Source of the DNA: an uncultured Actinomycetota bacterium | GTDB lineage: Bacteria; Actinomycetota; Aquicultoria; JACQXZ01; CAYGBL01 | NCBI GenBank assembly: GCA_964348135.1 | Contig: CAYGBL010000001.1 | Location: forward strand, 22 to 64,021 | Length of the DNA stretch: 64,000 bases | Direction of reading: 5' to 3' | Shown: positions 1 to 64,000 of the stretch, piece after piece | Numbering within the stretch: the stretch's first letter is position 1 | Layout: every line of letters begins with the position of its first letter | Notes under the pieces: model-generated | The model's database searches: none | What the model saw: only the letters and a program-made list of their open reading frames with translations | What the model was told of the DNA's origin: nothing | Translations under genes and position numbers: made by a program

Positions 1-82
1 CTTCTGCCGAACAGATTGTAAATTATTTACTCGAGTTGTTTCCCCAAGTTTCGATGAGGTCTTATTAAAAGGCATTAACATC

Positions 83-1354
83 TTGGAAAAGGTAGCGCGT
101 ACTGAGGAAAAGAGACAGACTATTAGAGCTGTAAAATCAGCTTTTGAATCTAATCATCCAGCAACGCAGCTCGCAAAGAGACTTCTTAAAGAGCTGCATC
201 CTAACTGTAAGCGGGGTCTTCTATCTGGATTCATAGTGAAATCAGTGCTTGCCGATACTCAGAAACGTGCAGAATATCTTTCAATCTATGGGGAAAAACC
301 GCCCTTTACAGTTCTTGTTAGCCCAACTATGCGGTGTAATTTGCGGTGTAGTGGGTGTTATGCTGGTCAGTACTCCAGGAAGAGTGATCTAGATACCAAG
401 TATATGGATAGGATATTGGAAGATTGCCGTAGAATGGGAGTCAATCTTATAACTGTGCTAGGCGGAGAACCTTTTGTTTATCCTTATTTGCTTGAGATAT
501 GCAAGAAAAACAGCGATATGGTATTTCAAGTATTTAGTAATGGTACGATGGTGGACAAGGAGCTTGCCAGGAAGATTGTTGAAATAGGTAATATGGCTGT
601 TGCAATAAGCATTGATGGTTTTAAGGAAGAAACAGATAGCCGGAGGGGAACCGGAGTCTTCGATAAAGCGCTACAAGCCATGGATAACCTAAGAGAAGCA
701 GGTGGTCTCTACCTTTTTTCGGTATGTACGACAAGTAAAAACTATCTTGTAGTAACCAGTGATGAGTTTGTCGATTTAATGGTGAAGAAAGGAGCGGCTC
801 TGGGATGGTATTTCAATTATATGCCTGTAGGGAGCGATCTAACTCTCGACCTGATGCCCTCTCCCCACCAGAGGAACTATGCAAGGAAGAAGATTTCAGA
901 GATTCGCCGGAGAAAACCAATACTGCTTGTAGACTTCTTTGGAGACGGGCCTTTCGTTAATGGTTGTCTGGCAGGAGGAAAGCTCTATCTTCATATAAAT
1001 AGCGCAGGTGATGTAGAGCCTTGCATATTCTGTCATTTTGCTGTTGATAATGTGAAGGATAAAAGTTTGATTGAAGCGGTTAATTCAGCTTTTTTTCAAG
1101 GTATACGAAAGCTTCAGCCTTTCTGCCATAATGACCTTCATCCCTGTATGCTAATTGATCATCCTCAAATTATTCGCCACCTTGTGAAGAAGTATAGGGC
1201 ACAGCCCACCCACCATGGTGCAGAAATACTGGTAACGCATCTCAACGAACCTCTCAAAAAGTACTCTCAAAAGGTAGAGAATATATATAAAAAAGTCTGG
1301 GATGAAGAATACCAGTGGGTAAGGAACTGGCAGAAGAAGAGTATGTGTATGTAG
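83..1354 (+). CDS. Radical SAM / SPASM-like domain protein (possibly 5'-truncated by window edge)
   Basis: CNLRCSGCYAG matches CxxxCxxC radical SAM cluster motif; C-terminal Cys-rich GCLAGG...PCIFCHF segment resembles SPASM/twitch auxiliary-cluster region; reading frame is open all the way to position 2, so true start may lie upstream of window (83 is a TTG). Confidence 0.7.
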   Translation: MEKVARTEEKRQTIRAVKSAFESNHPATQLAKRLLKELHPNCKRGLLSGFIVKSVLADTQKRAEYLSIYGEKPPFTVLVSPTMRCNLRCSGCYAGQYSRKSDLDTKYMDRILEDCRRMGVNLITVLGGEPFVYPYLLEICKKNSDMVFQVFSNGTMVDKELARKIVEIGNMAVAISIDGFKEETDSRRGTGVFDKALQAMDNLREAGGLYLFSVCTTSKNYLVVTSDEFVDLMVKKGAALGWYFNYMPVGSDLTLDLMPSPHQRNYARKKISEIRRRKPILLVDFFGDGPFVNGCLAGGKLYLHINSAGDVEPCIFCHFAVDNVKDKSLIEAVNSAFFQGIRKLQPFCHNDLHPCMLIDHPQIIRHLVKKYRAQPTHHGAEILVTHLNEPLKKYSQKVENIYKKVWDEEYQWVRNWQKKSMCM

Positions 1355-1405
1355 CTGTCTTAGCGGAAAATGTTTAATACTGGATCTAACGTCTAATTAC
1401 TCTGA

Positions 1406-2629
1406 CTATGCTAAAGAATGCAGCAACTTTAATTCGTCAAGGATTAAACGAGTAATCAAGAAATTGTTCTGTATATACACTTTGCCTCTGCGGCCCTCCT
1501 TAGAAGCTTTTTCTGGATTACTTAGGAGTTCTAAGACCTTATCAGCAGTCTCCTCGATCGACTCAACCAGGAAACCGCCACCTCCGGCCATCTGTATGGG
1601 AATACCGCCGGCTCGTCTTGCAACCACAGGTGTTTCTTTCCACAACGTCTCCGCGACAACAAGGCCGAAACCTTCGCGGATCGACATTTGAATAACCACT
1701 TCAGCTATATATTGAAAAGCATTAACTTGTAGATCTCCTACTCCGACTAAGTTGGTAAAGACGTGAATCTGTCGGTCTTGCTCTGTTGCCTCAACTATCT
1801 TCTGGTATATCTCCCATCCCTGCGGATCATCAAGTGCCATGGAACCCACTAAAACCAGACGCACATCGGGCCGTTGCTGCCTGACCAAATTATAGGCTTT
1901 GATTACTCCGAGGGGATCTTTCCATGGGTCAAAACGGGAAATCTGGCAGATTAATGGTCCGTCTTGCGGCACCCCGATCCAGTTGAGCAAACGGGAAGCC
2001 ATATCATCAGGGAGTGTCATATTTTTGGGACTAAGAGGATCTATCGCCGGAGGGATTACTTCTGCGCGGATTTTTAAGCCGGGTGGTATAAACTCACCGA
2101 GTGTGAAAACTGCGGCATCGTAATCGTTGATAAATGTAGTTAAAAACCTCCATACTTCATGGTTTGGGTTAGAAGTGTCAATGTGGCAGCGCCAAATCCA
2201 GCGGGCTTTAATATCCGGACGGAAGTGACGGAGTGCAGCTGGTTGTGGATCATGCACAATAATAAAGTCGTATTCATCAGTCATTGTCTGAGCGTTGAGA
2301 CTGCTGTAGGCAAGATATGTCTGGGGATCTCTGCGATCGAGATGATATAATTCACCCTGAAGAGCGTTATGGAAAGCCTTAGTTACTCGAAAAAAAGACT
2401 CTTCGCCCGAGATTACTTGCCAGTGGGCATCAATACCAAGTGAGCGCTCAAGTGGGACTAGTGAACGAAGAAGTTCAGAAACACCTCCACCATAAGGGGT
2501 TGCGTTGATATGAAGTACACGTGCTCCTTTAAGATTCTGTGAAACCTGACGTAATGTTGTGATCTCAGCTGGCAATAAATCCTCATACATATCAAGTGAT
2601 AATTCACCAACGTCAACTTGCTGTGGCAT
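1406..2629 (-). CDS. GT4 family glycosyltransferase, TreT-like (trehalose glycosyltransferring synthase-like)
   Basis: ~400 aa; WRCHID motif, GGV, and C-terminal GT-B retaining 'EGFGL' motif; clear paralog of 54029..55234 (shared motifs WIWRCHID, QISRFD.WKDP, LVL.GSMA.DDPEG). Confidence 0.6.
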   Translation of the reverse strand: MPQQVDVGELSLDMYEDLLPAEITTLRQVSQNLKGARVLHINATPYGGGVSELLRSLVPLERSLGIDAHWQVISGEESFFRVTKAFHNALQGELYHLDRRDPQTYLAYSSLNAQTMTDEYDFIIVHDPQPAALRHFRPDIKARWIWRCHIDTSNPNHEVWRFLTTFINDYDAAVFTLGEFIPPGLKIRAEVIPPAIDPLSPKNMTLPDDMASRLLNWIGVPQDGPLICQISRFDPWKDPLGVIKAYNLVRQQRPDVRLVLVGSMALDDPQGWEIYQKIVEATEQDRQIHVFTNLVGVGDLQVNAFQYIAEVVIQMSIREGFGLVVAETLWKETPVVARRAGGIPIQMAGGGGFLVESIEETADKVLELLSNPEKASKEGRRGKVYIQNNFLITRLILDELKLLHSLA

Positions 2630-2840
2630 ATTTCCCTCCTATAAAATTTGAGCGCTGTAACTTGAATTAATAGGTAATAATATATTTGATATTATTTACT
2701 TCTTTGATTTCCAGCGTTTTCCTTGCTATGCTGGATCCATATTCTTTTGAGCGCGTTTAATTTATATAAATACCACTATACTAATTGCATAAATAAACCT
2801 GTTTCTAACGGCTATAAGATATTTTGAACATAGAAAAGCA

Positions 2841-2863
2841 AAAAGCCCCTCCAGGGGCTTTTT
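2841..2863. terminator. Bidirectional rho-independent terminator hairpin
   Basis: aaaaaGCCCCTccAGGGGCttttt: GC-rich 5-7 bp stem flanked by A-run and T-run, sits immediately 3' of minus-strand RlpA-like gene. Confidence 0.5.
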
Positions 2864-2881
2864 GCAGTAGAAACGGACTCC

Positions 2882-3412
2882 TTACCAGTCGAGTGCGACG
2901 GGACCAACACCCCGTCTGGTAGAGCCGAAAAGTGCAATGAAGGCATCTTTATCCAAATCAATTACTCTACCGGGCACAAAAGGTCCATGATCATTTATTG
3001 TTACTACAATAGAATTCCCCGTCTCCAGATTAGTAACCCTGACTTTTGATCCCTTTGGGGCCACCAAAGAAGCGGCATGCATACCACCTTTCCACCTGTA
3101 GTAACTGGCTGCGCCTTCAATGTGCCCCCTTGGGAGATCCTCACCTGGTAACCAGAAATATCCACGTCCTCTACGGCTAACCCTTCTATTTCGCTGCTTG
3201 TATTTTGCCTTGCTTGATCTTCTTCTTAGATACATACGGGCTTGAAGTTTGCGTTTTATAATTAGGACCTTTTCATCGTAGAGCCTTCTTAAGGAACCTT
3301 GCTTTGCATCCTGAGCAGAAAGAGATATGAAACTGTGGGTAAAGATTAACACCCAAATTGTCAGAAAAATTACTGTAAACCTTCTTCTCAATATCAACCT
3401 CCTTTGGTACAT
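2882..3412 (-). CDS. RlpA-like (double-psi beta-barrel) lipoprotein
   Basis: N-terminal hydrophobic segment; C-terminal ...AASYYRWKGG...VRVTNLETGNSIVVTINDHGPFVPGRVIDLDKDAF matches RlpA/DPBB consensus. Confidence 0.6.
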   Translation of the reverse strand: MYQRRLILRRRFTVIFLTIWVLIFTHSFISLSAQDAKQGSLRRLYDEKVLIIKRKLQARMYLRRRSSKAKYKQRNRRVSRRGRGYFWLPGEDLPRGHIEGAASYYRWKGGMHAASLVAPKGSKVRVTNLETGNSIVVTINDHGPFVPGRVIDLDKDAFIALFGSTRRGVGPVALDW

Positions 3413-3732
3413 TGCAGTTTAGATTGAAAACTGCCATATTTACTTAAGCAGAGCTATTCACATAGCCAGGTGAGGCGTCAGCTCAAGGAAACATTGGGTA
3501 AACTGGCGAATTTTGCTGAGACTAAAACAAAGACAAGAAAGCTGTATCTGGTGAGCGGTTTAATGGATTGAATTGTGGGATAGCATGAGGTCTGTTAATT
3601 AACTTCACTAGTGCTACGATCACAGTGGAATACCAAGTTTAGACAAAACAGCAATATAGTCTAAGACGATATTATTTGTTTCGATATTATACCTTATAAT
3701 TCTAATATTTCCAAACAAAGGAGAGGTAATAT

Positions 3733-4164
3733 ATGGAAATTCGAATTAAGCAGATTGACAAGGGTTTGCCTGTTCCTAAATATGCGTATCAAAAGGATGC
3801 AGGATGTGATCTCTACAGCACTATGGATTTACTCTTGAAACCGGGAGAAAGAAGGTTGGTTCCAACAGGTATAGCAATGGAAATACCAGATGGATATGCA
3901 GGATTTGTGCAACCAAGATCGGGGCTTGCTACAAAACACGGTATAAGTATTGTAAATACGCCCGGTCTAATCGACAGTCATTATAGAGGCGAAGTAAAGG
4001 TTATATTAATAAACTTAGACAAAGAGGAAACTTTTCAAATTAGAAGAGGTGACAAGATAGCACAGCTGGTAATTCAGAAAGTAATAAATGCAAAGTTTCA
4101 AGTTGTTAACGAGCTCAACGAAACAGCAAGGGGCAGCGGAGGATTTGGAAGTTCAGGAAGATAA
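3733..4164 (+). CDS. dut: dUTP diphosphatase
   Basis: Classic dUTPase motifs (AGCDLYS, RSGLATKHG, GLIDSHYRGE, ARGSGGFGSSG); strong RBS AAAGGAGAGG upstream. Confidence 0.9.
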   Translation: MEIRIKQIDKGLPVPKYAYQKDAGCDLYSTMDLLLKPGERRLVPTGIAMEIPDGYAGFVQPRSGLATKHGISIVNTPGLIDSHYRGEVKVILINLDKEETFQIRRGDKIAQLVIQKVINAKFQVVNELNETARGSGGFGSSGR

Positions 4165-4194
4165 GAATGCAAAGTAACGGTTAAAGGGGAAGAC

Positions 4195-5133
4195 ATGGAA
4201 GTATCAAGAATAGTATGGGCTGCACTAATAGGAAACGCACTAATTGCTCTGGCAAAGTTTATTGCTGCTGGTATAAGCGGAAGCGTTGCGCTTCTTTCAG
4301 AAGGAGCTCATTCAGTTGCAGATACTTTCAACCAGGTCTTTTTACTAATTGGTTTGAGCCTAGGGAAGAAACCTCCTGATGAGCAGCATCCATACGGTCA
4401 TGGAAAAGATCGTTTTTTCTGGGCATTCATTACTGCTATAACGCTTTTCTTTGTGGGTGCTTTTTTCTCCATCTACGAGGGAATTAATAAAATACTCGAA
4501 GCTCTGAGAGGAGAGCTAGTCTCTGGGTCCCACATCTGGAGCTTCGTAGCGCTTGGAATAGCTATCATCTTCGAATCGTTTACATTATCAGTCGGGGTTA
4601 TAGAAACAAGCAAGGGGATGAGAAAGGAAAACAAGTCTTTCTTTCAATTTTTCAGAACAAGCCGGGATACCACTCTAAAAACTGTTTTATTTGAAGACAC
4701 AGCAGCTATTTTGGGACTGATTTTTGCTCTAACCGGAGTTTATTTAGTGGAAGTTACCGGAAGCCTATGGTGGGATGGACTTGCGTCTATGTTAATAGGA
4801 GTAGTTTTAGCAATAGTCGCCGTAATGCTTGCATTACAATCAAGAGGGCTTCTTCTGGGAGCAGCGGCAAGTCGAGAAGATAGGAAAAAGATCAGGAGAG
4901 CACTTACATCTTCAAACAGGGTTACTAAGATTATAGATGTTTTAACGATGCATCTTAGTCCTGCGGAAATACTGCTGACTACGCACATTGAGTTGGAAAA
5001 CATAAAGAGCGCTAAGGAAGTGGAAGATACTATCGATGGTCTCGAAAGGGAAGTTAAAAAGGCAGTACCTGAAGCTAAGCTTATTTTCATTGAACCGCAA
5101 TCCGGCGATAAAAAGGATGAGTATGAGTTATGA
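4195..5133 (+). CDS. Cation diffusion facilitator (CDF) family transporter
   Basis: 6 TM N-terminal domain with ...SEGAHSVADT... signature and cytoplasmic C-terminal domain typical of CzcD/FieF family. Confidence 0.85.
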   Translation: MEVSRIVWAALIGNALIALAKFIAAGISGSVALLSEGAHSVADTFNQVFLLIGLSLGKKPPDEQHPYGHGKDRFFWAFITAITLFFVGAFFSIYEGINKILEALRGELVSGSHIWSFVALGIAIIFESFTLSVGVIETSKGMRKENKSFFQFFRTSRDTTLKTVLFEDTAAILGLIFALTGVYLVEVTGSLWWDGLASMLIGVVLAIVAVMLALQSRGLLLGAAASREDRKKIRRALTSSNRVTKIIDVLTMHLSPAEILLTTHIELENIKSAKEVEDTIDGLEREVKKAVPEAKLIFIEPQSGDKKDEYEL

Positions 5134-6140
5134 AAGAAGCAATGTGGTATGAAAAGTTAGAGGATAAGAAAGTTAAATGCCGTCTATGTGCTCATTGGTG
5201 TGTAATCCGGGAAGGAAGAAGGGGTTTTTGTGCTGTCCGTGAGAATCGTGATGGAATTCTCTTCAGCCTGGTGTACGGAAAGGTAATAGCCGAACACATA
5301 GATCCTATTGAGAAGAAACCACTCTTTCATTTCTATCCTGGGAGTAGATCGTTTTCCATTGCTACCGTTGGATGCAATTTTCGCTGTGATCATTGCCAGA
5401 ACTATGATATTTCGCAAATGCCGGTGGATCAAAAGACTATTTTAGGAAGAGATTTATCACCAGAACAAATTGTACATGAAGCAAGAGAGGCAAAATGTGA
5501 GAGTATATCATATACCTATACCGAACCGACTATCTTTGCGGAATATGCTTATGATACAGCTAAACTGGCGGCGGAAAAGGGAATTAAGAATGTCTTTGTA
5601 ACCAACGGGTATATCACAGAAGAAGCACTCCGTACTATAGCTCCATATCTTGATGCTGCAAACGTTGATCTAAAATCCTTTAAAGATGAGTTTTACAGAA
5701 AGGTATGCCACGCTAGACTAGAACCTGTTCTTGAAGCATTAAAGCTATACAAGAATTTGGGCATCTGGATAGAGGTAACTACTCTGGTAATACCCAATTA
5801 CAATGACTCCGATTCAGAGCTTCGCCAAATTGCAGAATTTATAGCAGGCCTGGGAGAAGAAACACCTTGGCATATAAGCCAATTCTATCCCACCTATCAT
5901 CTTCTTGATCGACCAAGAACACCATTGGAGACTCTGGAGAGAGCTCGCCAGATTGGTTTTGAAGCGGGGCTGCGGTATGTATATGTAGGAAATGTGCCTG
6001 GAGAAGGGGAAGAAACACTGTGCTATAAATGCGGGAGACCGGTAATTCAACGTTATGGTTATAATATACTCGCCAATAATTTGAAGAACTCCAGATGTAT
6101 TAACTGTGGAACTGAGATAGACGGAAGGGGACTGAGATAA
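5130..6140 (+). CDS. AmmeMemoRadiSam-system-type radical SAM enzyme (PFL-activase related)
   Basis: N-terminal Cys-rich segment (KCRLCAHWC...GFC) followed by CNFRCDHCQN radical SAM motif; overall match to AmmeMemoRadiSam radical SAM family architecture; overlaps upstream gene by 4 bp. Confidence 0.75.
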   Translation: MKEAMWYEKLEDKKVKCRLCAHWCVIREGRRGFCAVRENRDGILFSLVYGKVIAEHIDPIEKKPLFHFYPGSRSFSIATVGCNFRCDHCQNYDISQMPVDQKTILGRDLSPEQIVHEAREAKCESISYTYTEPTIFAEYAYDTAKLAAEKGIKNVFVTNGYITEEALRTIAPYLDAANVDLKSFKDEFYRKVCHARLEPVLEALKLYKNLGIWIEVTTLVIPNYNDSDSELRQIAEFIAGLGEETPWHISQFYPTYHLLDRPRTPLETLERARQIGFEAGLRYVYVGNVPGEGEETLCYKCGRPVIQRYGYNILANNLKNSRCINCGTEIDGRGLR

Positions 6141-6204
6141 TTAATAATGCACAATTAACAATGCACAATAAGCGATAAGGATAAATTGCGATGGAGAGTT
6201 TTGA

Positions 6205-6867
6205 GTGAAGAAAGTAGCAATCTTTGATGTAGATGGGACACTACTAAACAGTACCTGGATGCATGCTCAAGCCTGGAAAGAGGCCTTAAGCGATTTCGGT
6301 TATAAATTTGAAATTGCCGAGTTAAGTGTGCATATAGGAAGAGGAGCTCAAGGACTGATTTCCGATTTAATAGGATCACAGAGCTATCGTAGAATAGGGA
6401 AAGAACTTACGGAGAAACATCAGATAAATTTTGACCGGTTGGGGGAAGCCAAGCCGTTTCCTATGGTAAAGGAATTATGCACAGAGCTTAAAAGACGAAG
6501 GAAGATAATTCTATTGGCTAGCTCTGCTCTATCGGAAACGGTTGAGAAGCATATCAGAATACTGTCTATTGAGCAGTTGATTGATGGAAGGGTGTCAGGT
6601 TCGGAGGTTTCAAAAGGGAAGCCTGCACCGGACATATTCATAAGTGCCATGAATCTGGTATCAGATGGTCCTGCTACTCCGGAAGACAGTATTGTTGTGG
6701 GGGATTCGATCTGGGACATAGAAGCGGCCAGGAATGCGGGTATTGATTCCATTGGGGTACTTACTGGAGGAGCTTCAAAAGAACTGTTGAAGAGCGCAGG
6801 TGCTGCCGAAGTTTACGAGGATGTAGCAGAACTTTACAGAAACCTTGATAATTCACTATTAAAGTAA
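6205..6867 (+). CDS. HAD-superfamily hydrolase (beta-phosphoglucomutase/phosphatase-like)
   Basis: AIFDVDGTLLNS motif I, K and DD motifs (VVGDSIWDIEAARNAG). Confidence 0.75.
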   Translation: MKKVAIFDVDGTLLNSTWMHAQAWKEALSDFGYKFEIAELSVHIGRGAQGLISDLIGSQSYRRIGKELTEKHQINFDRLGEAKPFPMVKELCTELKRRRKIILLASSALSETVEKHIRILSIEQLIDGRVSGSEVSKGKPAPDIFISAMNLVSDGPATPEDSIVVGDSIWDIEAARNAGIDSIGVLTGGASKELLKSAGAAEVYEDVAELYRNLDNSLLK

Positions 6868-6923
6868 TATATCGGTTTAATCTATGAAACTGATTTATAA
6901 CTAAACGGCTAGCTGGAGGGCGG

Positions 6924-7634
6924 ATGTCGCATATACACATTCCTGACGGTCTTCTGCCTTTGTGGTATTGGGTCACAGGTTACGTACTTACCTTTATTTT
7001 GCTTAGCTTGATTTTATTGAGAATAAGGGGACCTGCTTTCATAAAGAAACTACCCGTTCTTGGAGTTATAGCAGCAGTGATTCTTCTGTCTATGTCCATT
7101 GAAATAGTCCCCATAGCTTACCATATAAATCTTATGGTGCTTGCAGGTATAATTCTAGGTCCAGCTCTCGGTATTCTTGCTGCGTTCAGTATAAATCTGA
7201 TCCTTGCTCTTATTGCTCATGGAGGAATAACTATGGTTGGTCTCAATACTATAACTGCTTCTTCAGAAGTTGTTCTCGGATGGCTTTTGTTTAGCTTTAC
7301 TTCCAGGGCTATAAAGAGACCGTTTATTCAGGGCTTTTTAGCTACCTTTATAGCTCTTATAATCTCTACGGTGTTGACTATAGGAATAGTTGCTATAGGG
7401 ACCAGTGATTTTAGTAAAGCACTGGAAGTTGAGAAGGATGGAAACATCCTGCGTTTTGAGGCTGGGCCAGAGAAACCAGGAGAACCCCAGGGTAGGATGA
7501 ATATAATCACCTATGCTGAATTGACTCTTGGGTTGGGCTTTTTTGGTTGGTTGCTTGAAAGTACCACAATTGGATTCTTGATTTCATATATAATGTCTAT
7601 CAGACCTAATCTTATATATGCGAGAAGGGAGTAA
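6924..7634 (+). CDS. cbiM: ECF transporter substrate-capture component CbiM/NikM-like
   Basis: N-terminal MSHIHIPDG signature of CbiM; multi-TM; followed by Q and O components. Confidence 0.8.
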   Translation: MSHIHIPDGLLPLWYWVTGYVLTFILLSLILLRIRGPAFIKKLPVLGVIAAVILLSMSIEIVPIAYHINLMVLAGIILGPALGILAAFSINLILALIAHGGITMVGLNTITASSEVVLGWLLFSFTSRAIKRPFIQGFLATFIALIISTVLTIGIVAIGTSDFSKALEVEKDGNILRFEAGPEKPGEPQGRMNIITYAELTLGLGFFGWLLESTTIGFLISYIMSIRPNLIYARRE

Positions 7635-7717
7635 ATACGGATCTCGCTTATCTGGATTATTTAGCGAACTCTGGTACAAGCGTTCTTCACCGATCACCTC
7701 TATCTTTAAAATGGATA

Positions 7718-8350
7718 TTGGTGTTTTTGCTTTTTGCTGGTGTAATCTTGTTTGCAAATGTGTATTGGCTTCTTGTGTGGTACGTTGCAGTTTTTGTTCT
7801 AATTGCTCTTGCCAGACTTCCGGTTTTAAAAATATTGCTCCTGTCTTTTTACCCCATTATATTTGCTTTAATCTTTGCCTTTAGCTCGTTTAACGGAAAT
7901 TGGGCATTTTTCTTTGCAGTAATGTTAAAAGTAGTTGTTGCCTCATCGACTATGTTGCTTTTTATTTCTACAACTCCCTATCCACGGATATTTGGGAGCA
8001 TGGGAAGAGTTGCTCCCGTAGCCATAACTGCCGCTCTCTTTCTAATTTACCGTTCAATTTTCATTCTTCTGGATACTCTTGAGGGTTTACAGACTACTAT
8101 CAAGCTCAGAGGTGGATTCTCCTGGAGAAGACCGGCAAGAAGCTTAAGCACTCTAACTCGCAGCCTTGGCTATCTTTTAATAAAAGCTATTGACACCAGC
8201 GAGAGGATGTATGAAATTATGGAACTCAGAGGATTTGAGGGAAGAATTAGATACCGCCGTCCGCAAATTGAATTTGATTTCTATTCGAATATTATAGTTC
8301 TGGGCTTTGAGCTGGGTTTGACCGTTTTACTGGTAATGGCTTTGAGGTAA
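7718..8350 (+). CDS. cbiQ: ECF transporter transmembrane (T) component CbiQ-like
   Basis: Multi-TM protein with C-terminal ...AIDTSERMYEIMELRGF... typical of CbiQ/EcfT; TTG start, may begin slightly upstream. Confidence 0.75.
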   Translation: MVFLLFAGVILFANVYWLLVWYVAVFVLIALARLPVLKILLLSFYPIIFALIFAFSSFNGNWAFFFAVMLKVVVASSTMLLFISTTPYPRIFGSMGRVAPVAITAALFLIYRSIFILLDTLEGLQTTIKLRGGFSWRRPARSLSTLTRSLGYLLIKAIDTSERMYEIMELRGFEGRIRYRRPQIEFDFYSNIIVLGFELGLTVLLVMALR

Positions 8351-8357
8351 ATGAGAA

Positions 8358-9188
8358 ATGAATGAGATTGTAAAGGTTTCATGCATAAAACATATATACC
8401 CTGACAAGACTGAAATTCATCTTTGCGGCCTGGATATGATTGTAAATGAGCAGGAAAGGGTGGCAATTTTGGGGCCAAGTGGAAGCGGTAAGACTACACT
8501 GCTTAAACATATTCTGGGGCTTTTGGAGCCCACAGAGGGATCCGTTCACGTTCTCGGTGTCAATCCGGTTAAAGAACGAAGCAAGATTCGGGAAAGAATA
8601 GGATTTGTAATGCAAAACGTAGAAGAGCAGCTGGTTAATCCTACTGTTTTTGATGAAATCGCTTTTGCTCCCCTAAACTACGGATATAGTTTTAAAGAAA
8701 CGGCAGGTATGGTAGATACGGTTTTAGAAGACCTGGAGATATTTCATCTCAAAGAAAAGGTGCCACACTATCTTTCAGGAGGAGAGAAGAGAAAGGTTGC
8801 CCTGGCTTCAGCTCTGGTACTTAATCCTGAGCTGCTTGTTCTAGACGAGCCATTTGAAGGTATGGATCCACACTCAAGAAGCGAATTTGTGAGTATTATT
8901 AACCAGCTTAGTAGGGATAGAAAGATGGCAGTGGTGATTACTCTGCACGATGTGAATATTGTTCCCGATGTTTCAGACGTAGTATATCTCATAAGGTTTG
9001 GTGGAGAGATAAGTAAAAGAGGTACACCCAGGCAAATCTTCGAAAACATTGAAGAACTTGCTAGCTTCAATCTGGAACCCCCCATTCTTACAAAACTATT
9101 CTTGAAACTAAGAAAAAATCATCCTGACATATCCGTCCCTACCGATGTTGAGGGAGCAATAAAGGAAATTGAAAAACTCTTTCCTTAA
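8358..9188 (+). CDS. cbiO: ECF transporter ATPase CbiO-like
   Basis: Walker A GPSGSGKTT, ABC signature LSGGEKRKVALA, Walker B LLVLDEP. Confidence 0.9.
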   Translation: MNEIVKVSCIKHIYPDKTEIHLCGLDMIVNEQERVAILGPSGSGKTTLLKHILGLLEPTEGSVHVLGVNPVKERSKIRERIGFVMQNVEEQLVNPTVFDEIAFAPLNYGYSFKETAGMVDTVLEDLEIFHLKEKVPHYLSGGEKRKVALASALVLNPELLVLDEPFEGMDPHSRSEFVSIINQLSRDRKMAVVITLHDVNIVPDVSDVVYLIRFGGEISKRGTPRQIFENIEELASFNLEPPILTKLFLKLRKNHPDISVPTDVEGAIKEIEKLFP

Positions 9189-9414
9189 TAGCAGTTCAGA
9201 ATTACTAGCAGCTTAACTGTCCGGAAAGCTTCTTAGAAAGCATCGTGCAGGGTATAACTAGCATCCAGTGTGCATAATCCGTAGTTACCAGCTTCTAAAC
9301 TCTTGATTTTGTGCTATTATATTTTTCAAATCATTTTTATACGGATAATTCGGAACAAACTCCCAATTCATGACTTACAACTCACTACACGAATCTGAAA
9401 GGAGATGATATAAG

Positions 9415-10302
9415 ATGGCAAGGAAGCTTGAGTTTGAAGGCATACACATTCCCCTGGTAACACCTTTTAAAAACAATAAGCTGGACAGACGAAGTCTTAA
9501 GCGCCTTATTAATCTGGTTATAAAAGAAGGAGCAAGCGGTCTGGTTCCCTGCGGTACAACTGGAGAAGCCCCAACCTTAAGTCATGAGGAACATATGGAA
9601 GTCATACGCCTCACAGTTGAGGAAGCTAATGGTAGAGTTCCAGTGCTGGCCGGAACCGGTTCAAATGAGACTGACAGAGCCATTGAATATACCCGGTATG
9701 CAGAAAAAGTCGGGGCAGATGGAGCTCTGGTAGTAGGCCCTTACTACAACAGACCTACTCAAGCTGGACTCTACGAACACTTTAAAGCGGTTGCCAAGAA
9801 CACCAAGCTCCCCATCGTTATATATAACATACCTATACGGACAGGACGGAACATCGATACAGATACAGTTATAAGGCTCTCGAAGATTCCAAATATAGTA
9901 GGCATAAAAGAAGCAAGTGCTGATATAAATCAGGTAATGAATATCATTAAAGGTACAAACAATTTTACAGTTCTAAGTGGCGAAGACCACATTATCTTTC
10001 CAATCTGCTGCCTGGGAGGACAAGGAGCAATTGCTGCAAGTGCACACGTGGCAACGGCAGAATTTATAAATATGTGGCAGATGGTAGGGGAGAATAGGAT
10101 TAAGGAAGCAAGAGACCTTCACTACAAACTACTTCCTCTAGTGCGGGCTTTCTTTTCTGAAGCCAATCCAGCTCCAATCAAAGCAGCCCTTGCCATGCTG
10201 GGAATAATCTCCTCAAATGAAGTAAGGCTGCCTTTGGTTCCCGCAACAACTAATTGCAGAAATACTATCAAAACCGAACTCAAGAGACTTAAACTTATGT
10301 AG
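9415..10302 (+). CDS. dapA: 4-hydroxy-tetrahydrodipicolinate synthase (DHDPS family lyase)
   Basis: GTTGE motif, YNRP and IYNIP(x)RTG motifs of DapA/NAL family; RBS GGAGATGA upstream. Confidence 0.8.
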   Translation: MARKLEFEGIHIPLVTPFKNNKLDRRSLKRLINLVIKEGASGLVPCGTTGEAPTLSHEEHMEVIRLTVEEANGRVPVLAGTGSNETDRAIEYTRYAEKVGADGALVVGPYYNRPTQAGLYEHFKAVAKNTKLPIVIYNIPIRTGRNIDTDTVIRLSKIPNIVGIKEASADINQVMNIIKGTNNFTVLSGEDHIIFPICCLGGQGAIAASAHVATAEFINMWQMVGENRIKEARDLHYKLLPLVRAFFSEANPAPIKAALAMLGIISSNEVRLPLVPATTNCRNTIKTELKRLKLM

Positions 10303-10904
10303 GACGGATTTGGGGTGTTACTGGGAACTCCTCTTTTTTGTCATTGTAATCCCAAGTCCCTCGAATATTATTATATCTAGCCAGACGGACCAGCAGCCGG
10401 TATTTAACCCTGGATAAAGATGTTTCTGTTAACGGTGGGACCTCTACTGTCATTAAGTCATTTGCGGTTAATCTGAAACTTGCAAAATTTCCTGCACTTT
10501 GGCATTTTTGGCAGTTCTGATGAATGGTTGCATACGGTTTCCGCGAATGTAGCCTTATGCATCCTGAAAAAGCGATTAACTGGGCAGCATGGCTCGAAAC
10601 ACTGCGGGATCAAATGCTGGCAGAGAGAAATAGGTTACTGGAATAATCATTTTACAGAAATTGATATCAATATAGGCAGCAGTGGGATACCGTACTTGAA
10701 TCTCTCCCGTCTATCCCGCAGCTCTTATCCGTAATTGGTAGAGCAGCGCGTTAATACTCAAAATGTCATTGCGACCCCGCTATAGCAGGGGAAGCAATCT
10801 CGTTTGTGCAATTATGTCCTGTCGCTTATAATACTTTACTCGCAACACTTATCAATCCAGTGTTAATATGATATACAGTTTCTGCACCAACTAATAATGA
10901 CAGG

Positions 10905-11462
10905 ATGAGAGGGGGAGATATGCAGACCAAAAGTATTAAAAAGTCAAAACTGATTTTAATCCAGGGTGATATTACCAAACAGGAAACAGAAGCAATTGTG
11001 AATGCTGCCAACAGTAGTCTGATGGGAGGGGGAGGAGTAGATGGAGCTATCCACCGAGCCGGAGGTCCCGCAATTCTTGAAGAGTGTAAAAAGATAGTAG
11101 CTAAGATCGGCAGCCTGCCCACTGGAGAAGCGGTAATAACCACAGGGGGAAATCTCGTGGCTAAATATGTAATTCACACCGTTGGCCCTGTCTGGGGAGC
11201 GGGAACCAGAAAAGAGCCCGAGCTCCTGGCAAACTGCTACAAGAACAGTCTAACTCAGGCAAAGGAGAAAGGAATAAAGACTATATCCTTCCCTTCCATA
11301 AGCACAGGGGTCTATAGGTACCCGGTAGATCAAGCTGCAACGATAGCAATTGAGACGGTCGCAGATTTTTTAAAGAATAACGGGATTGATGAAGTTTATT
11401 TTGTACTTTTTGACGACGGTACCTATCTAGCATACTCGCAAGCTCTATCCGGAATAGGCTAG
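10905..11462 (+). CDS. Macro-domain protein (O-acetyl-ADP-ribose deacetylase, YmdB-like)
   Basis: [34 protein letters not shown] macro domain signature; start may be second ATG at 10920 (after GAGGGGGAG). Confidence 0.85.
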
Positions 11463-11500
11463 AGGATGGTACTGATAAAACCAAGAATGAGGAGGCTTAA

Positions 11501-11998
11501 ATGGCTGGAAAAACAGAAGGCAATTTAAAAGAAGCTTTTGCAGGTGAGTCGCAGGCAAATCAAAAGTATCTGGCTTTTTCGACGATAGCTGACAAGGAAG
11601 GCTACAGTCAGGTAGCTAAACTATTCAGAGCTGCAGCTGCGGCTGAGAGTGTGCATGCCCGGAATCATCTTATGGTAATGGCGCAGATTAAAGAGACCCG
11701 GAATAATATTAAGGCAGCCATAGATGGGGAAATGCATGAAAAACAGGTAATGTATCCTGAGTTTATCACGGCAGCAGAAGCGGAAGGAAATGATGATGCA
11801 GCAGAAACTTTTAAATTTGCGTTAGCCGTTGAGACAATCCACGCTGATCTTTACCAAAAAGCCCTCGATAATTTGGGAAAGAATGAGACTGTTGACTACT
11901 GGGTCTGCGGAGGCTGCGGAAATACGGTTGAAAAAGAACCACCCGATAAATGTCCTATATGCGGTGCTCCACGCTCTATGTTTAAGCTTATAAGCTGA
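11501..11998 (+). CDS. rbr: Rubrerythrin
   Basis: N-terminal ferritin-like di-iron domain (EAFAGESQANQKY...E..H) plus C-terminal rubredoxin-like CGGCG...CPICG. Confidence 0.9.
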   Translation: MAGKTEGNLKEAFAGESQANQKYLAFSTIADKEGYSQVAKLFRAAAAAESVHARNHLMVMAQIKETRNNIKAAIDGEMHEKQVMYPEFITAAEAEGNDDAAETFKFALAVETIHADLYQKALDNLGKNETVDYWVCGGCGNTVEKEPPDKCPICGAPRSMFKLIS

Positions 11999-12005
11999 GA
12001 TATTA

Positions 12006-12160
12006 TATAGTTATCGACAAGCCTGCTCTGAGCGAGGTCCAAGGGCTCGAACCATAGGTTATATATAGTTCTCGATTCACGAAGTGTATCCTGAGCATAG
12101 TCGAAGGACTCACTCGAACCATAAAAATTCTTATTCTCGGTCAGCCTGTTTGCTTTTAAC
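12006..12160. repeat. Intergenic dispersed repeat copy A (tandem of two ~62-bp units)
   Basis: ~85% identical over ~145 bp to 45381..45525; each copy is TATAGTT.TCGA...CCTG.GC.A.GTC.AAGG.CTC..GAACCATA unit repeated twice. Confidence 0.8.
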
Positions 12161-12295
12161 AAAAAAGTTGGACGGGAGATGATTCTCATACAAAGTTCGA
12201 CTTTGTGAAAATATACGGGCGATAGGAATAGTTCTGCAATTCAGTATTCTCGGATGTGTATATAAAAACGCTATAAAAACCAAAGGAGGAACGGA

Positions 12296-12466
12296 ATGAA
12301 AGACAGTGGAATTTCAGGTGGTATTTATGGTCTGGCTTTCATCGGAGCAGCTGTATATTACATCCAGAATGCGGCAACTTTCTGGATGGGCGTTCTTGGT
12401 TTCTTCAAAGCCCTTTTTTGGCCTGCTGTGCTGATGTATAAAGTGTTGGAGTTACTAAAAATGTAG
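12296..12466 (+). CDS. Small hydrophobic protein (56 aa, 2 predicted TM helices), not in ORF track
   Basis: ATG preceded by AAAGGAGGAAcggaATG; translation MKDSGISGGIYGLAFIGAAVYYIQNAATFWMGVLGFFKALFWPAVLMYKVLELLKM; stop codon embedded in an 8-bp inverted repeat ATGTAGAC...GTCTACAT. Confidence 0.4.
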   Translation: MKDSGISGGIYGLAFIGAAVYYIQNAATFWMGVLGFFKALFWPAVLMYKVLELLKM

Positions 12467-12571
12467 ACACTTTATTGATAAAAGGAAAGAGGATGAGGTC
12501 TACATTAAGTTCACAATGACATTTTAGGAGATTTTTCTGACTGCGGCCTGAAATAGCTATAATTGACAAGA

Positions 12572-13705
12572 CTAGGGCTGTCTTTTGATACATACAATAA
12601 TTATGTCATCAAGCTGATTTTTTGGATTATCTCCTCCAGCCTGTTTATAAAGACTATTTACAATTTTTTGTGGACTGGAATCTTTGCTATCATAAATAAA
12701 ACTCTCAAGCTTTTCAAATGTGCTGTCTTTAAAAGCAGAACTTCCAGTTACACCATCCGTTACTGCAAGCAAAATGTCCCCCGGAGCAAATGGCTCTATT
12801 TTTGATTCAATCTTTAAATCAAATTGTATTCCGATAGGCAACGCTTTTTGAGTGTTAAGTAGCGTGGCAGCGTTATTTTGTTTTGAGAAGAGTAGGGGCG
12901 ATTCATGACCAGCATTTATGTAAGTGATTGTTTTATCGTCTATAAAAGAACAAAAGAGAGTTACGAACATATCTTCAGGGAGTGAACCCTGCATCCGCAG
13001 GTTTATTTTCTGAATCAAAGCGGACAAGTCGGAAGACTCTGCAAGCGAGTCAACTATATTCTGGCTTAGAAGAGCAGAAAAAAGTGAAGCGGCAATGCTT
13101 TTTCCCGATATATCGGCTATACAAAAGAATAATTTATCTTCAGCAATGGAGAAACGATAGTAATCTCCACCTAGTTCATTTACGAAAGCAATTTTAGTTG
13201 CTATGGTTAGATCTTTATGTCTCTCTCTAAAGGGTAGGATAATTGATTTTTGAATTTCTTTGGCAATATTCAAATCCAAACTCCTTTTCTGTTCAAGCTC
13301 TCTAATTTTCCTGATCTGGCCAAATAATGCTCCAATGAGAAGTGCAATGAAGATGTATGCCAGGGAATGAAAAACTATGTCGACAGTTAATGTAGAGGGT
13401 CCTACCACCCTTAGAGTGTGGTAAGAAAATTCTGCGACGACGGAAATAGTGGCAATAAAAAATCCGTATCCAAAGCCAATGTAAAGTGTTGCAGGGATAA
13501 TTGGGATAAGATAGAGAATGGCAAAATCGGGTATACCGGTCAGCACATCAACCAGCCCGACCAACATTGCAAGTATAAGTGTTCCTATAGAAATTACCAT
13601 TCTAATTGTTTTTGACATTGGCAATAGTCCTTGCCGATTATGATACATGATATATGATGAAGGATACAGGGTGCAAACTATGAGAATCAGTGCAGAATTC
13701 AGCAT
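12572..13705 (-). CDS. SpoIIE/RsbU-type PP2C phosphatase with N-terminal multi-TM domain
   Basis: 4-5 TM helices then PP2C-like domain (FVNELGGDYYRF, DISGKS, INAGHESPLLF). True start may be internal (MSKTIRMV). Confidence 0.75.
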   Translation of the reverse strand: MLNSALILIVCTLYPSSYIMYHNRQGLLPMSKTIRMVISIGTLILAMLVGLVDVLTGIPDFAILYLIPIIPATLYIGFGYGFFIATISVVAEFSYHTLRVVGPSTLTVDIVFHSLAYIFIALLIGALFGQIRKIRELEQKRSLDLNIAKEIQKSIILPFRERHKDLTIATKIAFVNELGGDYYRFSIAEDKLFFCIADISGKSIAASLFSALLSQNIVDSLAESSDLSALIQKINLRMQGSLPEDMFVTLFCSFIDDKTITYINAGHESPLLFSKQNNAATLLNTQKALPIGIQFDLKIESKIEPFAPGDILLAVTDGVTGSSAFKDSTFEKLESFIYDSKDSSPQKIVNSLYKQAGGDNPKNQLDDIIIVCIKRQP

Positions 13706-14049
13706 AGTTCGTCATAATGATAGAGCTGGGGTAGAGGGTAGACAGCATAAAGATTAGGAAGAAATCAAAGGTTAACCAGTGCGGGGAATGATTTGTGCAT
13801 AGACGGATTACGGTATACGATACGTGAGGGAGGATAGTTGCGCAATAGATAATTATGTTTTATGAAATAAAGATAGGCAAAGGGGGGGTGGTCTAAATGG
13901 CAACCAACCAGGAAATTTATGAATCCGTGCAAGAAGTTGAAAAAGAGATTGAATAATTAAAGAGAATTATGATGCGGTTAGCTAAAACGGAGAAAGACTA
14001 ATTGCGAAAGGCTATTTGTCATGTTGGTAATTCCTGGTCTTTAAAAAGG

Positions 14050-14102
14050 TTGACGCATTAAATATTTTTAATTATTATATTAGTATATAATAATATAGTA
14101 AT
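14050..14102 (+). promoter_or_regulatory. Sigma70-like promoter (TTGACG-N17-TATTAT) followed by 10-4-10 imperfect inverted repeat, candidate ArsR/SmtB operator
   Basis: TTGACG 14050-14055, TATTAT 14073-14078; ATTAGTATAT/aata/ATATAGTAAT 14079-14102 lies between -10 and RBS of the ArsR gene. Confidence 0.4.
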
Positions 14103-14116
14103 TAAGGACAGGGGAT

Positions 14117-14446
14117 ATGGCTAAAAATATAACTGATACTAAAGCGGATTTCATAAAAGCTATTGCGAATCCCACAAGAATTGAAATTCTAGAAATCTTA
14201 AGAGAAGGCGAAAAATGTGTGTGTGAACTTATTCCAAAGTTAGGGTTGGAGCAGTCGAATGTCTCGCAACATCTTGGCATTTTAAGAGAGCAGGGAATTA
14301 TTGAGTACAGGAAAGAAGGACTGCAAGTTTATTACCGGATAAAAGATAGGAGAATCTTAAGGTTACTGGCTATAGTTGACGAGATTTTAGTGCGCAGACT
14401 GGAGGAGATGGAATCTACTCTGGGGATTTTGAGAGGAGCAAAGTAA
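14117..14446 (+). CDS. ArsR/SmtB family metalloregulator
   Basis: Winged HTH with ELCVCEL-type metal-binding site (KCVCELIP) and NVSQHLGILRE recognition helix. Confidence 0.85.
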   Translation: MAKNITDTKADFIKAIANPTRIEILEILREGEKCVCELIPKLGLEQSNVSQHLGILREQGIIEYRKEGLQVYYRIKDRRILRLLAIVDEILVRRLEEMESTLGILRGAK

Positions 14447-14447
14447 T

Positions 14448-15497
14448 TTGAGTCTGGTTGCAGTTCTCCTAAGCGGGTATCAAGCTCTGCTTGAATATGT
14501 TGTTGCTCACACCGTAACCTGTTTAATACCGGCTTTTTTTATTGCTGGTGCTATTGCTGCTTTTGTATCACAGCAATCAGTGATAAAATATTTTGGTCCC
14601 CAGACCAATAAAATGCAAGCGTATGGCGTAGCTTCAATTTCTGGAGCCATTTTGGCGGTATGCTCCTGTACTGTTCTCCCTCTATTTGCCGGAATCCATC
14701 GCAAAGGTGCCGGACTGGGACCTGCGATCGCATTTTTATATTCCAGTCCCGCAATAAACATTCTAGCGGTTACCTATACAGCTCAACTGCTGGGGTTTGA
14801 AATTGGTCTGGCGCGGGCAGTTGGAGCCGTTTCTTTTGCAGTAATCATAGGTTTGATAATGGCATCTGTTTTTAGAAGCGAAGCAAATGCAAAAGAGGTT
14901 AGCTCAGGTGCCCTAGCATTTGCTAATAATCCAGGGGAGACAAAAGATTGGCATAGACTAGCTTTTTTGATTCTTTTGATAGCCATACTTCTTACAGCAA
15001 CTTCCAAGCTTGGAGATGTCATTAAGGGGAGCATTGTTGCTGTAGAAATTCTTATGGTCATCTATGCTATAAAGTTCTGGTTTAAAAAAGAGGAGGTTTC
15101 TCTCTGGGTGCAGCAGACGTGGTCACTGGCGAAGTTGATAGTGCCCGTCCTTCTGGTTGGGGTCTTTCTTGCTGGTGTCATAAAAGCATTGCTTCCACCG
15201 GTTTGGGTAGCTCGCTTTGTTAGTGGGAACACAGTAATGGGCAACTTTATTGCTTCCTTCTCGGGAGCGCTTATGTACTTTGCCACCTTAACTGAAGTGC
15301 CCATAATTAGTACACTTATGGATTTAGGTATGGGAAAGGGCCCGGTACTGGCATTACTCTTAGCAGGCCCTGCATTAAGCCTTCCCAGTATACTTGCTAT
15401 CCAGCGGATTATTGGAACCAGAAAAACAGTTTCTTACGTGTTTTTAGTAGTTGTTTTCGCAACCGTAACAGGCCTTATTTTTGGGGCTATGGCCTGA
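14448..15497 (+). CDS. COG0701-family permease (ArsP/YraQ-like)
   Basis: ~8 TM; conserved CSC...P segment (AVCSCTVLP); immediately downstream of ArsR (1-bp gap) and upstream of thioredoxin-like protein, a recurrent trio. Confidence 0.65.
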   Translation: MSLVAVLLSGYQALLEYVVAHTVTCLIPAFFIAGAIAAFVSQQSVIKYFGPQTNKMQAYGVASISGAILAVCSCTVLPLFAGIHRKGAGLGPAIAFLYSSPAINILAVTYTAQLLGFEIGLARAVGAVSFAVIIGLIMASVFRSEANAKEVSSGALAFANNPGETKDWHRLAFLILLIAILLTATSKLGDVIKGSIVAVEILMVIYAIKFWFKKEEVSLWVQQTWSLAKLIVPVLLVGVFLAGVIKALLPPVWVARFVSGNTVMGNFIASFSGALMYFATLTEVPIISTLMDLGMGKGPVLALLLAGPALSLPSILAIQRIIGTRKTVSYVFLVVVFATVTGLIFGAMA

Positions 15498-15527
15498 AAG
15501 TTTGAATGAGAGAGAGGGAAAAAAAAG

Positions 15528-15767
15528 ATGAACATCAAGGTTTTAGGACCCGGGTGCAATAACTGTAGAACTCTTGAAGAAAGAACGAGAGAAGTACTCC
15601 AAGAGCTGAATGTCTCTGCGGCTGTTGAGCATATCCATGACGTTAATAAATTTATCGACTATAACGTTTTTATGACGCCGGGATTAGTTATAAATGAGAA
15701 ACTGAAAGTTTCTGGGCGTGTACCCTCAAAAGAGGAAATAAAGAGATGGATAGAAGAGGAGGTTTAA
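15528..15767 (+). CDS. Thioredoxin-fold 'redox-active disulfide protein 2' family
   Basis: 79 aa, MNIKVLGPGCNNC... (CxxC in thioredoxin-like context). Confidence 0.7.
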   Translation: MNIKVLGPGCNNCRTLEERTREVLQELNVSAAVEHIHDVNKFIDYNVFMTPGLVINEKLKVSGRVPSKEEIKRWIEEEV

Positions 15768-17410
15768 TTATCTCCCGATGCTGTCCATCCAACCAGAGTG
15801 ATATCGGATTCTTGCAGGATACGGTTTGCATTGGCGCCGTCGGATTGTGCGATGTTGAGACCATCTTCTTTCAAGAAAGCAATCCTGTTCGAGTCTGGTG
15901 AAAATCTTGGAGATGCGGCACTCTTTGCTATAATAACATTATCGCTATCTTCAAAATTAACCAAATATATATTTGACTGCTGCTTTTCAGTCTTTTCAAA
16001 AACTATGCTCCTGCCATTAGGCGACCAGGAAAATTCCACACAATTAGTAGCTATTTTTTTAAATTCGGTTCCATCCCGATCAATAATGTAGAGATGAGGA
16101 TTGTTAGAAGGTCCGGTTAAAGGTATCGCAGTAAAAGCAATCTTTACTCCTGGGTTCCATTTCAAATCCATTACTTTAATTTGAGACATTATTTGCTGCT
16201 CTTTGTTTCCCTCAATATCTGCAATAAAAATTCCTCCCGCGTCTTTGGTATATGCTATGTACAGGCCATCGGATGACCAGGAGCCGGTTTTGCCCAAGAC
16301 CAGCTTTTTAACAACTCCAGACGGGATATTCACCAAAAATAGGGCAGATTTTAAGGAGTCTTCTTCCAAAGCCGTAAAGAGTAGAGAATCTTCATTAGGA
16401 GACCAGCGAAGATTTTTAACCCAGGAAGAAGCTTTGTATGTAAATATTGTTATCTTTGTATTGAGATTCAAAACTTTTAGGGTATCTTTGTAAGCAAGAG
16501 CGAGCATATTTCCGCTGGTTGAAAGTGTGGCTTCAGTAATTGCCGCATCATCGAGAATCTTCTCTTTTTTACCCTCAGATGTCATACGGTATATAGTTTT
16601 ATCGCTGGCGATGATAAGAGATTCCGAAGAAGGTAATAATTCGCTTTGCTGAGAACCTGATTCGGTTTGAGAAATGGTTGAATCGGTTTCAGGGTTTGAT
16701 TCACTTTCTCCGGATGTGTCAGTAACGTTATTTTGTTTTGCAGTTTCTCCTGTTTCCTTGTCAATTGCAGGAGGGGATATGATAGGAGTTTCCTCCAAAC
16801 GGGAATTGTCTGCTTTAGGAGTAGATTTAGGTTTGACTACAACAAGTTCGATGCTGTTAAGTTCAACAACAATTCTAAGAGTATTGTCTGGCTTCACTTT
16901 CAACAGACCCGACCAATCTTCATAGTTATCCTTGCTTACCTTCAATTCGTATGAACCAGCAGCTATATCCTTTAAGCGAAGGGGAGTAGTGCCTTTAAAA
17001 GAAGTGTTGAGAAATACCTTAGCCTTTTCGGGAGCAGATATTACTTCAATGTTTCCGGACGGAGGATTAATAATCAGCTTTCTCATACCTGGGATAGCCA
17101 TAGCTATCCCGCTGAGTAGAAGAAGTGCAGCGAGCGAACTGGCAGTAATAATTCTTAGTCTTGTAAATCCAGGCCAAAGGGTTCTTAATGCAAACCTTGG
17201 GCGCTGATAGTGTTTCATCAGCTTTCTTTGCAGACTTGATTTAAAAGAAGGATTGAAGGTACTCTGATGGTTATTTAAACGATTAACCAGGTCAAGAAGC
17301 TCTCTCTCTTCACGATTGGTATCCGCCTTAGCATTTTCCAGCGTTATTTGACCGGATAATAACTGCTCAATTTTATTTATAAGCTCATCATTATTTTCGT
17401 GGTTGAACAT
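15764..17410 (-). CDS. Membrane-anchored anti-sigma-like protein with PEGA domain and TolB-like beta-propeller
   Basis: Cytoplasmic N-term, one TM (AALLLLSGIAMAIP), PEGA-like segment (GSYELKVSKDNYEDW), Ser/Thr-rich linker, C-terminal repeats (WSPNGRSIVF, FSPDSNRIAF); 20-bp overlap with upstream ECF sigma gene. Confidence 0.55.
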   Translation of the reverse strand: MFNHENNDELINKIEQLLSGQITLENAKADTNREERELLDLVNRLNNHQSTFNPSFKSSLQRKLMKHYQRPRFALRTLWPGFTRLRIITASSLAALLLLSGIAMAIPGMRKLIINPPSGNIEVISAPEKAKVFLNTSFKGTTPLRLKDIAAGSYELKVSKDNYEDWSGLLKVKPDNTLRIVVELNSIELVVVKPKSTPKADNSRLEETPIISPPAIDKETGETAKQNNVTDTSGESESNPETDSTISQTESGSQQSELLPSSESLIIASDKTIYRMTSEGKKEKILDDAAITEATLSTSGNMLALAYKDTLKVLNLNTKITIFTYKASSWVKNLRWSPNEDSLLFTALEEDSLKSALFLVNIPSGVVKKLVLGKTGSWSSDGLYIAYTKDAGGIFIADIEGNKEQQIMSQIKVMDLKWNPGVKIAFTAIPLTGPSNNPHLYIIDRDGTEFKKIATNCVEFSWSPNGRSIVFEKTEKQQSNIYLVNFEDSDNVIIAKSAASPRFSPDSNRIAFLKEDGLNIAQSDGANANRILQESDITLVGWTASGDN

Positions 17411-18056
17411 TCCTGGCTCCTATGCGATGGACGTTCTGAGTATCGGGCGAATATGGTAAAGCGGTTTTACTGCTGTCAAAATCACCAGCGTTTTCATCTT
17501 TGAGAATCTCTCTCAATATACGTAAAGCTCGATACAGTTTAGATCCAACTGTTCCTTCTTTAATATTTAGAATTTGGGCAATCTTCCTGTTGGTTAAACC
17601 AGCGCCAAATTTTAATGCAATTATTTCTTTTGCGCCCAGCGGTAAATCTTGAATGGCATTAATTAAATTCCAGCCTTCTTCTTTGTTAATTAGATTATCC
17701 TCAAGCAGATTACCGTCATCAACAACAAAACTGGCTCCTTCAGGGAGACTCTCCAAATAAATCGTACGGTTACCTTTATTCTTTCTAAAGAGATCGATGA
17801 TATTGTTTCTTGCAATTCGATAAAGCCAGGATGAGAAAGAAAAACCTTTCCAGGTAAACGTGGAGAGTTTTTCTAAAGCTTTGAGAAAGGTGAGTGAAAC
17901 AATTTCTTCAACTTCATTTTTGTTGGAAAGATGATAGCTGACATAAGAATATACTTTGGGGAAGTAATAATCATAAAGTTCGCTGAAGGCTGAAGCATCT
18001 CCCTTGGCCTGTTCCACAAGTCGTTCTTCAATTCGCGGATCCATATGGCTACTCAC
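17391..18056 (-). CDS. ECF-type RNA polymerase sigma-70 factor
   Basis: Region 2 (FLKALEKLSTF...WLYRIARNN) and region 4 HTH (LTNRKIAQILNIKEGTVGSKLYRALRIL). Confidence 0.85.
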   Translation of the reverse strand: MSSHMDPRIEERLVEQAKGDASAFSELYDYYFPKVYSYVSYHLSNKNEVEEIVSLTFLKALEKLSTFTWKGFSFSSWLYRIARNNIIDLFRKNKGNRTIYLESLPEGASFVVDDGNLLEDNLINKEEGWNLINAIQDLPLGAKEIIALKFGAGLTNRKIAQILNIKEGTVGSKLYRALRILREILKDENAGDFDSSKTALPYSPDTQNVHRIGARNVQPRK

Positions 18057-18272
18057 CTGTATTTCATCAGCTGAACTGTGAATAGAGATAGTTGCCGCTC
18101 AAAGAATCGAAAGTCCACATATTTAATAATTATAACGCACAGAAAGAAAATCTGTTGCCATAAGAGAGTGCATAATTTTGAAATGCAATACTTTTACATT
18201 GATTCGTTTTATTTGGTAGGTGGAACCGCGGAACATCAACGAATTTTGAAAAAAGGGGGGGTGTTATTTAAA

Positions 18273-19349
18273 ATGAAAAGACTAAGTATTTTGATTCTAT
18301 GCTTGCTGTTCAGTCTGAGTGCCACAGTTACCTATGGCGCAGTTCCCTATGAGGATAATTTCGAATCCTGGGTAAACCCTTACGTGGCAGACAGCTGGAC
18401 CTCATCGGAATTCGGAGGAGGTCCTGGGGATATCAACCATATATATGACAGTGGACAAGGAATCTCTTGTGGTGGCGATGGAGCTAATTATAAGAGTATC
18501 TATAGGGATGTAGCAGTATCGCAGGGCTATAGTTACAAAATTTCTGTTTGGGCAATCTCCAATGCTATGAACACTGAGGGTAAAGTTGATTCCAGTTACG
18601 TAAGAATGTGGGTTCAGTATGACCGGGAAGACGGCACAGTAATTTCTACACATGGTCAAAGCGGCACACAGGTTCCTGGTGCGGTTGAAGGAACAACAGA
18701 AGAACTTTTGGGTAGTACCTGGAAAAAGATGTACTTCATATCGGTTGCACCTGCTGGTTCACATCATGCCCGTATTGTATTGCAGGTTCTTGGTGGAAAG
18801 GGAGGAGGAGCAGTATTTCGTGGCCTCAACTTCTTTGATGTTTCGGACGGAACCGAGAAGAGAGTAATAGGAGAAAGTTTTGTCAGAAATACTGAATGGC
18901 GCAATGGAGTCGCACTTGCCTGGACTGCATATTCCTCCGGCGGAGGTCCGGGAGATTATAATCTTAGAGTAACTGGAGGGTCGGCTCAAGGTATTTCCTG
19001 CGGAGGAAATGGCACCAACTTTAAACAAATATATCGAGATTTTGAGGTAGCTGCTGGAGAAAAATATAGTGAAAAAATTGATGTTGTTTCCAATTCAACT
19101 AATGCAGCTGGTGCCTGGGACCCTTCATACGTGAAATTCTATCTGCAATTTCTGGACGATCAGGGAAGTGTATTAGAAACCCATACTAACGATGGTGCTA
19201 CTTTAGGAATAAGCGATCTTTACTATAAAACCGTTGAGCCTTTCAAAGACGTACTAGCTCCAGAAAAAACAGTGAAAGCTCGGGTAATACTGCGAGTTTA
19301 TGGTGGAAACGGCGGTGGGACTGTATTTGATAATTTCAGTCTTCAATAA
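18273..19349 (+). CDS. Secreted protein of two tandem ~165-aa beta-sandwich (CBM/galactose-binding-like) domains
   Basis: Likely start MKRLSILILCLLFSLSATVTYG (signal peptide) preceded by AAAAAGGGGGGGTG; the ORF-track start 18078 is an upstream in-frame extension. Two internal repeats share GGGPGD...QGISCGG.G.N(Y/F)K.IYRD...SYV..(W/Y).Q(Y/F).D..G.V...H...G......VL.V.GG.GGG.VF. Confidence 0.6.
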   Translation: MKRLSILILCLLFSLSATVTYGAVPYEDNFESWVNPYVADSWTSSEFGGGPGDINHIYDSGQGISCGGDGANYKSIYRDVAVSQGYSYKISVWAISNAMNTEGKVDSSYVRMWVQYDREDGTVISTHGQSGTQVPGAVEGTTEELLGSTWKKMYFISVAPAGSHHARIVLQVLGGKGGGAVFRGLNFFDVSDGTEKRVIGESFVRNTEWRNGVALAWTAYSSGGGPGDYNLRVTGGSAQGISCGGNGTNFKQIYRDFEVAAGEKYSEKIDVVSNSTNAAGAWDPSYVKFYLQFLDDQGSVLETHTNDGATLGISDLYYKTVEPFKDVLAPEKTVKARVILRVYGGNGGGTVFDNFSLQ

Positions 19350-19722
19350 AATCTAAAGTGAGAAAAATTAAAGCAAGATAAAAGAAGAGAGGGCTTACTC
19401 AAAAGTTACTGCGTACCTATTTTAAGGTAGCTATAAAGGGTGAGCCTTCTTGCATTTGGTAAAAATATACCTCCCATCTCTATGTATTTTATCCCAAAAT
19501 CTGAGCAGGACAGAACAAAAGCTTTTGACTAGAGTAAATTGACTAAATATTGTTATAATGAATGACAGCATATGGAGCTTTAGTGCAGGGTATTGACAAA
19601 GAATAATTAACGAAAGATTATTAAGTACGCTTCTACATCTGATGATTGTTGTACTAGGAAGATATTGAGAAAGTTGATAACATTACCTTAAGCTGATAGG
19701 GATTAGTTAAGGAGGTAATAGT

Positions 19723-22125
19723 ATGGTAAAAAAATACAAAGAGCTATCAGCGGATAAGCTTAAAAGGGCATGTGACCCTAATCAGTTTAGTTTTAAAACC
19801 ACTGAAGAGGTTGCTCCGTTGCAAACAACGGTAGGGCAGAAGAGGGCCTTAAATGCGCTAGAATTTGGTTTTGGCATCAAAATGACAGGATTCAATCTTT
19901 ATGTTGCGGGTCCTATTGGAACAGGCAAGGATTCAACTGTTAGAAACTTTGTAAAGAAAATAGCCGGGAAAGAATCGGCACCATCAGATTGGTGTTATGT
20001 ATATAATTTTGCACAACACGATAAGCCTCTAGCTATTGAGTTACCGCCGGGGCTCGGCTGTGTATTTACAAGCGATATGGATGAGTTGATAGAAGATTGC
20101 AGAGTTGAGATTCCAAAAGTATTTGAGGGAGAAGAGTATGAAAAGCGCAGAAACAGTATCATGAATAGATTTCAAGCCAAAAGGGATAAACTTTTAGGCG
20201 AATTGCAGAGAGCAGCTGAGAAAAAAAGTTTTGCGATTGAGCTAACAGTGCTGGGTATAGCCACTATTCCTATTAAAGACGGTAAACCGTTGAAGAGAGA
20301 AGAATTCGATAAGCTTACTGAAGCTGAACAAAAGAAAATACAAGAAAACACAGAGGAATTACAAGCTCAGATAAACCAGATGTTGAATAAAGTAAGAGAG
20401 ATGGAGAAAGAAACGAGAGAAAAGATAAGTAAACTGGATCAAGAAGTTGCGCTTTTTGCCGTAGGTCATATACTGGATAAATTAAAAAATAAGTATAAAG
20501 ACCATTCAAAAGTAGCGGACTATCTCAAGTCGGTGCAAGAAGACATAATTACACATCTGGATATATTTAAGTTAAAAGAGAAGAAGCCCGCGATTCCTGT
20601 TCCGGGTCTGGAAGTTCTGGCAACTGAAGCAACATTTGACCGCTATAAAGTTAATCTGCTTGTTGATAATTGCAAAGCCAAAGGTGCACCTGTAGTAATA
20701 GAAAGAAATCCCACTTACTATAATTTAGTAGGACGCATGGAATATAAAGGTCAATTTGGGGCAATGGTTACTGATTTCACCATGCTTAAAGCGGGAGCAA
20801 TTCATAGAGCAAATGGAGGGTATTTGGTATTACAAGCTCTTGATGTGCTTACAAATTTTCTATCATGGGATGCTTTAAAAAGGGTATTGGAAAGCAAGGA
20901 AGTGAAGATTCAAAATATTGGAGAACAATTTAGACTATTCCCAGCAGCTACCTTGGAACCTGAACCAATTCCTTTAAATATTAAGGTGATACTTATAGGG
21001 AGCCCACTTATTTACTATTTACTTTATCAATACGACGAGGATTTCAGGAAGTTGTTTAAAGTAAGAGCTGACTTTGATATAGAGATGGATAATACACGGA
21101 GGCAAGCGAATCGCTACGCTGCTTTTATTAGTGCACGTTGTCAGGAACAGAATCTAAGACATTTTGACAGAAGCGGGGTAGCGAAAGTTGTAGAATTCGG
21201 CGCGCGGTTTGCAGAAGACCAAAGAAAGCTGTCCACCAGGTTTATCGAAATTACCGACCTTATTAGTGAGGCTAGCTTTTGGGCTCAACGGGATAATAAC
21301 AATGTGGTTAAGGCAGTGCATGTTGAGAAAGCTATCGAACAAAAAATATACCGTTCCAGTATGATTGAAGAAAAGATAAAAGAAATGATAAGAGATGGAA
21401 CGATCCTTATAGATACGAGTGGCACTGTTGCCGGTCAGGTTAATGGAATTTCAATCATAGGCCTTGGAGATTATATTTTTGGAAAACCGTCTCGCATAAC
21501 GGCCAGAGCCTATATGGGAAAAGGGGAAGTTATAAATATCGAACGCGAGGTTAAGATGAGTGGCCGGATTCACAACAAGGGAGTTATGATTCTTACCGGA
21601 TACTTAGGAGAAAAGTATGCTATGGATAAACCTCTTTCTTTTTCAGCAAGTATTTGCTTTGAGCAGCTCTACGAAGAGGTTGAAGGTGATAGTGCATCCA
21701 GTGCAGAGCTTTACGCTATTCTGTCGAGTATTTCCGGGGTGCCGCTTAAACAAGGAATAGCAGTAACAGGTTCCGTTAATCAGAGGGGAGAAATACAGCC
21801 CGTAGGCGGTGTCAATAGGAAAATCGAGGGTTTCTTTGATGTCTGCAAGGCTAAGGGATTGAACAGTGAACAGGGGGTCATTATCCCATTACAGAATGTG
21901 AAAAATTTAATGTTGAAAGACGAAGTTGTGGAAGCTGTGAAGAAGAAGAGATTTCATATATATCCGGTGAGAACCATAGAGGAAGGTATAGAGATACTAA
22001 CAGGAGTAGAAGCAGGTAAGCGGAGGGCTGATGGTACATATAAAAAAGGGACTATAAACTATATGGTGGATAGAAGGTTGCGTGAGATGGCTGAACAACA
22101 AAGGGCTTTTAAGAAGAAGGAATAA
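19723..22125 (+). CDS. Lon-like ATP-dependent protease, COG1067/LonC-type
   Basis: N-terminal AAA+-like region (GPIGTGKDS), long helical insert, C-terminal Lon proteolytic domain (GDSASSAELYAILS...NRKIEG, Ser-Lys dyad context); strong RBS TAAGGAGGT. Confidence 0.75.
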   Translation: MVKKYKELSADKLKRACDPNQFSFKTTEEVAPLQTTVGQKRALNALEFGFGIKMTGFNLYVAGPIGTGKDSTVRNFVKKIAGKESAPSDWCYVYNFAQHDKPLAIELPPGLGCVFTSDMDELIEDCRVEIPKVFEGEEYEKRRNSIMNRFQAKRDKLLGELQRAAEKKSFAIELTVLGIATIPIKDGKPLKREEFDKLTEAEQKKIQENTEELQAQINQMLNKVREMEKETREKISKLDQEVALFAVGHILDKLKNKYKDHSKVADYLKSVQEDIITHLDIFKLKEKKPAIPVPGLEVLATEATFDRYKVNLLVDNCKAKGAPVVIERNPTYYNLVGRMEYKGQFGAMVTDFTMLKAGAIHRANGGYLVLQALDVLTNFLSWDALKRVLESKEVKIQNIGEQFRLFPAATLEPEPIPLNIKVILIGSPLIYYLLYQYDEDFRKLFKVRADFDIEMDNTRRQANRYAAFISARCQEQNLRHFDRSGVAKVVEFGARFAEDQRKLSTRFIEITDLISEASFWAQRDNNNVVKAVHVEKAIEQKIYRSSMIEEKIKEMIRDGTILIDTSGTVAGQVNGISIIGLGDYIFGKPSRITARAYMGKGEVINIEREVKMSGRIHNKGVMILTGYLGEKYAMDKPLSFSASICFEQLYEEVEGDSASSAELYAILSSISGVPLKQGIAVTGSVNQRGEIQPVGGVNRKIEGFFDVCKAKGLNSEQGVIIPLQNVKNLMLKDEVVEAVKKKRFHIYPVRTIEEGIEILTGVEAGKRRADGTYKKGTINYMVDRRLREMAEQQRAFKKKE

Positions 22126-22144
22126 TATTAAGAGTGAAAGATAA

Positions 22145-22170
22145 GGCTCGCTTTTAAGCGGGCCTTTTTG
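22145..22170 (+). terminator. Rho-independent terminator after Lon-like gene
   Basis: GGCTCGCttttaaGCGGGCC stem followed by TTTTT. Confidence 0.5.
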
Positions 22171-22480
22171 GTTTCTGGAGACAGCGAATTGTTATTTTAT
22201 GGGTATAAGATAAGTATGGTATAGCAAGCAAAAAAAGACATTGTAATAGTATGTGAGAAAAGAAACAAGGAGGGAAATGAGATGGTCGCAAAGAAACTAT
22301 TCAAATGTAAGTTCACTGGAGAGCAAATTCAAAACCTTATAGAAATCCTCTAATATACGCTGGAAGACTGTCAAGAAGGCTTAATATTAGAGGAGATAGA
22401 AATAAACAATCAGAGAATCGAAGAGATAATTGGAATTCTCAGAGAAGCAAAGAAGGTAGTAAAGACTGAAAGGGAACTGA

Positions 22481-24238
22481 ATGTTTAGGGGGAAACCCAT
22501 AGGTGTAGACCTGCATAGATGGATAGAGCAAAAGAAGAATCTGGTTATGGTGGCTAAAGGTGAAAAAACTGCAGATATTCTGCTAAAGAATTGTCGGCTA
22601 GTAAATTGTTTTACCGGATCAATAGAAAGAGAAAATGTAGCAATATATGATAAGTGGGTCGCAGGAATAGGAAAACTTGAGGCTCTAGTTGAGATTGATA
22701 TTAGAGGAAAATATCTTTGTCCTGGCTTTATTGATAGCCATGTTCATCTGGAAAGCTCAATGCTAAGCCCCGAGGAATTTGCTAGAGCAGTAGTTGCACA
22801 TGGGACAACGACAATTGTTGCAGACCCTCACGAAATTGCCAATGTTGCCGGTATAGAAGGATTGGAGTATTTTTTGGAAGCCTCACATAATCTTCCAGTT
22901 TCAATTTTTTTTATGCTTCCTTCGTGTGTGCCAGCTACAAATATGGAAACAAGCGGTGCTAAATTGAGCGGGAGAGATTTACATGAACTTGCCGAAAGGG
23001 AAGAAGTGCTGGGGCTGGCTGAAATGATGAATTATCCTGGGGTTCTAACACTGGACAGTAATGTGTGGGAGAAGATGGAATATTTCTCTACATATCTTAT
23101 TGATGGTCATGCCCCGGGTTTAACCAATAGAGAGCTAGAAGCATATATTGCTTCTGGAATAAGTTCTGACCATGAGAGCACAGAGCTGGAAGAAGCTAGA
23201 GAAAAGATTAGAAAGGGGATGTTTCTAATATTGCGGGAAGGATCGACTGCAAAAGATTTCCGTAAATTACTTCCTGTGGTCAATGACTTTTCTTATTCCC
23301 GCTGCATGCTGGGAACTGACGATCGTGACCTTGAAGATATACAAGATGAAGGACATGTTGATTATATGCTACAAGTAGCTATAGAAAATGGTATGGACCC
23401 AGTCAGGGCAATACAGATGGCTTCAGTCAATCCTGCGAGATATTTTGGCCTTAGGGATAGAGAGGGTATTGCCCCAGGGAAAGTAGCAGATCTGGTAATC
23501 ATAGATAACCTGGAAAGAGTGACTGTAGATTCAGTTGTGAAGGAAGGAAAGGAAGTAGTAAAGGAAGGAGAGTTTGTTCGTGAAATACAGGAGACTGAAA
23601 TTCCCTCACGGGTCCGATTTAGTCTGAATCTTCCTCATTTGAAGGCTGGAGATTTTGAAATCGAAGCAGCTAAGGGTCTTTGCAGGATAATCAAAATAAT
23701 ACCTGGAGAGATATTGACTAAGGAAGTCCATATGAGACCAAGAATTGAAGAGGGTAAGGTAGTGCCTGATCTGGAGCAAGATATTATAAAAGTAGCTGTT
23801 ATAGAAAGGCACAGGGGGACACAGGCAAAAACCACCGGTCTTTTACAGGGTTTAGGGCTAAAGAGAGGAGCAATTGCTTCAAGTGTTGCACACGATTCTC
23901 ATAATGTTGTAATAGCAGGGGTAAGCGATGACGATATGGCTCTTGCAGCGAATACTGTTTCAGAAATGGACGGCGGTCTGGCAGTCGTTCTAAAAGGCAG
24001 GGTATTGGAATCGCTGGCGCTGCCTATTGGCGGTTTGATGTCTGACAAACCTATTGACTTTGTTGACAAGAAACTTAAAAGTCTAAAAGAAAAGGCGAAG
24101 GAGCTCGGATCATCGTTACCAAATCTATTCATGATTCTCTCATTTATTTCACTAGCAGTAATTCCTGAACTCAAAATAACAGATAAAGGATTGGTAAACG
24201 TAGACATGGGAGAACTCGTATCATTTTGGGTTGGTTAG
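22481..24238 (+). CDS. ade: Adenine deaminase
   Basis: GFIDSHVHLESSML metal-binding motif, amidohydrolase fold, C-terminal Ade-specific domain; real start may be the internal MVAKGEK (22547). Confidence 0.85.
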   Translation: MFRGKPIGVDLHRWIEQKKNLVMVAKGEKTADILLKNCRLVNCFTGSIERENVAIYDKWVAGIGKLEALVEIDIRGKYLCPGFIDSHVHLESSMLSPEEFARAVVAHGTTTIVADPHEIANVAGIEGLEYFLEASHNLPVSIFFMLPSCVPATNMETSGAKLSGRDLHELAEREEVLGLAEMMNYPGVLTLDSNVWEKMEYFSTYLIDGHAPGLTNRELEAYIASGISSDHESTELEEAREKIRKGMFLILREGSTAKDFRKLLPVVNDFSYSRCMLGTDDRDLEDIQDEGHVDYMLQVAIENGMDPVRAIQMASVNPARYFGLRDREGIAPGKVADLVIIDNLERVTVDSVVKEGKEVVKEGEFVREIQETEIPSRVRFSLNLPHLKAGDFEIEAAKGLCRIIKIIPGEILTKEVHMRPRIEEGKVVPDLEQDIIKVAVIERHRGTQAKTTGLLQGLGLKRGAIASSVAHDSHNVVIAGVSDDDMALAANTVSEMDGGLAVVLKGRVLESLALPIGGLMSDKPIDFVDKKLKSLKEKAKELGSSLPNLFMILSFISLAVIPELKITDKGLVNVDMGELVSFWVG

Positions 24239-24305
24239 CAGGTTATGAGTCATTAGAAACAAGCAGTCATTATGGATTGGGAGTGATATTTGTCAAAAAA
24301 ATGCT

Positions 24306-24328
24306 AGCTGCTTCTGGCAGCTTTTTTA
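24306..24328 (+). terminator. Rho-independent terminator after ade
   Basis: AGCTGCttctgGCAGCT followed by TTTTT; a second hairpin+T-run (CGAACacggGTTCG TTTATTTTTT) at ~24455-24480. Confidence 0.5.
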
Positions 24329-24614
24329 ATTTTGATCCCTTTGCCTCTTTTACATAACTTACGAACCTTGATCCTTGTCTTATAACGTTTTTTTATGCTC
24401 TTTCGGCCAAATATTCACGTGGCCTTTTAAATTGAAATACCACCAAGATTTATACGAACACGGGTTCGTTTATTTTTTAAAGGGAAAACTATTAATATAG
24501 CTTGTATAAAGGCTTAGAATCGATTTCAGAGCGTCTGAGCGAAAGCTGATAAGAGGCTTAGCCATGCGGTTTTATGCGGTTTATACGTTATTTTAAGATA
24601 TATGAGGTTGGGGA

Positions 24615-24878
24615 TTACAGGAAGCGTATAGTATCGGGCTTGACCGGGTAGCTCGGGATGATTTCTTTAGTATATGCAAAATAATGTACCGAGCAGTTCA
24701 AGCAGCGTCTTTTTTCATTCCGCTTGCAACATGGAATATTCGGAGTCTCCCAGCAATTCTTTTTATTCTCATAAGCAGGACAATTATGATTTTTTGTATA
24801 TTCGCATTTCTGAACTTCATGGCACTTATGGTCCAATAACGACCTCCAGAATGATAAGTCTGGATAGATTTGCGACAC
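24615..24878 (-). CDS. Small Cys-rich protein (87 aa, 8 Cys), paralog of the Cys module of the adjacent histidine kinase
   Basis: GTG start; C-x5-C-x7-CP-x7-CWETP-x3-CC-x7-C-x2-C pattern aligns with HK residues 75-122 (C-x5-C-x4-CP-x8-CWTFP-x3-C-x14-C-x2-C); last gene of same-strand HK-RR-RR array. Confidence 0.45.
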   Translation of the reverse strand: MSQIYPDLSFWRSLLDHKCHEVQKCEYTKNHNCPAYENKKNCWETPNIPCCKRNEKRRCLNCSVHYFAYTKEIIPSYPVKPDTIRFL

Positions 24879-25006
24879 CCGTATTAACGTTTAACTATTT
24901 GGTGAGCCTGGCAAAGAAACAGCTAATATAAAGATATAAAGCCTGATAATATATGTTATGTAAACTAATAACCTTTAATCCGTATTTTCTTTCTTCCCCT
25001 TAAAAC

Positions 25007-25477
25007 TTACTCCCCACGTTCTTTCTTCTTCATAATGTCAAGCATTGTACGAAGTTTGGCAGTTTTGAATCTTTTTTCTGCATCCTCAGGATACCAGGTG
25101 CTAGCTTTCTTTTCCAAAACTTCTTTCACAGTATCCAAAAGCTTCTGCGGGCTAAAAGGTTTAGTAACATATTCGTCAATTCCCGTGTCAACCGCTTTAA
25201 GCTGATCTTCATATTGGCCTCGTGCCGTTAACATAATTACAGGAATATTCTTATGTTCTGGATGTTCCTTAAGCTGTTTATTAACCTCCCAGCCGTCCAT
25301 TTTTGGCATCATAACGTCCAAAATGATTAGATCCGGCTTTTCGGCTTCCACTTTTTTGAGAGCGTCTTCTCCGTTGAAAGCTTCAGACACGTCAAAATCT
25401 TTGTCCAGCTTCACGCGTGCCAGTTTTACTATATCCGGTTGGTCATCGACTACTAATATTTTGGTTCTTTTCAACAC
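25007..25477 (-). CDS. Response regulator, receiver domain only (CheY-like) with short C-terminal extension
   Basis: ILVVDDQPDIVKL...DLIILDVMMPKMDG...IMLTA receiver motifs. Confidence 0.85.
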   Translation of the reverse strand: MLKRTKILVVDDQPDIVKLARVKLDKDFDVSEAFNGEDALKKVEAEKPDLIILDVMMPKMDGWEVNKQLKEHPEHKNIPVIMLTARGQYEDQLKAVDTGIDEYVTKPFSPQKLLDTVKEVLEKKASTWYPEDAEKRFKTAKLRTMLDIMKKKERGE

Positions 25478-25863
25478 TTGTCACCTCTTTCTGAATGAAT
25501 CCCTTTAAGTACTTTTTCCACCTCTGCGAGCAGTTCCTTGGGAGTAAAAGGTTTATTGAGATAGGCATCAGCTCCCATTTCCATTCCCTTACTGATTTCG
25601 TATTGTTGAGTTTTGGCTGAAAGGATAACTATCGGAATATTTTTGGTCTCTGGAATCTCCTTCAGTTTCATACAAGCGTCATATCCACTCATAAGTGGCA
25701 TCATAACATCAAGAATGATCATATCGGGTTTATCCCGTTTGGCCAGTTCAATCGCTGCCAATCCATTTTCTGCCTCTAATATTTCAAAACCGTGGTTTTC
25801 CAGTGTAAATTTTACCAATTTCAAAATGTGTGGTTCGTCGTCAGCCACTAAAATCTTAGGCAT
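25471..25863 (-). CDS. Response regulator, receiver domain only
   Basis: ILVADDEPHILKL...DMIILDVMMPLMSG...IVILSAK; overlaps neighbours by 7-8 bp (translational coupling). Confidence 0.85.
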   Translation of the reverse strand: MPKILVADDEPHILKLVKFTLENHGFEILEAENGLAAIELAKRDKPDMIILDVMMPLMSGYDACMKLKEIPETKNIPIVILSAKTQQYEISKGMEMGADAYLNKPFTPKELLAEVEKVLKGIHSERGDKC

Positions 25864-27880
25864 CGATATTATGTGTCCCTTTCAGTAACTCCTCAATTTT
25901 CCTCATTAGGATATCAGGTGAGAAGGTCTTAACCTCCTCTTTGCCAGGTTGAATTGCTCTTGAAAATGCCTCTTCGATTCTTTCTCCGGTTAACGCTATT
26001 ATTGGAATATTCTTTGTTTTTTTGCTTCTTTTCAAATTTTTTATAAGTTTGAGAATTTCAGTATGAGAAACATCCAGGTCGAGAATGATTAATTCTGGCT
26101 TTTTATTCTGGGCTAGTTTTAGAGTCTCCTCTATTTCTCTTGCCTTGAGAGCATCCAAGCCTTTTTCTTTAAGAACTCCGCTTATCATGTGAGCCAGATC
26201 ACGGTCATCAATAGCAATAAGTATATTTCCTTTTGGACCTTTGCGATCAAGCAGACTGTTTATAACACTAATCAGTTTTTTGGGTTCAATAGGCTTGGAA
26301 AGAAAACTGGACGCTCCTACGCGAAGACATTTATATTCATCAGCTACTATGGACAGCATAACTACGGGAATCCCCTTTGTCGTAGGATCCTCCTTTAATG
26401 CGCGAAGGACTTCAAAACCATTCATCTCTTCCATCATGATGTCCAGAGTAATCAGATCAGGGTTTTCCTTCTGTGCAAGTTTAAGAGCATCCGGTCCATT
26501 AAGAGCACAAATGGTGTTAAAACCTTCTTTTGAAAGGAGTATTTGTATAAGCTTAACTATGTCCGGTTCGTCATCCACTATCAGAATTTTGTCGCCCTCA
26601 TGTAGAGTTATTTCCTCAGCACCGGGTAATTTCTTAACTTCCTTTTTCGGTTCAACTGGAAGAGTGAAGGTAAAGGTGCTTCCCTTTCCTACCTTACTTA
26701 CCGCCCAAACTTCACCACCATGAAGGTCTACTATAGATTTAACAATAGCCAGTCCCAGGCCAGTACCACCGACCTCTGTAGTAAGAGAGCTGTCAACTCT
26801 ATAGAATTTAACAAAAAGACGATCTAGGTGTTCTGTGGGGATTCCAACGCCCGTATCGCTTATGCTGGTGGCTACTTTGCTATCAGAAGCCCTTGCAGTA
26901 ATGCGGATACAGCCTTTGGCGGGAGTATATTTAATGGCATTGCTCAGTAGATTTACAATAATCTGGACGATACGGGATCTATCTGCAAATACTTTAGGTA
27001 ACTCGCTGGGGATACTTAGAGATATATGCATCTCCTTGCTTTTTGCCAGGTTTTCGATGCTGGTTACCGCTTGTTCTACCACCTCTCTTAAAATCAGGGA
27101 TTCCTTCTTAAGTTTAACTCTACCTGATTCTATACGTGATACATCCAGAAGGTCATTAATAAGGCTTACCAGGCGGTCATTGTTTTGCTTTACGATTTCG
27201 AGAAATTCTCGTTGAACCTCGTTGATTTCACCAGCTTCTCCGTCAATGATTAGGTCTACGTATCCTTTGATTGAGGTTAAAGGTGTGCGAAGTTCGTGGG
27301 AAACGGTAGAGATGAACTCAGTTTTCATCCGGTCTACTTCTTTTTCCAGGGAAATGTCCTGCAACGTCTTCATATAGCCTAAAAAATTACCTTCATCATC
27401 AAGCACTGGGTCGGTTATAATCTTCAAAGTTTTGCCAGAAGACTTAATAAATGCTTCCTCGGTTGAAGGCATTCCCGTCTCCTCAACTATCTCTAAATTT
27501 AGCTGAAAGACTTTACAGTCTTTACATAATTCATATCTCTCTTTTAGGTTCCTTTGAATTCTCCCAAAACATCTAGTCTGGGGAAAGGTCCAGCACCTTG
27601 CTTCTTTTACTTGAAATACAGGACATTCTGATTCCTCACAGTCTAGCACGTCCCAACAATCGACCAGAGGCTCTCTATTTATTTTGGGATTCTTGTTGAG
27701 AAGGCTCGACATAGGGATAGTTTGATTAAGCACCTTCTGTTTTTCAATACCGAGAAGTTTTTCTGCCGCCGGATTAATGTGGGTTATGCGATCCTCTTTG
27801 TCGAAAACAATAAGACCATCTGTGGTGCTGGAGATAATTGCTTCAAGTCTAGCTTTTTCTCGATCTTTTTCTCTTTTCAA
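25856..27880 (-). CDS. Hybrid sensor histidine kinase: PAS (with Cys-rich insert) – HisKA – HATPase – two receiver domains
   Basis: H-box STVSHELRTPLTSIKGY, G2 box GGTGLGLAIVKSIV, two C-terminal REC domains; no TM segment; Cys-rich insert at residues ~75-122. Confidence 0.85.
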   Translation of the reverse strand: MKREKDREKARLEAIISSTTDGLIVFDKEDRITHINPAAEKLLGIEKQKVLNQTIPMSSLLNKNPKINREPLVDCWDVLDCEESECPVFQVKEARCWTFPQTRCFGRIQRNLKERYELCKDCKVFQLNLEIVEETGMPSTEEAFIKSSGKTLKIITDPVLDDEGNFLGYMKTLQDISLEKEVDRMKTEFISTVSHELRTPLTSIKGYVDLIIDGEAGEINEVQREFLEIVKQNNDRLVSLINDLLDVSRIESGRVKLKKESLILREVVEQAVTSIENLAKSKEMHISLSIPSELPKVFADRSRIVQIIVNLLSNAIKYTPAKGCIRITARASDSKVATSISDTGVGIPTEHLDRLFVKFYRVDSSLTTEVGGTGLGLAIVKSIVDLHGGEVWAVSKVGKGSTFTFTLPVEPKKEVKKLPGAEEITLHEGDKILIVDDEPDIVKLIQILLSKEGFNTICALNGPDALKLAQKENPDLITLDIMMEEMNGFEVLRALKEDPTTKGIPVVMLSIVADEYKCLRVGASSFLSKPIEPKKLISVINSLLDRKGPKGNILIAIDDRDLAHMISGVLKEKGLDALKAREIEETLKLAQNKKPELIILDLDVSHTEILKLIKNLKRSKKTKNIPIIALTGERIEEAFSRAIQPGKEEVKTFSPDILMRKIEELLKGTHNIDA

Positions 27881-28054
27881 TTACCTTTCCTTAGATTGGT
27901 GAAATAAGCTGTTTTCAGGTTGGTTACTATGAGGTTTGTAGCATTTTAAGACATACTTATTTAATGTATAAAATTCTTTATAAATGCCCATAATTCCTGC
28001 TATTTCTGCTTAATCAGATATCTCTTGTTTAGCCAAATAAGGATTTTTGGAGAC

Positions 28055-28600
28055 CTATTTCAACCTCGTTTGAATTTCATCAACCAGATCGCCAAGAATC
28101 TTTAATGAGGACTTAAGCTGACCAAGGACACTTGTCTGAAGCTTGCTGAGAGTGGTTCTTCCATTATTAGTAATTTCGTATACGTGACGCGGTCTTTTTA
28201 TTCCAGGCTCCCATCTTCCCTGTATCAATCCATCTTGTTCAAGATGCTGTAGCAGAGGGTAAATTGTTCCGGGACTTGCAGCCCAAAGACCTGCCCTATC
28301 ACGCAGCCAATTTAGAATTTCATTTCCGTACCTCGGTTTCTGTGAAAGTAAGTAGAGGATGCAAAAAGGAAGGAAGCTCTTGGTTAGGAGTTTAGGGAGT
28401 GAGTGGGCTTTTTTTAGCTCCCTTTCCGATTGCGAAGCATATTCGAGTCTTTTCTGCTTGAGATGTTGACTAGGCTTTGATGGTTTATTTGCGGGATATA
28501 AAGTTAGGCGCACCAGAGATTCCCCGTTTCTTTCGTTCTTTGCAAAGTCATCTGGTGCTTCTGAGTGATGCTCGTAACCTGAAACCTGGTCGTTGCTCAC
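28055..28600 (-). CDS. PadR-family transcriptional regulator with ~75-aa N-terminal extension
   Basis: C-terminal half LLSQKPRYGNEILNWLRDRAGLWAASPGTIYPLLQHLEQDGLI matches PadR winged HTH; N-terminal region low complexity without internal Met. Confidence 0.65.
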   Translation of the reverse strand: MSNDQVSGYEHHSEAPDDFAKNERNGESLVRLTLYPANKPSKPSQHLKQKRLEYASQSERELKKAHSLPKLLTKSFLPFCILYLLSQKPRYGNEILNWLRDRAGLWAASPGTIYPLLQHLEQDGLIQGRWEPGIKRPRHVYEITNNGRTTLSKLQTSVLGQLKSSLKILGDLVDEIQTRLK

Positions 28601-28806
28601 AACGTACCCTTCTTCAATAAATAATGTCTTTCAATTTCATACTTATATCAAATTTGATATTAAGTCAATAAAAAGTTGGGACAAAGGGATAGTTTTATTA
28701 TCTGAGGGTTGTAAATGTTTATCTTGGCAGACCTGAAGCTAATTATCAAAAAAGACTGTATCAAGGCTTTTTTGAAGACTAGTAGTCTTAAACCTTTCTC
28801 AGGTAT

Positions 28807-29319
28807 CTAATATTTCATAAGTGCGAATACGTTATGGTTACCGAGCTTGTCTCTCCCATTAAGTGCCGTTAGCTCAATAAGAAAAGCCACCCCTATTACT
28901 TTACCGCCAAGTTGCTCAACCAAATCAACTTTAGCAGAAGCTGTACCACCGGTGGCCAATACGTCGTCTACTACTAGAACATGTTCTCCCGGTTTTATAG
29001 CATCCATATGCATTTCCAGACTATCCATTCCGTACTCTAATTCGTATTCTGCCTTGGTTGTATTATGGGGCAGTTTACCCGGTTTGCGTGCTGGAATAAA
29101 CCCGCTATTAAGTTTATATGCCAGGGCACCGCCTATTATGAAACCTCTGGCTTCTGCACCGAGGATCAAATCCACCTTATCGCTACTGTATCTCTTGGCT
29201 ATGCTGTCAATTGCATATTGAAAAGCTTTAGGGCTTTGAAGTAAGGGCGTAATGTCTTTAAAAACAATACCTGGTTTGGGGAAGTCAGGTATGTCCCTGA
29301 TATACGTTTTTAGATCCAT
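28807..29319 (-). CDS. apt: Adenine phosphoribosyltransferase
   Basis: VLVVDDVLATGGT PRPP-binding motif, typical APRT length/sequence. Confidence 0.9.
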   Translation of the reverse strand: MDLKTYIRDIPDFPKPGIVFKDITPLLQSPKAFQYAIDSIAKRYSSDKVDLILGAEARGFIIGGALAYKLNSGFIPARKPGKLPHNTTKAEYELEYGMDSLEMHMDAIKPGEHVLVVDDVLATGGTASAKVDLVEQLGGKVIGVAFLIELTALNGRDKLGNHNVFALMKY

Positions 29320-29389
29320 AGATGCCTCCTTTTCATCTACTTGTCAGTAACAGCACATAGTACCTTTATTGGTAACACATAATACCAAG

Positions 29390-30391
29390 TTATATATATT
29401 TTTCCAGGGCTTCGAGTTGATCAGGCGTCCCCATAACGACGAGCCTGTCACCTACTTCAATTAAAGTGTCAATAGAGGGATTAGCAAGTATTTCATGATC
29501 TTTTTTCTTTATAGCTAGCACTAATACACCAGCTTTATCACGGATGTTCGAATCTTTTATGGTTCGGCTGGATATAGTCGAATGGCTATTTATCTCAACT
29601 TCTTCAAGATTGAACTCAAGGTTTTCAGCATAGGTTACTATATCCAAGTAATCGGTAACCAACGGACGAAGTAAAAGCGAAGCCATTCGTCTGCCGGCAA
29701 TAAGGTATGGTGAGATTACTCGATTGGCTCCTGCTTTCCGCAATTTTTCGAAGGACTCTTCCTGACTGGCTCTTGCAACTATTAGTAAATCTGAGCTTAA
29801 TCCGCGCGCGGAAAGCGTAATAAATACATTATCAGGGTCAGAATCGCTGGCAGCTACAAGACCTCGTGCTTTTTCGATATTAGCCTTTTTAAGTGTCTCG
29901 TCGTCAGCAGCGTTTCCCTCTATGTAAATGTGTTCATCTTTACGGCAAGTTTCTAAGGAAGTTGGATTGTGGTCGACCACTACCAAGGGTACATTGGAAG
30001 CCTTCAGTTCTCTAGCTATTTGACGGCCAACTCTTCCATAACCGCAAATAATATAATGTTTTTCTAATTGGGTATATTTTCTTTCCATTGCTCTCCTTCC
30101 CATAAGGCCAAAGAAGTGACCTTCGACCATGAATTCTATCGCTGTTGCTAAAGTATAGGCAGCTGTGCAAATTCCTGCAAGAATAATAACCATAGTAAAT
30201 ATCTTCCCAAGATTTGTAAGGGGAGCTATTTCTCTAAATCCGACAGTAGATATAGTAATCAATGTCATGTAAAAGCTGTTAAGAAGCGTCCATCCTTCTA
30301 TGAAGCGGTAACCCACAGTGCCCAGAATAAGTATTAGGGCTATTCCGATTATGGCATATCTTAATCTTCGCAGAGTTTCAATAGCTTCCAT
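29390..30391 (-). CDS. Two-TM ion channel with RCK (TrkA-N/TrkA-C) domains; non-canonical selectivity filter
   Basis: Pore loop TISTVGFREIAP (canonical K+ filter is TVGYGD); cytoplasmic GYGRVGRQIAREL Rossmann (TrkA-N) and TrkA-C domains. Confidence 0.7.
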   Translation of the reverse strand: MEAIETLRRLRYAIIGIALILILGTVGYRFIEGWTLLNSFYMTLITISTVGFREIAPLTNLGKIFTMVIILAGICTAAYTLATAIEFMVEGHFFGLMGRRAMERKYTQLEKHYIICGYGRVGRQIARELKASNVPLVVVDHNPTSLETCRKDEHIYIEGNAADDETLKKANIEKARGLVAASDSDPDNVFITLSARGLSSDLLIVARASQEESFEKLRKAGANRVISPYLIAGRRMASLLLRPLVTDYLDIVTYAENLEFNLEEVEINSHSTISSRTIKDSNIRDKAGVLVLAIKKKDHEILANPSIDTLIEVGDRLVVMGTPDQLEALEKYI

Positions 30392-30522
30392 CTCTAATTA
30401 TATTTGTAAGTATTTTTAATAGATTATAGGAATCAAGAGGTCAGAGATTCAGGTTGCAAAATCTTTTAATTTTGTATTCACTTAAACTCTAGAATCCTCG
30501 ATCATTCTACTTTAAACTTTGA

Positions 30523-31086
30523 TTACATCTCCTTAATAGTTTCAAAATTGACTTCTTCAGATATTTCTAAAACCGCAATATAAGGAAGATTTCTGTAGAG
30601 TTGTTGGTAATCAAGTCCATATCCGACAACAAAAACATCAGGTAGTTCAAATCCTTTATAGTCTATGACAATGTCAACAATACGTCTAATGGACCTATCC
30701 AGCAAGGTGCAGATTTTGAGATTGGCTGGATTGCGCGATATAAGATTTTTTATAAGGTAGCCTAATGTGAGGCCAGTATCGATAATATCCTCGACTATAA
30801 GTATATTTCTGCCCTCGATACTTTCATCAAGGTCTTTTACTATTTTAACAACTCCGGCTTTGGTAGTAGTAGCACCGTAGCCTGATATGGCCATAAAGTC
30901 AATTGAGACAGGAATGTTTATGTATCGCAGAAGATCCGCTAAAAAAACAACGCCTCCTTTCAAAACATTGACTAGAAGGAGGTCTTTATCTTGATAATCT
31001 CTTGAGATTAAATTTCCGAGTTCCTTTACTTTTGCCTGGATTTCTTCTTCTGTGAATAGAATTTGGCCCAGGGATAGTATAGGCAT
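30523..31086 (-). CDS. hpt: Hypoxanthine phosphoribosyltransferase
   Basis: ILIVEDIIDTGLTL PRPP motif; HPRT family. Confidence 0.9.
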   Translation of the reverse strand: MPILSLGQILFTEEEIQAKVKELGNLISRDYQDKDLLLVNVLKGGVVFLADLLRYINIPVSIDFMAISGYGATTTKAGVVKIVKDLDESIEGRNILIVEDIIDTGLTLGYLIKNLISRNPANLKICTLLDRSIRRIVDIVIDYKGFELPDVFVVGYGLDYQQLYRNLPYIAVLEISEEVNFETIKEM

Positions 31087-31100
31087 TTAGGTGTCGCTTT

Positions 31101-31487
31101 CTATTTTATTAGTCCATATTTTTGCAGAAGCTTTTTAAAGTCTCGCTGGTAGAATATTTTTATTCTTATGTCAGGATAGAGCTCCCGCAAGCGGCGAACC
31201 TTTTTATTTTTCTTAGTAACCAACTTTTGGTTTAACGTAGTGAGCTCTATATAGAGATCAAGTTCAGGTAGGTAAAAATCTGGAGTAAAGCTCAGAATAA
31301 TATTTCCTTTGCGGTCCCATTCTAACGGGAAGGTTTTTGGTTCGTATTCCCATTTTATCTGATAAAAGTCCAGGATTTTAGCGCACTCTCGTTCAGAGGG
31401 ATGGGCAAATTTTATACTATCTATTTTGTTTTCCGGCAATATTTTTTCCTTTCTGCTCCTTTTCCACAATATGTTGTGTTTATTCAA
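31101..31487 (-). CDS. Hypothetical basic protein, possible PD-(D/E)xK nuclease-like fold
   Basis: 128 aa; ...ERE...PDFYLPELDLYIELT..K arrangement reminiscent of restriction-endonuclease-like motif; no confident family assignment. Confidence 0.35.
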   Translation of the reverse strand: MNKHNILWKRSRKEKILPENKIDSIKFAHPSERECAKILDFYQIKWEYEPKTFPLEWDRKGNIILSFTPDFYLPELDLYIELTTLNQKLVTKKNKKVRRLRELYPDIRIKIFYQRDFKKLLQKYGLIK

Positions 31488-31626
31488 TGATTTTATGCAA
31501 CATCCTGCTTATTTTGTCAAGTATTTAAAGGATTAAACTAGGAAAAACAGAAAACTACTATACAAATTATCACAATACCCAAGCAGAGACTTGCTAAACT
31601 AACGTATATTCCAGAGGTTTGTTACT

Positions 31627-32079
31627 GTGAGTTGGAGTCTGTGTAAATTTCATATTATGTTGATGATAGTCGGATACGTGCTCTTTCTAGCTTCAGCTGT
31701 AGGTAGTACGATCTATCTAATATTAAGGCGCTATAATTGGAAAGACAAGCTGGAAGAACTGCGAAAGGCTATACTCTCCACCAGAGAAACTCAGAGCCGT
31801 GTTTATTTAGGTGCGGGTTTCGTATTTCTAACTTTGGGATTGCTAGTCGGAACTTTCCAGGCTAAAAGAGTATGGGCAAACTATTGGAATTGGGACTCCA
31901 AACAGGTTGGCTCTCTTATTATCTGGTTATTCTACGGGACCCTTAATTTTGCTTCCCTTAGATTCCCCAAGAGCGAGCGGCGAGGGCTTATTATTGCTAT
32001 TTTCTCTATTGTTGGAATTCTACTAATGGGACTTAATTATCTACTGCCACTTATGCTCAGGACTTCTCACCGCTTCTAA
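31627..32079 (+). CDS. Small cytochrome-c-assembly (CcsA/ResC-like WWD-domain) membrane protein
   Basis: 4 TM; WANYWNWDSKQVGSLIIWLFY matches the tryptophan-rich WWD heme-handling motif (W..YW.WDPKE...L..W). Confidence 0.5.
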   Translation: MSWSLCKFHIMLMIVGYVLFLASAVGSTIYLILRRYNWKDKLEELRKAILSTRETQSRVYLGAGFVFLTLGLLVGTFQAKRVWANYWNWDSKQVGSLIIWLFYGTLNFASLRFPKSERRGLIIAIFSIVGILLMGLNYLLPLMLRTSHRF

Positions 32080-32548
32080 AAACTTGATCCAGCCTTTCCT
32101 CGATATGTTGCCAGTGAGTTCCTTGCCAGTAGTACCGCCCACAACGGGGACACTTGGTAAAATTTTTCTGAGTGGCATAAACATATTCGGGTACATAATC
32201 CTTAACGGCTCTTTTTTCAACCAATTCGACAGGAATGTTGCAAATGGCACAATAAGGATTTCTATTGGCTCTAGTTATCTGTAAATCTTGAGCAAGCTGC
32301 TTGAGTTGGTCGTCCAATGTATCCTGGTTGATAAATATGGCTTTTGTTCTTCCTTTTTTAATCTCCCTCCTTTGCATTAAACCTGTATCTCTGGTGATGA
32401 TAATCCTGCCCTCCTCTCTAGCTATACGTAGAAGTTCTCTATCTTCAATCTCGCTGCTATAAAAGGTATCAAACCCTAAAAGACGAAGCCACTTTGCTAG
32501 ACGTCCCAGCATTTGATCAACAATAAACCTATATTTTTGCGTTGGCAT
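32057..32548 (-). CDS. Mut7-C RNase-domain protein (DUF82)
   Basis: FIVDQMLGRLAKWLRLLGFD N-terminal PIN-like signature and C-terminal Zn ribbon (CAICN...CPRCGRYYW) typical of Mut7-C family; 23-bp convergent overlap with 31627..32079. Confidence 0.75.
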   Translation of the reverse strand: MPTQKYRFIVDQMLGRLAKWLRLLGFDTFYSSEIEDRELLRIAREEGRIIITRDTGLMQRREIKKGRTKAIFINQDTLDDQLKQLAQDLQITRANRNPYCAICNIPVELVEKRAVKDYVPEYVYATQKNFTKCPRCGRYYWQGTHWQHIEERLDQVFRSGEKS

Positions 32549-32580
32549 GGCGAGAATTTAAAAAATGTCTTAGTCTAGGA

Positions 32581-33291
32581 TTATACGTTACGAAGGTGCA
32601 TCTGCAGGGAATTTTTAAGAACCAGATGTTTGAGTTGTCGGGATCTATCTAGTAATTCAGCCAGAGTTTGAGCTGCTTTTTTTCTGCTTTCCGGGCTTTT
32701 TTGTTTTAAAGAGGGAAGCAATATCTGTTCAAAAAAGACTGCTTCTCTTTCCGCAAAGAGTTGATACATTCTTAAATGACGAGGTTGTATTCCGAAATGA
32801 GCAAGTTCCTTGCTCAGTCGCATTATCTCTACATCTGTTGCACTGTATATCTTTCCTTCGGATGTCTCTTTAGGGTGTATCAATCCAAATGCCTCAAGCT
32901 CATTTAGTTCATTTTGCGATAAACCAGTGATTTCTAAGGCAGTATCTAAGGGGAGATTTCTAGGAAGTTCCATTCCTTGTTTTCTCCCTCGTGTTTCTGT
33001 TTCTTGCTGGAGTTCGCGCTCAACCTGAGTTTGATTTTCGTCTTCCAATCTCTGTTTAATAACATTTAAGGGAAGGTATTTTTCCTTTTGGAGTTTCAGT
33101 ATAAGACGAAGCTTTTGTACATCGCTAGGTGAGAACTTACGGTATCCCCCGGAGGTTCGGTAAGGTTTAATAAGACCTTCATTTTCCAGAAAACGTACTT
33201 TGCTTATACTTAGATCATCAAACTCCTCTCGCAGCTTTGAAACTACCTCACCAATAGTAAGGTATTTTTTTTCAGTAATCATAAGCCTCAC
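32581..33291 (-). CDS. MerR-family transcriptional regulator (two HTH-like segments)
   Basis: N-terminal MerR HTH (YLTIGEVVSKL...VRFLENEGLIKP...GGYRKFSPSDVQKLRLILKLQ), second MerR-like helix region; pairs with downstream FHA gene as in GarA/MerR arrangements. Confidence 0.7.
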   Translation of the reverse strand: MRLMITEKKYLTIGEVVSKLREEFDDLSISKVRFLENEGLIKPYRTSGGYRKFSPSDVQKLRLILKLQKEKYLPLNVIKQRLEDENQTQVERELQQETETRGRKQGMELPRNLPLDTALEITGLSQNELNELEAFGLIHPKETSEGKIYSATDVEIMRLSKELAHFGIQPRHLRMYQLFAEREAVFFEQILLPSLKQKSPESRKKAAQTLAELLDRSRQLKHLVLKNSLQMHLRNV

Positions 33292-33345
33292 CTCTGGTAC
33301 TATCTGTTATTGAAATTAATGGCCCATTACTGATTATAAACCGTT

Positions 33346-33807
33346 CTATGGCCCTGTTTTGCTAAAGAATACTAATTTAAATTTTCCGATCTGAATTTCG
33401 TCTCCACTTTTAAGAATCTCTTTCTCAATTCGCTTTGAGTTAAGATAAGTGCCATTTAAACTGCCCAAATCAGAAAGAAAGAATGATTTACCCTCCTGAG
33501 TGATTTTCGCGTGTGTGCGCGATACAGTGATATCATTTAAAAAAATATCACTTTTAGGATCCCTGCCCAGGTCAATCTCCTCTTTGAAAAAGGGAAACTT
33601 TTCTCCTGGATTAGGACCTTTCTTAACGACTAATAGAGTTCCTTCTTCAGGAGCCTCAGGAGCTATAGCAATTTCTTCCTCTTCCTGCTCAACAGGAGCA
33701 AACGAAATAGTATCTTCAAGCTCGGATTCAGTAAGTTTTGACCCACATAGATTACAGAATTTACTACCTTCTTCGTTTTGATTTCCACATTGAGGACAAA
33801 TAATCAT
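33346..33807 (-). CDS. FHA-domain protein with N-terminal zinc ribbon
   Basis: ICPQCGNQN...CNLCG Zn-ribbon; C-terminal FHA (GRDPKSDIFLNDITVSRTHAKI...SLNGTYLN). Confidence 0.8.
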   Translation of the reverse strand: MIICPQCGNQNEEGSKFCNLCGSKLTESELEDTISFAPVEQEEEEIAIAPEAPEEGTLLVVKKGPNPGEKFPFFKEEIDLGRDPKSDIFLNDITVSRTHAKITQEGKSFFLSDLGSLNGTYLNSKRIEKEILKSGDEIQIGKFKLVFFSKTGP

Positions 33808-33820
33808 AGCATCTATCCAC

Positions 33821-34093
33821 TTATTCTTTAAAGGTGAAATCCTGTGTTTTAAAAGCTTTATTGAGCTGATCTTCTACAACTTCTATTATTTGAGGGTTTT
33901 CCATAACGCGAGTTACTTTCTCTTCGTTAAGCCGGTTGCGTACATAAGGGTCCTGTAAAATTACTCTAAGATTTCTTCCCTGATGAAGCTCTCGTATCAC
34001 ATAATTGATAACTCTTTCCTCTACAATGTCTTCGCTTAAATCTTCGAAAAAATCTCTCAAGAGTTTTTTGAAACGAGCTTCTTTTTCTGCCAT
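33821..34093 (-). CDS. Hypothetical protein (90 aa)
   Basis: ORF with no recognisable motifs; co-directional with FHA/MerR genes. Confidence 0.35.
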   Translation of the reverse strand: MAEKEARFKKLLRDFFEDLSEDIVEERVINYVIRELHQGRNLRVILQDPYVRNRLNEEKVTRVMENPQIIEVVEDQLNKAFKTQDFTFKE

Positions 34094-34382
34094 TGAACTA
34101 CCACCTCAAAATAATGTAATCCTTAACTTAAGATTCAATTTCTAAAAGAAAATTCCTTCTGCTAAGCACCATGAAGCTATAATTTTTCTTAAGATTTTCT
34201 CTCTTTTTGTAAATAAAGAGTTTAACTCTTTTTGTGTCTAGCTGCAACATTATCTAGCCAAAAATAAGTGTATAGTATAAATTTACCTTCTTACAGTAAG
34301 CCAATGCGTTTTTATCTAATTAAACAAGTAAACGCATAACTCTTATAGATATGGAAAAATCTATGATATTATCTATTGGAAT

Positions 34383-34643
34383 TTACTTCCCTCCTTTAGC
34401 TAGAATCTCACTAAGGCGCTGAATATCCCTGCTGGAAATAGCACTCCTTCCCTCTTCCCTGCTGCCCTTTAACCTTTCCACTAATTCAGCTCGGATAATA
34501 TCTATCTTTCCATGCAGTATCCTTCTTTGGTAAGATATCTGCTCCTCTTCAGCATACAGCTTATCCAAGATTTCCCGCAGTTCCTGATCACTTTTTTGGT
34601 GGAGATTAACAAGCACATCTTCATTTACATCGAAATCATCCAT
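34383..34643 (-). CDS. Hypothetical coiled-coil protein (86 aa)
   Basis: ORF; charged helical sequence; no family assigned. Confidence 0.35.
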   Translation of the reverse strand: MDDFDVNEDVLVNLHQKSDQELREILDKLYAEEEQISYQRRILHGKIDIIRAELVERLKGSREEGRSAISSRDIQRLSEILAKGGK

Positions 34644-34776
34644 ATATTGCCCCTTTCTTAAGATAGCGGATAGCTTAACGATACAGGTTGCTTGATGTAA
34701 AAATTAATGACCGTAACCAGTACGATAGCCTAAAAATCAGAAGCTTTTATTCTCATTTCAACGTTATTGCAGGATT

Positions 34777-35574
34777 TTAAGTAATTCTCTCCGAGTGCGT
34801 ATATACATTCATACGGTGGCCACGCGCAAAACCAACAAGGGTAATTCCAAGTTCTTTGGCTATTTGAATAGCAAGACTTGTGGGAGCAGCTCTCGAGACT
34901 ATTAATGGCACACTTCTCTTTGCTACTTTAAGGACAATCTCTGAAGAGATGCGTCCGCTGCTTAATATAACCTTATCTTGGACTGGAAGGCGTCTCACCA
35001 TACATTCACCAAAGATTTTATCGATAGCATTGTGTCTACCTACATCCTCGGTAACGATTTCTAACTTATCCGGAGAGGCCAGAGCGCAAGAATGAACTCC
35101 GCCAGTAGTTTTAAATAACTCAGATTTAATTTGAAGCTCTTTCATCAAATTGAGAGCTTGCTGGCTGGCTATACTAATTTTACTGTCTATTTTTTGAGCT
35201 TTTAGTGAATCTATAACATTATAAAAAATAGTACCCTTGCCACATCCGGAGGTTATAGTGCGTTTTTCAAAGAAGGTTGAAGCAAGTGATGGTACATTTT
35301 GACACTTTATATAGATTATTCCCCGCTCCCTATCAAGTCGGGTAGAGATAATGTTGGAGGCATCTTCAAGTAACCCCTCAGATGAGAGAAATCCGAAAGC
35401 AAGATATTCAAGCTTACAAGGTGAACACAAAAGAGTTACTAATTCAGTATCATTAAGATAAATAGTTAGGCAATATTCTTCTACTACTCTGTCTTGCGTA
35501 TCTTCTCTCTTGTCTGTTGATATCTTTGTGATAGGAACCCATACTATGGCTTCCTGTTCATTATCTTGTTCCAA
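34777..35574 (-). CDS. fdhD: Formate dehydrogenase accessory sulfurtransferase FdhD
   Basis: SCALASPD...VGRHNAIDKIFG motif with catalytic Cys loop; FdhD length. Confidence 0.8.
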   Translation of the reverse strand: MEQDNEQEAIVWVPITKISTDKREDTQDRVVEEYCLTIYLNDTELVTLLCSPCKLEYLAFGFLSSEGLLEDASNIISTRLDRERGIIYIKCQNVPSLASTFFEKRTITSGCGKGTIFYNVIDSLKAQKIDSKISIASQQALNLMKELQIKSELFKTTGGVHSCALASPDKLEIVTEDVGRHNAIDKIFGECMVRRLPVQDKVILSSGRISSEIVLKVAKRSVPLIVSRAAPTSLAIQIAKELGITLVGFARGHRMNVYTHSERIT

Positions 35575-35708
35575 TTATCCTCCTTTAAGAATAAGATAAC
35601 AGTAATTTTTGTGATAATCAATCGAAGTAGCCCGCACGTAATGTATCATGTATTTGCCATTAGATAATTGAGACTTAAAGGATGAGTCTGTCTTACCAAA
35701 ATTTTAAT

Positions 35709-36878
35709 TCAACTAAAAAACCTTTGCAGATAGCTAAAGATGTTCGAGATCGACCTTGATATCTTGCTAATTATTGTTGGTTTTTTGATATCCTTTGCTG
35801 CTACAAGCTCTATTATTCCCATTACTGAATCCCCATTTTTATATGTTATATCTCCCAGAACCTGGCCTTTTCTGATAGGTAATGGTGAGTGTTTGATTAT
35901 GTTTATTTCTTTGTGTAGTTTTTTAGAGTCCTTTTCAACAGTTGCGTAGAGCGATTTGGAAGCAATCAGAGGAGTTTTTTCTTCACTTTCGAAATCAGAA
36001 TAGACTCCATAACTCTTACCCTTTTCAATCAGTTTTATCCTTGAATAGTTATTAAATCCGTAGTCAAGAAGGAGTGCACTTTCATTATAGAGAGTCTGTG
36101 AATTAGAAGCGTTGAGTATCACCGATATTAGCTTTAGACCATCTTTACTGGCAGAACCTACAAGGCAATAGCCTGCCTCTCTGGTATATCCCGTTTTAAC
36201 ACCGGTAGCATAAGGATAGATGCTTAATAATTTGTTGTGGTTTTGGCATACTCTGGGAAAGGGATTATTGGGCCAATCTATAATATGCTCTCTAGTTTGA
36301 ACGATCCTGGCGAAGAGCGGATTTTTAAGAGCATAGCGGGTTATCAGAGCTATATCATAGGCTGTAGAGTAATGGTTGCCATCTTTGAGGCCGTGCGGGT
36401 TGGTAAAATTTGTATCTTTTGCTCCCAATTGACGAGCTTTTTGATTCATGAGAGTTGCGAAAGCTTCAACCGAACCGCCTGTCTTTTCAGCAAGCGCATT
36501 AGCGGCGTCGTTTGCCGATCGAAGAATTAACCCATATAGTAGTTCTTCAACTGTTCTCTCTTCTCCGGGAGAAAGATAGAGCTCTGACTCTCCGGCATCA
36601 GAAGCTCTTTGACTTATTTCTACTTTATCATCTAGCTTAAGTCTTTCCAGAACCAAAACTGCTGTCATTATCTTTGTTGTGCTGGCAATGGGCCGTCTCT
36701 CTCTTGAATTCTTTTCCCACAGGATGCGACCACTATGCGCATCTATCAAAATAGCTGAAGACGAGGTAATTGGCAGATATTTTACTTCTGCTTGTGCCAG
36801 ACAATAGTTTGGAAAGAGAAGAAAAAATGCCAGCACTAAGAATACGATTTTTAAAGAATAATTTTTTAAGAGAAACAT
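35709..36878 (-). CDS. D-alanyl-D-alanine carboxypeptidase (PBP5/DacA-DacF family)
   Basis: Signal peptide; SxxK (ASTTKIMTA), SxN (SANDAAN), KTG (VKTGYT) motifs plus C-terminal PBP5_C-like domain. Confidence 0.9.
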   Translation of the reverse strand: MFLLKNYSLKIVFLVLAFFLLFPNYCLAQAEVKYLPITSSSAILIDAHSGRILWEKNSRERRPIASTTKIMTAVLVLERLKLDDKVEISQRASDAGESELYLSPGEERTVEELLYGLILRSANDAANALAEKTGGSVEAFATLMNQKARQLGAKDTNFTNPHGLKDGNHYSTAYDIALITRYALKNPLFARIVQTREHIIDWPNNPFPRVCQNHNKLLSIYPYATGVKTGYTREAGYCLVGSASKDGLKLISVILNASNSQTLYNESALLLDYGFNNYSRIKLIEKGKSYGVYSDFESEEKTPLIASKSLYATVEKDSKKLHKEINIIKHSPLPIRKGQVLGDITYKNGDSVMGIIELVAAKDIKKPTIISKISRSISNIFSYLQRFFS

Positions 36879-36940
36879 TTCAGTGGGCTAAATTTGTATT
36901 TCGATTATATTAGCTGAGCGATTTTTTATTTTGAAACTTT

Positions 36941-37177
36941 TTAGTTTTGATCTTCAAGATTATTCTGCACTTTTTTTATGCTTTGCCGCTCTTTGTTTAA
37001 CTCAGATTTCTCTATTCTAACAGAAATTGATAGTATGTCACCCTCTTTACAATTTCGGGGCAAAAGTTTGCTTGGTAAAACTATAATCTCTTTCCCTTTT
37101 TCCAGAATAACGATAGCTCTGTCGTTTTCAAAACGGTCTAAATAAGCTTTCATCAAGAAGCTCCTATTCTTAAGCAA
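36941..37177 (-). CDS. DUF3006-like small protein
   Basis: MKAYLDRFENDRAIVIL...LPRNCKEGDIL pattern typical of DUF3006; 8-bp overlap with upstream DagK gene. Confidence 0.5.
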   Translation of the reverse strand: MLKNRSFLMKAYLDRFENDRAIVILEKGKEIIVLPSKLLPRNCKEGDILSISVRIEKSELNKERQSIKKVQNNLEDQN

Positions 37178-38063
37178 CTATAACCTTTAATGCGTGAGGT
37201 TTGAGATGGATATCAAACTTGCTGTTCTTCATAACTTCACCTTCCATATGAAAATAATAGTCAGGGACAGTTAATTTAATTCTAGTTGCTTTTCCACTGT
37301 ATATCTTCGATAAGTTCATGTGTTTACCGGCGATGATTAATGGCAGATAATAAAAGGTAAGCCAGATGCTTATGTCACCGACAATACAGAAATCTAGCAA
37401 ACCGTCATCAATTTTCGCATTCGGGCATATTTTCATTCCACCGCCGTAAGTTGAACCATTGGTTACTGCAACCAGCCAGGCTTTCGTTGAAATTTGAGAA
37501 CCGTCAAACTCCAACTTGATTTCATTTCTTTTGAATCGAACAAGCATTTTGAGCACGGCAAAGAGATAAGGCCAGATTCCGCGAAACGGATACTTGTAAG
37601 ACATCAATTCCTTTGCTACTGCAGCATCAAAACCTGAGCCCGTAGCATTGATAAAATACCTGTCATTGGCAATACCGACATCAACCTCTTTTAGTTTACG
37701 TTGTATGATACAGTGGCAAGCTGTATTCCAGTTTTTAGGAAGAGAGAGGGTCCTGGCGCAGTCGTTTCCGAAACCGCAAGGAATGATGCCCATGGCTGTT
37801 GAGCTTCCAACTAAACCGTTTACTACTTCATTTACTGTTCCATCTCCACCCACGGCAACTACTGTTTTATATCCTGCGATTGAAGCCTTCCTGGACAGAC
37901 TTGTAGCTTCCCCTTTCTCTCCCGTAATCCGTATTTTGAAATTGAGATTATGGGTGTGAAAAAAGTTTTCAATGTGTGGCGCAAGCTTTAGAGCCCTGCC
38001 CCTACCGGCAAGGGGATTGATAATAATAAACAAGGATTTTTCATCTAATTCTGTGGTTTGCAT
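37170..38063 (-). CDS. Diacylglycerol/lipid kinase (DagK/YegS family)
   Basis: IINPLAGRG and VAVGGDGTVNEVVNGL DAGK_cat motifs. Confidence 0.85.
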   Translation of the reverse strand: MQTTELDEKSLFIIINPLAGRGRALKLAPHIENFFHTHNLNFKIRITGEKGEATSLSRKASIAGYKTVVAVGGDGTVNEVVNGLVGSSTAMGIIPCGFGNDCARTLSLPKNWNTACHCIIQRKLKEVDVGIANDRYFINATGSGFDAAVAKELMSYKYPFRGIWPYLFAVLKMLVRFKRNEIKLEFDGSQISTKAWLVAVTNGSTYGGGMKICPNAKIDDGLLDFCIVGDISIWLTFYYLPLIIAGKHMNLSKIYSGKATRIKLTVPDYYFHMEGEVMKNSKFDIHLKPHALKVIVA

Positions 38064-38403
38064 ATGAAATTTACCATATTTTTTCCATAATTTTAACTTT
38101 ACATATTGACTTTTTAAAGCGTGATGCTATTATTGAATAGTCCCAAGAAGCAAGTAGGGAAACCCTTCGGGGAAGTAGCCGAAAGTTTCTTGGGACCTTC
38201 TTTTTATAGTAATTACAAGTTTTAAGTTGCGTGTTTCGAGTTTTGTTGCAGGTTTATTTAATTATAGGTTATTGTTCCTCACTGCAATCACTAGGTCGCC
38301 CGAACTTTAAGACTGTGATATCCAAATTTCAAATCCCAGCTACTGACTCTTGACTAACTCTTTTCCATTTATAGCTACCAGCCATAAACTAATAGTTGCT
38401 TCC

Positions 38404-40347
38404 CTAGTTTTGCTGCTCCACTGTGGAATTCTGCTGTATTACGTTGTCGGGGACGGGTTGCTGCTCGTTTGCATTAGAACCGGTTGAAGGAGTCTCTTCT
38501 TGAGCTTGTGGTGTTGGTACTTGTTCACCTGCAGTAACTGCAGGTTGTGGTTGTTCTACTGCTTCACCGGTACCAACTCTAATAACAGCCTTTTTGGGCT
38601 TATAATTGCTGACGATAGTATCTTTATGAATAATGCTTCCCTTCTCATTTACAATTCGTGTCACCGTCACCCTTCTTCCCTCTATGCCTTTTTCTCGTAT
38701 AACTTGCTGATCCTTAGGCAGTGAGGGGTCAGGTTCATATTTACTCTCGAAGGATGTAAATTTGGTGAACGGCGATGTATAAAAACTTACTTTCCGTCCC
38801 ATATCTGTACTATAAATTGTAACGGTCAAGCTGCTTGGAGTTGAAGCTGTCTTTATCAGTAGATGGTACGGAGTATCGTTCTTAAATCTAATGTCATATC
38901 CTCCATAAGAGACAGTAGCATCTCTTCCTGTAGGATAACGGCTTATATAAAAGCTATGGTTGTGACGCTCAACAATTTCATATCCTCCGAAGAATATAGT
39001 GTTAAAAAAAGTAGTTCCAACCTGACAAACTCCTCCCCCATAAGTTGGAACAAGTTCTCCATTTATAATTGTAGGAGCCTCTTTATATCCTTTTGCTGCT
39101 GTGCGGGGACCCATAGCTTCGTTAAAGGAAAATATATCGCCAGGTGCCACAATTTTCCCGTCCAGCGTTCTAGCGAGAAGTCTTATATTATGTACTCTAG
39201 CCGTTGCTTTAGAATCGAAATCCGTCGTAAATGTAGATATGCGCTCTTTGATTCTCATGGAGGTTGCCATTTCAGTAGTCAACTTTGGTTTGACTTTCAT
39301 CATTGGTGTAGCAGTACGGCGATAATGTTTTCTTAGGAGGACTTCCTTAAATTCAGGAAGGAATGATTTGGTATCAATTTGAAAACCGTCACGGCTTGAA
39401 ATCACTTTGACGTTCTCTTCCGAGACGTCAAATGTAGCATCCTTGGGAGAAATGCTTATATTTTTGGTTAATGCCTCCAGGAATTTTTCTGTTGTTTCGG
39501 GATCCAATTCAGCGTGGAGTCGATGCACTACCCTGCTCCCCGCGCCTTTTTCACGGACCTCCTTAAAGGTTATAAGATCCCCAATTTCTTCCGGTTTGAC
39601 AGTCCAAGAATACTTTCTATAACTAAGCACAGCTGGTGCAGAGAGCATTATTAAGGCTTCCTCAAATGCAGATTTAGCCTCTTCAGTTGTTAAATGGGGA
39701 GACAGCCTGGCTACTGGCAGTTCTATACTCCGCTCCCCTGGTCTAAATATTTTTCGTGTAATCATGCGGAATAGTAGCTTTTCTTGTATTTCTATGCCGG
39801 AGCGACTGGTAATAAGATACGCCTTACCTCTTTTAATCTTAATGCGAGCATCACTTCTGGATATTTCTGTTTGAGCCTTGACTTTTTGCAGAAAAATCTT
39901 GAGATTTGAAGTATTTAGGGAGTATTGCAAGGTAAGATATTTGGGGGTTTTTCGCAGACGATATCTTGTTGCTAACTGTTTTAATAGATTTCCATTACGG
40001 CCAACCTTAGAAGCCTGCTTGATTGATTCATCTATATCTATTGATGAAACAATCTCTTCTGGTTTTAGCTTCCAGGAACTAGTCTTATAAACTATATTAA
40101 GGGGTTCTTGCAGTTCTTTTGATGCAAATTCTTGCAGTCTTTTTTGTGCCTGGGTACGAGTTAACCCGCCTAAATGAAGACCGGAAACATATACTCCCCC
40201 GTGTATTTTCTGATAATAAGCAAGATAGTCTGTAAAAGTGAAACTTGCTGGAAGCAATAATAGCAGTAAAGCAATAAGAAGAGGAAACCTGAGCCGCGTG
40301 GGTAAATGGTATCTACTTCTTAATTTATATTTTTGTCTAGACCTCAT
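38404..40347 (-). CDS. VanW-family protein (N-terminal TM, PG-binding-like repeats, C-terminal VanW domain)
   Basis: GGGVCQVGTTFFN...YISRYPTGRDATVSYGGYDIRFKNDT VanW signature; Pro/Gln-rich C-terminal tail. Confidence 0.8.
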   Translation of the reverse strand: MRSRQKYKLRSRYHLPTRLRFPLLIALLLLLLPASFTFTDYLAYYQKIHGGVYVSGLHLGGLTRTQAQKRLQEFASKELQEPLNIVYKTSSWKLKPEEIVSSIDIDESIKQASKVGRNGNLLKQLATRYRLRKTPKYLTLQYSLNTSNLKIFLQKVKAQTEISRSDARIKIKRGKAYLITSRSGIEIQEKLLFRMITRKIFRPGERSIELPVARLSPHLTTEEAKSAFEEALIMLSAPAVLSYRKYSWTVKPEEIGDLITFKEVREKGAGSRVVHRLHAELDPETTEKFLEALTKNISISPKDATFDVSEENVKVISSRDGFQIDTKSFLPEFKEVLLRKHYRRTATPMMKVKPKLTTEMATSMRIKERISTFTTDFDSKATARVHNIRLLARTLDGKIVAPGDIFSFNEAMGPRTAAKGYKEAPTIINGELVPTYGGGVCQVGTTFFNTIFFGGYEIVERHNHSFYISRYPTGRDATVSYGGYDIRFKNDTPYHLLIKTASTPSSLTVTIYSTDMGRKVSFYTSPFTKFTSFESKYEPDPSLPKDQQVIREKGIEGRRVTVTRIVNEKGSIIHKDTIVSNYKPKKAVIRVGTGEAVEQPQPAVTAGEQVPTPQAQEETPSTGSNANEQQPVPDNVIQQNSTVEQQN

Positions 40348-40356
40348 TCTACTTCC

Positions 40357-41136
40357 TCAGGAAGTACTCTTTAAGGGCTTGGCAACTTCAAACTTGATCT
40401 TTTTCTTTACTGGAAGGACAGTCACTTGAGTCTGCTCAATTTCTAATGAAATACCTTCAAAGGAGGAAAATGTATCTTTTATTCCCCCCAAGATAGTAAT
40501 GGCCTGTTCAAGAACTTCGGGATTACCTATAGCTTTTATCTCGTAAGGTGGTTTAATTGGAGTGTCATCAATGATTACGTTCTTCCTATTTTCTGCAAAG
40601 GACGTAGAGGCTACTATACGGTTATCATTTATTGATATTGCTTCAGCCCCAGCTGCCCGGAGTTCCTGTATAGTATCAAGGAGGTCATAATTGTTGAGAA
40701 ATCCCTCTTTGTCCTTTATAAGAAATATAATTCCTTGACCTGAAACTGAGGTAAGACCTGATGAAGTCTCCAGATTTTGGAGGTTTTTTGCAGCCTGTGC
40801 CAGAATAGCCTTTTTATCCTCTTCAGTTTGCGAATAACGGTAGAGCTGTACAGTAAGTTCAGTAGCTTGCTGCTGTAAAGAGTCTGTCTCTTGATTCAAA
40901 TCCCTAATAATTTGCCCAAGATCTTCTTCGCTTTGAGCGCGCAGTTGTTTGATTACATTTGCCTGGCTGCGGAATTGAGTAACTAAAAGTATTCCAATTA
41001 TGATAGAAATTAAGGCCACATATATATTTCCCCAAGCTATACTCCTGGTTCTTCTAAGCTGTAAAAACCAAGCAGTGATTTTATGGTAGAAGTTACCAAT
41101 TGTCAATTCTTCTGGTATGGAGAAGACTTTTTTCAT
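40357..41136 (-). CDS. DUF881-domain protein (YlxW/YlxX-like)
   Basis: TM + coiled coil + SGQGIIFLIKD...AGAEAISINDNRIVASTSF...PYEIKAIG. Confidence 0.75.
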   Translation of the reverse strand: MKKVFSIPEELTIGNFYHKITAWFLQLRRTRSIAWGNIYVALISIIIGILLVTQFRSQANVIKQLRAQSEEDLGQIIRDLNQETDSLQQQATELTVQLYRYSQTEEDKKAILAQAAKNLQNLETSSGLTSVSGQGIIFLIKDKEGFLNNYDLLDTIQELRAAGAEAISINDNRIVASTSFAENRKNVIIDDTPIKPPYEIKAIGNPEVLEQAITILGGIKDTFSSFEGISLEIEQTQVTVLPVKKKIKFEVAKPLKSTS

Positions 41137-41146
41137 TTTTAATTGC

Positions 41147-41485
41147 CTAATCTAATTTGGTTTTAAACACATAACGTCTTATTATTCCTAGATTTTGGAA
41201 TATACGAACCCCGAAAGCAACAACTGCCGCTAAATATAACTCCCCAATTCCGAGCCTATCTCCTACATAGACAATAAACGCAGCTAAGATAGTATTGCCA
41301 AAGAATCCGGAGATGAAGAGCTGTTCGCTAAAATTCCTTTCAAGTTTAGCCCTCATACCACCAAAGGCACTATCTAAGGCAGCAAGTACAGCAATTCCCA
41401 AATATCGAACATAAGCTGGTGGAATAGGTATCTTTAAAATTAAACCAAGTGCAATACCTACTAATATTCCGAAAAGTGGCAGCAA
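41147..41485 (-). CDS. Small basic membrane protein (Sbp/DUF1290-like)
   Basis: 112 aa, 3 TM, positioned between two DUF881 genes exactly as sbp in Firmicute ylxW-ylxX-sbp clusters; 1-bp gap to upstream gene. Confidence 0.6.
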   Translation of the reverse strand: MLPLFGILVGIALGLILKIPIPPAYVRYLGIAVLAALDSAFGGMRAKLERNFSEQLFISGFFGNTILAAFIVYVGDRLGIGELYLAAVVAFGVRIFQNLGIIRRYVFKTKLD

Positions 41486-41486
41486 T

Positions 41487-42218
41487 TCATTCTCCTTTGG
41501 ACGGCCGTGCGTATTCTATAATCATGCTTCCCTTGTATGCAGGGATAGTTGTGCTATCAATTTTCTCAACCTTTACTAAAAGGTTATAGTTTTTTGCGTA
41601 TGGTCCAAGTAGACGCTTTGTCTCCTGATCTTTGTTAAGTGACTCGAGAAGCTGCTCATTCTTACCGATCGCTTTAATTTCATATGGAGTGCCCAACCTA
41701 GTGGAGTTTATGAGAATAGTGTTACCTGCACACCGGATGGCAGTATTTGAAACAATCCTCTGATTATTGACCGAAATTGCCTCTGCTCCACCTGACCATA
41801 AAGCATTTACTACAGACCGGATGTCCGTATCGTGGATAATATAATCATTAGGGTTCTTATTAGGAGGCACACTTATACTGTCTTCAAGAGTCACTACTAT
41901 TCCTTGACCTTTAACTGGCACAAGACCAGCTGCCAGTTCCAGACTGCTTAATTTTTGGGTAAAGGTGCTGAGTACACCCTCATCGGCTGCTGCTTTTGTC
42001 TCGTATTCCGAGATTTTTTTGCGCAGATTTTCCAGTTCGCTCTTAAGACCATTTCTCTCTTTTTCAAGATCTTTTATAGTAGCTATAAGCACTTTTTTAC
42101 GTGAATCAGTAGATGAAGCTTTTACTTTCTGCTGGGCATAGAAAGAGGTGGTCAGGAGAATTCCTAATATCATCCATATAAGAAATAGGTAGAGATTCTC
42201 TCTTATCTTAGTTTTCAT
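41487..42218 (-). CDS. DUF881-domain protein (YlxW/YlxX-like)
   Basis: TM + coiled coil + VKGQGIVVTLED...GGAEAISVNNQRIVSNTAIRCAGNTILIN...PYEIKAIG. Confidence 0.75.
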   Translation of the reverse strand: MKTKIRENLYLFLIWMILGILLTTSFYAQQKVKASSTDSRKKVLIATIKDLEKERNGLKSELENLRKKISEYETKAAADEGVLSTFTQKLSSLELAAGLVPVKGQGIVVTLEDSISVPPNKNPNDYIIHDTDIRSVVNALWSGGAEAISVNNQRIVSNTAIRCAGNTILINSTRLGTPYEIKAIGKNEQLLESLNKDQETKRLLGPYAKNYNLLVKVEKIDSTTIPAYKGSMIIEYARPSKGE

Positions 42219-42455
42219 ATAAACGTTCCCAAATTACCAATTAAAATATTATAATCTGCCAATAACACTTAGAAAAAACCCTTGGTTCCTTGCGAGCCGA
42301 GACTTGAACAGCCTTGAAAAGCTCGTTTCAATACCAAAGAGGAAAATAGCCGAACCGCGTTAGCCCGTAGATATTTCCGGGGCGCCTTTGGCTTCTTTCC
42401 CTGAGCAAAATATTTCAATCTATCTCCTTTATAATCTATATTAATACACAATATG

Positions 42456-43298
42456 TTAATTAGTTGCATGTTTGTAATCAAGAACCCAAACTTCTAATTC
42501 CTCAGGTAAATCCTCTTTGGAAATAGTCACCTTGCTTGTACTATGAGCCGTAAAATTTTGAACTACCTCAATTCCTTGAAGGAAACTATCTACTGGAGAA
42601 ATGTTTATTCTGGAAACATCAGTTTTATAATGCATAGGGATTGCTATCTTAGGGTTTATTTGACTTAGAATCTCTCTAGCTTTGTTTCCATCAATAGTAA
42701 AAGTCCCTCCAACTGGGATTAGTAGTACATCAACGCCTTTGAGTTTAGAAATCTGTTCACCGGTTAGCTCATCTTGTCCAAAATCACCCATATGAGCGAA
42801 TCGAATACCTGACAGTTCCCAGATAAAGATGGTGTTAGTTCCTCTTTTTCTTCCTTCTTGCTCATCATGATAGGAGGAGATGCCATCAAACCTAATATTC
42901 TTTGTCTGTTTGCTGCCATTGCCTTTCACAATTTCTGGGTTTCCCTCGACCATACCGATGTTCTTGTGATCATAATGATCATGGCTAATTGTAACTATAT
43001 CAGCCTTAACTGATGAAATCGGATAACCAACGCTTGAATCGTAAGGGTCTGTTACTACTTTAATCTTTCCCTCCTCTTCAATCAGGAAAGAAGAATGTCC
43101 GAGCCAGGTTATAGTTACCTCTCCTTTTCCCTCTTTCTTATCACCAGCACTCTCCATTTCCGTTCCCCTCCTTACCTTGGAACTGTCTTCTTTCAAATCT
43201 TGTGTTTTTTTGCAACCAGCAAAAAGCAGAGCTAATGTTGCACACAGTATGATAGCATACCAGATAATCTTTCTCATAACTTCCTCCCTAAAATGCAT
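42456..43298 (-). CDS. MBL-fold metallo-hydrolase lipoprotein
   Basis: Lipobox LLFAGC; ITWLGHSSFLIEEEGKIKVVTDPY and HDHYDH metal-binding motifs. Confidence 0.75.
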   Translation of the reverse strand: MHFREEVMRKIIWYAIILCATLALLFAGCKKTQDLKEDSSKVRRGTEMESAGDKKEGKGEVTITWLGHSSFLIEEEGKIKVVTDPYDSSVGYPISSVKADIVTISHDHYDHKNIGMVEGNPEIVKGNGSKQTKNIRFDGISSYHDEQEGRKRGTNTIFIWELSGIRFAHMGDFGQDELTGEQISKLKGVDVLLIPVGGTFTIDGNKAREILSQINPKIAIPMHYKTDVSRINISPVDSFLQGIEVVQNFTAHSTSKVTISKEDLPEELEVWVLDYKHATN

Positions 43299-43391
43299 CT
43301 CGTTTTACGCTTTGGCAAGTACAGTTCTTCTAAGTGGATTATATAACGTTCACTAATTAATCATAACTTCGGACCTTTGCAAATAGTTGTG

Positions 43392-43925
43392 TTAGGTCAG
43401 GGTTTTAGTCTTACTAACTTTGCTTAACTTTTTCATTTTACTATTCCCTTTATTAACATAATCCAAGCCTGATATAAGTGAAAGAGCTATGCCCGGATAG
43501 AGAAACCAATAGGCCAATTTGAATCTCAGGATGAAGAGAGCCATTGATATTGATAGAAAAGTGCTGGAAGTTTTACCTACCAGAGTAATTTCTGGTGGTG
43601 AGATATTTCTATACCGTAGCAACACATACCCAAGAATCATAACAAGGTCACGGATACCGATTACCAGAAGCACCCATAGAGGAAGTATTTTTACCAAAAC
43701 CAGGGTTATAGTAACAGCAGCAACCAGTAGACGGTCGGCTAGAGGATCAAGTCTTTTTCCTAGCTCAGTGACTTTTCCCGTACGTCGTGCAATAATCCCG
43801 TCAAAAGCATCGGTAAGTGCGGCCAAAGTGAATATTATAAAGGCAGTGGTGAAATATTTTGAGTAAATTAAGATAACAAAGAGAGGGATAAGACAAAGTC
43901 TAAAAATAGTTAGTAAATTGGCCAT
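43392..43925 (-). CDS. CDP-alcohol phosphatidyltransferase (PgsA-like)
   Basis: DAFDGIIARRTGKVTELGKRLDPLADRLL = D-G-x2-A-R-x8-G-x3-D-x3-D signature; 4-5 TM. Confidence 0.8.
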   Translation of the reverse strand: MANLLTIFRLCLIPLFVILIYSKYFTTAFIIFTLAALTDAFDGIIARRTGKVTELGKRLDPLADRLLVAAVTITLVLVKILPLWVLLVIGIRDLVMILGYVLLRYRNISPPEITLVGKTSSTFLSISMALFILRFKLAYWFLYPGIALSLISGLDYVNKGNSKMKKLSKVSKTKTLT

Positions 43926-43942
43926 GTATCAAAACGGTTCAA

Positions 43943-45334
43943 TTAGAATATTTTCTTTAATATCCTACCGCCAAGCCTCCGGCTTGCTTTCAGTCCTTCG
44001 GCTGCCAGGGTCTTTGAAAATCCTCGCTGACATAGTGCAGCCAGAGATTGAACCACGTAATCAAGTTGCTCTCTGGTAACTAATAAAGGAGGCTGCAGCC
44101 TGATAACGTTAGGATTATTGAGCGTATAGGCTGTAATAATTTTGAATTCATTTTTAAGGTCACTTGCAACAAGCGAGGCATGGTATTCTTCAAGTAGAGA
44201 TTTTAACTTTTCGGGAAGAAATTGAGGTTGGATAAACTCGACTCCTATCATTAGACCTTTACCTCTGACTTCTCTCACTAAACCTTTGGTCCCTTCCATA
44301 TTTTTCAATTTGAATAGAAATTCATCACCTTTGCTTTTGGTTTCAAAGATTATTTTGCCTCCATCGCGGCAAAGGATATTTATGGTGGCAAGGGCTGCTG
44401 CACAAGCTCTAGCACTGCCTCCGAATGTCGAGGTGTGCAAGAGGCATTTATCAAGTCCTCCATAGGCCTTTTTCCATACTGAATCGGTCATTACCACAGC
44501 CCCTATTGGAATCAGTGCTCCGCTCAAAGCTTTAGCCAGACAGAGAATATCGGGTTCTACTCCTTCGTGTTCACAGGCAAACATTGCACCCGTCCGGCCT
44601 AAGCCTGTCTGTACTTCATCAAGGATAAGAAGTGCCTCATATTTTCTGCAGATTTTCTCAACCTCTTTTAAGTAACCCGGAGGAGGTACAATAATACCTC
44701 CTTCTCCTTGTATTGGTTCAACTATAAAAGCAGCATATCCGCCCTTTTTAAGTTGGTTTTCAAGTGCTGAAGGATCTCCAAAGGGAATTTCATGAAATCC
44801 GGGAAGCAAGGGCTCAAAGGGAGTTCGATACTTCTCCTTTCCAGTAGCAGATAGAGCACCGAAACTCTTACCATGATAAGAGTTTCGCGTGTAAATTATC
44901 TTACTTTTTTCCGTAGAAGCTCTTGCTACTTTAAGTGCGGCTTCTACTGCTTCAGCTCCGGAATTGCAAAAGAATGTTCTCCGGAGCTTTCCGGGCGTGA
45001 TTTCGCAGAGATTTTTTGCCAGTGCTGCAGTCAAAGGTGATAATGCTGCCTGCAGTATATTGGGTCGGTTGTTTACCTCATCCACTGCTTTGATTATTTC
45101 AGGGTTGTTGTGACCAAGAGATATTGAACCGTAACCTCCTAGGAAGTCAAGGTAGGCCTCTCCTTGAAGATAGACTGTAACACCTTCTGCTCTTTCATAG
45201 ACCTCATCAAGACCGACAAGTTCCAGGGTTAAGTCTAAGTCAGGATTGAAATAGGATTGATACCACTCCTTAACTTTTTCTCTTGATGCTCCCAAAGCTT
45301 CATCCATACTTACCAAATTATTGCTAATCGGCAC
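43943..45334 (-). CDS. Class-III (PLP-dependent) aminotransferase
   Basis: LILDEVQTGLGRTGAMFACEHEGVEPDILCLAKAL with PLP-lysine context; AT-III fold length. Confidence 0.85.
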   Translation of the reverse strand: MPISNNLVSMDEALGASREKVKEWYQSYFNPDLDLTLELVGLDEVYERAEGVTVYLQGEAYLDFLGGYGSISLGHNNPEIIKAVDEVNNRPNILQAALSPLTAALAKNLCEITPGKLRRTFFCNSGAEAVEAALKVARASTEKSKIIYTRNSYHGKSFGALSATGKEKYRTPFEPLLPGFHEIPFGDPSALENQLKKGGYAAFIVEPIQGEGGIIVPPPGYLKEVEKICRKYEALLILDEVQTGLGRTGAMFACEHEGVEPDILCLAKALSGALIPIGAVVMTDSVWKKAYGGLDKCLLHTSTFGGSARACAAALATINILCRDGGKIIFETKSKGDEFLFKLKNMEGTKGLVREVRGKGLMIGVEFIQPQFLPEKLKSLLEEYHASLVASDLKNEFKIITAYTLNNPNVIRLQPPLLVTREQLDYVVQSLAALCQRGFSKTLAAEGLKASRRLGGRILKKIF

Positions 45335-45380
45335 TGCTCTTTTCTCCTTTTCTAGCTTTTATCACAGAACCAAAGTTAAA

Positions 45381-45525
45381 TATAGTAACCAACAAGCCTG
45401 CCCTGAGCAAAGTCGAAGGGCTTGAACCATAGGTTATATAGTTATCGATTTGCGAAGTGTATCCTGAGCATATTCAAAGGACTGACTCGAACAATAAAAA
45501 TATCTATTCTCGGTTGTCCTTTTGA
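45381..45525. repeat. Intergenic dispersed repeat copy B (tandem of two ~62-bp units)
   Basis: ~85% identical to 12006..12160; located between aminotransferase start and CorA stop. Confidence 0.8.
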
Positions 45526-45545
45526 GTCCCGTGTCCTGTACAAAA

Positions 45546-46514
45546 CTACCACCATTTGACCTTTTTAAAATAGACTATTATCGAGAAAGCGATGATAACC
45601 ATAAGTAATAATACGGCATAATAGCCATATCTCCAAGTCAATTCTGGCATATTGCGAAAATTCATTTCGTATATGCCCGAAATAAGGGTTAACGGCATAA
45701 AAACGAAGGCAACGATGGTAAGCTTTTTCATTACCTCGTTTAAACGGTTTGAGATGGTGCTCAGGTATATATCCATAGCTCCACTGATTACGTCCCTGTC
45801 TGTGTCTATCAGGTCAATTATCCTTATTAAATGGTCGTGAATGTCCGCGAAATAGATTTGAACATGTTCGCGTATAAATGAGGAATTGTAATGAGTTAGA
45901 GATACTATGATTTCTCTTTCTGGTGAAATTATCTTTCTCAGGTGAAGTAGCTGATGTTTGTGGGTAAAGAGGCTTCTTAAATGATCCGGCAGAGGATTTT
46001 CGAATATTTCGTCCTCTAGAAGATCAATTTTGTTGCTAATAATATCAAGCAAGGGAAAATAACCGTCTACAAGAGTATCAAGGATTGTATGCAGAATCCA
46101 ATCTATTCCCTTCTTTAATAGGCCAGGGTCCTTTAAAGAGCGTTGATATACCTTATCTAATAAAAGTATTTTCTCGTTGTGAATCGAGACCAGGTAATTT
46201 GTACCTACAAAGAAGTCAACCTCCGCAGTTGTTGCTTCTTCGGACTCAAACTCCTCAATAAATGCATGCCAGATAAGAAAAACATAATCTTCATAATTGT
46301 CAATTTTTGGGAGATTGAATTTGGTTCTAGAATCTTCTAAAGCTAGGGGGTGAAAGTGAAAGGTTTCTTTCAGGAATTGAAAGTCAGTATCTCCGGGGTT
46401 TTCGAAATCAAGCCATACTATTGAATCGCGTTCCCGCAATCTTTCAGGTACTGAGTGTAGGTCAGCTTCTTCAGACAAACCTCTATCTAAGCTATAGGTT
46501 AATATTTTAACCAT
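45546..46514 (-). CDS. corA: CorA-family divalent cation transporter with variant EMN motif
   Basis: Cytoplasmic N-domain + 2 C-terminal TM helices; signature loop reads GIYEMNF (canonical YGMNF). Confidence 0.75.
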   Translation of the reverse strand: MVKILTYSLDRGLSEEADLHSVPERLRERDSIVWLDFENPGDTDFQFLKETFHFHPLALEDSRTKFNLPKIDNYEDYVFLIWHAFIEEFESEEATTAEVDFFVGTNYLVSIHNEKILLLDKVYQRSLKDPGLLKKGIDWILHTILDTLVDGYFPLLDIISNKIDLLEDEIFENPLPDHLRSLFTHKHQLLHLRKIISPEREIIVSLTHYNSSFIREHVQIYFADIHDHLIRIIDLIDTDRDVISGAMDIYLSTISNRLNEVMKKLTIVAFVFMPLTLISGIYEMNFRNMPELTWRYGYYAVLLLMVIIAFSIIVYFKKVKWW

Positions 46515-46520
46515 AACTGT

Positions 46521-48107
46521 TTATCCCAGGCTTCCTCGCAGTTTTCCTAATCTTATCATACAAGACTTTAATAGAGCAGTGTCTTCAGCAATAAGAGTCT
46601 TTCCTTGCACCATCTGACGTACTAAAGGTTCAACAATTTCCAAAAGGGTCTGGTAAGCTTTGTCCCCTGAATCCAGTAAGTTTAGTGATAAAAATTCTTC
46701 AGCTAGAGAAATCTGTTTTTTTAGATCTTCAACCAGGTCTTCTGGCAAGAATTTTTTTGCAACGTCAAGATAAAGAAACTTACAAGCTTGTGTAAGGTCG
46801 GTTTTTAATGCAGGGTAAAATTCAAGTAGTCTAATTACTGCCTCTTTGCCAAATATTCTACTAATATCTGCTAAACCATCACCAATTCCTAAAAACTCTG
46901 GAGGCAACCCTATTGAATAAAGAGAACCAGTATAGGTAATGACTCGAGGTAGTCTAGTAGGACTTCCCAATTTAATACTTTCTATCTCGCTCTTCAAAGA
47001 ATCGACAGTGGTAAATGATGCTAATTCCTGAGGGACTATTGGAAGCCTGCTATACCCATAAGGTCCCTTATGAGTAAGTCTGTCGCGTTGCTGTGGAATA
47101 ATATTGCTCAGGTTATTTATCAGGTCGAGTATACGGTTGAAGGTTCTTAGATAGTTTTTACTTGATATAGTCATACAGTTCAAAAGAAATTCCTCTTCTT
47201 CTTTTTGGAACGAAAGGGCAGGTATAGATGGTAACCTCTGCTTAAGTTGGTTAACAAGCTCTTTTGTATCAGAAGGATCGTGATCATAGCGCAGACCCGA
47301 CTGGATGGTTATGGTTCTAGCGCCGCCATATTCCCTGAGTACATTATCAAGGTTATCTAAAGTTATATGTCCTCTGAAGGGCAACGCTCCTCCTCCAAGA
47401 ATGGGCGCAACCACCATATTCAGCTTTTCTCCTAACTTGTAGGCACGAAAAATCATTAGTTTAATTGATAGCATGGCTGCAACCAGACCATAGGAAAGGG
47501 CTGTATCTGAACGTCCGATCATAAAGCGCAGCCTATTATTAATGAAGCCGCTTTGCTTACACAGATCATAATATTCTTCATAAAAAAGGTGGAAAGTCAA
47601 CATGCGTGGGACCGATTCGACCAGAGGTATAACCTGGAGCGCGTTCGGGTTCTTTTCCAGTCCAAATTCTTTATGCGCAAGCTCAATGACGTCTGCAATC
47701 CTGCGCCTCAGGTTGAGAATCGGTTTTGCCCCCTTTACCATAGGAAGAATTACCTCTCGTATACCTCCCTCGGCACCGCTTTTGGCTATGTCATAGTCTG
47801 CTTCGATTATAGACATTAAAGCCATAAGTTGCCGGAATACGGTTTCCTCTGTTGCGCTCGATATACGAGGTGTAATCCACACGTCGTTTCCAGGAATAAG
47901 ATCCTTTTCCATAAGCTTGTGGGCAATATCTGCTGTCTGATGGTAAGGGGTCATTTTACCCTCATAATCTACCATCAGCTCATCAATTCCCAGGCCCTGT
48001 GGTTGAGGAGTAAGTGCTTCGATTGCTTCATGCGGTTCTTCCTGGATAGGAACGTATCGGCTTGCACTATCGGGATGTTGCGTTGCCATCGATGTAGGAA
48101 TCTTCAT
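46521..48107 (-). CDS. Archaeal-type phosphoenolpyruvate carboxylase (PepcA family)
   Basis: ~528 aa with N-terminal IPTSMATQHPD motif characteristic of archaeal-type PEPC (bacterial Ppc is ~900 aa). Confidence 0.65.
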   Translation of the reverse strand: MKIPTSMATQHPDSASRYVPIQEEPHEAIEALTPQPQGLGIDELMVDYEGKMTPYHQTADIAHKLMEKDLIPGNDVWITPRISSATEETVFRQLMALMSIIEADYDIAKSGAEGGIREVILPMVKGAKPILNLRRRIADVIELAHKEFGLEKNPNALQVIPLVESVPRMLTFHLFYEEYYDLCKQSGFINNRLRFMIGRSDTALSYGLVAAMLSIKLMIFRAYKLGEKLNMVVAPILGGGALPFRGHITLDNLDNVLREYGGARTITIQSGLRYDHDPSDTKELVNQLKQRLPSIPALSFQKEEEEFLLNCMTISSKNYLRTFNRILDLINNLSNIIPQQRDRLTHKGPYGYSRLPIVPQELASFTTVDSLKSEIESIKLGSPTRLPRVITYTGSLYSIGLPPEFLGIGDGLADISRIFGKEAVIRLLEFYPALKTDLTQACKFLYLDVAKKFLPEDLVEDLKKQISLAEEFLSLNLLDSGDKAYQTLLEIVEPLVRQMVQGKTLIAEDTALLKSCMIRLGKLRGSLG

Positions 48108-48113
48108 TTCTTG

Positions 48114-48398
48114 CTATAGCTTTCTATGAAGTAGCCATTCTCTCTTTTTAGAGGTTTTGTCCCAGCAAATTTCGTACTGACTTCCTTCTTCTGTCTCTAC
48201 CTGATAATAAACAACATGGCTCTTTTCCCACCAGTGAGGCCTCTGCGGGGCCACCATTCCTGAGCTTTGGCCTTTCCACTTGGCGATTATTCGCGATATA
48301 CGAAATTGTTTATTCCTCCATTTAAAGGCAGAAGGTACTTTGTTACCTGATTGTTCCTCGTATTCTACATCTATTTTTTGCGATATCAGTCTAGCCAA
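48114..48398 (-). CDS. Hypothetical protein (94 aa)
   Basis: ORF, 6 bp downstream of PEPC start region; no family assigned. Confidence 0.35.
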   Translation of the reverse strand: MARLISQKIDVEYEEQSGNKVPSAFKWRNKQFRISRIIAKWKGQSSGMVAPQRPHWWEKSHVVYYQVETEEGSQYEICWDKTSKKREWLLHRKL

Positions 48399-48619
48399 GT
48401 TCTACTCCTTTTAGTATTAAGTTAATAAGTATACATAAGCGTATTCTCTCAAGAAAAAGCAGTTCCAAAGATGTACGCAGGTTTTTGTAAATCCCCTCAG
48501 TACTTTTATGACAATAATTGGCAACATGTACAAATTCCACTTCTTGAAACCTTCAAATCCTTTATCACCGCTTTCAAATTTTTTGTCATATTAATAATTT
48601 TATCATCGGCAGCCCCATT

Positions 48620-49327
48620 TTACTCAAATTCCTCATTCTCTATCTTCTCTATCTCTTTTAAAATCCTCTGCGCTCTATCAATAGCCCTTTTCTCAGTCTG
48701 ACTTACAACCTCGCCCGATTTCTCTTTAAGGAATCTTTCAAGCTCGCTTTTTATTTCTTCCTCGCGTATGTGTTTGTGTTCCACATCGATTGGTTTATTT
48801 CCTTGAAGCTTTGTTCCCCCTTCTCTCCAACCTTCAGGAAAATACCAGTTTTTAAACCATCTAAATCCACTTGCCCACAATAGATACCCCAGAGGACTGA
48901 GTACGGCGTGTAATCCTGAACGTAGACACTCTTCAGTTTCATCCCTCTCATATTGAACAGAAAGATGACCACCTGCTGGAATCAATTGCGAAATCATTCT
49001 AAAAAGTAAGATATCAAGACCTTTTTTGGAAAGATCAAGTGGCCTGCTTTTGCTTTTTTGCTTCGTGAAGTTTATGGTACTAGCGTATACTATATCTCCC
49101 CATGGTTTAATCCATTTCCCTCTTCCCGCAAAATAAAGCCCACTAATGACGGGTTTGTCGCTCATCTTGCCGGACTTATCCTTCAGGAACAGCTCGAAGT
49201 ATCTCTCTTCCAGGAACCGGCTCCGTCTCAGATTCCTCAAACTGGTAGAAATTCCATCCAGACTCTTCTTGTCCAGAGCAGCAATTATATGACCGTCAAT
49301 TTGTTGTTCTTCAGAAATATCTAGCAT
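48620..49327 (-). CDS. Hypothetical protein (235 aa)
   Basis: ORF with charged C-terminal coiled-coil tail; no confident family. Confidence 0.4.
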   Translation of the reverse strand: MLDISEEQQIDGHIIAALDKKSLDGISTSLRNLRRSRFLEERYFELFLKDKSGKMSDKPVISGLYFAGRGKWIKPWGDIVYASTINFTKQKSKSRPLDLSKKGLDILLFRMISQLIPAGGHLSVQYERDETEECLRSGLHAVLSPLGYLLWASGFRWFKNWYFPEGWREGGTKLQGNKPIDVEHKHIREEEIKSELERFLKEKSGEVVSQTEKRAIDRAQRILKEIEKIENEEFE

Positions 49328-49520
49328 TTCAATAATTATTTTCCATAATTATTGTAAATATAACAAAATATCGCAAACGAATGTAACTGATTTTCTTAAG
49401 TTCAACCGTCGAGAACGGATATGATGTGAGAAGACCTGGAAGATATTTGAGTTCCAAACACAATTTCCGATTTCCATTTATGAAAAGAATGTCTTGGAGA
49501 TGGAAAATTTGTAGGGTTCC

Positions 49521-52325
49521 CTATTCCAGATGGAACCCTTTCTCATTAAAAAGCCTAAGACAAGCATCAACCACACCGGTATCATAAAGAGAGCCCTTCT
49601 TATTTGAGATTTCTTTTAAAGCCTCATCGATGCCTAGGGCAGGACGGTATGGACGATAAGAGGCCATGGCTTCGACCACATCAGATACCGCTAAGATTCT
49701 TGCTTCCAGCAGGATAGCTTCTCCTGAAATGCCTGAAGGATAACCGGAGCCATCCATCCTCTCGTGGTGTTGTAGTATCATTTGAGCAATCGGCCATGGA
49801 AATTCTATTGTCTTTAGTATATCATAACCCACCTGTGGATGATTCTTAACCAGAGCTAACTCAATGTCATTAATGTGAGCAGGTTTGCTGAGAATCTCCC
49901 CGGGCACAGATAGCTTACCAATGTCATGAATAATTCCAGCCATTTGGATGCCTTCAATCTGATCCTGTGAAAGGCCCATTTCTGCAGCCATAGCCTGTGC
50001 AAGGTGAGCTACACGCCGCTGATGACCTGCCGTATAAGGATCCCTTGTCTCAACTGTAAGAGCAACAACCTGAATGGTCTGACGCAAAGTCTTTCGCAGT
50101 GCCTCAAGGCTGCTTTTAAGTTGCTCTTGAGCATGCTTTCTCTCAGTTATGTCATGAGCAACGCTGAGGATGAGCTCTCTATTTCCTGATTCAATAATCC
50201 GCGCATGCACCTCAACAGGCATTAAAGATCCATCTTTTCGCACATTCACAGCTTCAAAATTGGCTATTCCTATCTCCTTTATTGTATTCATTCTTGGCCC
50301 GATAAGTTCAGCATATTCTTGTGTTACCAAAGCGTGAAGATTTATACCCATCATCTCATCTCTACTGTAGCCATAGGTCTTGCAAGCTGCCTCGTTCAGG
50401 TAAACAAAATTTCCTTCAAAATCGTACAGCATAATCATATCTGTAGCGCCATCCAGTAATCTTGCTTTTGTCTTTAATTCTTCCTCTACCTTCTTTTGCT
50501 CCGTGATATTGACTGTAATCTCGATTACACCTGAATTAGCAGAGTTATCATCACAAATGGGATAGCCTCGAATAAGCCATATCTGTCCATCTGGAGAGAT
50601 TATTTCCCCTTCCTGCGATTTACAGGTTTCCCGCGATTTTACAACAGGGCAGCCCTCACAGGGGTCGCTTCGCTGATGCCATAATTCATAGCAGTGACGG
50701 CCTACCAATTCCTTGGCCTGTAAACCCACTGAGTCTGCGGATGCACGGTTTGCCCATAAAATTCTATTCTCCGAATCTTGAAATACTACTGACTCTGATA
50801 AATTATTGAGGATGGTTTCCTTCTCCAGCAAAGCATTTTTAAGGGCTTCCTCCACATGTTTTTGTTCTGTTATATCTCTTCCAAAGCTTACGGTGCCTAC
50901 AATTTCATGATTCACCAAGATAGGAACTGTATTTACAGATAGAGTCAGCATTTCTCCATCCTGCGTCCTTATCTCTATTTCGTGATGCTGTGGCTCACCT
51001 TCTTGGGCCCTGCGGAATGCCTCGATTACCCACGGCATATATTCTTCATTGATGAATTGATTGAAGTTCTTGCCCTGTAAAAACTCTGACGTATAATGAC
51101 TCCTCTTCTCATAACATTTGTTTGTGAAGGTGAAATTGCCTTCGATGTCCAGTGCCCAGATCATATCGTTGGATTGCTCGATCATTAGGCGATATTTTTG
51201 TTCGGACATTTGCAAAGCTTTTTCCAAAAGTTTACTCCTGGTAATATCCAGCATGGTTCCTATAATAGCCGGTTGACCCTGGTATGATGTTCTGGAACCG
51301 TATACCTCCACATATATGGTGTCTCTATTCTTTGTGATTGTCCTAACTTGATAATGGGCGGAGCCAATCTCTCCAGACGTTAGTTTAAAAATAATATCCT
51401 CAACATTTTTCCAATCATCCGGGTGAATTAAATCTTTAATATTGAGGCACTCAAGTATTTCCCACTCTTCATGACCCAGTATTTTTACAGCTCTGGGATT
51501 CATATATTTGAGAGTTCCATCTTGCATGATGTAGATACCAACAAAGGATTTCTCCGCAAGGTCTCTAAAATAATCTTCTGAACATTGAAGTGCATCTTTT
51601 GCACGTTGATGCTCGGAATATGTATGCAGGGTAACAATGCCATACGCCAGGTAATCTGCAAGCTGTGTTATAAGTTTTACCTCTCTGGCGTCAAAAGCAT
51701 CCGGCTCAGCTGCATAAATATTCAACGAACCAAAGGTATGACCATGAGTGTTTAATGGTAAAGCAATTGATGATGCATATCCGCGTCTGATTGCCTCATC
51801 ACGCCAGGGAATAAAATTTGGGTCAGTCACAATGTTTCTGGATATACAGGGCTTGCCTGTACGTATGGCAGTGCCTGTAGGTCCACGGCCGTCATCTGTA
51901 TCCGACCATGTGATGTTCAATGTTTCCAGATATCCTTCCTCATAACCATATTGTGCTACTGGACGAATGGTCTTTTCTTCGTCCTGCTCAGCATAGCCAA
52001 CCCATGTTAATCTGTAACCTGCAATTTCAACAATAATTCGGCATACATCATTCAGGAATTTTGATCCGTCTGTAGCCTGCAATAAAGCCTGATTGCATTC
52101 GCTTAGTGCCGTCAAGGCTCGGTTAGCTTTGCGCAGTTCTTCATTAACTTTAGCGAGTTCAGTAGTATGTTCCTGGACAAAACTTTCCAGCTCATTGCGG
52201 GCTCTTTGCCACAATTCCACCGCTTTCTGACAGTCAGTCTCTGACCTCTGCAATTCCGCAATGCGTTTGCGCAATTCTACTAGTTCAGTTATTAGCTCTT
52301 CTTTTGTTTTGTCTTCTACTACCAT
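49521..52325 (-). CDS. Cytoplasmic signalling protein: coiled coil – GAF – four PAS – HD-GYP phosphodiesterase
   Basis: C-terminal HD (IIHDIGKLSVP) and HHERMDGSGYP (HD-GYP) motifs; multiple PAS blocks (...DITE/R.K) and a GAF domain; third PAS has CxxCPV Cys cluster. Confidence 0.85.
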   Translation of the reverse strand: MVVEDKTKEELITELVELRKRIAELQRSETDCQKAVELWQRARNELESFVQEHTTELAKVNEELRKANRALTALSECNQALLQATDGSKFLNDVCRIIVEIAGYRLTWVGYAEQDEEKTIRPVAQYGYEEGYLETLNITWSDTDDGRGPTGTAIRTGKPCISRNIVTDPNFIPWRDEAIRRGYASSIALPLNTHGHTFGSLNIYAAEPDAFDAREVKLITQLADYLAYGIVTLHTYSEHQRAKDALQCSEDYFRDLAEKSFVGIYIMQDGTLKYMNPRAVKILGHEEWEILECLNIKDLIHPDDWKNVEDIIFKLTSGEIGSAHYQVRTITKNRDTIYVEVYGSRTSYQGQPAIIGTMLDITRSKLLEKALQMSEQKYRLMIEQSNDMIWALDIEGNFTFTNKCYEKRSHYTSEFLQGKNFNQFINEEYMPWVIEAFRRAQEGEPQHHEIEIRTQDGEMLTLSVNTVPILVNHEIVGTVSFGRDITEQKHVEEALKNALLEKETILNNLSESVVFQDSENRILWANRASADSVGLQAKELVGRHCYELWHQRSDPCEGCPVVKSRETCKSQEGEIISPDGQIWLIRGYPICDDNSANSGVIEITVNITEQKKVEEELKTKARLLDGATDMIMLYDFEGNFVYLNEAACKTYGYSRDEMMGINLHALVTQEYAELIGPRMNTIKEIGIANFEAVNVRKDGSLMPVEVHARIIESGNRELILSVAHDITERKHAQEQLKSSLEALRKTLRQTIQVVALTVETRDPYTAGHQRRVAHLAQAMAAEMGLSQDQIEGIQMAGIIHDIGKLSVPGEILSKPAHINDIELALVKNHPQVGYDILKTIEFPWPIAQMILQHHERMDGSGYPSGISGEAILLEARILAVSDVVEAMASYRPYRPALGIDEALKEISNKKGSLYDTGVVDACLRLFNEKGFHLE

Positions 52326-52679
52326 TCCTTATCCCTCCCAGGATACGGGAGCTTTTCTTTGTGTGAGATTGTGAAGCCGCTGGTTAATATTACGACACTT
52401 CTCTAGAAATTCCTTATTGAAAACATAAATAAGAAAGATAAACAGAGGAGTCTCGAGGGATGATTGTTTTACACATTAATTGATTCGTTAGGGGGATTTC
52501 TTCTTAGTTTAAAGTTTCTGTGCTATAAAATATTTTGCAAAACTCTAAAGGTGAGGTTCAATTTTTTAGCATTAAATCTAGAACTAACAAACATTAAATA
52601 AACATTCGGCTGGGCGAAATAAATTCTGGGAATATGTTTATGCTTGTCTTGTGTAGCCAGAAGTATCTTATTTATAAAC

Positions 52680-53915
52680 CTAATATTTATTCTCTTCAAC
52701 GATTTCTCTCAACGACAATTTAATATCAGGTTTGTCCGTATAGGCCATAAATTCGCGCCACCGTTTTTGCAACTTGCATAGGTTTTCAAAAGGATTAGCC
52801 TTTGGGTTTGCATCGGTTTTGGCGATCTCAATATTTTTTAGTGCCTCCTCACTGTCTTTTATATTCCCGTTAGAGAGGTATTCTTTGGATAGCAGTTTGC
52901 ACGATTCTTCAATTTTCTCCTCCAGATCATTCTTTAGAAAAGCACCCGGATACGGTTCAAATTCTTCAGGATAAACTCTAGTCATTCCTCTTTTCTCTTT
53001 TTGATGCTGAATCTTTGCCCGCTCGTAAATAAAACGGTAAATATCTTCTCTCATTTGTATCCATGTAGGGTGCGTTTTTGGCGGAGGGAGATGCTTAATT
53101 GATAGCTGATTATCTAAAAAAAAGGTATATCCGAACATCTTAGCATTTATTAAGAAGTCTATGTCTTCTCCTCTTGGAACGGAAGGATCAAAGGGTACAA
53201 CAGTAAAAAGGTTTCTATGAATAATCATATTCCCCCCGAATACAAACGGTGTCTCTTTCAATCTCGGCTTAGTTAGGATGATTTTGTCAAACGCTTCGTT
53301 CATCCTGGCGCTCTGATCCCAGTATTGCATCCAGGGATAATAAGGTTTCTTGAGGTGGTATCCACCATCCGGCTGAAGATAGCAACCTGCAACTGCATAG
53401 ACATCTTTCTGGGCAATATTTTTACCAATAAACTCCCTAACTTTTAACATAAATTCGGGATCTTCGAATACTTCATCGTCATCGATGAGCAGTGCTACAT
53501 CCGAATTTAAGATATGAGGAATGAATATGCATAAATTTCTAATATTGGAATATCCTCGAAGTTTAAGCAGATCAGCATATTCCCCCTTGCCTGCATCAAT
53601 CAATATCCTATGGAGCTTCTGAAGATGAGATGGTCCGAATAGAAGGGTTTTTACGTCAATATTGGCTGAAGCGCTTCTAATAATACTTCCGACCTTGTTT
53701 TCGATCTCCGCCTGAATTTCCTCAGCAGTAGCGGCAGCAATTATTACCAATTTAAAATCTTTATCTCTTAGTATTTTGATACTCTCTATAGCTCTAGATA
53801 ATGTGCCTTCACTATTTAAGGAGGTAGGATGATCGTATATGGCATCTCCTTCCTTCCAGCCAATCGCGCTTTCTCTTGCCCAATATGATGGTATTACCAT
53901 TGTTATCTTCAACAA
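52680..53915 (-). CDS. Putative GT-A-fold glycosyltransferase (DxD: IDDDE), family unassigned
   Basis: MVIPSYW N-terminus (GT-A beta1), acidic IDDDEVF motif, no TM; sits in trehalose/GT cluster. Confidence 0.45.
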   Translation of the reverse strand: MLKITMVIPSYWARESAIGWKEGDAIYDHPTSLNSEGTLSRAIESIKILRDKDFKLVIIAAATAEEIQAEIENKVGSIIRSASANIDVKTLLFGPSHLQKLHRILIDAGKGEYADLLKLRGYSNIRNLCIFIPHILNSDVALLIDDDEVFEDPEFMLKVREFIGKNIAQKDVYAVAGCYLQPDGGYHLKKPYYPWMQYWDQSARMNEAFDKIILTKPRLKETPFVFGGNMIIHRNLFTVVPFDPSVPRGEDIDFLINAKMFGYTFFLDNQLSIKHLPPPKTHPTWIQMREDIYRFIYERAKIQHQKEKRGMTRVYPEEFEPYPGAFLKNDLEEKIEESCKLLSKEYLSNGNIKDSEEALKNIEIAKTDANPKANPFENLCKLQKRWREFMAYTDKPDIKLSLREIVEENKY

Positions 53916-54028
53916 ATACTCCCCATTAGTATTTTAGAATAAAACCTGTAGAGAACATGTTTGCATAAAAAATTGAGGCAGGCAAGCAAGCGGAAATAAT
54001 TAATACTTCTCAGCCGTATGCCCTTTGT

Positions 54029-55234
54029 TTATATCAAATCGTTCAGTAAATCTAAATAGTCTATCAAACGCCGCGTTATAAGGAAATTTTTCCTTACTAT
54101 TTCCCTGCTCTTTATGCCCATCTCTTCAGCCAAATCTGGGTTTCGTAAAAGCCTTACTATTCTATCTGCGAATCCTTTGTTATCATTAGGTTCAAGCAAA
54201 AATCCGCTCTCACCATCTTCTATTTGATGAGAAATTCCACCTGCATTTGAAGCTACAACGGGTTTTGCCTTCCAGAGAGCTTCAGTTACTGTAAGGCCAA
54301 ATCCTTCTTTTATAGACTTTTGTATTATTACCGCAGAACTCCGCTGCAAGGCATTTACCAGGATGTTATTTTCCGTCGTCAAGAGCACAACGTCGTTATT
54401 ATTTATTAAATCCCGGGCTCTTCGTTTAACTTTCTCATAAATAATTATGCCCTCTGGGTCATCTGAAGCCATACTCCCGCATAAAACAAGTCTGCAGTCC
54501 ACTTCTTGTCTGACCAGTTTAAATACTTCCAATACACCTTCAGGGTCTTTCCATTTGTCAAATCGTGAGATTTGGGTGATCAAAGGTTTGTCCATCGGTA
54601 TTCCAAAATTTTTAAGACATCTTGATATAGATCTATCGAAAATCTCCATGTTTATTGAGGAAAGAGGGTCAATTGCTGGATAGATGACCCTTTGCTCGAT
54701 CGGTAAGTCTTCCTGTCTGTATTTCTCGCTGGAAACTATGACAATATCGTATCTGAGAATAAATTTTTTAAGAAAATTCCATAGTTGCTTGTTGGGATCC
54801 GTTAAGTCTATATGACATCTCCAAATCCAGGGCTGCCTCTTTTTATAAAACCTTATAAGAGGCAAGGGTTGTGCGTCGTGAATGATAACGCAGTCATGAT
54901 CAATGTGTGTAAACACGGAGAAATCTTCGTTGGTTTGGACATATAAGTTTCTCCTAGTCTGGGTAAGATTTATATCGTCGCCTTGAAGGGAATTATGAAA
55001 TCTCTTGGTTACGGTAAAGAAATCAGGGTTTCCATGTAATATTCTCCAGTCTGTATCAATGCCTATATCATTTAGCAATGCTACGAAAGAAGCCAGCATT
55101 GCAGCAACTCCCCCACCTTGATAGGTGGAGTTAATATTTAGAATATGTTTTCCGTAAAGTTTTCTTGCTTTTCTATGTATCGAAGCTATAACCTGATCTC
55201 CAACTATGTCCTTGTAATCTTCTAAGTTTTTCAT
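54029..55234 (-). CDS. GT4 family glycosyltransferase, TreT-like (trehalose glycosyltransferring synthase-like)
   Basis: WIWRCHIDLTDPN, QISRFDKWKDPEG, IKEGFGLTVTEALW motifs; paralog of 1406..2629. Confidence 0.6.
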   Translation of the reverse strand: MKNLEDYKDIVGDQVIASIHRKARKLYGKHILNINSTYQGGGVAAMLASFVALLNDIGIDTDWRILHGNPDFFTVTKRFHNSLQGDDINLTQTRRNLYVQTNEDFSVFTHIDHDCVIIHDAQPLPLIRFYKKRQPWIWRCHIDLTDPNKQLWNFLKKFILRYDIVIVSSEKYRQEDLPIEQRVIYPAIDPLSSINMEIFDRSISRCLKNFGIPMDKPLITQISRFDKWKDPEGVLEVFKLVRQEVDCRLVLCGSMASDDPEGIIIYEKVKRRARDLINNNDVVLLTTENNILVNALQRSSAVIIQKSIKEGFGLTVTEALWKAKPVVASNAGGISHQIEDGESGFLLEPNDNKGFADRIVRLLRNPDLAEEMGIKSREIVRKNFLITRRLIDYLDLLNDLI

Positions 55235-55238
55235 TTGA

Positions 55239-57419
55239 TCACTCTACAAATGTTTTTAGGAGTGCTCTTACGTCAACATATGATTCAACATTGAACCTGG
55301 CTTGAGAAGGGCATAACCCTACCTTTATAGAATATGCCGTGTCAGGCAGAACAGCAAAGACGTCTTCATCTGTCCAGTCATCACCTATTGCAAGTATAAA
55401 ATCCCACTTCTTCTTTGACATCCAGTATAACGCTGCTCGCCCTTTGTTTATTCCTGCATTCTTAATCTCTATCACCTTACTACCTTCAAGAACTCCAAGA
55501 TTGAGATTAGCCGTACGATGCAATAGAGCATCCTTCAACTCTCTGGCTCTAACGGAAGCTAGTTCTGGATCAGCCTTTCGGTAATGCCATACAAGAGAGA
55601 ATTCCTTTTCTTCCATGAAAGAACCGGGGGTTCTGTCTGTATACAGTTCAAGAAATGGACGTATTTCTTCCTTCCATTCGTTTCTTAGAAGCTCAATTGC
55701 TTCCCATCCTTTATTTTTTTCTTTGATCCAGATACCATGTTCAGCAATCAATCCAACTTTCAAATCACCAAACCAGTTATCCAGAGTATCCTTGTCGCGC
55801 CCACTTATTATAACAACCTGATTTTTTGGTACGAGGACAAGCAATTTAAGTAATTCCAAAAGCTCATCGTCGGGTTTTGCTTTCCTGGGGTTTTCCGTAA
55901 AAGGAATAAGAGTACCATCATAATCTAGAAAAATCAAACGTTTCTTGCTCTTGAGATAGGCTTTAATCATTTTTTTCTTCATTTCATATGTAACTCTTCT
56001 TGCAGCAAACTCTTGCTGGAGTTGCTTAATATGATTCAAGCTATCAATGAAATCGTTTGCCCATCTTCTTACGTTATAACGCTGTAATCTTCTTTGCATT
56101 ATTCTATTGTGTTCAATCTGCTCATCTTCGGACATCTCCAGTGCTTCCTTTAAAGATTTCGCCATCTCTTCTTTACTGTTAGGATTTACAATGATTGCTT
56201 CACCGAGCTCTTTTGCGGCCCCGGCCATCTCGCTGAGAATCAAAACTCCCTTTCCATCAGTCTTTGTAGAAACGAATTCTTTAGCGATTAAATTCATCCC
56301 GTCTCTTAAAGGTGTTATAAAAGCTACGTCTGTTATGCTGTACAGTGCAGCCAGGTTGTGAAATGGCAATGAACAATAGAGATACCAGATAGGCATCCAT
56401 CCAATGGTTCCATGTTCACCGTTTATCTTTCCGATAAGTTCATCCAATTGTTTTTTTAACAACCGGTAGTGTTCAACCTTAGTGCGTGAAGGTACTGCTA
56501 CTAATATAAGAGTTACCTTTTCCTTATATTCCGGGTAATTATCCAGAAAGAGACTGAAAGCTTCGAGCCTTTGGGATATACCTTTGGAGTAATCCATTCT
56601 GTCGATTGATAGAACGATGCGGCGTTTACCAACCTTTTTACAAATTCTCTTAATTTCTTTCTGCACCTTTGAATTGTCGGTAGCTGTAGCAAACCGTTCA
56701 TAGTCTATACCCATGGGAAAAGCGTCCGCCTTGACCAGACGGTTGCCGACGTTTATTTGGCCAAAAGTGTGTTCATAACCAGCAGCACCGGAAACTGTAT
56801 CAAGAAAATGCCTGACATAATCGTAGATATGAAATCCTATAAGATCTGCACCAAGAAGGCCCTCTAATAGTTCTCTACGCCATGGTAGCAGGCGGAACAT
56901 TTCAAAAGATGGGAAGGGTATGTGAAGAAAAAATCCTATTGCTGCATCAGGTATTTTTTCTCTTAAAAGCATAGGCAGTAGCATCAAATGGTAATCGTGA
57001 ACCCAGATAGTATCGCCTTTTTCGGCAACTTTGATAACTTTATTACAGAAGATTTCGTTTACACGTTTGTAGGCTTTCCATGAAGCTTTATTCCAAACTG
57101 TGTACATAGGAAAGTAGTGAAAAAGAGGCCAGATCGTTTTATTGCTAAAACCGTAGTAATAATCTTCAACATCGCGTTTTGAAAGAAAAACTGGAAAGCA
57201 ATCCTCGTTAGCTAGTTTTTCAGTGATCTCATCTTTTGTCTCCTTTTTTATTTTTTCCGAGGAAAGACCCGGCCAGCCTACCCACATGCAATTATGTTTC
57301 TTGTAAAATGAGCGTAGCCCTGTTGCCAAGCCACCTACGCTCGGCTGAACACGCATTTCGTTCTCTCTCTTGATTATGCTAATAGGCAATCTATTAGAGA
57401 TTATCAAAAGTTTGCCCAT
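55239..57419 (-). CDS. otsA: Bifunctional trehalose-6-phosphate synthase / trehalose-6-phosphatase (OtsA–OtsB fusion)
   Basis: GT20 motifs (LLIISNRLP, WVHDYHLMLLP, GFFLHIPFP) N-terminal; C-terminal HAD phosphatase (LIFLDYDGTLIPF, AIGDDWTDEDVF). Confidence 0.9.
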   Translation of the reverse strand: MGKLLIISNRLPISIIKRENEMRVQPSVGGLATGLRSFYKKHNCMWVGWPGLSSEKIKKETKDEITEKLANEDCFPVFLSKRDVEDYYYGFSNKTIWPLFHYFPMYTVWNKASWKAYKRVNEIFCNKVIKVAEKGDTIWVHDYHLMLLPMLLREKIPDAAIGFFLHIPFPSFEMFRLLPWRRELLEGLLGADLIGFHIYDYVRHFLDTVSGAAGYEHTFGQINVGNRLVKADAFPMGIDYERFATATDNSKVQKEIKRICKKVGKRRIVLSIDRMDYSKGISQRLEAFSLFLDNYPEYKEKVTLILVAVPSRTKVEHYRLLKKQLDELIGKINGEHGTIGWMPIWYLYCSLPFHNLAALYSITDVAFITPLRDGMNLIAKEFVSTKTDGKGVLILSEMAGAAKELGEAIIVNPNSKEEMAKSLKEALEMSEDEQIEHNRIMQRRLQRYNVRRWANDFIDSLNHIKQLQQEFAARRVTYEMKKKMIKAYLKSKKRLIFLDYDGTLIPFTENPRKAKPDDELLELLKLLVLVPKNQVVIISGRDKDTLDNWFGDLKVGLIAEHGIWIKEKNKGWEAIELLRNEWKEEIRPFLELYTDRTPGSFMEEKEFSLVWHYRKADPELASVRARELKDALLHRTANLNLGVLEGSKVIEIKNAGINKGRAALYWMSKKKWDFILAIGDDWTDEDVFAVLPDTAYSIKVGLCPSQARFNVESYVDVRALLKTFVE

Positions 57420-57734
57420 GACTTCTCCTTCAGCAATATTTTATCACGTAATTCGGATGCGAACTGCTTATGCCTTATTAGTATAATTATTCTTATTAAT
57501 GCCTAAACCTTTCTGGCAAAATAAGAAATTTAATCTTGGTTATTTAAGGGTATTTATCATGAGTTATAAGTCTAAACATGCGAGATTTTCTATAGGTATT
57601 TGAATTGCGATGTGAGCTAAGAAATAATTTTACAAAGTTTTATCAGGTTATGTGGCAAAATCTCAATTGAAAGAAGTAGCTCCTGAAGATTGTTCCTTTT
57701 TTATACTCAAAATATTCTCATGTGTGCTAAAAAA

Positions 57735-57811
57735 TGGTCGGGGTGGGCAGATTTGAACTGCCGACCTCCGGACCCCCAGCCCGTTGCGCTACCAAACTGC
57801 GCCACACCCCG
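57735..57811 (-). tRNA. tRNA-Pro (anticodon GGG), CCA encoded
   Basis: Cloverleaf reconstructed by hand: acceptor CGGGGTG/CACCCCG, D-arm GCGC-AGTTTGGTA-GCGC, anticodon loop CTGGGGG (GGG, G37), T-arm GGCAG-TTCAAAT-CTGCC, 3' ACCA. Confidence 0.85.
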
Positions 57812-57929
57812 CTATTTCAATTGGATTATAACTCATGGCCTGTAAGCATTCAAATACGCGGTCTCTTTGTGCTGAATATTAATTGCTGTCTAGTAATACG
57901 TAAAAAAGCTCTTAAAAATGAAGTTTATC

Positions 57930-59345
57930 TCATAAATCTGAAAGCTCGTTGTTTATAAGGTTGCGCTTCAGGACAAAGTTGCCTTCAAGTCCGGTGACTT
58001 CGACTGAGTCAACGGCAATTAACTTTTTTTGTTCAGGATCTATATAAAGAAGGCTAAAAGTGAAGTTCAACTTCTGCGGCTTATCACCTTGAAACACACG
58101 TATTCCCGTTGCTCCAGTACTTCCAGCATTGATTATGATGGTCTTGCCTTTCTTCTCAATACCCGGTTTGTGTGTATGACCAGCAAGAACAATAGGAATT
58201 TTACCGGTTACTCTTTCAGCCATACGCAGGTCATGGACGGCCACGATTAGTGGTTTTGATTTCAAAGAGGATATCTGCTGTTCTACTTTATTCGTAAATT
58301 TTTTCATTTCCGGGTCAGGAACTGATTCAACAGTTATATCCATAGAGCTTGGATCTTCTTTCCCGTAGACAAGTATTCCTTGCAAGTTGGTAGTGCCGCC
58401 ATCAAGAACAGTTACGTTTGGCAATTCCTTCATAGTGTTAATAACTGCGGGGGAGTCGTGATTCCCCGGAATATAAATATATGAGCGGTTAAAGTTTTGC
58501 AATTGATTTAACAGAGATGCCTCAACAGGAGTCCCAAAGTCGGTTATGTCCCCTGTATCAATTACGAAATCAACGCGGAAATCTCTACTCACCCTACTTA
58601 TTAAAGAAAAAGCAGTGGGATTATTGTGGATGTCAGATACTACTAGTACTTTTACAGCACCTTTTTCTGGTATAATAGCTTGCCACCCTTCCACTCTTGC
58701 TACGAAGTTGCGAAGATTTCGTGCGATTAGCCTTACATCTTCTCTTAGTGTATCAACAGGATTAAGTCTCTTTTCAATGGCAGTGGCAATCCACGGAGCA
58801 GCTCCTAGTGAGCCACTTAGCCTGGGTTGTGCAAAAGCTTCAACGTTGAACTGAAGATATACTCCGGTCGCTAGAGCGCCGATAGCAAAAACACCGATCA
58901 AAGGAGCGACTATTAATTTCCACCATTTTCTTGTTAAAAGAAGTGAACCCAGTAAACCTCCTATGGCCGCAAACAATACAAGACGTAGAAGGAATCGCTT
59001 TGCTGTCCTGCGCGCATCTATCTCAACTAATTTGAAATAATCGTGCGCTGTATTGTGACTATTTAAAGCTTCTGCAAGTCTAGTTTGATTAACTCCTTCA
59101 ATCTTTACCTCCAACTTTAAGGGAACTTTATGAGTATTTGCCTTTATCGTTCCGAAGGGTGGCAACGAAAGCTCCGTTCTCCCATTTATGCTGGGTAAGA
59201 TCCCTGCTTCAACCTGAATACCGGCTACTTCATAGCTGGTTGGGCTCAGAACTATGGAAACTACCAGCGAGCTTATGACAACTACAATAAACCAGGTAAG
59301 AATGTAAAAAGTCTTCATATTCTTATAATAACATGGTAGCATCAC
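57930..59345 (-). CDS. Membrane-anchored calcineurin-like metallophosphoesterase
   Basis: N-terminal TM segments; C-terminal VVSDIHNN, GDITDFG, IPGNHD, AGHTHKP phosphoesterase motifs. Confidence 0.75.
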   Translation of the reverse strand: MMLPCYYKNMKTFYILTWFIVVVISSLVVSIVLSPTSYEVAGIQVEAGILPSINGRTELSLPPFGTIKANTHKVPLKLEVKIEGVNQTRLAEALNSHNTAHDYFKLVEIDARRTAKRFLLRLVLFAAIGGLLGSLLLTRKWWKLIVAPLIGVFAIGALATGVYLQFNVEAFAQPRLSGSLGAAPWIATAIEKRLNPVDTLREDVRLIARNLRNFVARVEGWQAIIPEKGAVKVLVVSDIHNNPTAFSLISRVSRDFRVDFVIDTGDITDFGTPVEASLLNQLQNFNRSYIYIPGNHDSPAVINTMKELPNVTVLDGGTTNLQGILVYGKEDPSSMDITVESVPDPEMKKFTNKVEQQISSLKSKPLIVAVHDLRMAERVTGKIPIVLAGHTHKPGIEKKGKTIIINAGSTGATGIRVFQGDKPQKLNFTFSLLYIDPEQKKLIAVDSVEVTGLEGNFVLKRNLINNELSDL

Positions 59346-59586
59346 AAAGAGGTAAAATATGGTAAGAAGTTTAAGCTTTTTTAAGCAATTAGATTGAAGT
59401 AATAAGTTCTACCTGGATTAAAAAGCGTTTTAGTCGACACCTGCAAGAGATGGGGCATATTTTCGTTAATAAATCAAGAGTCTTTCCATAGCAAAACAGA
59501 AGTATTAAAATTTCCAACCAAAATGAAAGCTTGCTTACAAATCGTGAACTACTAACTGCTGACTATCAACTATCAACTGCCAACGG

Positions 59587-59865
59587 TCAATTTTTACTTC
59601 TCGCCTCTTCGCAATACACTCCACCCGGAGGAAAATGGCGGCATTGCTCAGGGCGAGCCTCATAGATTCCACATATATTACCTTCCAGAAAAACACAGTC
59701 ACCATTTGGTTCTTCCGGAAGATGACCTTCGGTATCAAAGCGGGCACTAGCTTTATTAAAATCAATATCAAAAAACTTTGCCAGGCGTTTTATATCTCTT
59801 TTATTGAGTTCAACGTGGTCATTCGGGTAACCCCGGCAGCAACTTCCGCATTGTTTACATCTCAT
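59587..59865 (-). CDS. YkgJ-family Cys-cluster (Fe-S/Zn) protein
   Basis: CKQCGSCCRG...CVFLEGNICGIYEARPEQCRHFP matches CxxCxxCC zinc/iron-chelating domain (YkgJ/UPF0153). Confidence 0.75.
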   Translation of the reverse strand: MRCKQCGSCCRGYPNDHVELNKRDIKRLAKFFDIDFNKASARFDTEGHLPEEPNGDCVFLEGNICGIYEARPEQCRHFPPGGVYCEEARSKN

Positions 59866-60157
59866 TGGTCTTACCGATTACCTAATTCCAAACGCCCAAA
59901 GCTAAAGTGGTCTATTAACAATTTGGGTTAACACTTGACTAAATAGAGATGAAGGGGCGAAGGTGAAGCAAGGAGAAGACCGTGTCGGAGCCTCGCTATG
60001 TACCTTCTGGTTAAAGTTTTTGGTTATGCGCGAGGCGAGACTCGAGCGGCGGCTAAGTTTAAATATTGCTGGATTGAGAAGGTGCCGACCGCGTGTCTTC
60101 GACTGCTTTGCCTGAGCAAAATGTGTCAACCTATCTCCTTTATTATTCAGCTAATGG

Positions 60158-60646
60158 TTACATTAGCTTCTTTACTTTTTCAATCTCAAATTGCTCTAAA
60201 CTATGCAAGTGCGCTTCGGAAAGCCATTCAAGACCCAATTCGGAAGCAAGCAACTTACCTTCCTGCTCAAGTTGCGAGAATTGAGAAGTAATTAAATTTA
60301 ACCTGTTATAACTTGCTCTACCCTCTTCGCTAAAATTAAGGAATTTATCTCTAAGATGTGCACTTTCATTATCAAGCTGTCTCAGTTCCTTGTAGATCTT
60401 CAGAAGACGATCGCGCTTTCCCCTCATTTCAATCTCAGACTGTTCCATTTCCAATCTCAAATTTTCAACCTTAAGGCGCGAAGCTTCCAAAGATACAGTG
60501 TGTAGTAACACCTCATGCCCCTTTGTCTCTTTTTTCTCGGCAAGCATATCCTCCATTTGGCGTTCAAGCTCTTTTTCTCTTTTCTCAAGTTCAGCTATAT
60601 TTGTTTTGTTCTCAGCAATCTTAGTTTTTATTTGATGAAGATCCAT
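60158..60646 (-). CDS. Hypothetical coiled-coil protein (162 aa)
   Basis: Heptad-rich charged sequence; no Cys/zinc ribbon; family unassigned. Confidence 0.4.
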   Translation of the reverse strand: MDLHQIKTKIAENKTNIAELEKREKELERQMEDMLAEKKETKGHEVLLHTVSLEASRLKVENLRLEMEQSEIEMRGKRDRLLKIYKELRQLDNESAHLRDKFLNFSEEGRASYNRLNLITSQFSQLEQEGKLLASELGLEWLSEAHLHSLEQFEIEKVKKLM

Positions 60647-60989
60647 TTACATACCCTTTATAGTGGTACCGCGATAAGTTTGCTTTAGCTATTGCATATT
60701 TATTCTTAAAAAAGGGCTACCTTTTTAAATCAAAGATAAACCAAACTTTGTAAATTTTCCAGTATACTAAGCAATATTAATTTTCTTTATTTCCTCATGT
60801 GTGAGTGATAAACCTTTTACCAAGCTAAAAAACTAATTGTCACGAGTTATTTGTGGCAATGACCAGATTCTAACTTTAAAATTTTACTTCCCAAAATAAA
60901 ATAACAATAATTAGAGGAGCTTAAAAATGGCCTTTATGATTATTCCTATGGTAATGTACAATATAGAAACTTAAAGATAGGATGCTTGT

Positions 60990-61286
60990 ATGCTTGAAAC
61001 CATTGCTCTGTTGCTCGTGCTGCTATTCTCCAGTTTATTTCTCTTAATGTGGTATGCAACTATTTATTTTCTGATTAAGCAAGGAACCAGATCATGGAAT
61101 AGAGTGTTGCTGCTATTTCTGATTCTAATTTTGGTTTTATCATCATATTTTTTGCTGTACTACTTTCTAATTCTAAAGTATGGATTCTATAATATTTTAT
61201 ATTTGCTCCTCTTTATCGTACCTCTCCTGGTACTCCTTAGGCTTGTAAGAATTATTTACGGAAAGCGAAAAAAATCTGGAGGATAA
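60990..61286 (+). CDS. Hypothetical Leu-rich small membrane protein (98 aa)
   Basis: ORF with 3 predicted TM helices, weak RBS; could be spurious in AT-rich spacer. Confidence 0.3.
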   Translation: MLETIALLLVLLFSSLFLLMWYATIYFLIKQGTRSWNRVLLLFLILILVLSSYFLLYYFLILKYGFYNILYLLLFIVPLLVLLRLVRIIYGKRKKSGG

Positions 61287-61411
61287 ACCTTTGTTGGTAT
61301 TCTCAATTATTATTAAGATTAAAAATAAAAAATGCTTTTACGAAATATGTGATACCTGAAACAGAATACCATTCGGCTTGTGGTTGTAAGTTTTTATATT
61401 AGTATTTTTGC

Positions 61412-63088
61412 TTAGTCTTTTCTGACAAGGTAGTTACCCATTATCAAATAGTCCATCTCAGTACCCAGGAAGCATTTTAGGGCATCCTCCGGAGTGCACA
61501 CTATAGGTTCTCCTCGCACATTGAAAGAAGTATTGAGGATTAGAGGTATTCCAGTAAGCTTTTTGAATTCAGCGAGCAGCTCCCAGTATAAAGGATTTGC
61601 TGATTTGCTAACTGTTTGGAGTCTGCCAGTTCCATCGACATGACACACAGCTGGAACCTTGCTTCTCTTTTCTTCTTTAATGGGAAGAACCAAGAGCATG
61701 TATGGTGACGGATAATAGCGCTCAAAATATTCGGATGCTTCATCTTCCAGAACTGATGGAGCAAAAGGCCGAAAGGATTCTCTATGTTTTACTCTTTTGT
61801 TCAGGATGTCTTTCATCTCTTCGGGTCTCGGATCTGCCAATATACTTCTGTTACCCAGAGCTCTTGGTCCAACCTCCATTCTCCCTTGAAGCCATCCAAT
61901 AATCTTGCTATCCGCAAGTAATTTGGCTCCTACTGCAGCAGGGCTGTCAATCTCCTCATATCCAACCTGGTAAGTCCTTATAGTCCCAATGATATCCTTG
62001 TTAGAGTAAAAGGGACCCAGGTATGCATTCTCCATTGCGTAGCTTCTTTTATTGTCCAGAATAGCATGCCAGAGATAAAGCGCTGATCCTAAAGACGTAC
62101 CTGCATCATTTGCCGATGGCTGTATAAAGATGTTCTCAAATGGTGCTGTCTGAAGTATGGTGGTATTCATCACACTATTGAGAGCAACTCCTCCTGCCAG
62201 GCAGAGCGTCTTTTCACCCGTCTCTTGATGGAGTTTATTGGCGAGGAAACAGGCAGTGTCTTCGACTACTTTTTGCAAAGCCCAGGCAATGTTTTCATGT
62301 TTCTCTTCCATTCCGCATTCAGGTTCTCGCGGTTCTCCAAAATGGTCGAGGAACTTTTGAGATACTCCGTATCCACCCTGAAGATGATAGGTAAAGTGGC
62401 TTAGGTCGATTTCGAACTTGCCGTCTTCATTGATTGTGACTATTTTGCGGAAATCCTCGAGAAAGGTAGAACGGCCGTAAGGGGCCAGCCCCATAACTTT
62501 TCCTTCTCCACTGTTAGGTTTAAATCCCAGATAGCCTGTTACAACAGAGTAAAGAGACCCTAAAGAGTGAGGATTTTTAATCATGTCGATAACGTCGATT
62601 CTATTTCGCTGCCCTAATGCGAGGACTGTAGAGAGGTAGTCACCCCCTCTATCTATGGAAAGAATTGCTGCGCGTTCAAAGGGTGATGCAAAGAAGGAAC
62701 TGGCAGCATGTGCTTCATGATGACCCACGAAGACAATTTCATTCTTATATCTGTATTTTCTCTTAAAGTCCACTACTTTCTTAGCTAATTGAAGGTCAAA
62801 GAGTGTTTGACCGGCAAATCGTCTGTATGAAAATGGAAAGCGCTGCACAAAATCTACAAAACCTCTTAGATAATCAATCAGCGGTCTAAAAGGGAAAGTA
62901 ACGTAGTCAAGGTCATTTATGCCAATACCGCCGAATTCCAGGCAAAATCTTATTGCATTGTCAGGAAAAGCCCTGGTGTGTTTCTGTCTGTTGAATCTCT
63001 CTTCCTCTGCAAATGCAACTATCTTACCATCCTTCAATAAAGCTGCAGAAGTATCATGGGAGAAGCAATTTATACCAAGGATATTCAA
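61412..63088 (-). CDS. Carbamoyltransferase (NodU/CmcH family)
   Basis: MNILGINCFSHDTSAALLKDGKIVAFAEEERFNR Kae1/YgjD-like N-terminus and C-terminal carbamoyltransferase domain typical of NodU/CmcH. Confidence 0.85.
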   Translation of the reverse strand: MNILGINCFSHDTSAALLKDGKIVAFAEEERFNRQKHTRAFPDNAIRFCLEFGGIGINDLDYVTFPFRPLIDYLRGFVDFVQRFPFSYRRFAGQTLFDLQLAKKVVDFKRKYRYKNEIVFVGHHEAHAASSFFASPFERAAILSIDRGGDYLSTVLALGQRNRIDVIDMIKNPHSLGSLYSVVTGYLGFKPNSGEGKVMGLAPYGRSTFLEDFRKIVTINEDGKFEIDLSHFTYHLQGGYGVSQKFLDHFGEPREPECGMEEKHENIAWALQKVVEDTACFLANKLHQETGEKTLCLAGGVALNSVMNTTILQTAPFENIFIQPSANDAGTSLGSALYLWHAILDNKRSYAMENAYLGPFYSNKDIIGTIRTYQVGYEEIDSPAAVGAKLLADSKIIGWLQGRMEVGPRALGNRSILADPRPEEMKDILNKRVKHRESFRPFAPSVLEDEASEYFERYYPSPYMLLVLPIKEEKRSKVPAVCHVDGTGRLQTVSKSANPLYWELLAEFKKLTGIPLILNTSFNVRGEPIVCTPEDALKCFLGTEMDYLIMGNYLVRKD

Positions 63089-63129
63089 GGTATTTTCCTC
63101 CTGAAGGAATATTTTGTCGTGCAGTGATT

Positions 63130-64000
63130 CTAATCATTTATGACCTGCTTAAACATCTTATCGAATCCCGGGAAAGAGATACCTACACAGTCAGAATTAC
63201 AAACTACAGTCTTTCCTTCAGCGACTGAGCCTGCAATAGCTAGGGCCATAGCCATACGGTGATCTCCATAACTATTGACCGTAGCACCTTTAAGCTTTAC
63301 GGGTCCCTTGACTATGAATCCATCTTCCTTCTCGGTTATCTCTGCTCCCATTTTGTTGAGTTCTGTGGTAATGGCTGAAATCCGATCAGTCTCTTTGATA
63401 CGGAGTTCCCCTGCTCCCTCAACTGCAGTTACTCCCCGGGCCTGGGTGGCTGCCACTGCTATAATGGGCAGCTCGTCTATAATTTGAGGTATTATTTCAC
63501 TTTTTATGGTTGTCCCATTAAGTGAGCTTGATGCAACGATTAGGTCTGCCCTTGGTTCATTAGCTTGAGAGAACCAGTTAGATTGGTCGATTTTTCCACC
63601 CATTTCTGTAAGGACTTCTATAAGTCCCATTCTAGTTGGATTTACTCCAACTTGCTGAATGTTAATTCGGGAATTGGGGATTATCAGGGCTGCCACTATG
63701 AAAAAAGCCGCTGACGATATATCGCCGGGTATGATTACCTGAGAACCCTTTAGGAAGGTTTTACCAGTGATTGTAGCCGTTTTATCTCCTGTTTCTATCT
63801 GTGCTCCAAAATATTTTAGCATACGCTCAGTATGATCTCTTGAAACGGCCGTTTCGCTCACAGTAGTGAGTCCATCTGCCAGCAGACCGGCAAGGAGAAT
63901 TGCACTCTTGACTTGTGCGCTAGGAACGGGAGTAGCGTAGGAAATTCCGCTGAGGGGTCTTCCGTGAATTTGTATCGGCGCATAGAGATCATCTACAGCA
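63130..64000 (-). CDS. aroA: 3-phosphoshikimate 1-carboxyvinyltransferase (EPSP synthase), N-terminus outside window
   Basis: Frame stays open to window end; upstream in-frame translation ...PVPSAQVKSAILLAGLLADGLTTV... is the canonical AroA motif; ORF-track start 63861 is just the first GTG after the edge. Confidence 0.9.
   Translation of the reverse strand, partial: AVDDLYAPIQIHGRPLSGISYATPVPSAQVKSAILLAGLLADGLTTVSETAVSRDHTERMLKYFGAQIETGDKTATITGKTFLKGSQVIIPGDISSAAFFIVAALIIPNSRINIQQVGVNPTRMGLIEVLTEMGGKIDQSNWFSQANEPRADLIVASSSLNGTTIKSEIIPQIIDELPIIAVAATQARGVTAVEGAGELRIKETDRISAITTELNKMGAEITEKEDGFIVKGPVKLKGATVNSYGDHRMAMALAIAGSVAEGKTVVCNSDCVGISFPGFDKMFKQVIND

Follow-up and report, generated by a model that had tools for sequence, protein, structure and literature searches.

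Two intergenic repeat clusters in an uncultured Actinomycetota genome are probably small groups of a REP/BIME-like hairpin repeat

Two stretches of similar non-coding DNA lie behind unrelated genes in a 64,000-nucleotide contig segment (hereafter the window) from an uncultured Actinomycetota bacterium, and they raise the question of what kind of element they represent: a dispersed repeat, a structured RNA or terminator, or the product of a simple local duplication. The two-copy intergenic repeat reported in an initial annotation of the sequence is real. Both copies lie on the + strand as direct repeats of about 146 nt that are 84-87% identical; the match between them splits into an 89-nt piece with 84% identity and a 61-nt piece with 87% identity, offset by a 2-nt indel. 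Unit alignment also bore out the proposal that each copy holds two consecutive units, here called unit A (51 nt) and unit B (60 nt), which are followed on the 3' side in both copies by a truncated third unit. Because this truncated unit ends both copies, we conclude that the 146-nt composite, and not a single unit, was copied as a block. Both units of each copy start with TATAGT(T/A) and end with GAAC(C/A)ATA, and unit B is distinguished from unit A by insertions of 5 and 4 nt. The frame common to the four units of about 55-65 nt reads TATAGTT-N-TCGA ... CCTGAGC-N3-GTCGAAGG-RCT ... GAACCATA, and the window contains four matches to the pattern CTGAGCNNNNTCNAAGGNCT versus an expectation of 0.39 (none of 100 shuffles reached four).

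Both copies lie in intergenic DNA. Copy 1 starts 7 nt past the stop codon of a rubrerythrin gene (11501-11998, + strand) and is followed by a 56-codon open reading frame (ORF); copy 2 sits between the genes for CorA (45546-46514, - strand) and an aminotransferase (43943-45334, - strand), about 21 nt past the CorA stop codon. The copies have opposite orientations relative to their flanking genes, and the DNA that flanks them is unrelated. An ORF on the - strand (11896..12189) spans the repeat of copy 1. The sequence of copy 2 is identical in loci L001 and L002. The parts of both copies are listed below; H denotes the elementary hairpin that is described further on, and the foreign-only profile is one built from units of other genomes.

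12005-12152, + strand: copy 1, composite, between the rubrerythrin gene and the small ORF
12006-12056, + strand: unit 1A, found by the foreign-only profile at E = 6e-8
12006-12012 with 12050-12056, + strand: outer stem of unit 1A, TATAGTT with AACCATA, enclosing TCGAC...GCTC
12025-12046, + strand: inner H(+) of unit 1A, degenerate, GCTCT-GAGC-GAG-GTCcA-AGGGC, missed by the H scan
12064-12123, + strand: unit 1B, B-type, outer stem as in 1A, with TCACGAAG (5') and ACTC (3') added
12089-12108, + strand: intact H(+) inside unit 1B, TCCT-GAGC-ATA-GTCGA-AGGA, detected by the H scan
12131-12152, + strand: truncated third unit of copy 1, TTATTCTCGGTCAGCCTGTTTG, similar to the 5' portion of unit A (TATAGTTATCGACAAGCCTGCTCTG)
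45380-45524, + strand: copy 2, composite, flanked by two - strand genes, with the aminotransferase start on one side and the CorA stop on the other
45381-45431, + strand: unit 2A, E = 2e-10, 5' arm of the outer stem partly decayed (TATAGTA-A-CCAAC)
45400-45421, + strand: intact H(+) inside unit 2A, GCCCT-GAGC-AAA-GTCGA-AGGGC, detected by the H scan
45437-45496, + strand: unit 2B, B-type, found by the foreign-only profile at E = 1e-3
45462-45481, + strand: inner H(+) of unit 2B, degenerate, TCCT-GAGC-ATA-tTCaA-AGGA, missed by the H scan
45504-45524, + strand: truncated third unit of copy 2; the repeat match extends through it

Relatives of these units are widespread. A pattern with 21 specified bases that fits all four units (CTGAGC-N3-4-TC-N-AAGG-N-CT-N0-6-GAAC-N-ATA) retrieved 27 loci from the GTDB species representatives, a set that does not include the source genome. 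All are metagenome-assembled genomes (MAGs), and they span about ten phyla: Patescibacteria (Curtissbacteria, Levyibacteriota, Saccharibacteria, Doudnabacteria and other Patescibacteria), Omnitrophota, Dependentiae, Nitrospirae, Dehalococcoidia, Flavobacteriales, Actinomycetota, and the proteobacterial Gammaproteobacteria, Betaproteobacteria and delta proteobacteria. Homology extends to flanks outside the search pattern, with GTTCTCGAC-AAGCCTG(T/C)C upstream, and the rarer B-type unit, as in unit 1B, was found again in an Omnitrophota MAG (loci L026 and L029). A profile made from 28 foreign units alone recovered the four window units at E = 2e-10, 6e-8, 9e-8 and 1e-3, and it gave no further match within the window. 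A profile of the units calls neither of the degenerate fragments that had been suspected near positions 24520 and 42385; the segment 42386-42435 pairs with 60097-60146, and what the two have in common is the ribosome-binding site and start of two small ORFs.

The 17-18-nt core, CCTGAGC-N2-3-GTCGAAGG-N-CT, was found at at least 120 metagenome loci. Only seven matches fell in viral contigs, so that the core is not typical of phages. As an inverted doublet it is also present in isolates of Sphingobium, Sphingomonas, Comamonas, Polaromonas, Variovorax and Methylobacter, and most records of Sphingobium megaplasmids and chromids carry it at 5-16 places per replicon; the doublet in AP027337.1 lies unannotated between convergent genes. 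A blastn search of plasmids with the window copy gave no match. In the source genome, two composites were found in about 73 kb, both of them intergenic, and the roughly 9 kb of the contig beyond the window held no further copy.

The elementary element, H, is a 20-26-nt imperfect palindrome with the form 5'-stem-GAGC-N2-3-G(T/C)CGA-stem'-3'. Its head of 11-12 nt is conserved across phyla; its stem of 3-7 bp or more can have nearly any sequence, with complementarity kept (e.g., GTCCT/AGGAC, GCCCT/AGGGC, GGGCT/AGCCC, GTGCT/AGCAC, ATCCT/AGGAT, GTTC/GAAC, CTTC/GAAG, ACCAT/ATGGT, CGTCCC/GGGGCG and TCATTCC/GGAATGG). The fetched loci, 985 kb in all, contain 437 occurrences of the head motif, compared with about 41 in local shuffles. 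When a flanking stem of 4 bp or more is required, 293 instances of H compare with about one in shuffles; 132 of these 293 lie outside every search pattern. We scored covariation of the stem on 150 distinct head matches that were drawn at random and without a stem filter. The five stem pairs were paired in 79.7% of cases versus 61.9% in column shuffles (0 of 500 reached the observed value), and the covariation score was 0.454 versus 0.177 after shuffling (0 of 500), cell-based counts that would be inflated if, as may be the case, many metagenome instances stem from a few master copies. Slid controls, with the 3' partner moved by 1-3 columns, were 34-58% paired, and changes on both sides were seen in five of the six H pairs. 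At stem position 4 of H(+), 54 T.G combinations were counted versus six C.A combinations.

Directly beside the stem, the head reads 5'-Y-GA-G...C-GA-R-3', an arrangement that favours tandem sheared G.A/A.G pairs. Judged from this context, such pairs would be stacked on the invariant G-C pair, with a loop of 5-6 nt closing the structure. A pseudoknot or alternative pairing of TCGAC with GTCGA was considered and set aside: the variants TCGCG, TCGGC and TCGCC are uncompensated, which is weak evidence, as the search pattern itself fixed GTCGA. H is thus an imperfect palindrome in the 20-40-nt range that is able to form a stem-loop, as are REP and BIME repeats.

The long units surround their core H(+) with P1-TCGAC ... 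GCTC-P1'. Pairs 1-5 of this outer stem are 55-77% paired, with three to six pair types each, versus 11-48% in slid controls (examples are ATTCC/GGAAT, ATGTC/GACAT, GTGG/CCAC and TCATT/AATGA). Read on the other strand, the envelope becomes P1'rc-GAGC-insert-GTCGA-P1rc, which is itself an H; for unit 1A, the - strand gives the H-like hairpin TATGGTTC-GAGC-insert-GTCGA-TAACTATA. In a window unit, the apical loop of an H-like - strand hairpin consequently contains an H(+) together with a leader of 6-9 nt (GCCTGT, GCCTGC, GTTTAT and others). This opposite-strand nesting is found in all four window units. When all instances were tallied, 36 H were situated in a host hairpin on the opposite strand versus three on the same strand, and those three are really tandem arrays. 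Plain host hairpins with nothing but a loop occur in the same genomes, e.g., GTTC-TCGACAAGCTC-GAAC in L021, L009 and L004. In B-type units there is one more layer that resembles a head: in L029 it reads GAGC-GAGC ... TTCGCGA-GTCGA, and in the window GAGT-GAGT ....

The relatives are arranged as singlets, inverted doublets or alternating tandem arrays. Inverted doublets contain conserved CC.CC and GG.GG mismatches, so that each of their arms can fold separately. Locus L014 carries a tandem array in which orientations alternate with a period of 87 nt, and in L019 and L025 inverted doublets occupy most intergenic gaps, with several copies per 8 kb. The family therefore includes both the alternating clusters by which BIMEs are known and the inverted doublets by which REPINs are known.

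To describe the surroundings of the family, we used crude ORF calls. Among the cores located between two ORFs, 28 had the same orientation as their neighbours, 34 were antisense, 24 lay between convergent and 17 between divergent genes; since these counts are about random, the family shows no preferred strand with respect to transcription. Another 56 cores fall inside called ORFs, and we tentatively put many of these cases down to long reading frames that are spurious, in contigs rich in G+C; in regions with reliable ORF calls, the family is mostly intergenic. There is no recurrent neighbour gene, only ABC ATPases, acyl-CoA dehydrogenases and the like, and only housekeeping genes have an H on either side of them.

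Evidence for an associated mobility gene was sought in the same loci. No transposase was seen near the window copies, in agreement with the initial annotation, and about 1 Mb of loci yielded neither a transposase or RAYT associated with H nor a larger element or insertion sequence with the units at its ends. A scan of all loci for the Y1 HUH motif yielded one RAYT-like ORF (L150), which has no flanking H. In L108, where two cores are inverted 1.1 kb apart, no transposase-like ORF was listed for the sequence outside the interval between them (1070-2142). A target-site duplication is absent at both window copies, and no empty site or presence-absence polymorphism was found: relatives of the aminotransferase that are 62-77% identical do not keep the upstream synteny. 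In one of them (L157), a different family member lies elsewhere. The nearest named relative of the aminotransferase belongs to an Actinomycetota MAG (67% identity). Apparent indels between L160 and L161 proved to be N-masked gaps.

How do these properties compare with those of known repeats? The REP, BIME and REPIN sequences of E. coli and Pseudomonas are thought to be mobilised by RAYT (TnpA_REP). H resembles them in being a short extragenic imperfect palindrome with no gene inside, in having stems that covary between subfamilies, and in occurring as singlets, as inverted doublets foldable into one long hairpin, and as mosaic alternating clusters. It differs from REPs and BIMEs in that the conserved part is the apical head GAGC-N2-3-GYCGA and not the 5' foot, and a GTAG foot tag (GT[AG]G) was found adjacent to H neither in the window nor in the relatives. 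The head is present in many phyla, whereas most REP families are confined to a genus or an order. A further difference is that the REPtron arrangement, a single-copy RAYT flanked by repeats, was not found in about 1 Mb (the L150 ORF is unflanked), and the copy number in the source genome appears low. Correia/NEMIS, RUP and ERIC elements have conserved terminal inverted repeats of at least 20 nt, target-site duplications (TA in the case of Correia) and single units of 100-150 nt. H shares with them a small size, a dispersed, non-coding and intergenic location, and inverted termini; unlike theirs, its ends are stems that covary, and the target site is not duplicated.

Two REP superfamilies have been distinguished in the literature, one tagged with GTAG and one with CGTC or TGTC (PMC3733652), and the latter, as described there, includes the Neisseria dRS3 and the Rickettsia RPE-4 and RPE-6 repeats. 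CGTC-type repeats are characterised in that description as mostly head-to-head dimers with AT-initial stems and no known transposase, with sphingomonads among the hosts and four families published (Di Nocera et al., 2013; PMC3733652); their hallmarks are a stem of 8-9 bp that starts with A-T and T-A, a loop of 4-5 nt and a CCA tail. Many relatives of the window element share traits with this group. L019, L025 and L104 have TGTC followed by an AT-initial stem, a metagenome subfamily has GAC(A/G) after the outer stem in the manner of a TGTC tag, the relatives are mostly head-to-head dimers without a known dedicated transposase, and sphingomonads also carry H doublets. The loop of H measures 5-6 nt if C..GU is counted as unpaired. 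The window copies themselves have no CGTC, TGTC or CCTC tag and no CCA tail. CCTGC or GTGTAT stands before their inner H and AACC or TTTT before their outer hairpins, and the outer stem TATAGTT/AACCATA has seven positions, one of them A.C, and starts with T-A and then A-T. The text of PMC3733652 does not mention the tandem G.A head, and the motif turned up in none of the texts and supplements searched. Another resemblance is to hairpins that flank class-3 TnpA_Y1 genes, for example CCGAG-CCGC-GA-CC-GTAA-GG-GA-GCGG, with about 600 copies in Solibacter usitatus (Quentin et al., 2018; PMC6006769). Like H, these have a variable stem, a 2x2 GA/GA internal loop, two base pairs and a small loop; their 5' CNGAG is similar to the CTGAG of the H core, and the rest of the sequence differs.

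Taken together, we consider it probable (roughly 0.6) that the two loci in the window are small clusters of a REP/BIME-like hairpin repeat. H represents an ordinary class of repeat, with REP-like features and no coding capacity, and it possibly belongs within or near the CGTC/TGTC-tagged REPs. The family was found neither in Rfam 15 nor in the searchable REP surveys, and a literature search with DNA strings, peptide strings and the GCGAAGC mini-hairpin returned nothing relevant. The REP-type label of the initial annotation was in the right neighbourhood, as the elements are short imperfect palindromes that are mostly extragenic, clustered and oriented independently of genes. The internal palindrome AGTCgaagGACT is restricted to unit 1B and is not a feature of the family.

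The other readings of the locus must be weighed against the REP/BIME-like one. The most serious of them, which we nevertheless regard as unlikely, is a structured non-coding RNA (a cis-regulatory element, a small RNA or a protein-binding hairpin) whose head GAGC...GUCGA would be the functional site and whose repetition would reflect multiple genes or sites. Tandem G.A pairs beside a short capped helix are a common protein-binding RNA motif, and the conserved head with its stems, whose covariation across relatives was confirmed, would suit such a molecule. The excess of T.G over C.A at position 4 (54 to 6) likewise implies one folding strand, but this asymmetry is equally expected for a hairpin that is recognised on single-stranded DNA. 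Searches of Rfam 15 with the window and the element (E <= 10), 20 related loci and L157 matched no family besides tRNAs. A tRNA-like reading of GGTTCGAGCC on the - strand was also rejected; ARAGORN reports only a tRNA-Pro at 57735-57811. Against an RNA stand further the random orientation relative to genes, which is opposite for the two window copies, the mutation of half of the window H heads at conserved positions, and the nested and inverted arrangements that place H on both strands. Weak promoter-like matches are at chance level (two versus 1.1-1.4 expected). Folding lends no support either: for whole copies as for single units, and whether they were folded as RNA or DNA, the minimum free energies are no better than those of shuffles (z from -2.0 to +0.8). 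Intrinsic terminators or attenuators that follow the rubrerythrin and CorA genes and resemble each other by chance are improbable to a greater degree. The stop codons are indeed close (7 nt and about 21 nt away), and both copies contain a 3' hairpin, GGACT..CTCGAAC..ATTCTCGG..CC, with T-rich sequence after it on the + strand. Yet copy 2 is antisense to its flanking genes, and therefore its T-run is on the wrong strand; a terminator scan of both elements finds nothing, relatives also occur between divergent genes (17 cases), and terminators do not need a conserved head of 11-12 nt. The structured RNA or terminator module of the initial annotation is not supported, on four counts: no Rfam match, no hairpin followed by a T-run, no strand bias (the two copies being oppositely oriented), and folding of the window copies at the level of shuffles.

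A classical MITE, with TATAGTT...AACCATA as terminal inverted repeats and a DDE transposase elsewhere in the genome to move it, would account for units that are bounded by inverted repeats, for the dispersal of the copies and for the want of a transposase nearby. In its strict form this proposal is already largely refuted, and we give it a very small chance of being correct. The termini differ completely between genomes and yet remain complementary, which marks them as a covarying stem and not as a transposase-binding sequence; neither copy has a target-site duplication; the units measure only 51-60 nt and are found head to tail, nested or as bare 20-nt hairpins; and about 1 Mb of loci contained no larger unit-bounded element. 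Tandem arrangement is typical of some ribozymes, and the core does include CUGA and CGAA (the element in L157 reads CCUGAUGAG...CGAAAGG), which brings to mind a small self-cleaving, hammerhead-related ribozyme with CUGA ... GAA and tandem G.A pairs by a short helix. We find this highly improbable: no hammerhead or other ribozyme model matched at E <= 10, and the core CUGAGC..GUCGAAGG is without G8/A9 and the GAAA-stem III connection, so that a three-way junction cannot be drawn. A plain duplication, local or segmental, of a single intergenic region that belongs to no family would be consistent with the finding of only two composites in about 73 kb of the source genome. It is the least credible of the readings and is refuted by the cross-phylum matches: homologous units, the rare B-type among them, exist in unrelated phyla, and the flanks of the two window copies are unrelated.

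Under the favoured reading as REP/BIME-like repeats, the window copies appear to be past their prime. Intact H(+) are present only in units 1B and 2A, so that each copy has one intact and one mutated H; the degenerate H inside unit 1A has a C in place of the conserved G of GTCGA. Because heads are mutated, the outer-stem arm of unit 2A is decayed, folding is weak, no further copy was found and no synteny is shared, the sequence suggests that the copies are old, decaying passengers that drift and are not under selection at these sites. By analogy with E. coli REPs, a local effect is possible, with the hairpin 3' of the rubrerythrin and CorA genes acting as an mRNA stabiliser, an insulator or a ribosome-stalling element; the consequence for the two genes is likely small.

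With respect to the spread of the family, the conservation of the head, the covariation of the stem and the large excess of T.G over C.A at position 4 lead us to favour recognition of one strand in single-stranded form; the hairpin would form on one strand of single-stranded DNA. As pure conjecture, the likeliest agent would be a trans-acting enzyme of the HUH type that recognises the head, in analogy to the RAYT/Y1 HUH transposases that are believed to mobilise REPs on single-stranded DNA, and new copies would preferentially enter, in the inverse orientation, the loops of hairpins already present. Arrays might then be extended by slippage or recombination. More ambitiously, H may be a pan-bacterial, hitherto undescribed REP superfamily that is defined by its head, is recognised by a trans-acting enzyme or a host factor, spreads without a linked RAYT and inserts inverted into loops; we put this forward tentatively and consider it rather doubtful as a whole.

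In practical terms, the signature stem-GAGC-N2-3-GYCGA-stem can be used to mask such repeats in MAGs of many phyla. The ORF at 11896..12189 may be one case in which a repeat gives rise to a reading frame, and translations of the head (...LSLSK..., ...FDKLR..., ...FDYAQD...) may account for a class of recurrent hypothetical peptides. The occurrence of one head across phyla and the systematic inverted nesting, neither of which was found described in the sources that we searched, may interest specialists. If REPs that conserve the head and nest in one another do exist as proposed, they would point to a binding or mobilising factor other than the RAYTs that read GTAG, and isolates that carry H, such as Sphingobium, make the element accessible to experimental tests.

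The window contains a 50-nt pair (42386-42435 vs 60097-60146) that is 84% identical. On the minus strand, this pair covers the AAGGAG ribosome-binding site and TTG start codon of two small ORFs, together with the initial ~12 codons of each:

42269..42481, minus strand, small ORF of 70 aa sharing the 50-nt start region
59902..60129, minus strand, small ORF of 75 aa sharing the 50-nt start region

The 60097 copy of the pair possesses half of the repeat motif, CTTCGAC..CCTGAGCAAA, and neither 42386-42435 nor 60097-60146 was called by the unit profile.

Copy 1 of the composite repeat is immediately followed on its 3' side by TGCTTTTAACAA (12150-12161). The consensus of the boxA antitermination element is TGCTCTTTAACAA, from which this string differs by one deletion. 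The boxA-like string is not present 3' of copy 2; it is therefore probably flank sequence, and its resemblance to boxA may be due to chance. Copy 1 is also spanned by a reading frame:

11896-12189, minus strand, 97-codon ORF

Reading frames of this kind over repeats may enter metagenome annotation as predicted hypothetical proteins.

A further member of the hairpin family was found at 2890-2990 of L157, a locus from a relative (Logan SRR5581519) whose aminotransferase is 77% identical, where it is located between an MBL-fold gene and a DUF881 gene; no element is present at the corresponding position in the window. The L157 element carries the hammerhead-like string CCTGATGAGTCCTTCGAC...GCTCAG...CGAAAGG, and a hammerhead search in Rfam gave no match for it.

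The elementary REP-like hairpin, H, occurs in other genomes in tandem arrays and inverted doublets. In the arrays, the nested unit alternates with the plain hairpin ATTCTTCGAGCTTGTCGAGAAGT:

L014 6600-6900, Saccharibacteria MAG, tandem array with a period of 87 nt
L021 2040-2210, tandem array with a period of 57 nt, directly upstream of a gene with a NusA-like N-terminus (judged by eye)

In Sphingobium sp. TomTYG72, an inverted H doublet, its arms separated at the centre by a 30-nt spacer and without annotation in AP027337.1, lies between the convergent lysophospholipase and rpoN2 genes of pTomTYG72a (L164 1500-1590; AP027337.1 522977-523066); this 952-kb replicon carries such doublets in 14 places.

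Two H hairpins are positioned 7.6 kb from a putative transposase ORF in L150, and none flanks it:

L150 nt 9061-9933, reverse strand, putative RAYT-like Y1 transposase ORF, recognized by regular-expression match only (GNHFHLLV ... YFWGDRF ... YIDLNP)

In the Flavobacteriales MAG NORP67, TGTC-tagged inverted H doublets occupy nearly all intergenic gaps of the L019 and L025 loci and bracket ordinary metabolic genes:

L019 2239-2301 and 3651-3726, inverted H doublets with TGTC tags
L025 5334-7553, inverted H doublets with TGTC tags

NORP67 is a REP-rich genome and would be suited to searching for the mobilizing gene.

Follow-up and report, generated by a model that had tools for sequence, protein, structure and literature searches.

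The locus described here raises the question of whether a Cys-rich segment in the PAS domain of a hybrid histidine kinase and a small Cys-rich protein encoded nearby on the same strand are parts of one signalling operon, the second being a free-standing copy of the first, as the first-pass annotation had proposed. The locus lies in the window, by which we mean the whole stretch of 64000 nucleotides of DNA that was analysed. The four minus-strand ORFs and the Cys motifs first described were all confirmed. The best explanation of the whole, which we regard as likely, is that the two are separate members of one superfamily, a sensor insert in a kinase and a distantly related small gene, whose adjacency would have come about via the replication terminus. 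The features of the locus are as follows.

25856..27880, minus strand: hybrid histidine kinase, 674 aa (identical to protein P0028 of the public collection)
27491..27667, minus strand: two-CW Cys-rich module within the kinase (kinase residues ~72–130)
25471..25863, minus strand: first receiver-only response regulator, 130 aa (Response_reg, E 3e-30)
25007..25477, minus strand: second receiver-only response regulator, 156 aa (Response_reg, E 9e-31)
24939..24966, plus strand: probable chromosomal dif site (XerC/D target), from its sequence, position and conservation
24615..24836, minus strand: small Cys-rich protein gene, most likely 73 aa from a TTG (the mechanical ORF reaches GTG 24878)
24306..24322, no strand assigned: bidirectional terminator-like hairpin separating the small ORF from a convergent adenine deaminase gene

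The gene for the first regulator overlaps the stop codon of the kinase, and the gene order around it was also found in four related loci (L098, L099, L100 and L102). The second regulator, which has a C-terminal tail of ~35 aa, is conserved in L098 and L099.

The kinase and its two-CW insert

The kinase starts directly with its PAS domain, with no hydrophobic segment ahead of it, and the PAS domain with its two-CW insert is followed by HisKA, HATPase_c, REC and a second, more divergent REC (Pfam: PAS 11–57, HisKA 185–253, HATPase_c 300–410, Response_reg 432–540 and a second stretch). Residues 11–176 had the five-stranded antiparallel sheet and flanking helices of a PAS fold, and the module was placed after the helical part of this fold and ahead of its last three strands, bearing out the earlier description of a Cys-rich module inserted in the PAS domain. 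It contains the conserved cysteine residues 75, 81, 86, 96, 104, 119 and 122 and the invariant Trp97, and its two CW motifs (C75-W76 and C96-W97) are ordered with the other conserved cysteine residues. AF2 predicted the insert as helices and one small hairpin, with pLDDT values of 85–91 across the module. As modelled, the insert is thus a discrete and confidently predicted subdomain with seven conserved cysteine residues.

The first-pass annotation had not recognised the module as a named domain. It matches the NCBIfam model NF045718 (two_CW_domain), with scores of 29.3 bits (E 8.2e-7) with an 87-residue fragment of the window module and 30.7 bits (E 3.1e-7) with a 61-residue fragment, both below the curated cut-off of 35 bits; the homologous kinase modules matched the same model in 33 of 33 cases at E≤1 (best E 1.7e-10). 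Insert and model agree in having two CW motifs within an ordered set of cysteine residues. The alignment ran over model positions 2–76 of 80, and since 54 module residues span 75 of these positions, the loops of the module appear to be shorter than those of the model.

The two-CW domain exists only as this NCBIfam model; no structure, cofactor or ligand was found for it, and our literature search found no paper using its name. Nor did we find a solved structural relative of the domain, or a sequence or fold relative of the Cys-rich modules with a known cofactor. Among Pfam models none was found for the kinase module or the small protein; PF10967 (DUF2769) matched five of the 33 kinase inserts weakly (best E 0.0045, all below any threshold), and neither the window module nor the small family. 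DUF2769 is itself uncharacterised (PMC12704099, PMC13607799), and its relation to the kinase inserts is a lead only. A word-indexed protein search with the kinase sensor fragment gave no useful match, a contig scan of species-representative genomes for the kinase N-terminus yielded nothing but generic PAS kinases that lack the module, and tblastn of the module against plasmids gave a single, irrelevant match.

Among the 120 closest kinase homologues, 109 had the two-CW module in their PAS fold, at a constant spacing of 61–65 residues before the H-box, and homologues only 40–50% identical to the kinase carry it at the same position. The first CW motif is variable in the family (Trp in 77 of the 109). 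The kinase belongs to a large and widespread family of cytoplasmic hybrid kinases of uncultured, probably anaerobic Actinomycetota, in which the two-CW domain is a standard PAS insert. The five closest homologues (P0029–P0033; 66–69% identical overall) were found to lack exactly the insert, a clean absence. The module was already present in the ancestor of the kinase family and was cleanly lost in these closest orthologues, and the matched orthologues with and without it (the window kinase and P0029–P0033) provide a natural comparison for its putative role in sensing. The window module is itself without some residues conserved in the homologues, namely the Phe and Lys of an FxxK motif and an SGT motif. 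Because these residues are missing and its score lies below the cut-off, the module may be decaying in this lineage.

The small gene and its family

The small protein has the pattern C-x5-C-x7-C-x8-CWE-x4-PCC-x7-C-x2-C, with eight cysteine residues. It had been given as an 87-aa product of a GTG start; the ORF exists, but its start is most likely TTG 24836, giving 73 aa. A GGAGG sequence at 24847..24843 precedes this TTG with a 6-nt spacer, and both close orthologues begin at the equivalent TTG behind GAGAGG or AAGAGG. Orthologues were located at 3396..3620 of L098, 5656..5877 of L099 and 2855..3124 of L082. Their comparison gave nonsynonymous pN values of 0.21–0.31 against synonymous pS values of 0.76–0.96, with pN at 0.21–0.22 and pS in the same range for the syntenic orthologues at 68% identity. 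The first-pass annotation had made the reality of the ORF depend on conservation in related genomes, and the syntenic orthologues, the low pN/pS and the conserved RBS and TTG answer this in its favour. Judged by these sequence comparisons, the small ORF is a real gene under purifying selection, and one that gene callers had missed on three contigs, the window's own included.

A phmmer search with the small protein (1.84 billion representatives) gave 27 matches at E<1e-3, of which 26 were credible small-family clusters, mostly of 53–144 aa; none of the 27 was a kinase with an embedded module. A metagenome scan with a six-sequence alignment of the small family gave nine loci. A word-indexed protein search with the small ORF gave no useful match, and no Rfam match was obtained in the region. 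Only the second CW motif is conserved in the small family, and the position of the first is variable. In the window protein, CH replaces the first CW motif of NF045718 and there is an extra cysteine residue (CC); in addition, the loop before the final CxxC has seven residues, compared with 14. NF045718 did not match the window small protein at E≤10, and matched four of 23 family members, weakly (best E 0.053). These patterns place the small protein in a family of its own, made up of stand-alone proteins of ~70 aa with one CW motif and an extra CC, which are distantly related to the two-CW domain and often overlooked by gene callers.

Homology between the kinase module and the small protein

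BLASTP aligned the small ORF with the kinase module at E 7e-4 (32% identity over 72 columns with 18% gaps). The Smith–Waterman score of the pair was 69, compared with an average of 28–29 (S.D. 5–6) for shuffles, and not one of 5000 full shuffles, nor of a further 5000 with the Cys positions fixed, reached this score. When 22 small-protein cores were compared with 33 kinase modules using hhalign, a probability of 93.8% and an E value of 1.8e-7 over 50 columns were obtained, in a register that aligned seven cysteine residues, the Trp and the Pro between the families. The HMM of the kinase modules gave 14.4 bits on the window small protein, the maximum over 4400 composition-matched shuffles being 13.1, and reciprocal HMM matches between the two families exceeded those of shuffled controls.

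The ordered Cys/Trp/Pro pattern therefore stands well above shuffled Cys-rich controls, and the earlier claim that the two segments are related is upheld by all of these methods. This supports the kinase module and the small protein being distant homologues, in a two-CW superfamily in the broad sense. The count of ‘7–8 Cys’ given for both needs dividing, with seven conserved in the kinase module and eight in the small protein. The term ‘paralog’ does not fit, since the small protein has its own stand-alone family and the kinase module falls among those of other kinases.

A probable dif site between the kinase cluster and the small gene

The stretch separating the second regulator from the small ORF contains a candidate dif sequence of 28 bp, AAGCCTGATAA-TATATG-TTATGTAAACT. 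It shares 21 of 28 bases with the dif sequence of B. subtilis, ACTTCCTAGAATATATATTATGTAAACT (taken from PMC3025954); this count alone is only a little above the 18–20 of 28 reached by the best matches to shuffled windows. The XerD arm agrees at 11 of 11 positions and the central bases at five of six, whereas the XerC arm agrees at only five of 11. The site contains a palindromic ATAA-N6-TTAT and is single-copy in the window. Kono et al. place dif sites at the GC-skew shift point (PMC3025954); at the 28-bp site the GC skew changes sign, and gene orientation converges close by. Five related genomes carry it at the corresponding place, with almost no sequence change in L082, L098 and L099; the other two are L100 and L102. 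A search of ten window ORFs for an Xer recombinase found none. Taken together, its sequence, position and conservation make the element a probable chromosomal dif site.

Two other ideas were dropped. A conserved 30-nt element had been considered as a promoter or operator of the small gene, or as a PadR site, but it matches dif and lies at the GC-skew switch. The idea that the small family is generally associated with dif was likewise given up, as dif-like sites were seen only in the syntenic Actinomycetota loci.

Possible function of the insert

On the reading that we prefer, the cysteine residues of the kinase insert would bind a metal cofactor, and changes in this cofactor would be relayed to the kinase helix by way of the PAS sheet. 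The input signal could be O2, redox state, NO or sulfide, and the receivers of the kinase itself, together with the two single-domain regulators, would take up the output. Metal binding by the module, possibly of an Fe-S cluster, together with redox sensing, is plausible as an inference. The C-x5-C-x4-C spacing of the insert recalls Rrf2-type cluster sites. Given this Rrf2-like spacing and a single CxxC knuckle, Fe-S seems somewhat likelier than structural Zn. If the module does bind an Fe-S cluster, it would give PAS kinases a redox or gas input of a novel type.

Two PAS kinases with metal sites may be compared with this one: NreB, whose ligand cysteine residues are spaced C-x2-C-x11-C-x2-C, and WalK, in which a study of the Zn site reportedly identified His, Asp and Glu side chains of the PAS core as ligands. 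The ligand cysteine residues of NreB lie within the PAS core, whereas the window kinase has a separate inserted subdomain of ~60 residues with seven cysteine residues and a putative cofactor; similarly, the Zn site of WalK is reported to be in the cytoplasmic PAS core and not in a Cys-rich insert. No sequence similarity was detected between NreB and the window module. NreB of Staphylococcus and Bacillus licheniformis is a PAS sensor kinase that has an Fe-S cluster: in this cytoplasmic kinase, PAS cysteine residues ligate a metal–sulfur cofactor gating kinase activity (PMC13478379). The likeness to the window kinase is one of functional analogy only. WalK is a PAS kinase with bound Zn (PMC6624279). 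By analogy, both may serve as precedent for metal sites in PAS kinases.

A different possibility is that the module is a purely structural Zn-binding insert without a sensing role, the small proteins being generic Zn-binding adaptors. The seven or eight conserved cysteine residues, including a CxxC pair, are consistent with this, as are the confident AF2 model of the insert without a cofactor and the loss of the insert while the rest of the kinase stayed conserved. However, there is just the single CxxC knuckle; the small protein was modelled largely as short helices and the insert as helices and one small hairpin, where many Cys4 sites have zinc-ribbon hairpins; the insert occupies the part of the PAS domain that holds cofactors in other sensor kinases; and the groups in which the homologues occur are described as anaerobic. 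None of the four points is decisive, and we consider a purely structural role unlikely, though deserving of serious weight.

Operon or adjacency

According to the first-pass annotation, the small ORF is encoded last in an operon with the kinase and both regulators. A free module encoded there could act as a co-sensor, decoy or cofactor chaperone. The genes lie on the same strand with a 170-nt gap, no terminator-like site was predicted on the minus strand between 25007 and 24836, and no convincing promoter was seen in the 102 nt that separate dif from the TTG. The second regulator and the small ORF may therefore be co-transcribed by read-through. The two units are neighbours in three related genomes (those of the window, L098 and L099), and a signalling enzyme is the immediate neighbour in five of nine distinct small-family contexts, these neighbours being the window kinase, a GAF-HisKA_3 kinase and GAF/HD-GYP/GGDEF proteins.

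However, the probable dif site intervenes between the kinase cluster and the small gene, and the two units also occur independently of each other. L082 has dif and the small gene in synteny without any kinase, and in each of the more distant relatives L100 and L102 a tandem pair of two-CW kinases adjoins dif, with the small gene absent within 9 kb of the kinase cluster. In L098 and L099 a kinase without the module is found with the two regulators, dif and the small gene, which argues against the small gene as a partner of the kinase module. Other members of the small family are located after fliL-fliM-fliN, hemC or galT. What was found is therefore not a conserved four-gene operon, but a kinase cluster and a small gene that flank a probable dif site, and we regard the single operon with a co-sensor, decoy or chaperone as decidedly unlikely. 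On the reading of two separate superfamily members, the kinase cluster would end on one side of the terminus region, with the small gene across the probable dif site. Near a replication terminus, adjacency can mimic an operon.

A more speculative proposal, to which we attach only a slim chance, is that the stand-alone one-CW proteins are new metal or redox sensor modules that dock in trans on cytoplasmic signalling enzymes. They would then supply the input that two-CW kinases carry in cis, and their targets could be the module-less PAS kinases of L098 and L099, the GAF-HisKA_3 kinases, the GAF/HD-GYP/GGDEF proteins and perhaps the flagellar switch.

The adjacency of the genes and their common Cys pattern might also suggest that the small protein is a recent duplicate or donor of the kinase module, that is, an excised or captured domain. 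This is very improbable, given that the module is ancestral and holds its position in distant homologues, that NF045718 matches every kinase module compared but few of the small proteins, and that the window small protein is 30–53% identical to small proteins from unrelated contexts, against the gapped 32% to the kinase module.

Finally, the small ORF is short, Cys-rich and often unannotated, as would be expected for the precursor of a ribosomal Cys-modified peptide of the SCIFF-like kind, but this reading was dropped as barely credible, since a radical-SAM or other maturase gene was adjacent in none of nine contexts, the whole length of the protein is conserved, its predicted model, largely of short helices, has a folded core with pLDDT values of 75–88, and the family includes two-module or fusion proteins (P0008, P0011, P0022 and P0027).

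Relationship between the small protein and the kinase insert

The first-pass annotation had described the following ORFs as a four-gene operon, in which a Cys-rich module of the kinase recurs as a free-standing paralog.

25856..27880, minus strand: hybrid histidine kinase, 674 aa
25471..25863, minus strand: receiver-only response regulator
25007..25477, minus strand: receiver-only response regulator
24615..24878, minus strand: small ORF, 87 aa as read mechanically

Pfam analysis of the kinase gave PAS at residues 11–57 and a weak PAS_10 match at 138–176, then HisKA, HATPase_c and two receiver stretches, with no match over residues ~72–130 (the module) or on the small ORF. The Cys patterns quoted previously for both were found in the window exactly as described, and their similarity went beyond shuffled Cys-rich controls. 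BLASTP aligned the small ORF with the kinase N-terminus (E 7e-4), and the Smith–Waterman score of 69, against 28–29 ± 5–6 for shuffles, was equalled by 0 of 5000 shuffles, with either all residues shuffled or Cys held in place. Profile–profile comparison of 22 small-protein cores with 33 kinase inserts gave a probability of 93.8% (E 1.8e-7, 50 columns), with the Trp, the Pro and seven Cys residues lining up in register, and an HMM of either family picked up the other, exceeding composition-matched shuffles. As judged from these alignments, the kinship of the two is real but distant.

The kinase insert matches the two-CW domain below its cut-off

The module had not been recognised as a named domain. 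It does bear a name, since it matched NCBIfam NF045718, the two-CW domain (E 3e-7 to 8e-7; 29.3–30.7 bits, under the curated cut-off of 35), along with all 33 homologous kinase inserts (best E 1.7e-10); the window insert had the lowest score among them. We found no paper using the domain name in the literature and no relative of the module by sequence among solved structures; the domain is uncharacterised. Weak matches to Pfam DUF2769, another uncharacterised Cys-rich family, came from 5/33 inserts (best E 0.0045), and a remote link between the two may exist.

An HMM of the insert detected it in 109 of the 120 best kinase homologues, invariably 61–65 residues upstream of the H-box. The residue after its first Cys was Trp in 77/109 and otherwise variable, and in the window kinase the nearly invariant SGT motif and, from FxxK, both Phe and Lys are missing at residues 100–118 (~27527–27583, minus strand). 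Those homologues that were named, only some of the set, pointed to Actinomycetota, namely the Coriobacteriia, Anaerosomatales and Candidatus Oleimmundimicrobium (class Aquicultoria). The insert is a discrete, conserved 7-Cys subdomain in the PAS fold, tightly spaced to the kinase helix.

The five closest kinase homologues (P0029–P0033), 66–69% identical across the whole protein, were without exactly the ~65-residue insert, with both flanking PAS halves conserved. Because remoter homologues retain the insert, the simplest reading is that it was lost in this sister lineage; since the closest lineage has lost it, constraint on the window insert may be relaxed.

We propose that the Cys residues of the insert would bind a metal cofactor and that a change in this cofactor, whether cluster oxidation, loss or ligand binding, would alter PAS-to-kinase signalling. 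The single CxxC pair, the C-x5-C-x4-C spacing, which resembles Rrf2-type cluster sites, and homologues from groups described as anaerobic make us lean slightly towards Fe–S rather than structural Zn. PAS kinases with a metal site have precedents in NreB (Fe–S; PMC13478379) and WalK (Zn; PMC6624279).

A probable dif site separates the kinase cluster from the small gene

Between the second regulator and the small gene lies a dif-like element, recognized by its likeness to Bacillus subtilis dif (sequence from PMC3025954).

24939–24966, plus strand: dif-like element, 28 bp, AAGCCTGATAA-TATATG-TTATGTAAACT (in full, AAGCCTGATAATATATGTTATGTAAACT)

It matched B. subtilis dif at 21/28 positions (XerD arm 11/11, centre 5/6), a figure that alone barely exceeds the best match in shuffled windows (18–20). 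The element is single-copy within the window, lies at a GC-skew sign change (cumulative maximum 24.0–25.0 kb) and is ~300–700 nt from the convergence point of gene orientation. As a segment of ~30 nt, the element was nearly invariant among the four closer genomes despite their saturated synonymous sites, and the site was found in L082 (2613–2640), L098 (3300–3327), L099 (5569–5596), L100 (12359–12386) and L102 (13008–13035), in the last two between the kinase cluster and convergent genes. Taken together, the B. subtilis match, uniqueness, GC-skew switch and L100/L102 equivalents suggest that the element is probably the chromosomal dif site. Its position at the skew change, near the convergence of gene orientation, indicates that the window probably spans the replication terminus.

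Gene order around the dif-like element
Window: APRT, PadR, kinase (with module), RR, RR, element, small gene, convergent adenine deaminase
L099: APRT, 162-aa protein, PadR, DJ-1, kinase (no module), RR, RR, element, small gene, convergent adenine deaminase
L098: DJ-1, kinase (no module), RR, RR, element, small gene
L082: APRT, PadR, unknown, DJ-1, element, small gene, convergent adenine deaminase; kinase absent
L100, L102: tandem pair of two-CW kinases, regulators, element; no small-family ORF within 9 kb

This gene order, with the probable dif in between, speaks against a conserved four-gene operon. The probable dif has the kinase cluster on one side and the small gene on the other, and these two are adjacent because both border the terminus. 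No small-family ORF occurred within 9 kb of the L100 and L102 kinase clusters. Read-through transcription from the kinase cluster into the small gene is possible, as no terminator-like site was found between the second regulator and the small gene.

The genes beside the element vary among relatives, with DJ-1 and the kinase cluster each present or absent. In L100 (6553–11416) and L102 (6565–12206), the tandem pair of two-CW kinase and receiver units occupies the same terminus-proximal locus, close to a TrkA-type channel gene in both and also to PadR in L102. Because these remoter relatives have two tandem copies, the window's single kinase may be a reduced version. The 380-nt gap between adenine deaminase and the small ORF contains two terminator-like hairpins, 24454–24469 (plus strand) and 24306–24322, the second hairpin on the plus strand being without an obvious gene to terminate.

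The small protein belongs to a family of its own

Orthologues of the small gene in the two closest relatives (L098 3396..3620; L099 5656..5877) were each 68% identical to the window protein. With pS saturated (0.76–0.96) yet pN at about 0.21, purifying selection on the gene is strong. In each orthologue the start codon is a TTG behind GAGAGG or AAGAGG with a 6-nt spacer, and the window has the same layout, GGAGG and a 6-nt spacer upstream of TTG 24836; the protein is thus most likely 73 aa long. Gene finders had left the gene, which encodes 73–74 aa, uncalled on three public contigs, L098, L099 and L001 (around 5065; the Logan contig with the window locus), and protein databases probably cover the family incompletely.

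A phmmer search with the small protein against 1.84 billion cluster representatives (E<1e-3) returned 27 matches, one a repeat artefact (P0002) and none a kinase with an embedded module. Most of the remainder were 53–144 aa with the common pattern C-x5-C-x7-C-x8-CWE-x4-PCC-x7-C-x2-C. P0008 and P0011 carried two modules; P0027 had a second, less complete CW-containing segment, and one of its modules has both CW motifs; in P0022 (411 aa) the module formed the C-terminal end of a fusion with an excisionase-type HTH protein whose N-terminus is HsdR-like. NF045718 matched 4/23 small-family proteins, weakly. The presumed 'paralog' is a genuine gene with a homologous Cys pattern, but its relationship to the kinase module is distant and the protein belongs to its own family.

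Other genomic contexts of the small family
L083 (6001–6234), L089 (5947–6192), L095 (5117–5362), L090, L091, L096: directly 3′ of fliL-fliM-fliN, then LysE or a GAF-HisKA_3 kinase
L085: immediately after a 7TM-GAF-HD-GYP protein, itself after a REC-GGDEF protein
L086–L088: immediately before a HAMP-GAF-HD-GYP protein
L097: immediately before an HD-GYP-GAF-GGDEF protein
L084: after galT
L092: between hemC and a metalloenzyme-superfamily gene

The flagellar placement was conserved in one subgroup, from genomes of 42–52% GC. Three members lay 25–153 nt from GAF-containing HD-GYP/GGDEF (c-di-GMP) enzymes (L085 3018–5213, L086 5001–7507, L097 5980–8667). A signalling enzyme was the immediate neighbour in five of nine distinct contexts, a small sample compared post hoc, and a two-CW kinase was that neighbour in the window only. 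These contexts hint that the family is tied to cytoplasmic signalling proteins generally. The most economical reading is that the small protein works on its own, as a stand-alone sensor or adaptor independent of the kinase; less probably, it may act in trans as a partner of signalling enzymes. The natural pair of kinase orthologues with and without the insert and the unannotated small-protein family are useful leads.

After the Cys core, a short tail motif, (I/L)-x-P-x(1-6)-P-x-T-I or 'IYPRTI', was seen in the window protein (residues ~60–73 of the 73-aa form) and again in distant members, in P0001, P0003, P0004 and P0007, and in the L089 and L095 members; it could be a docking motif.
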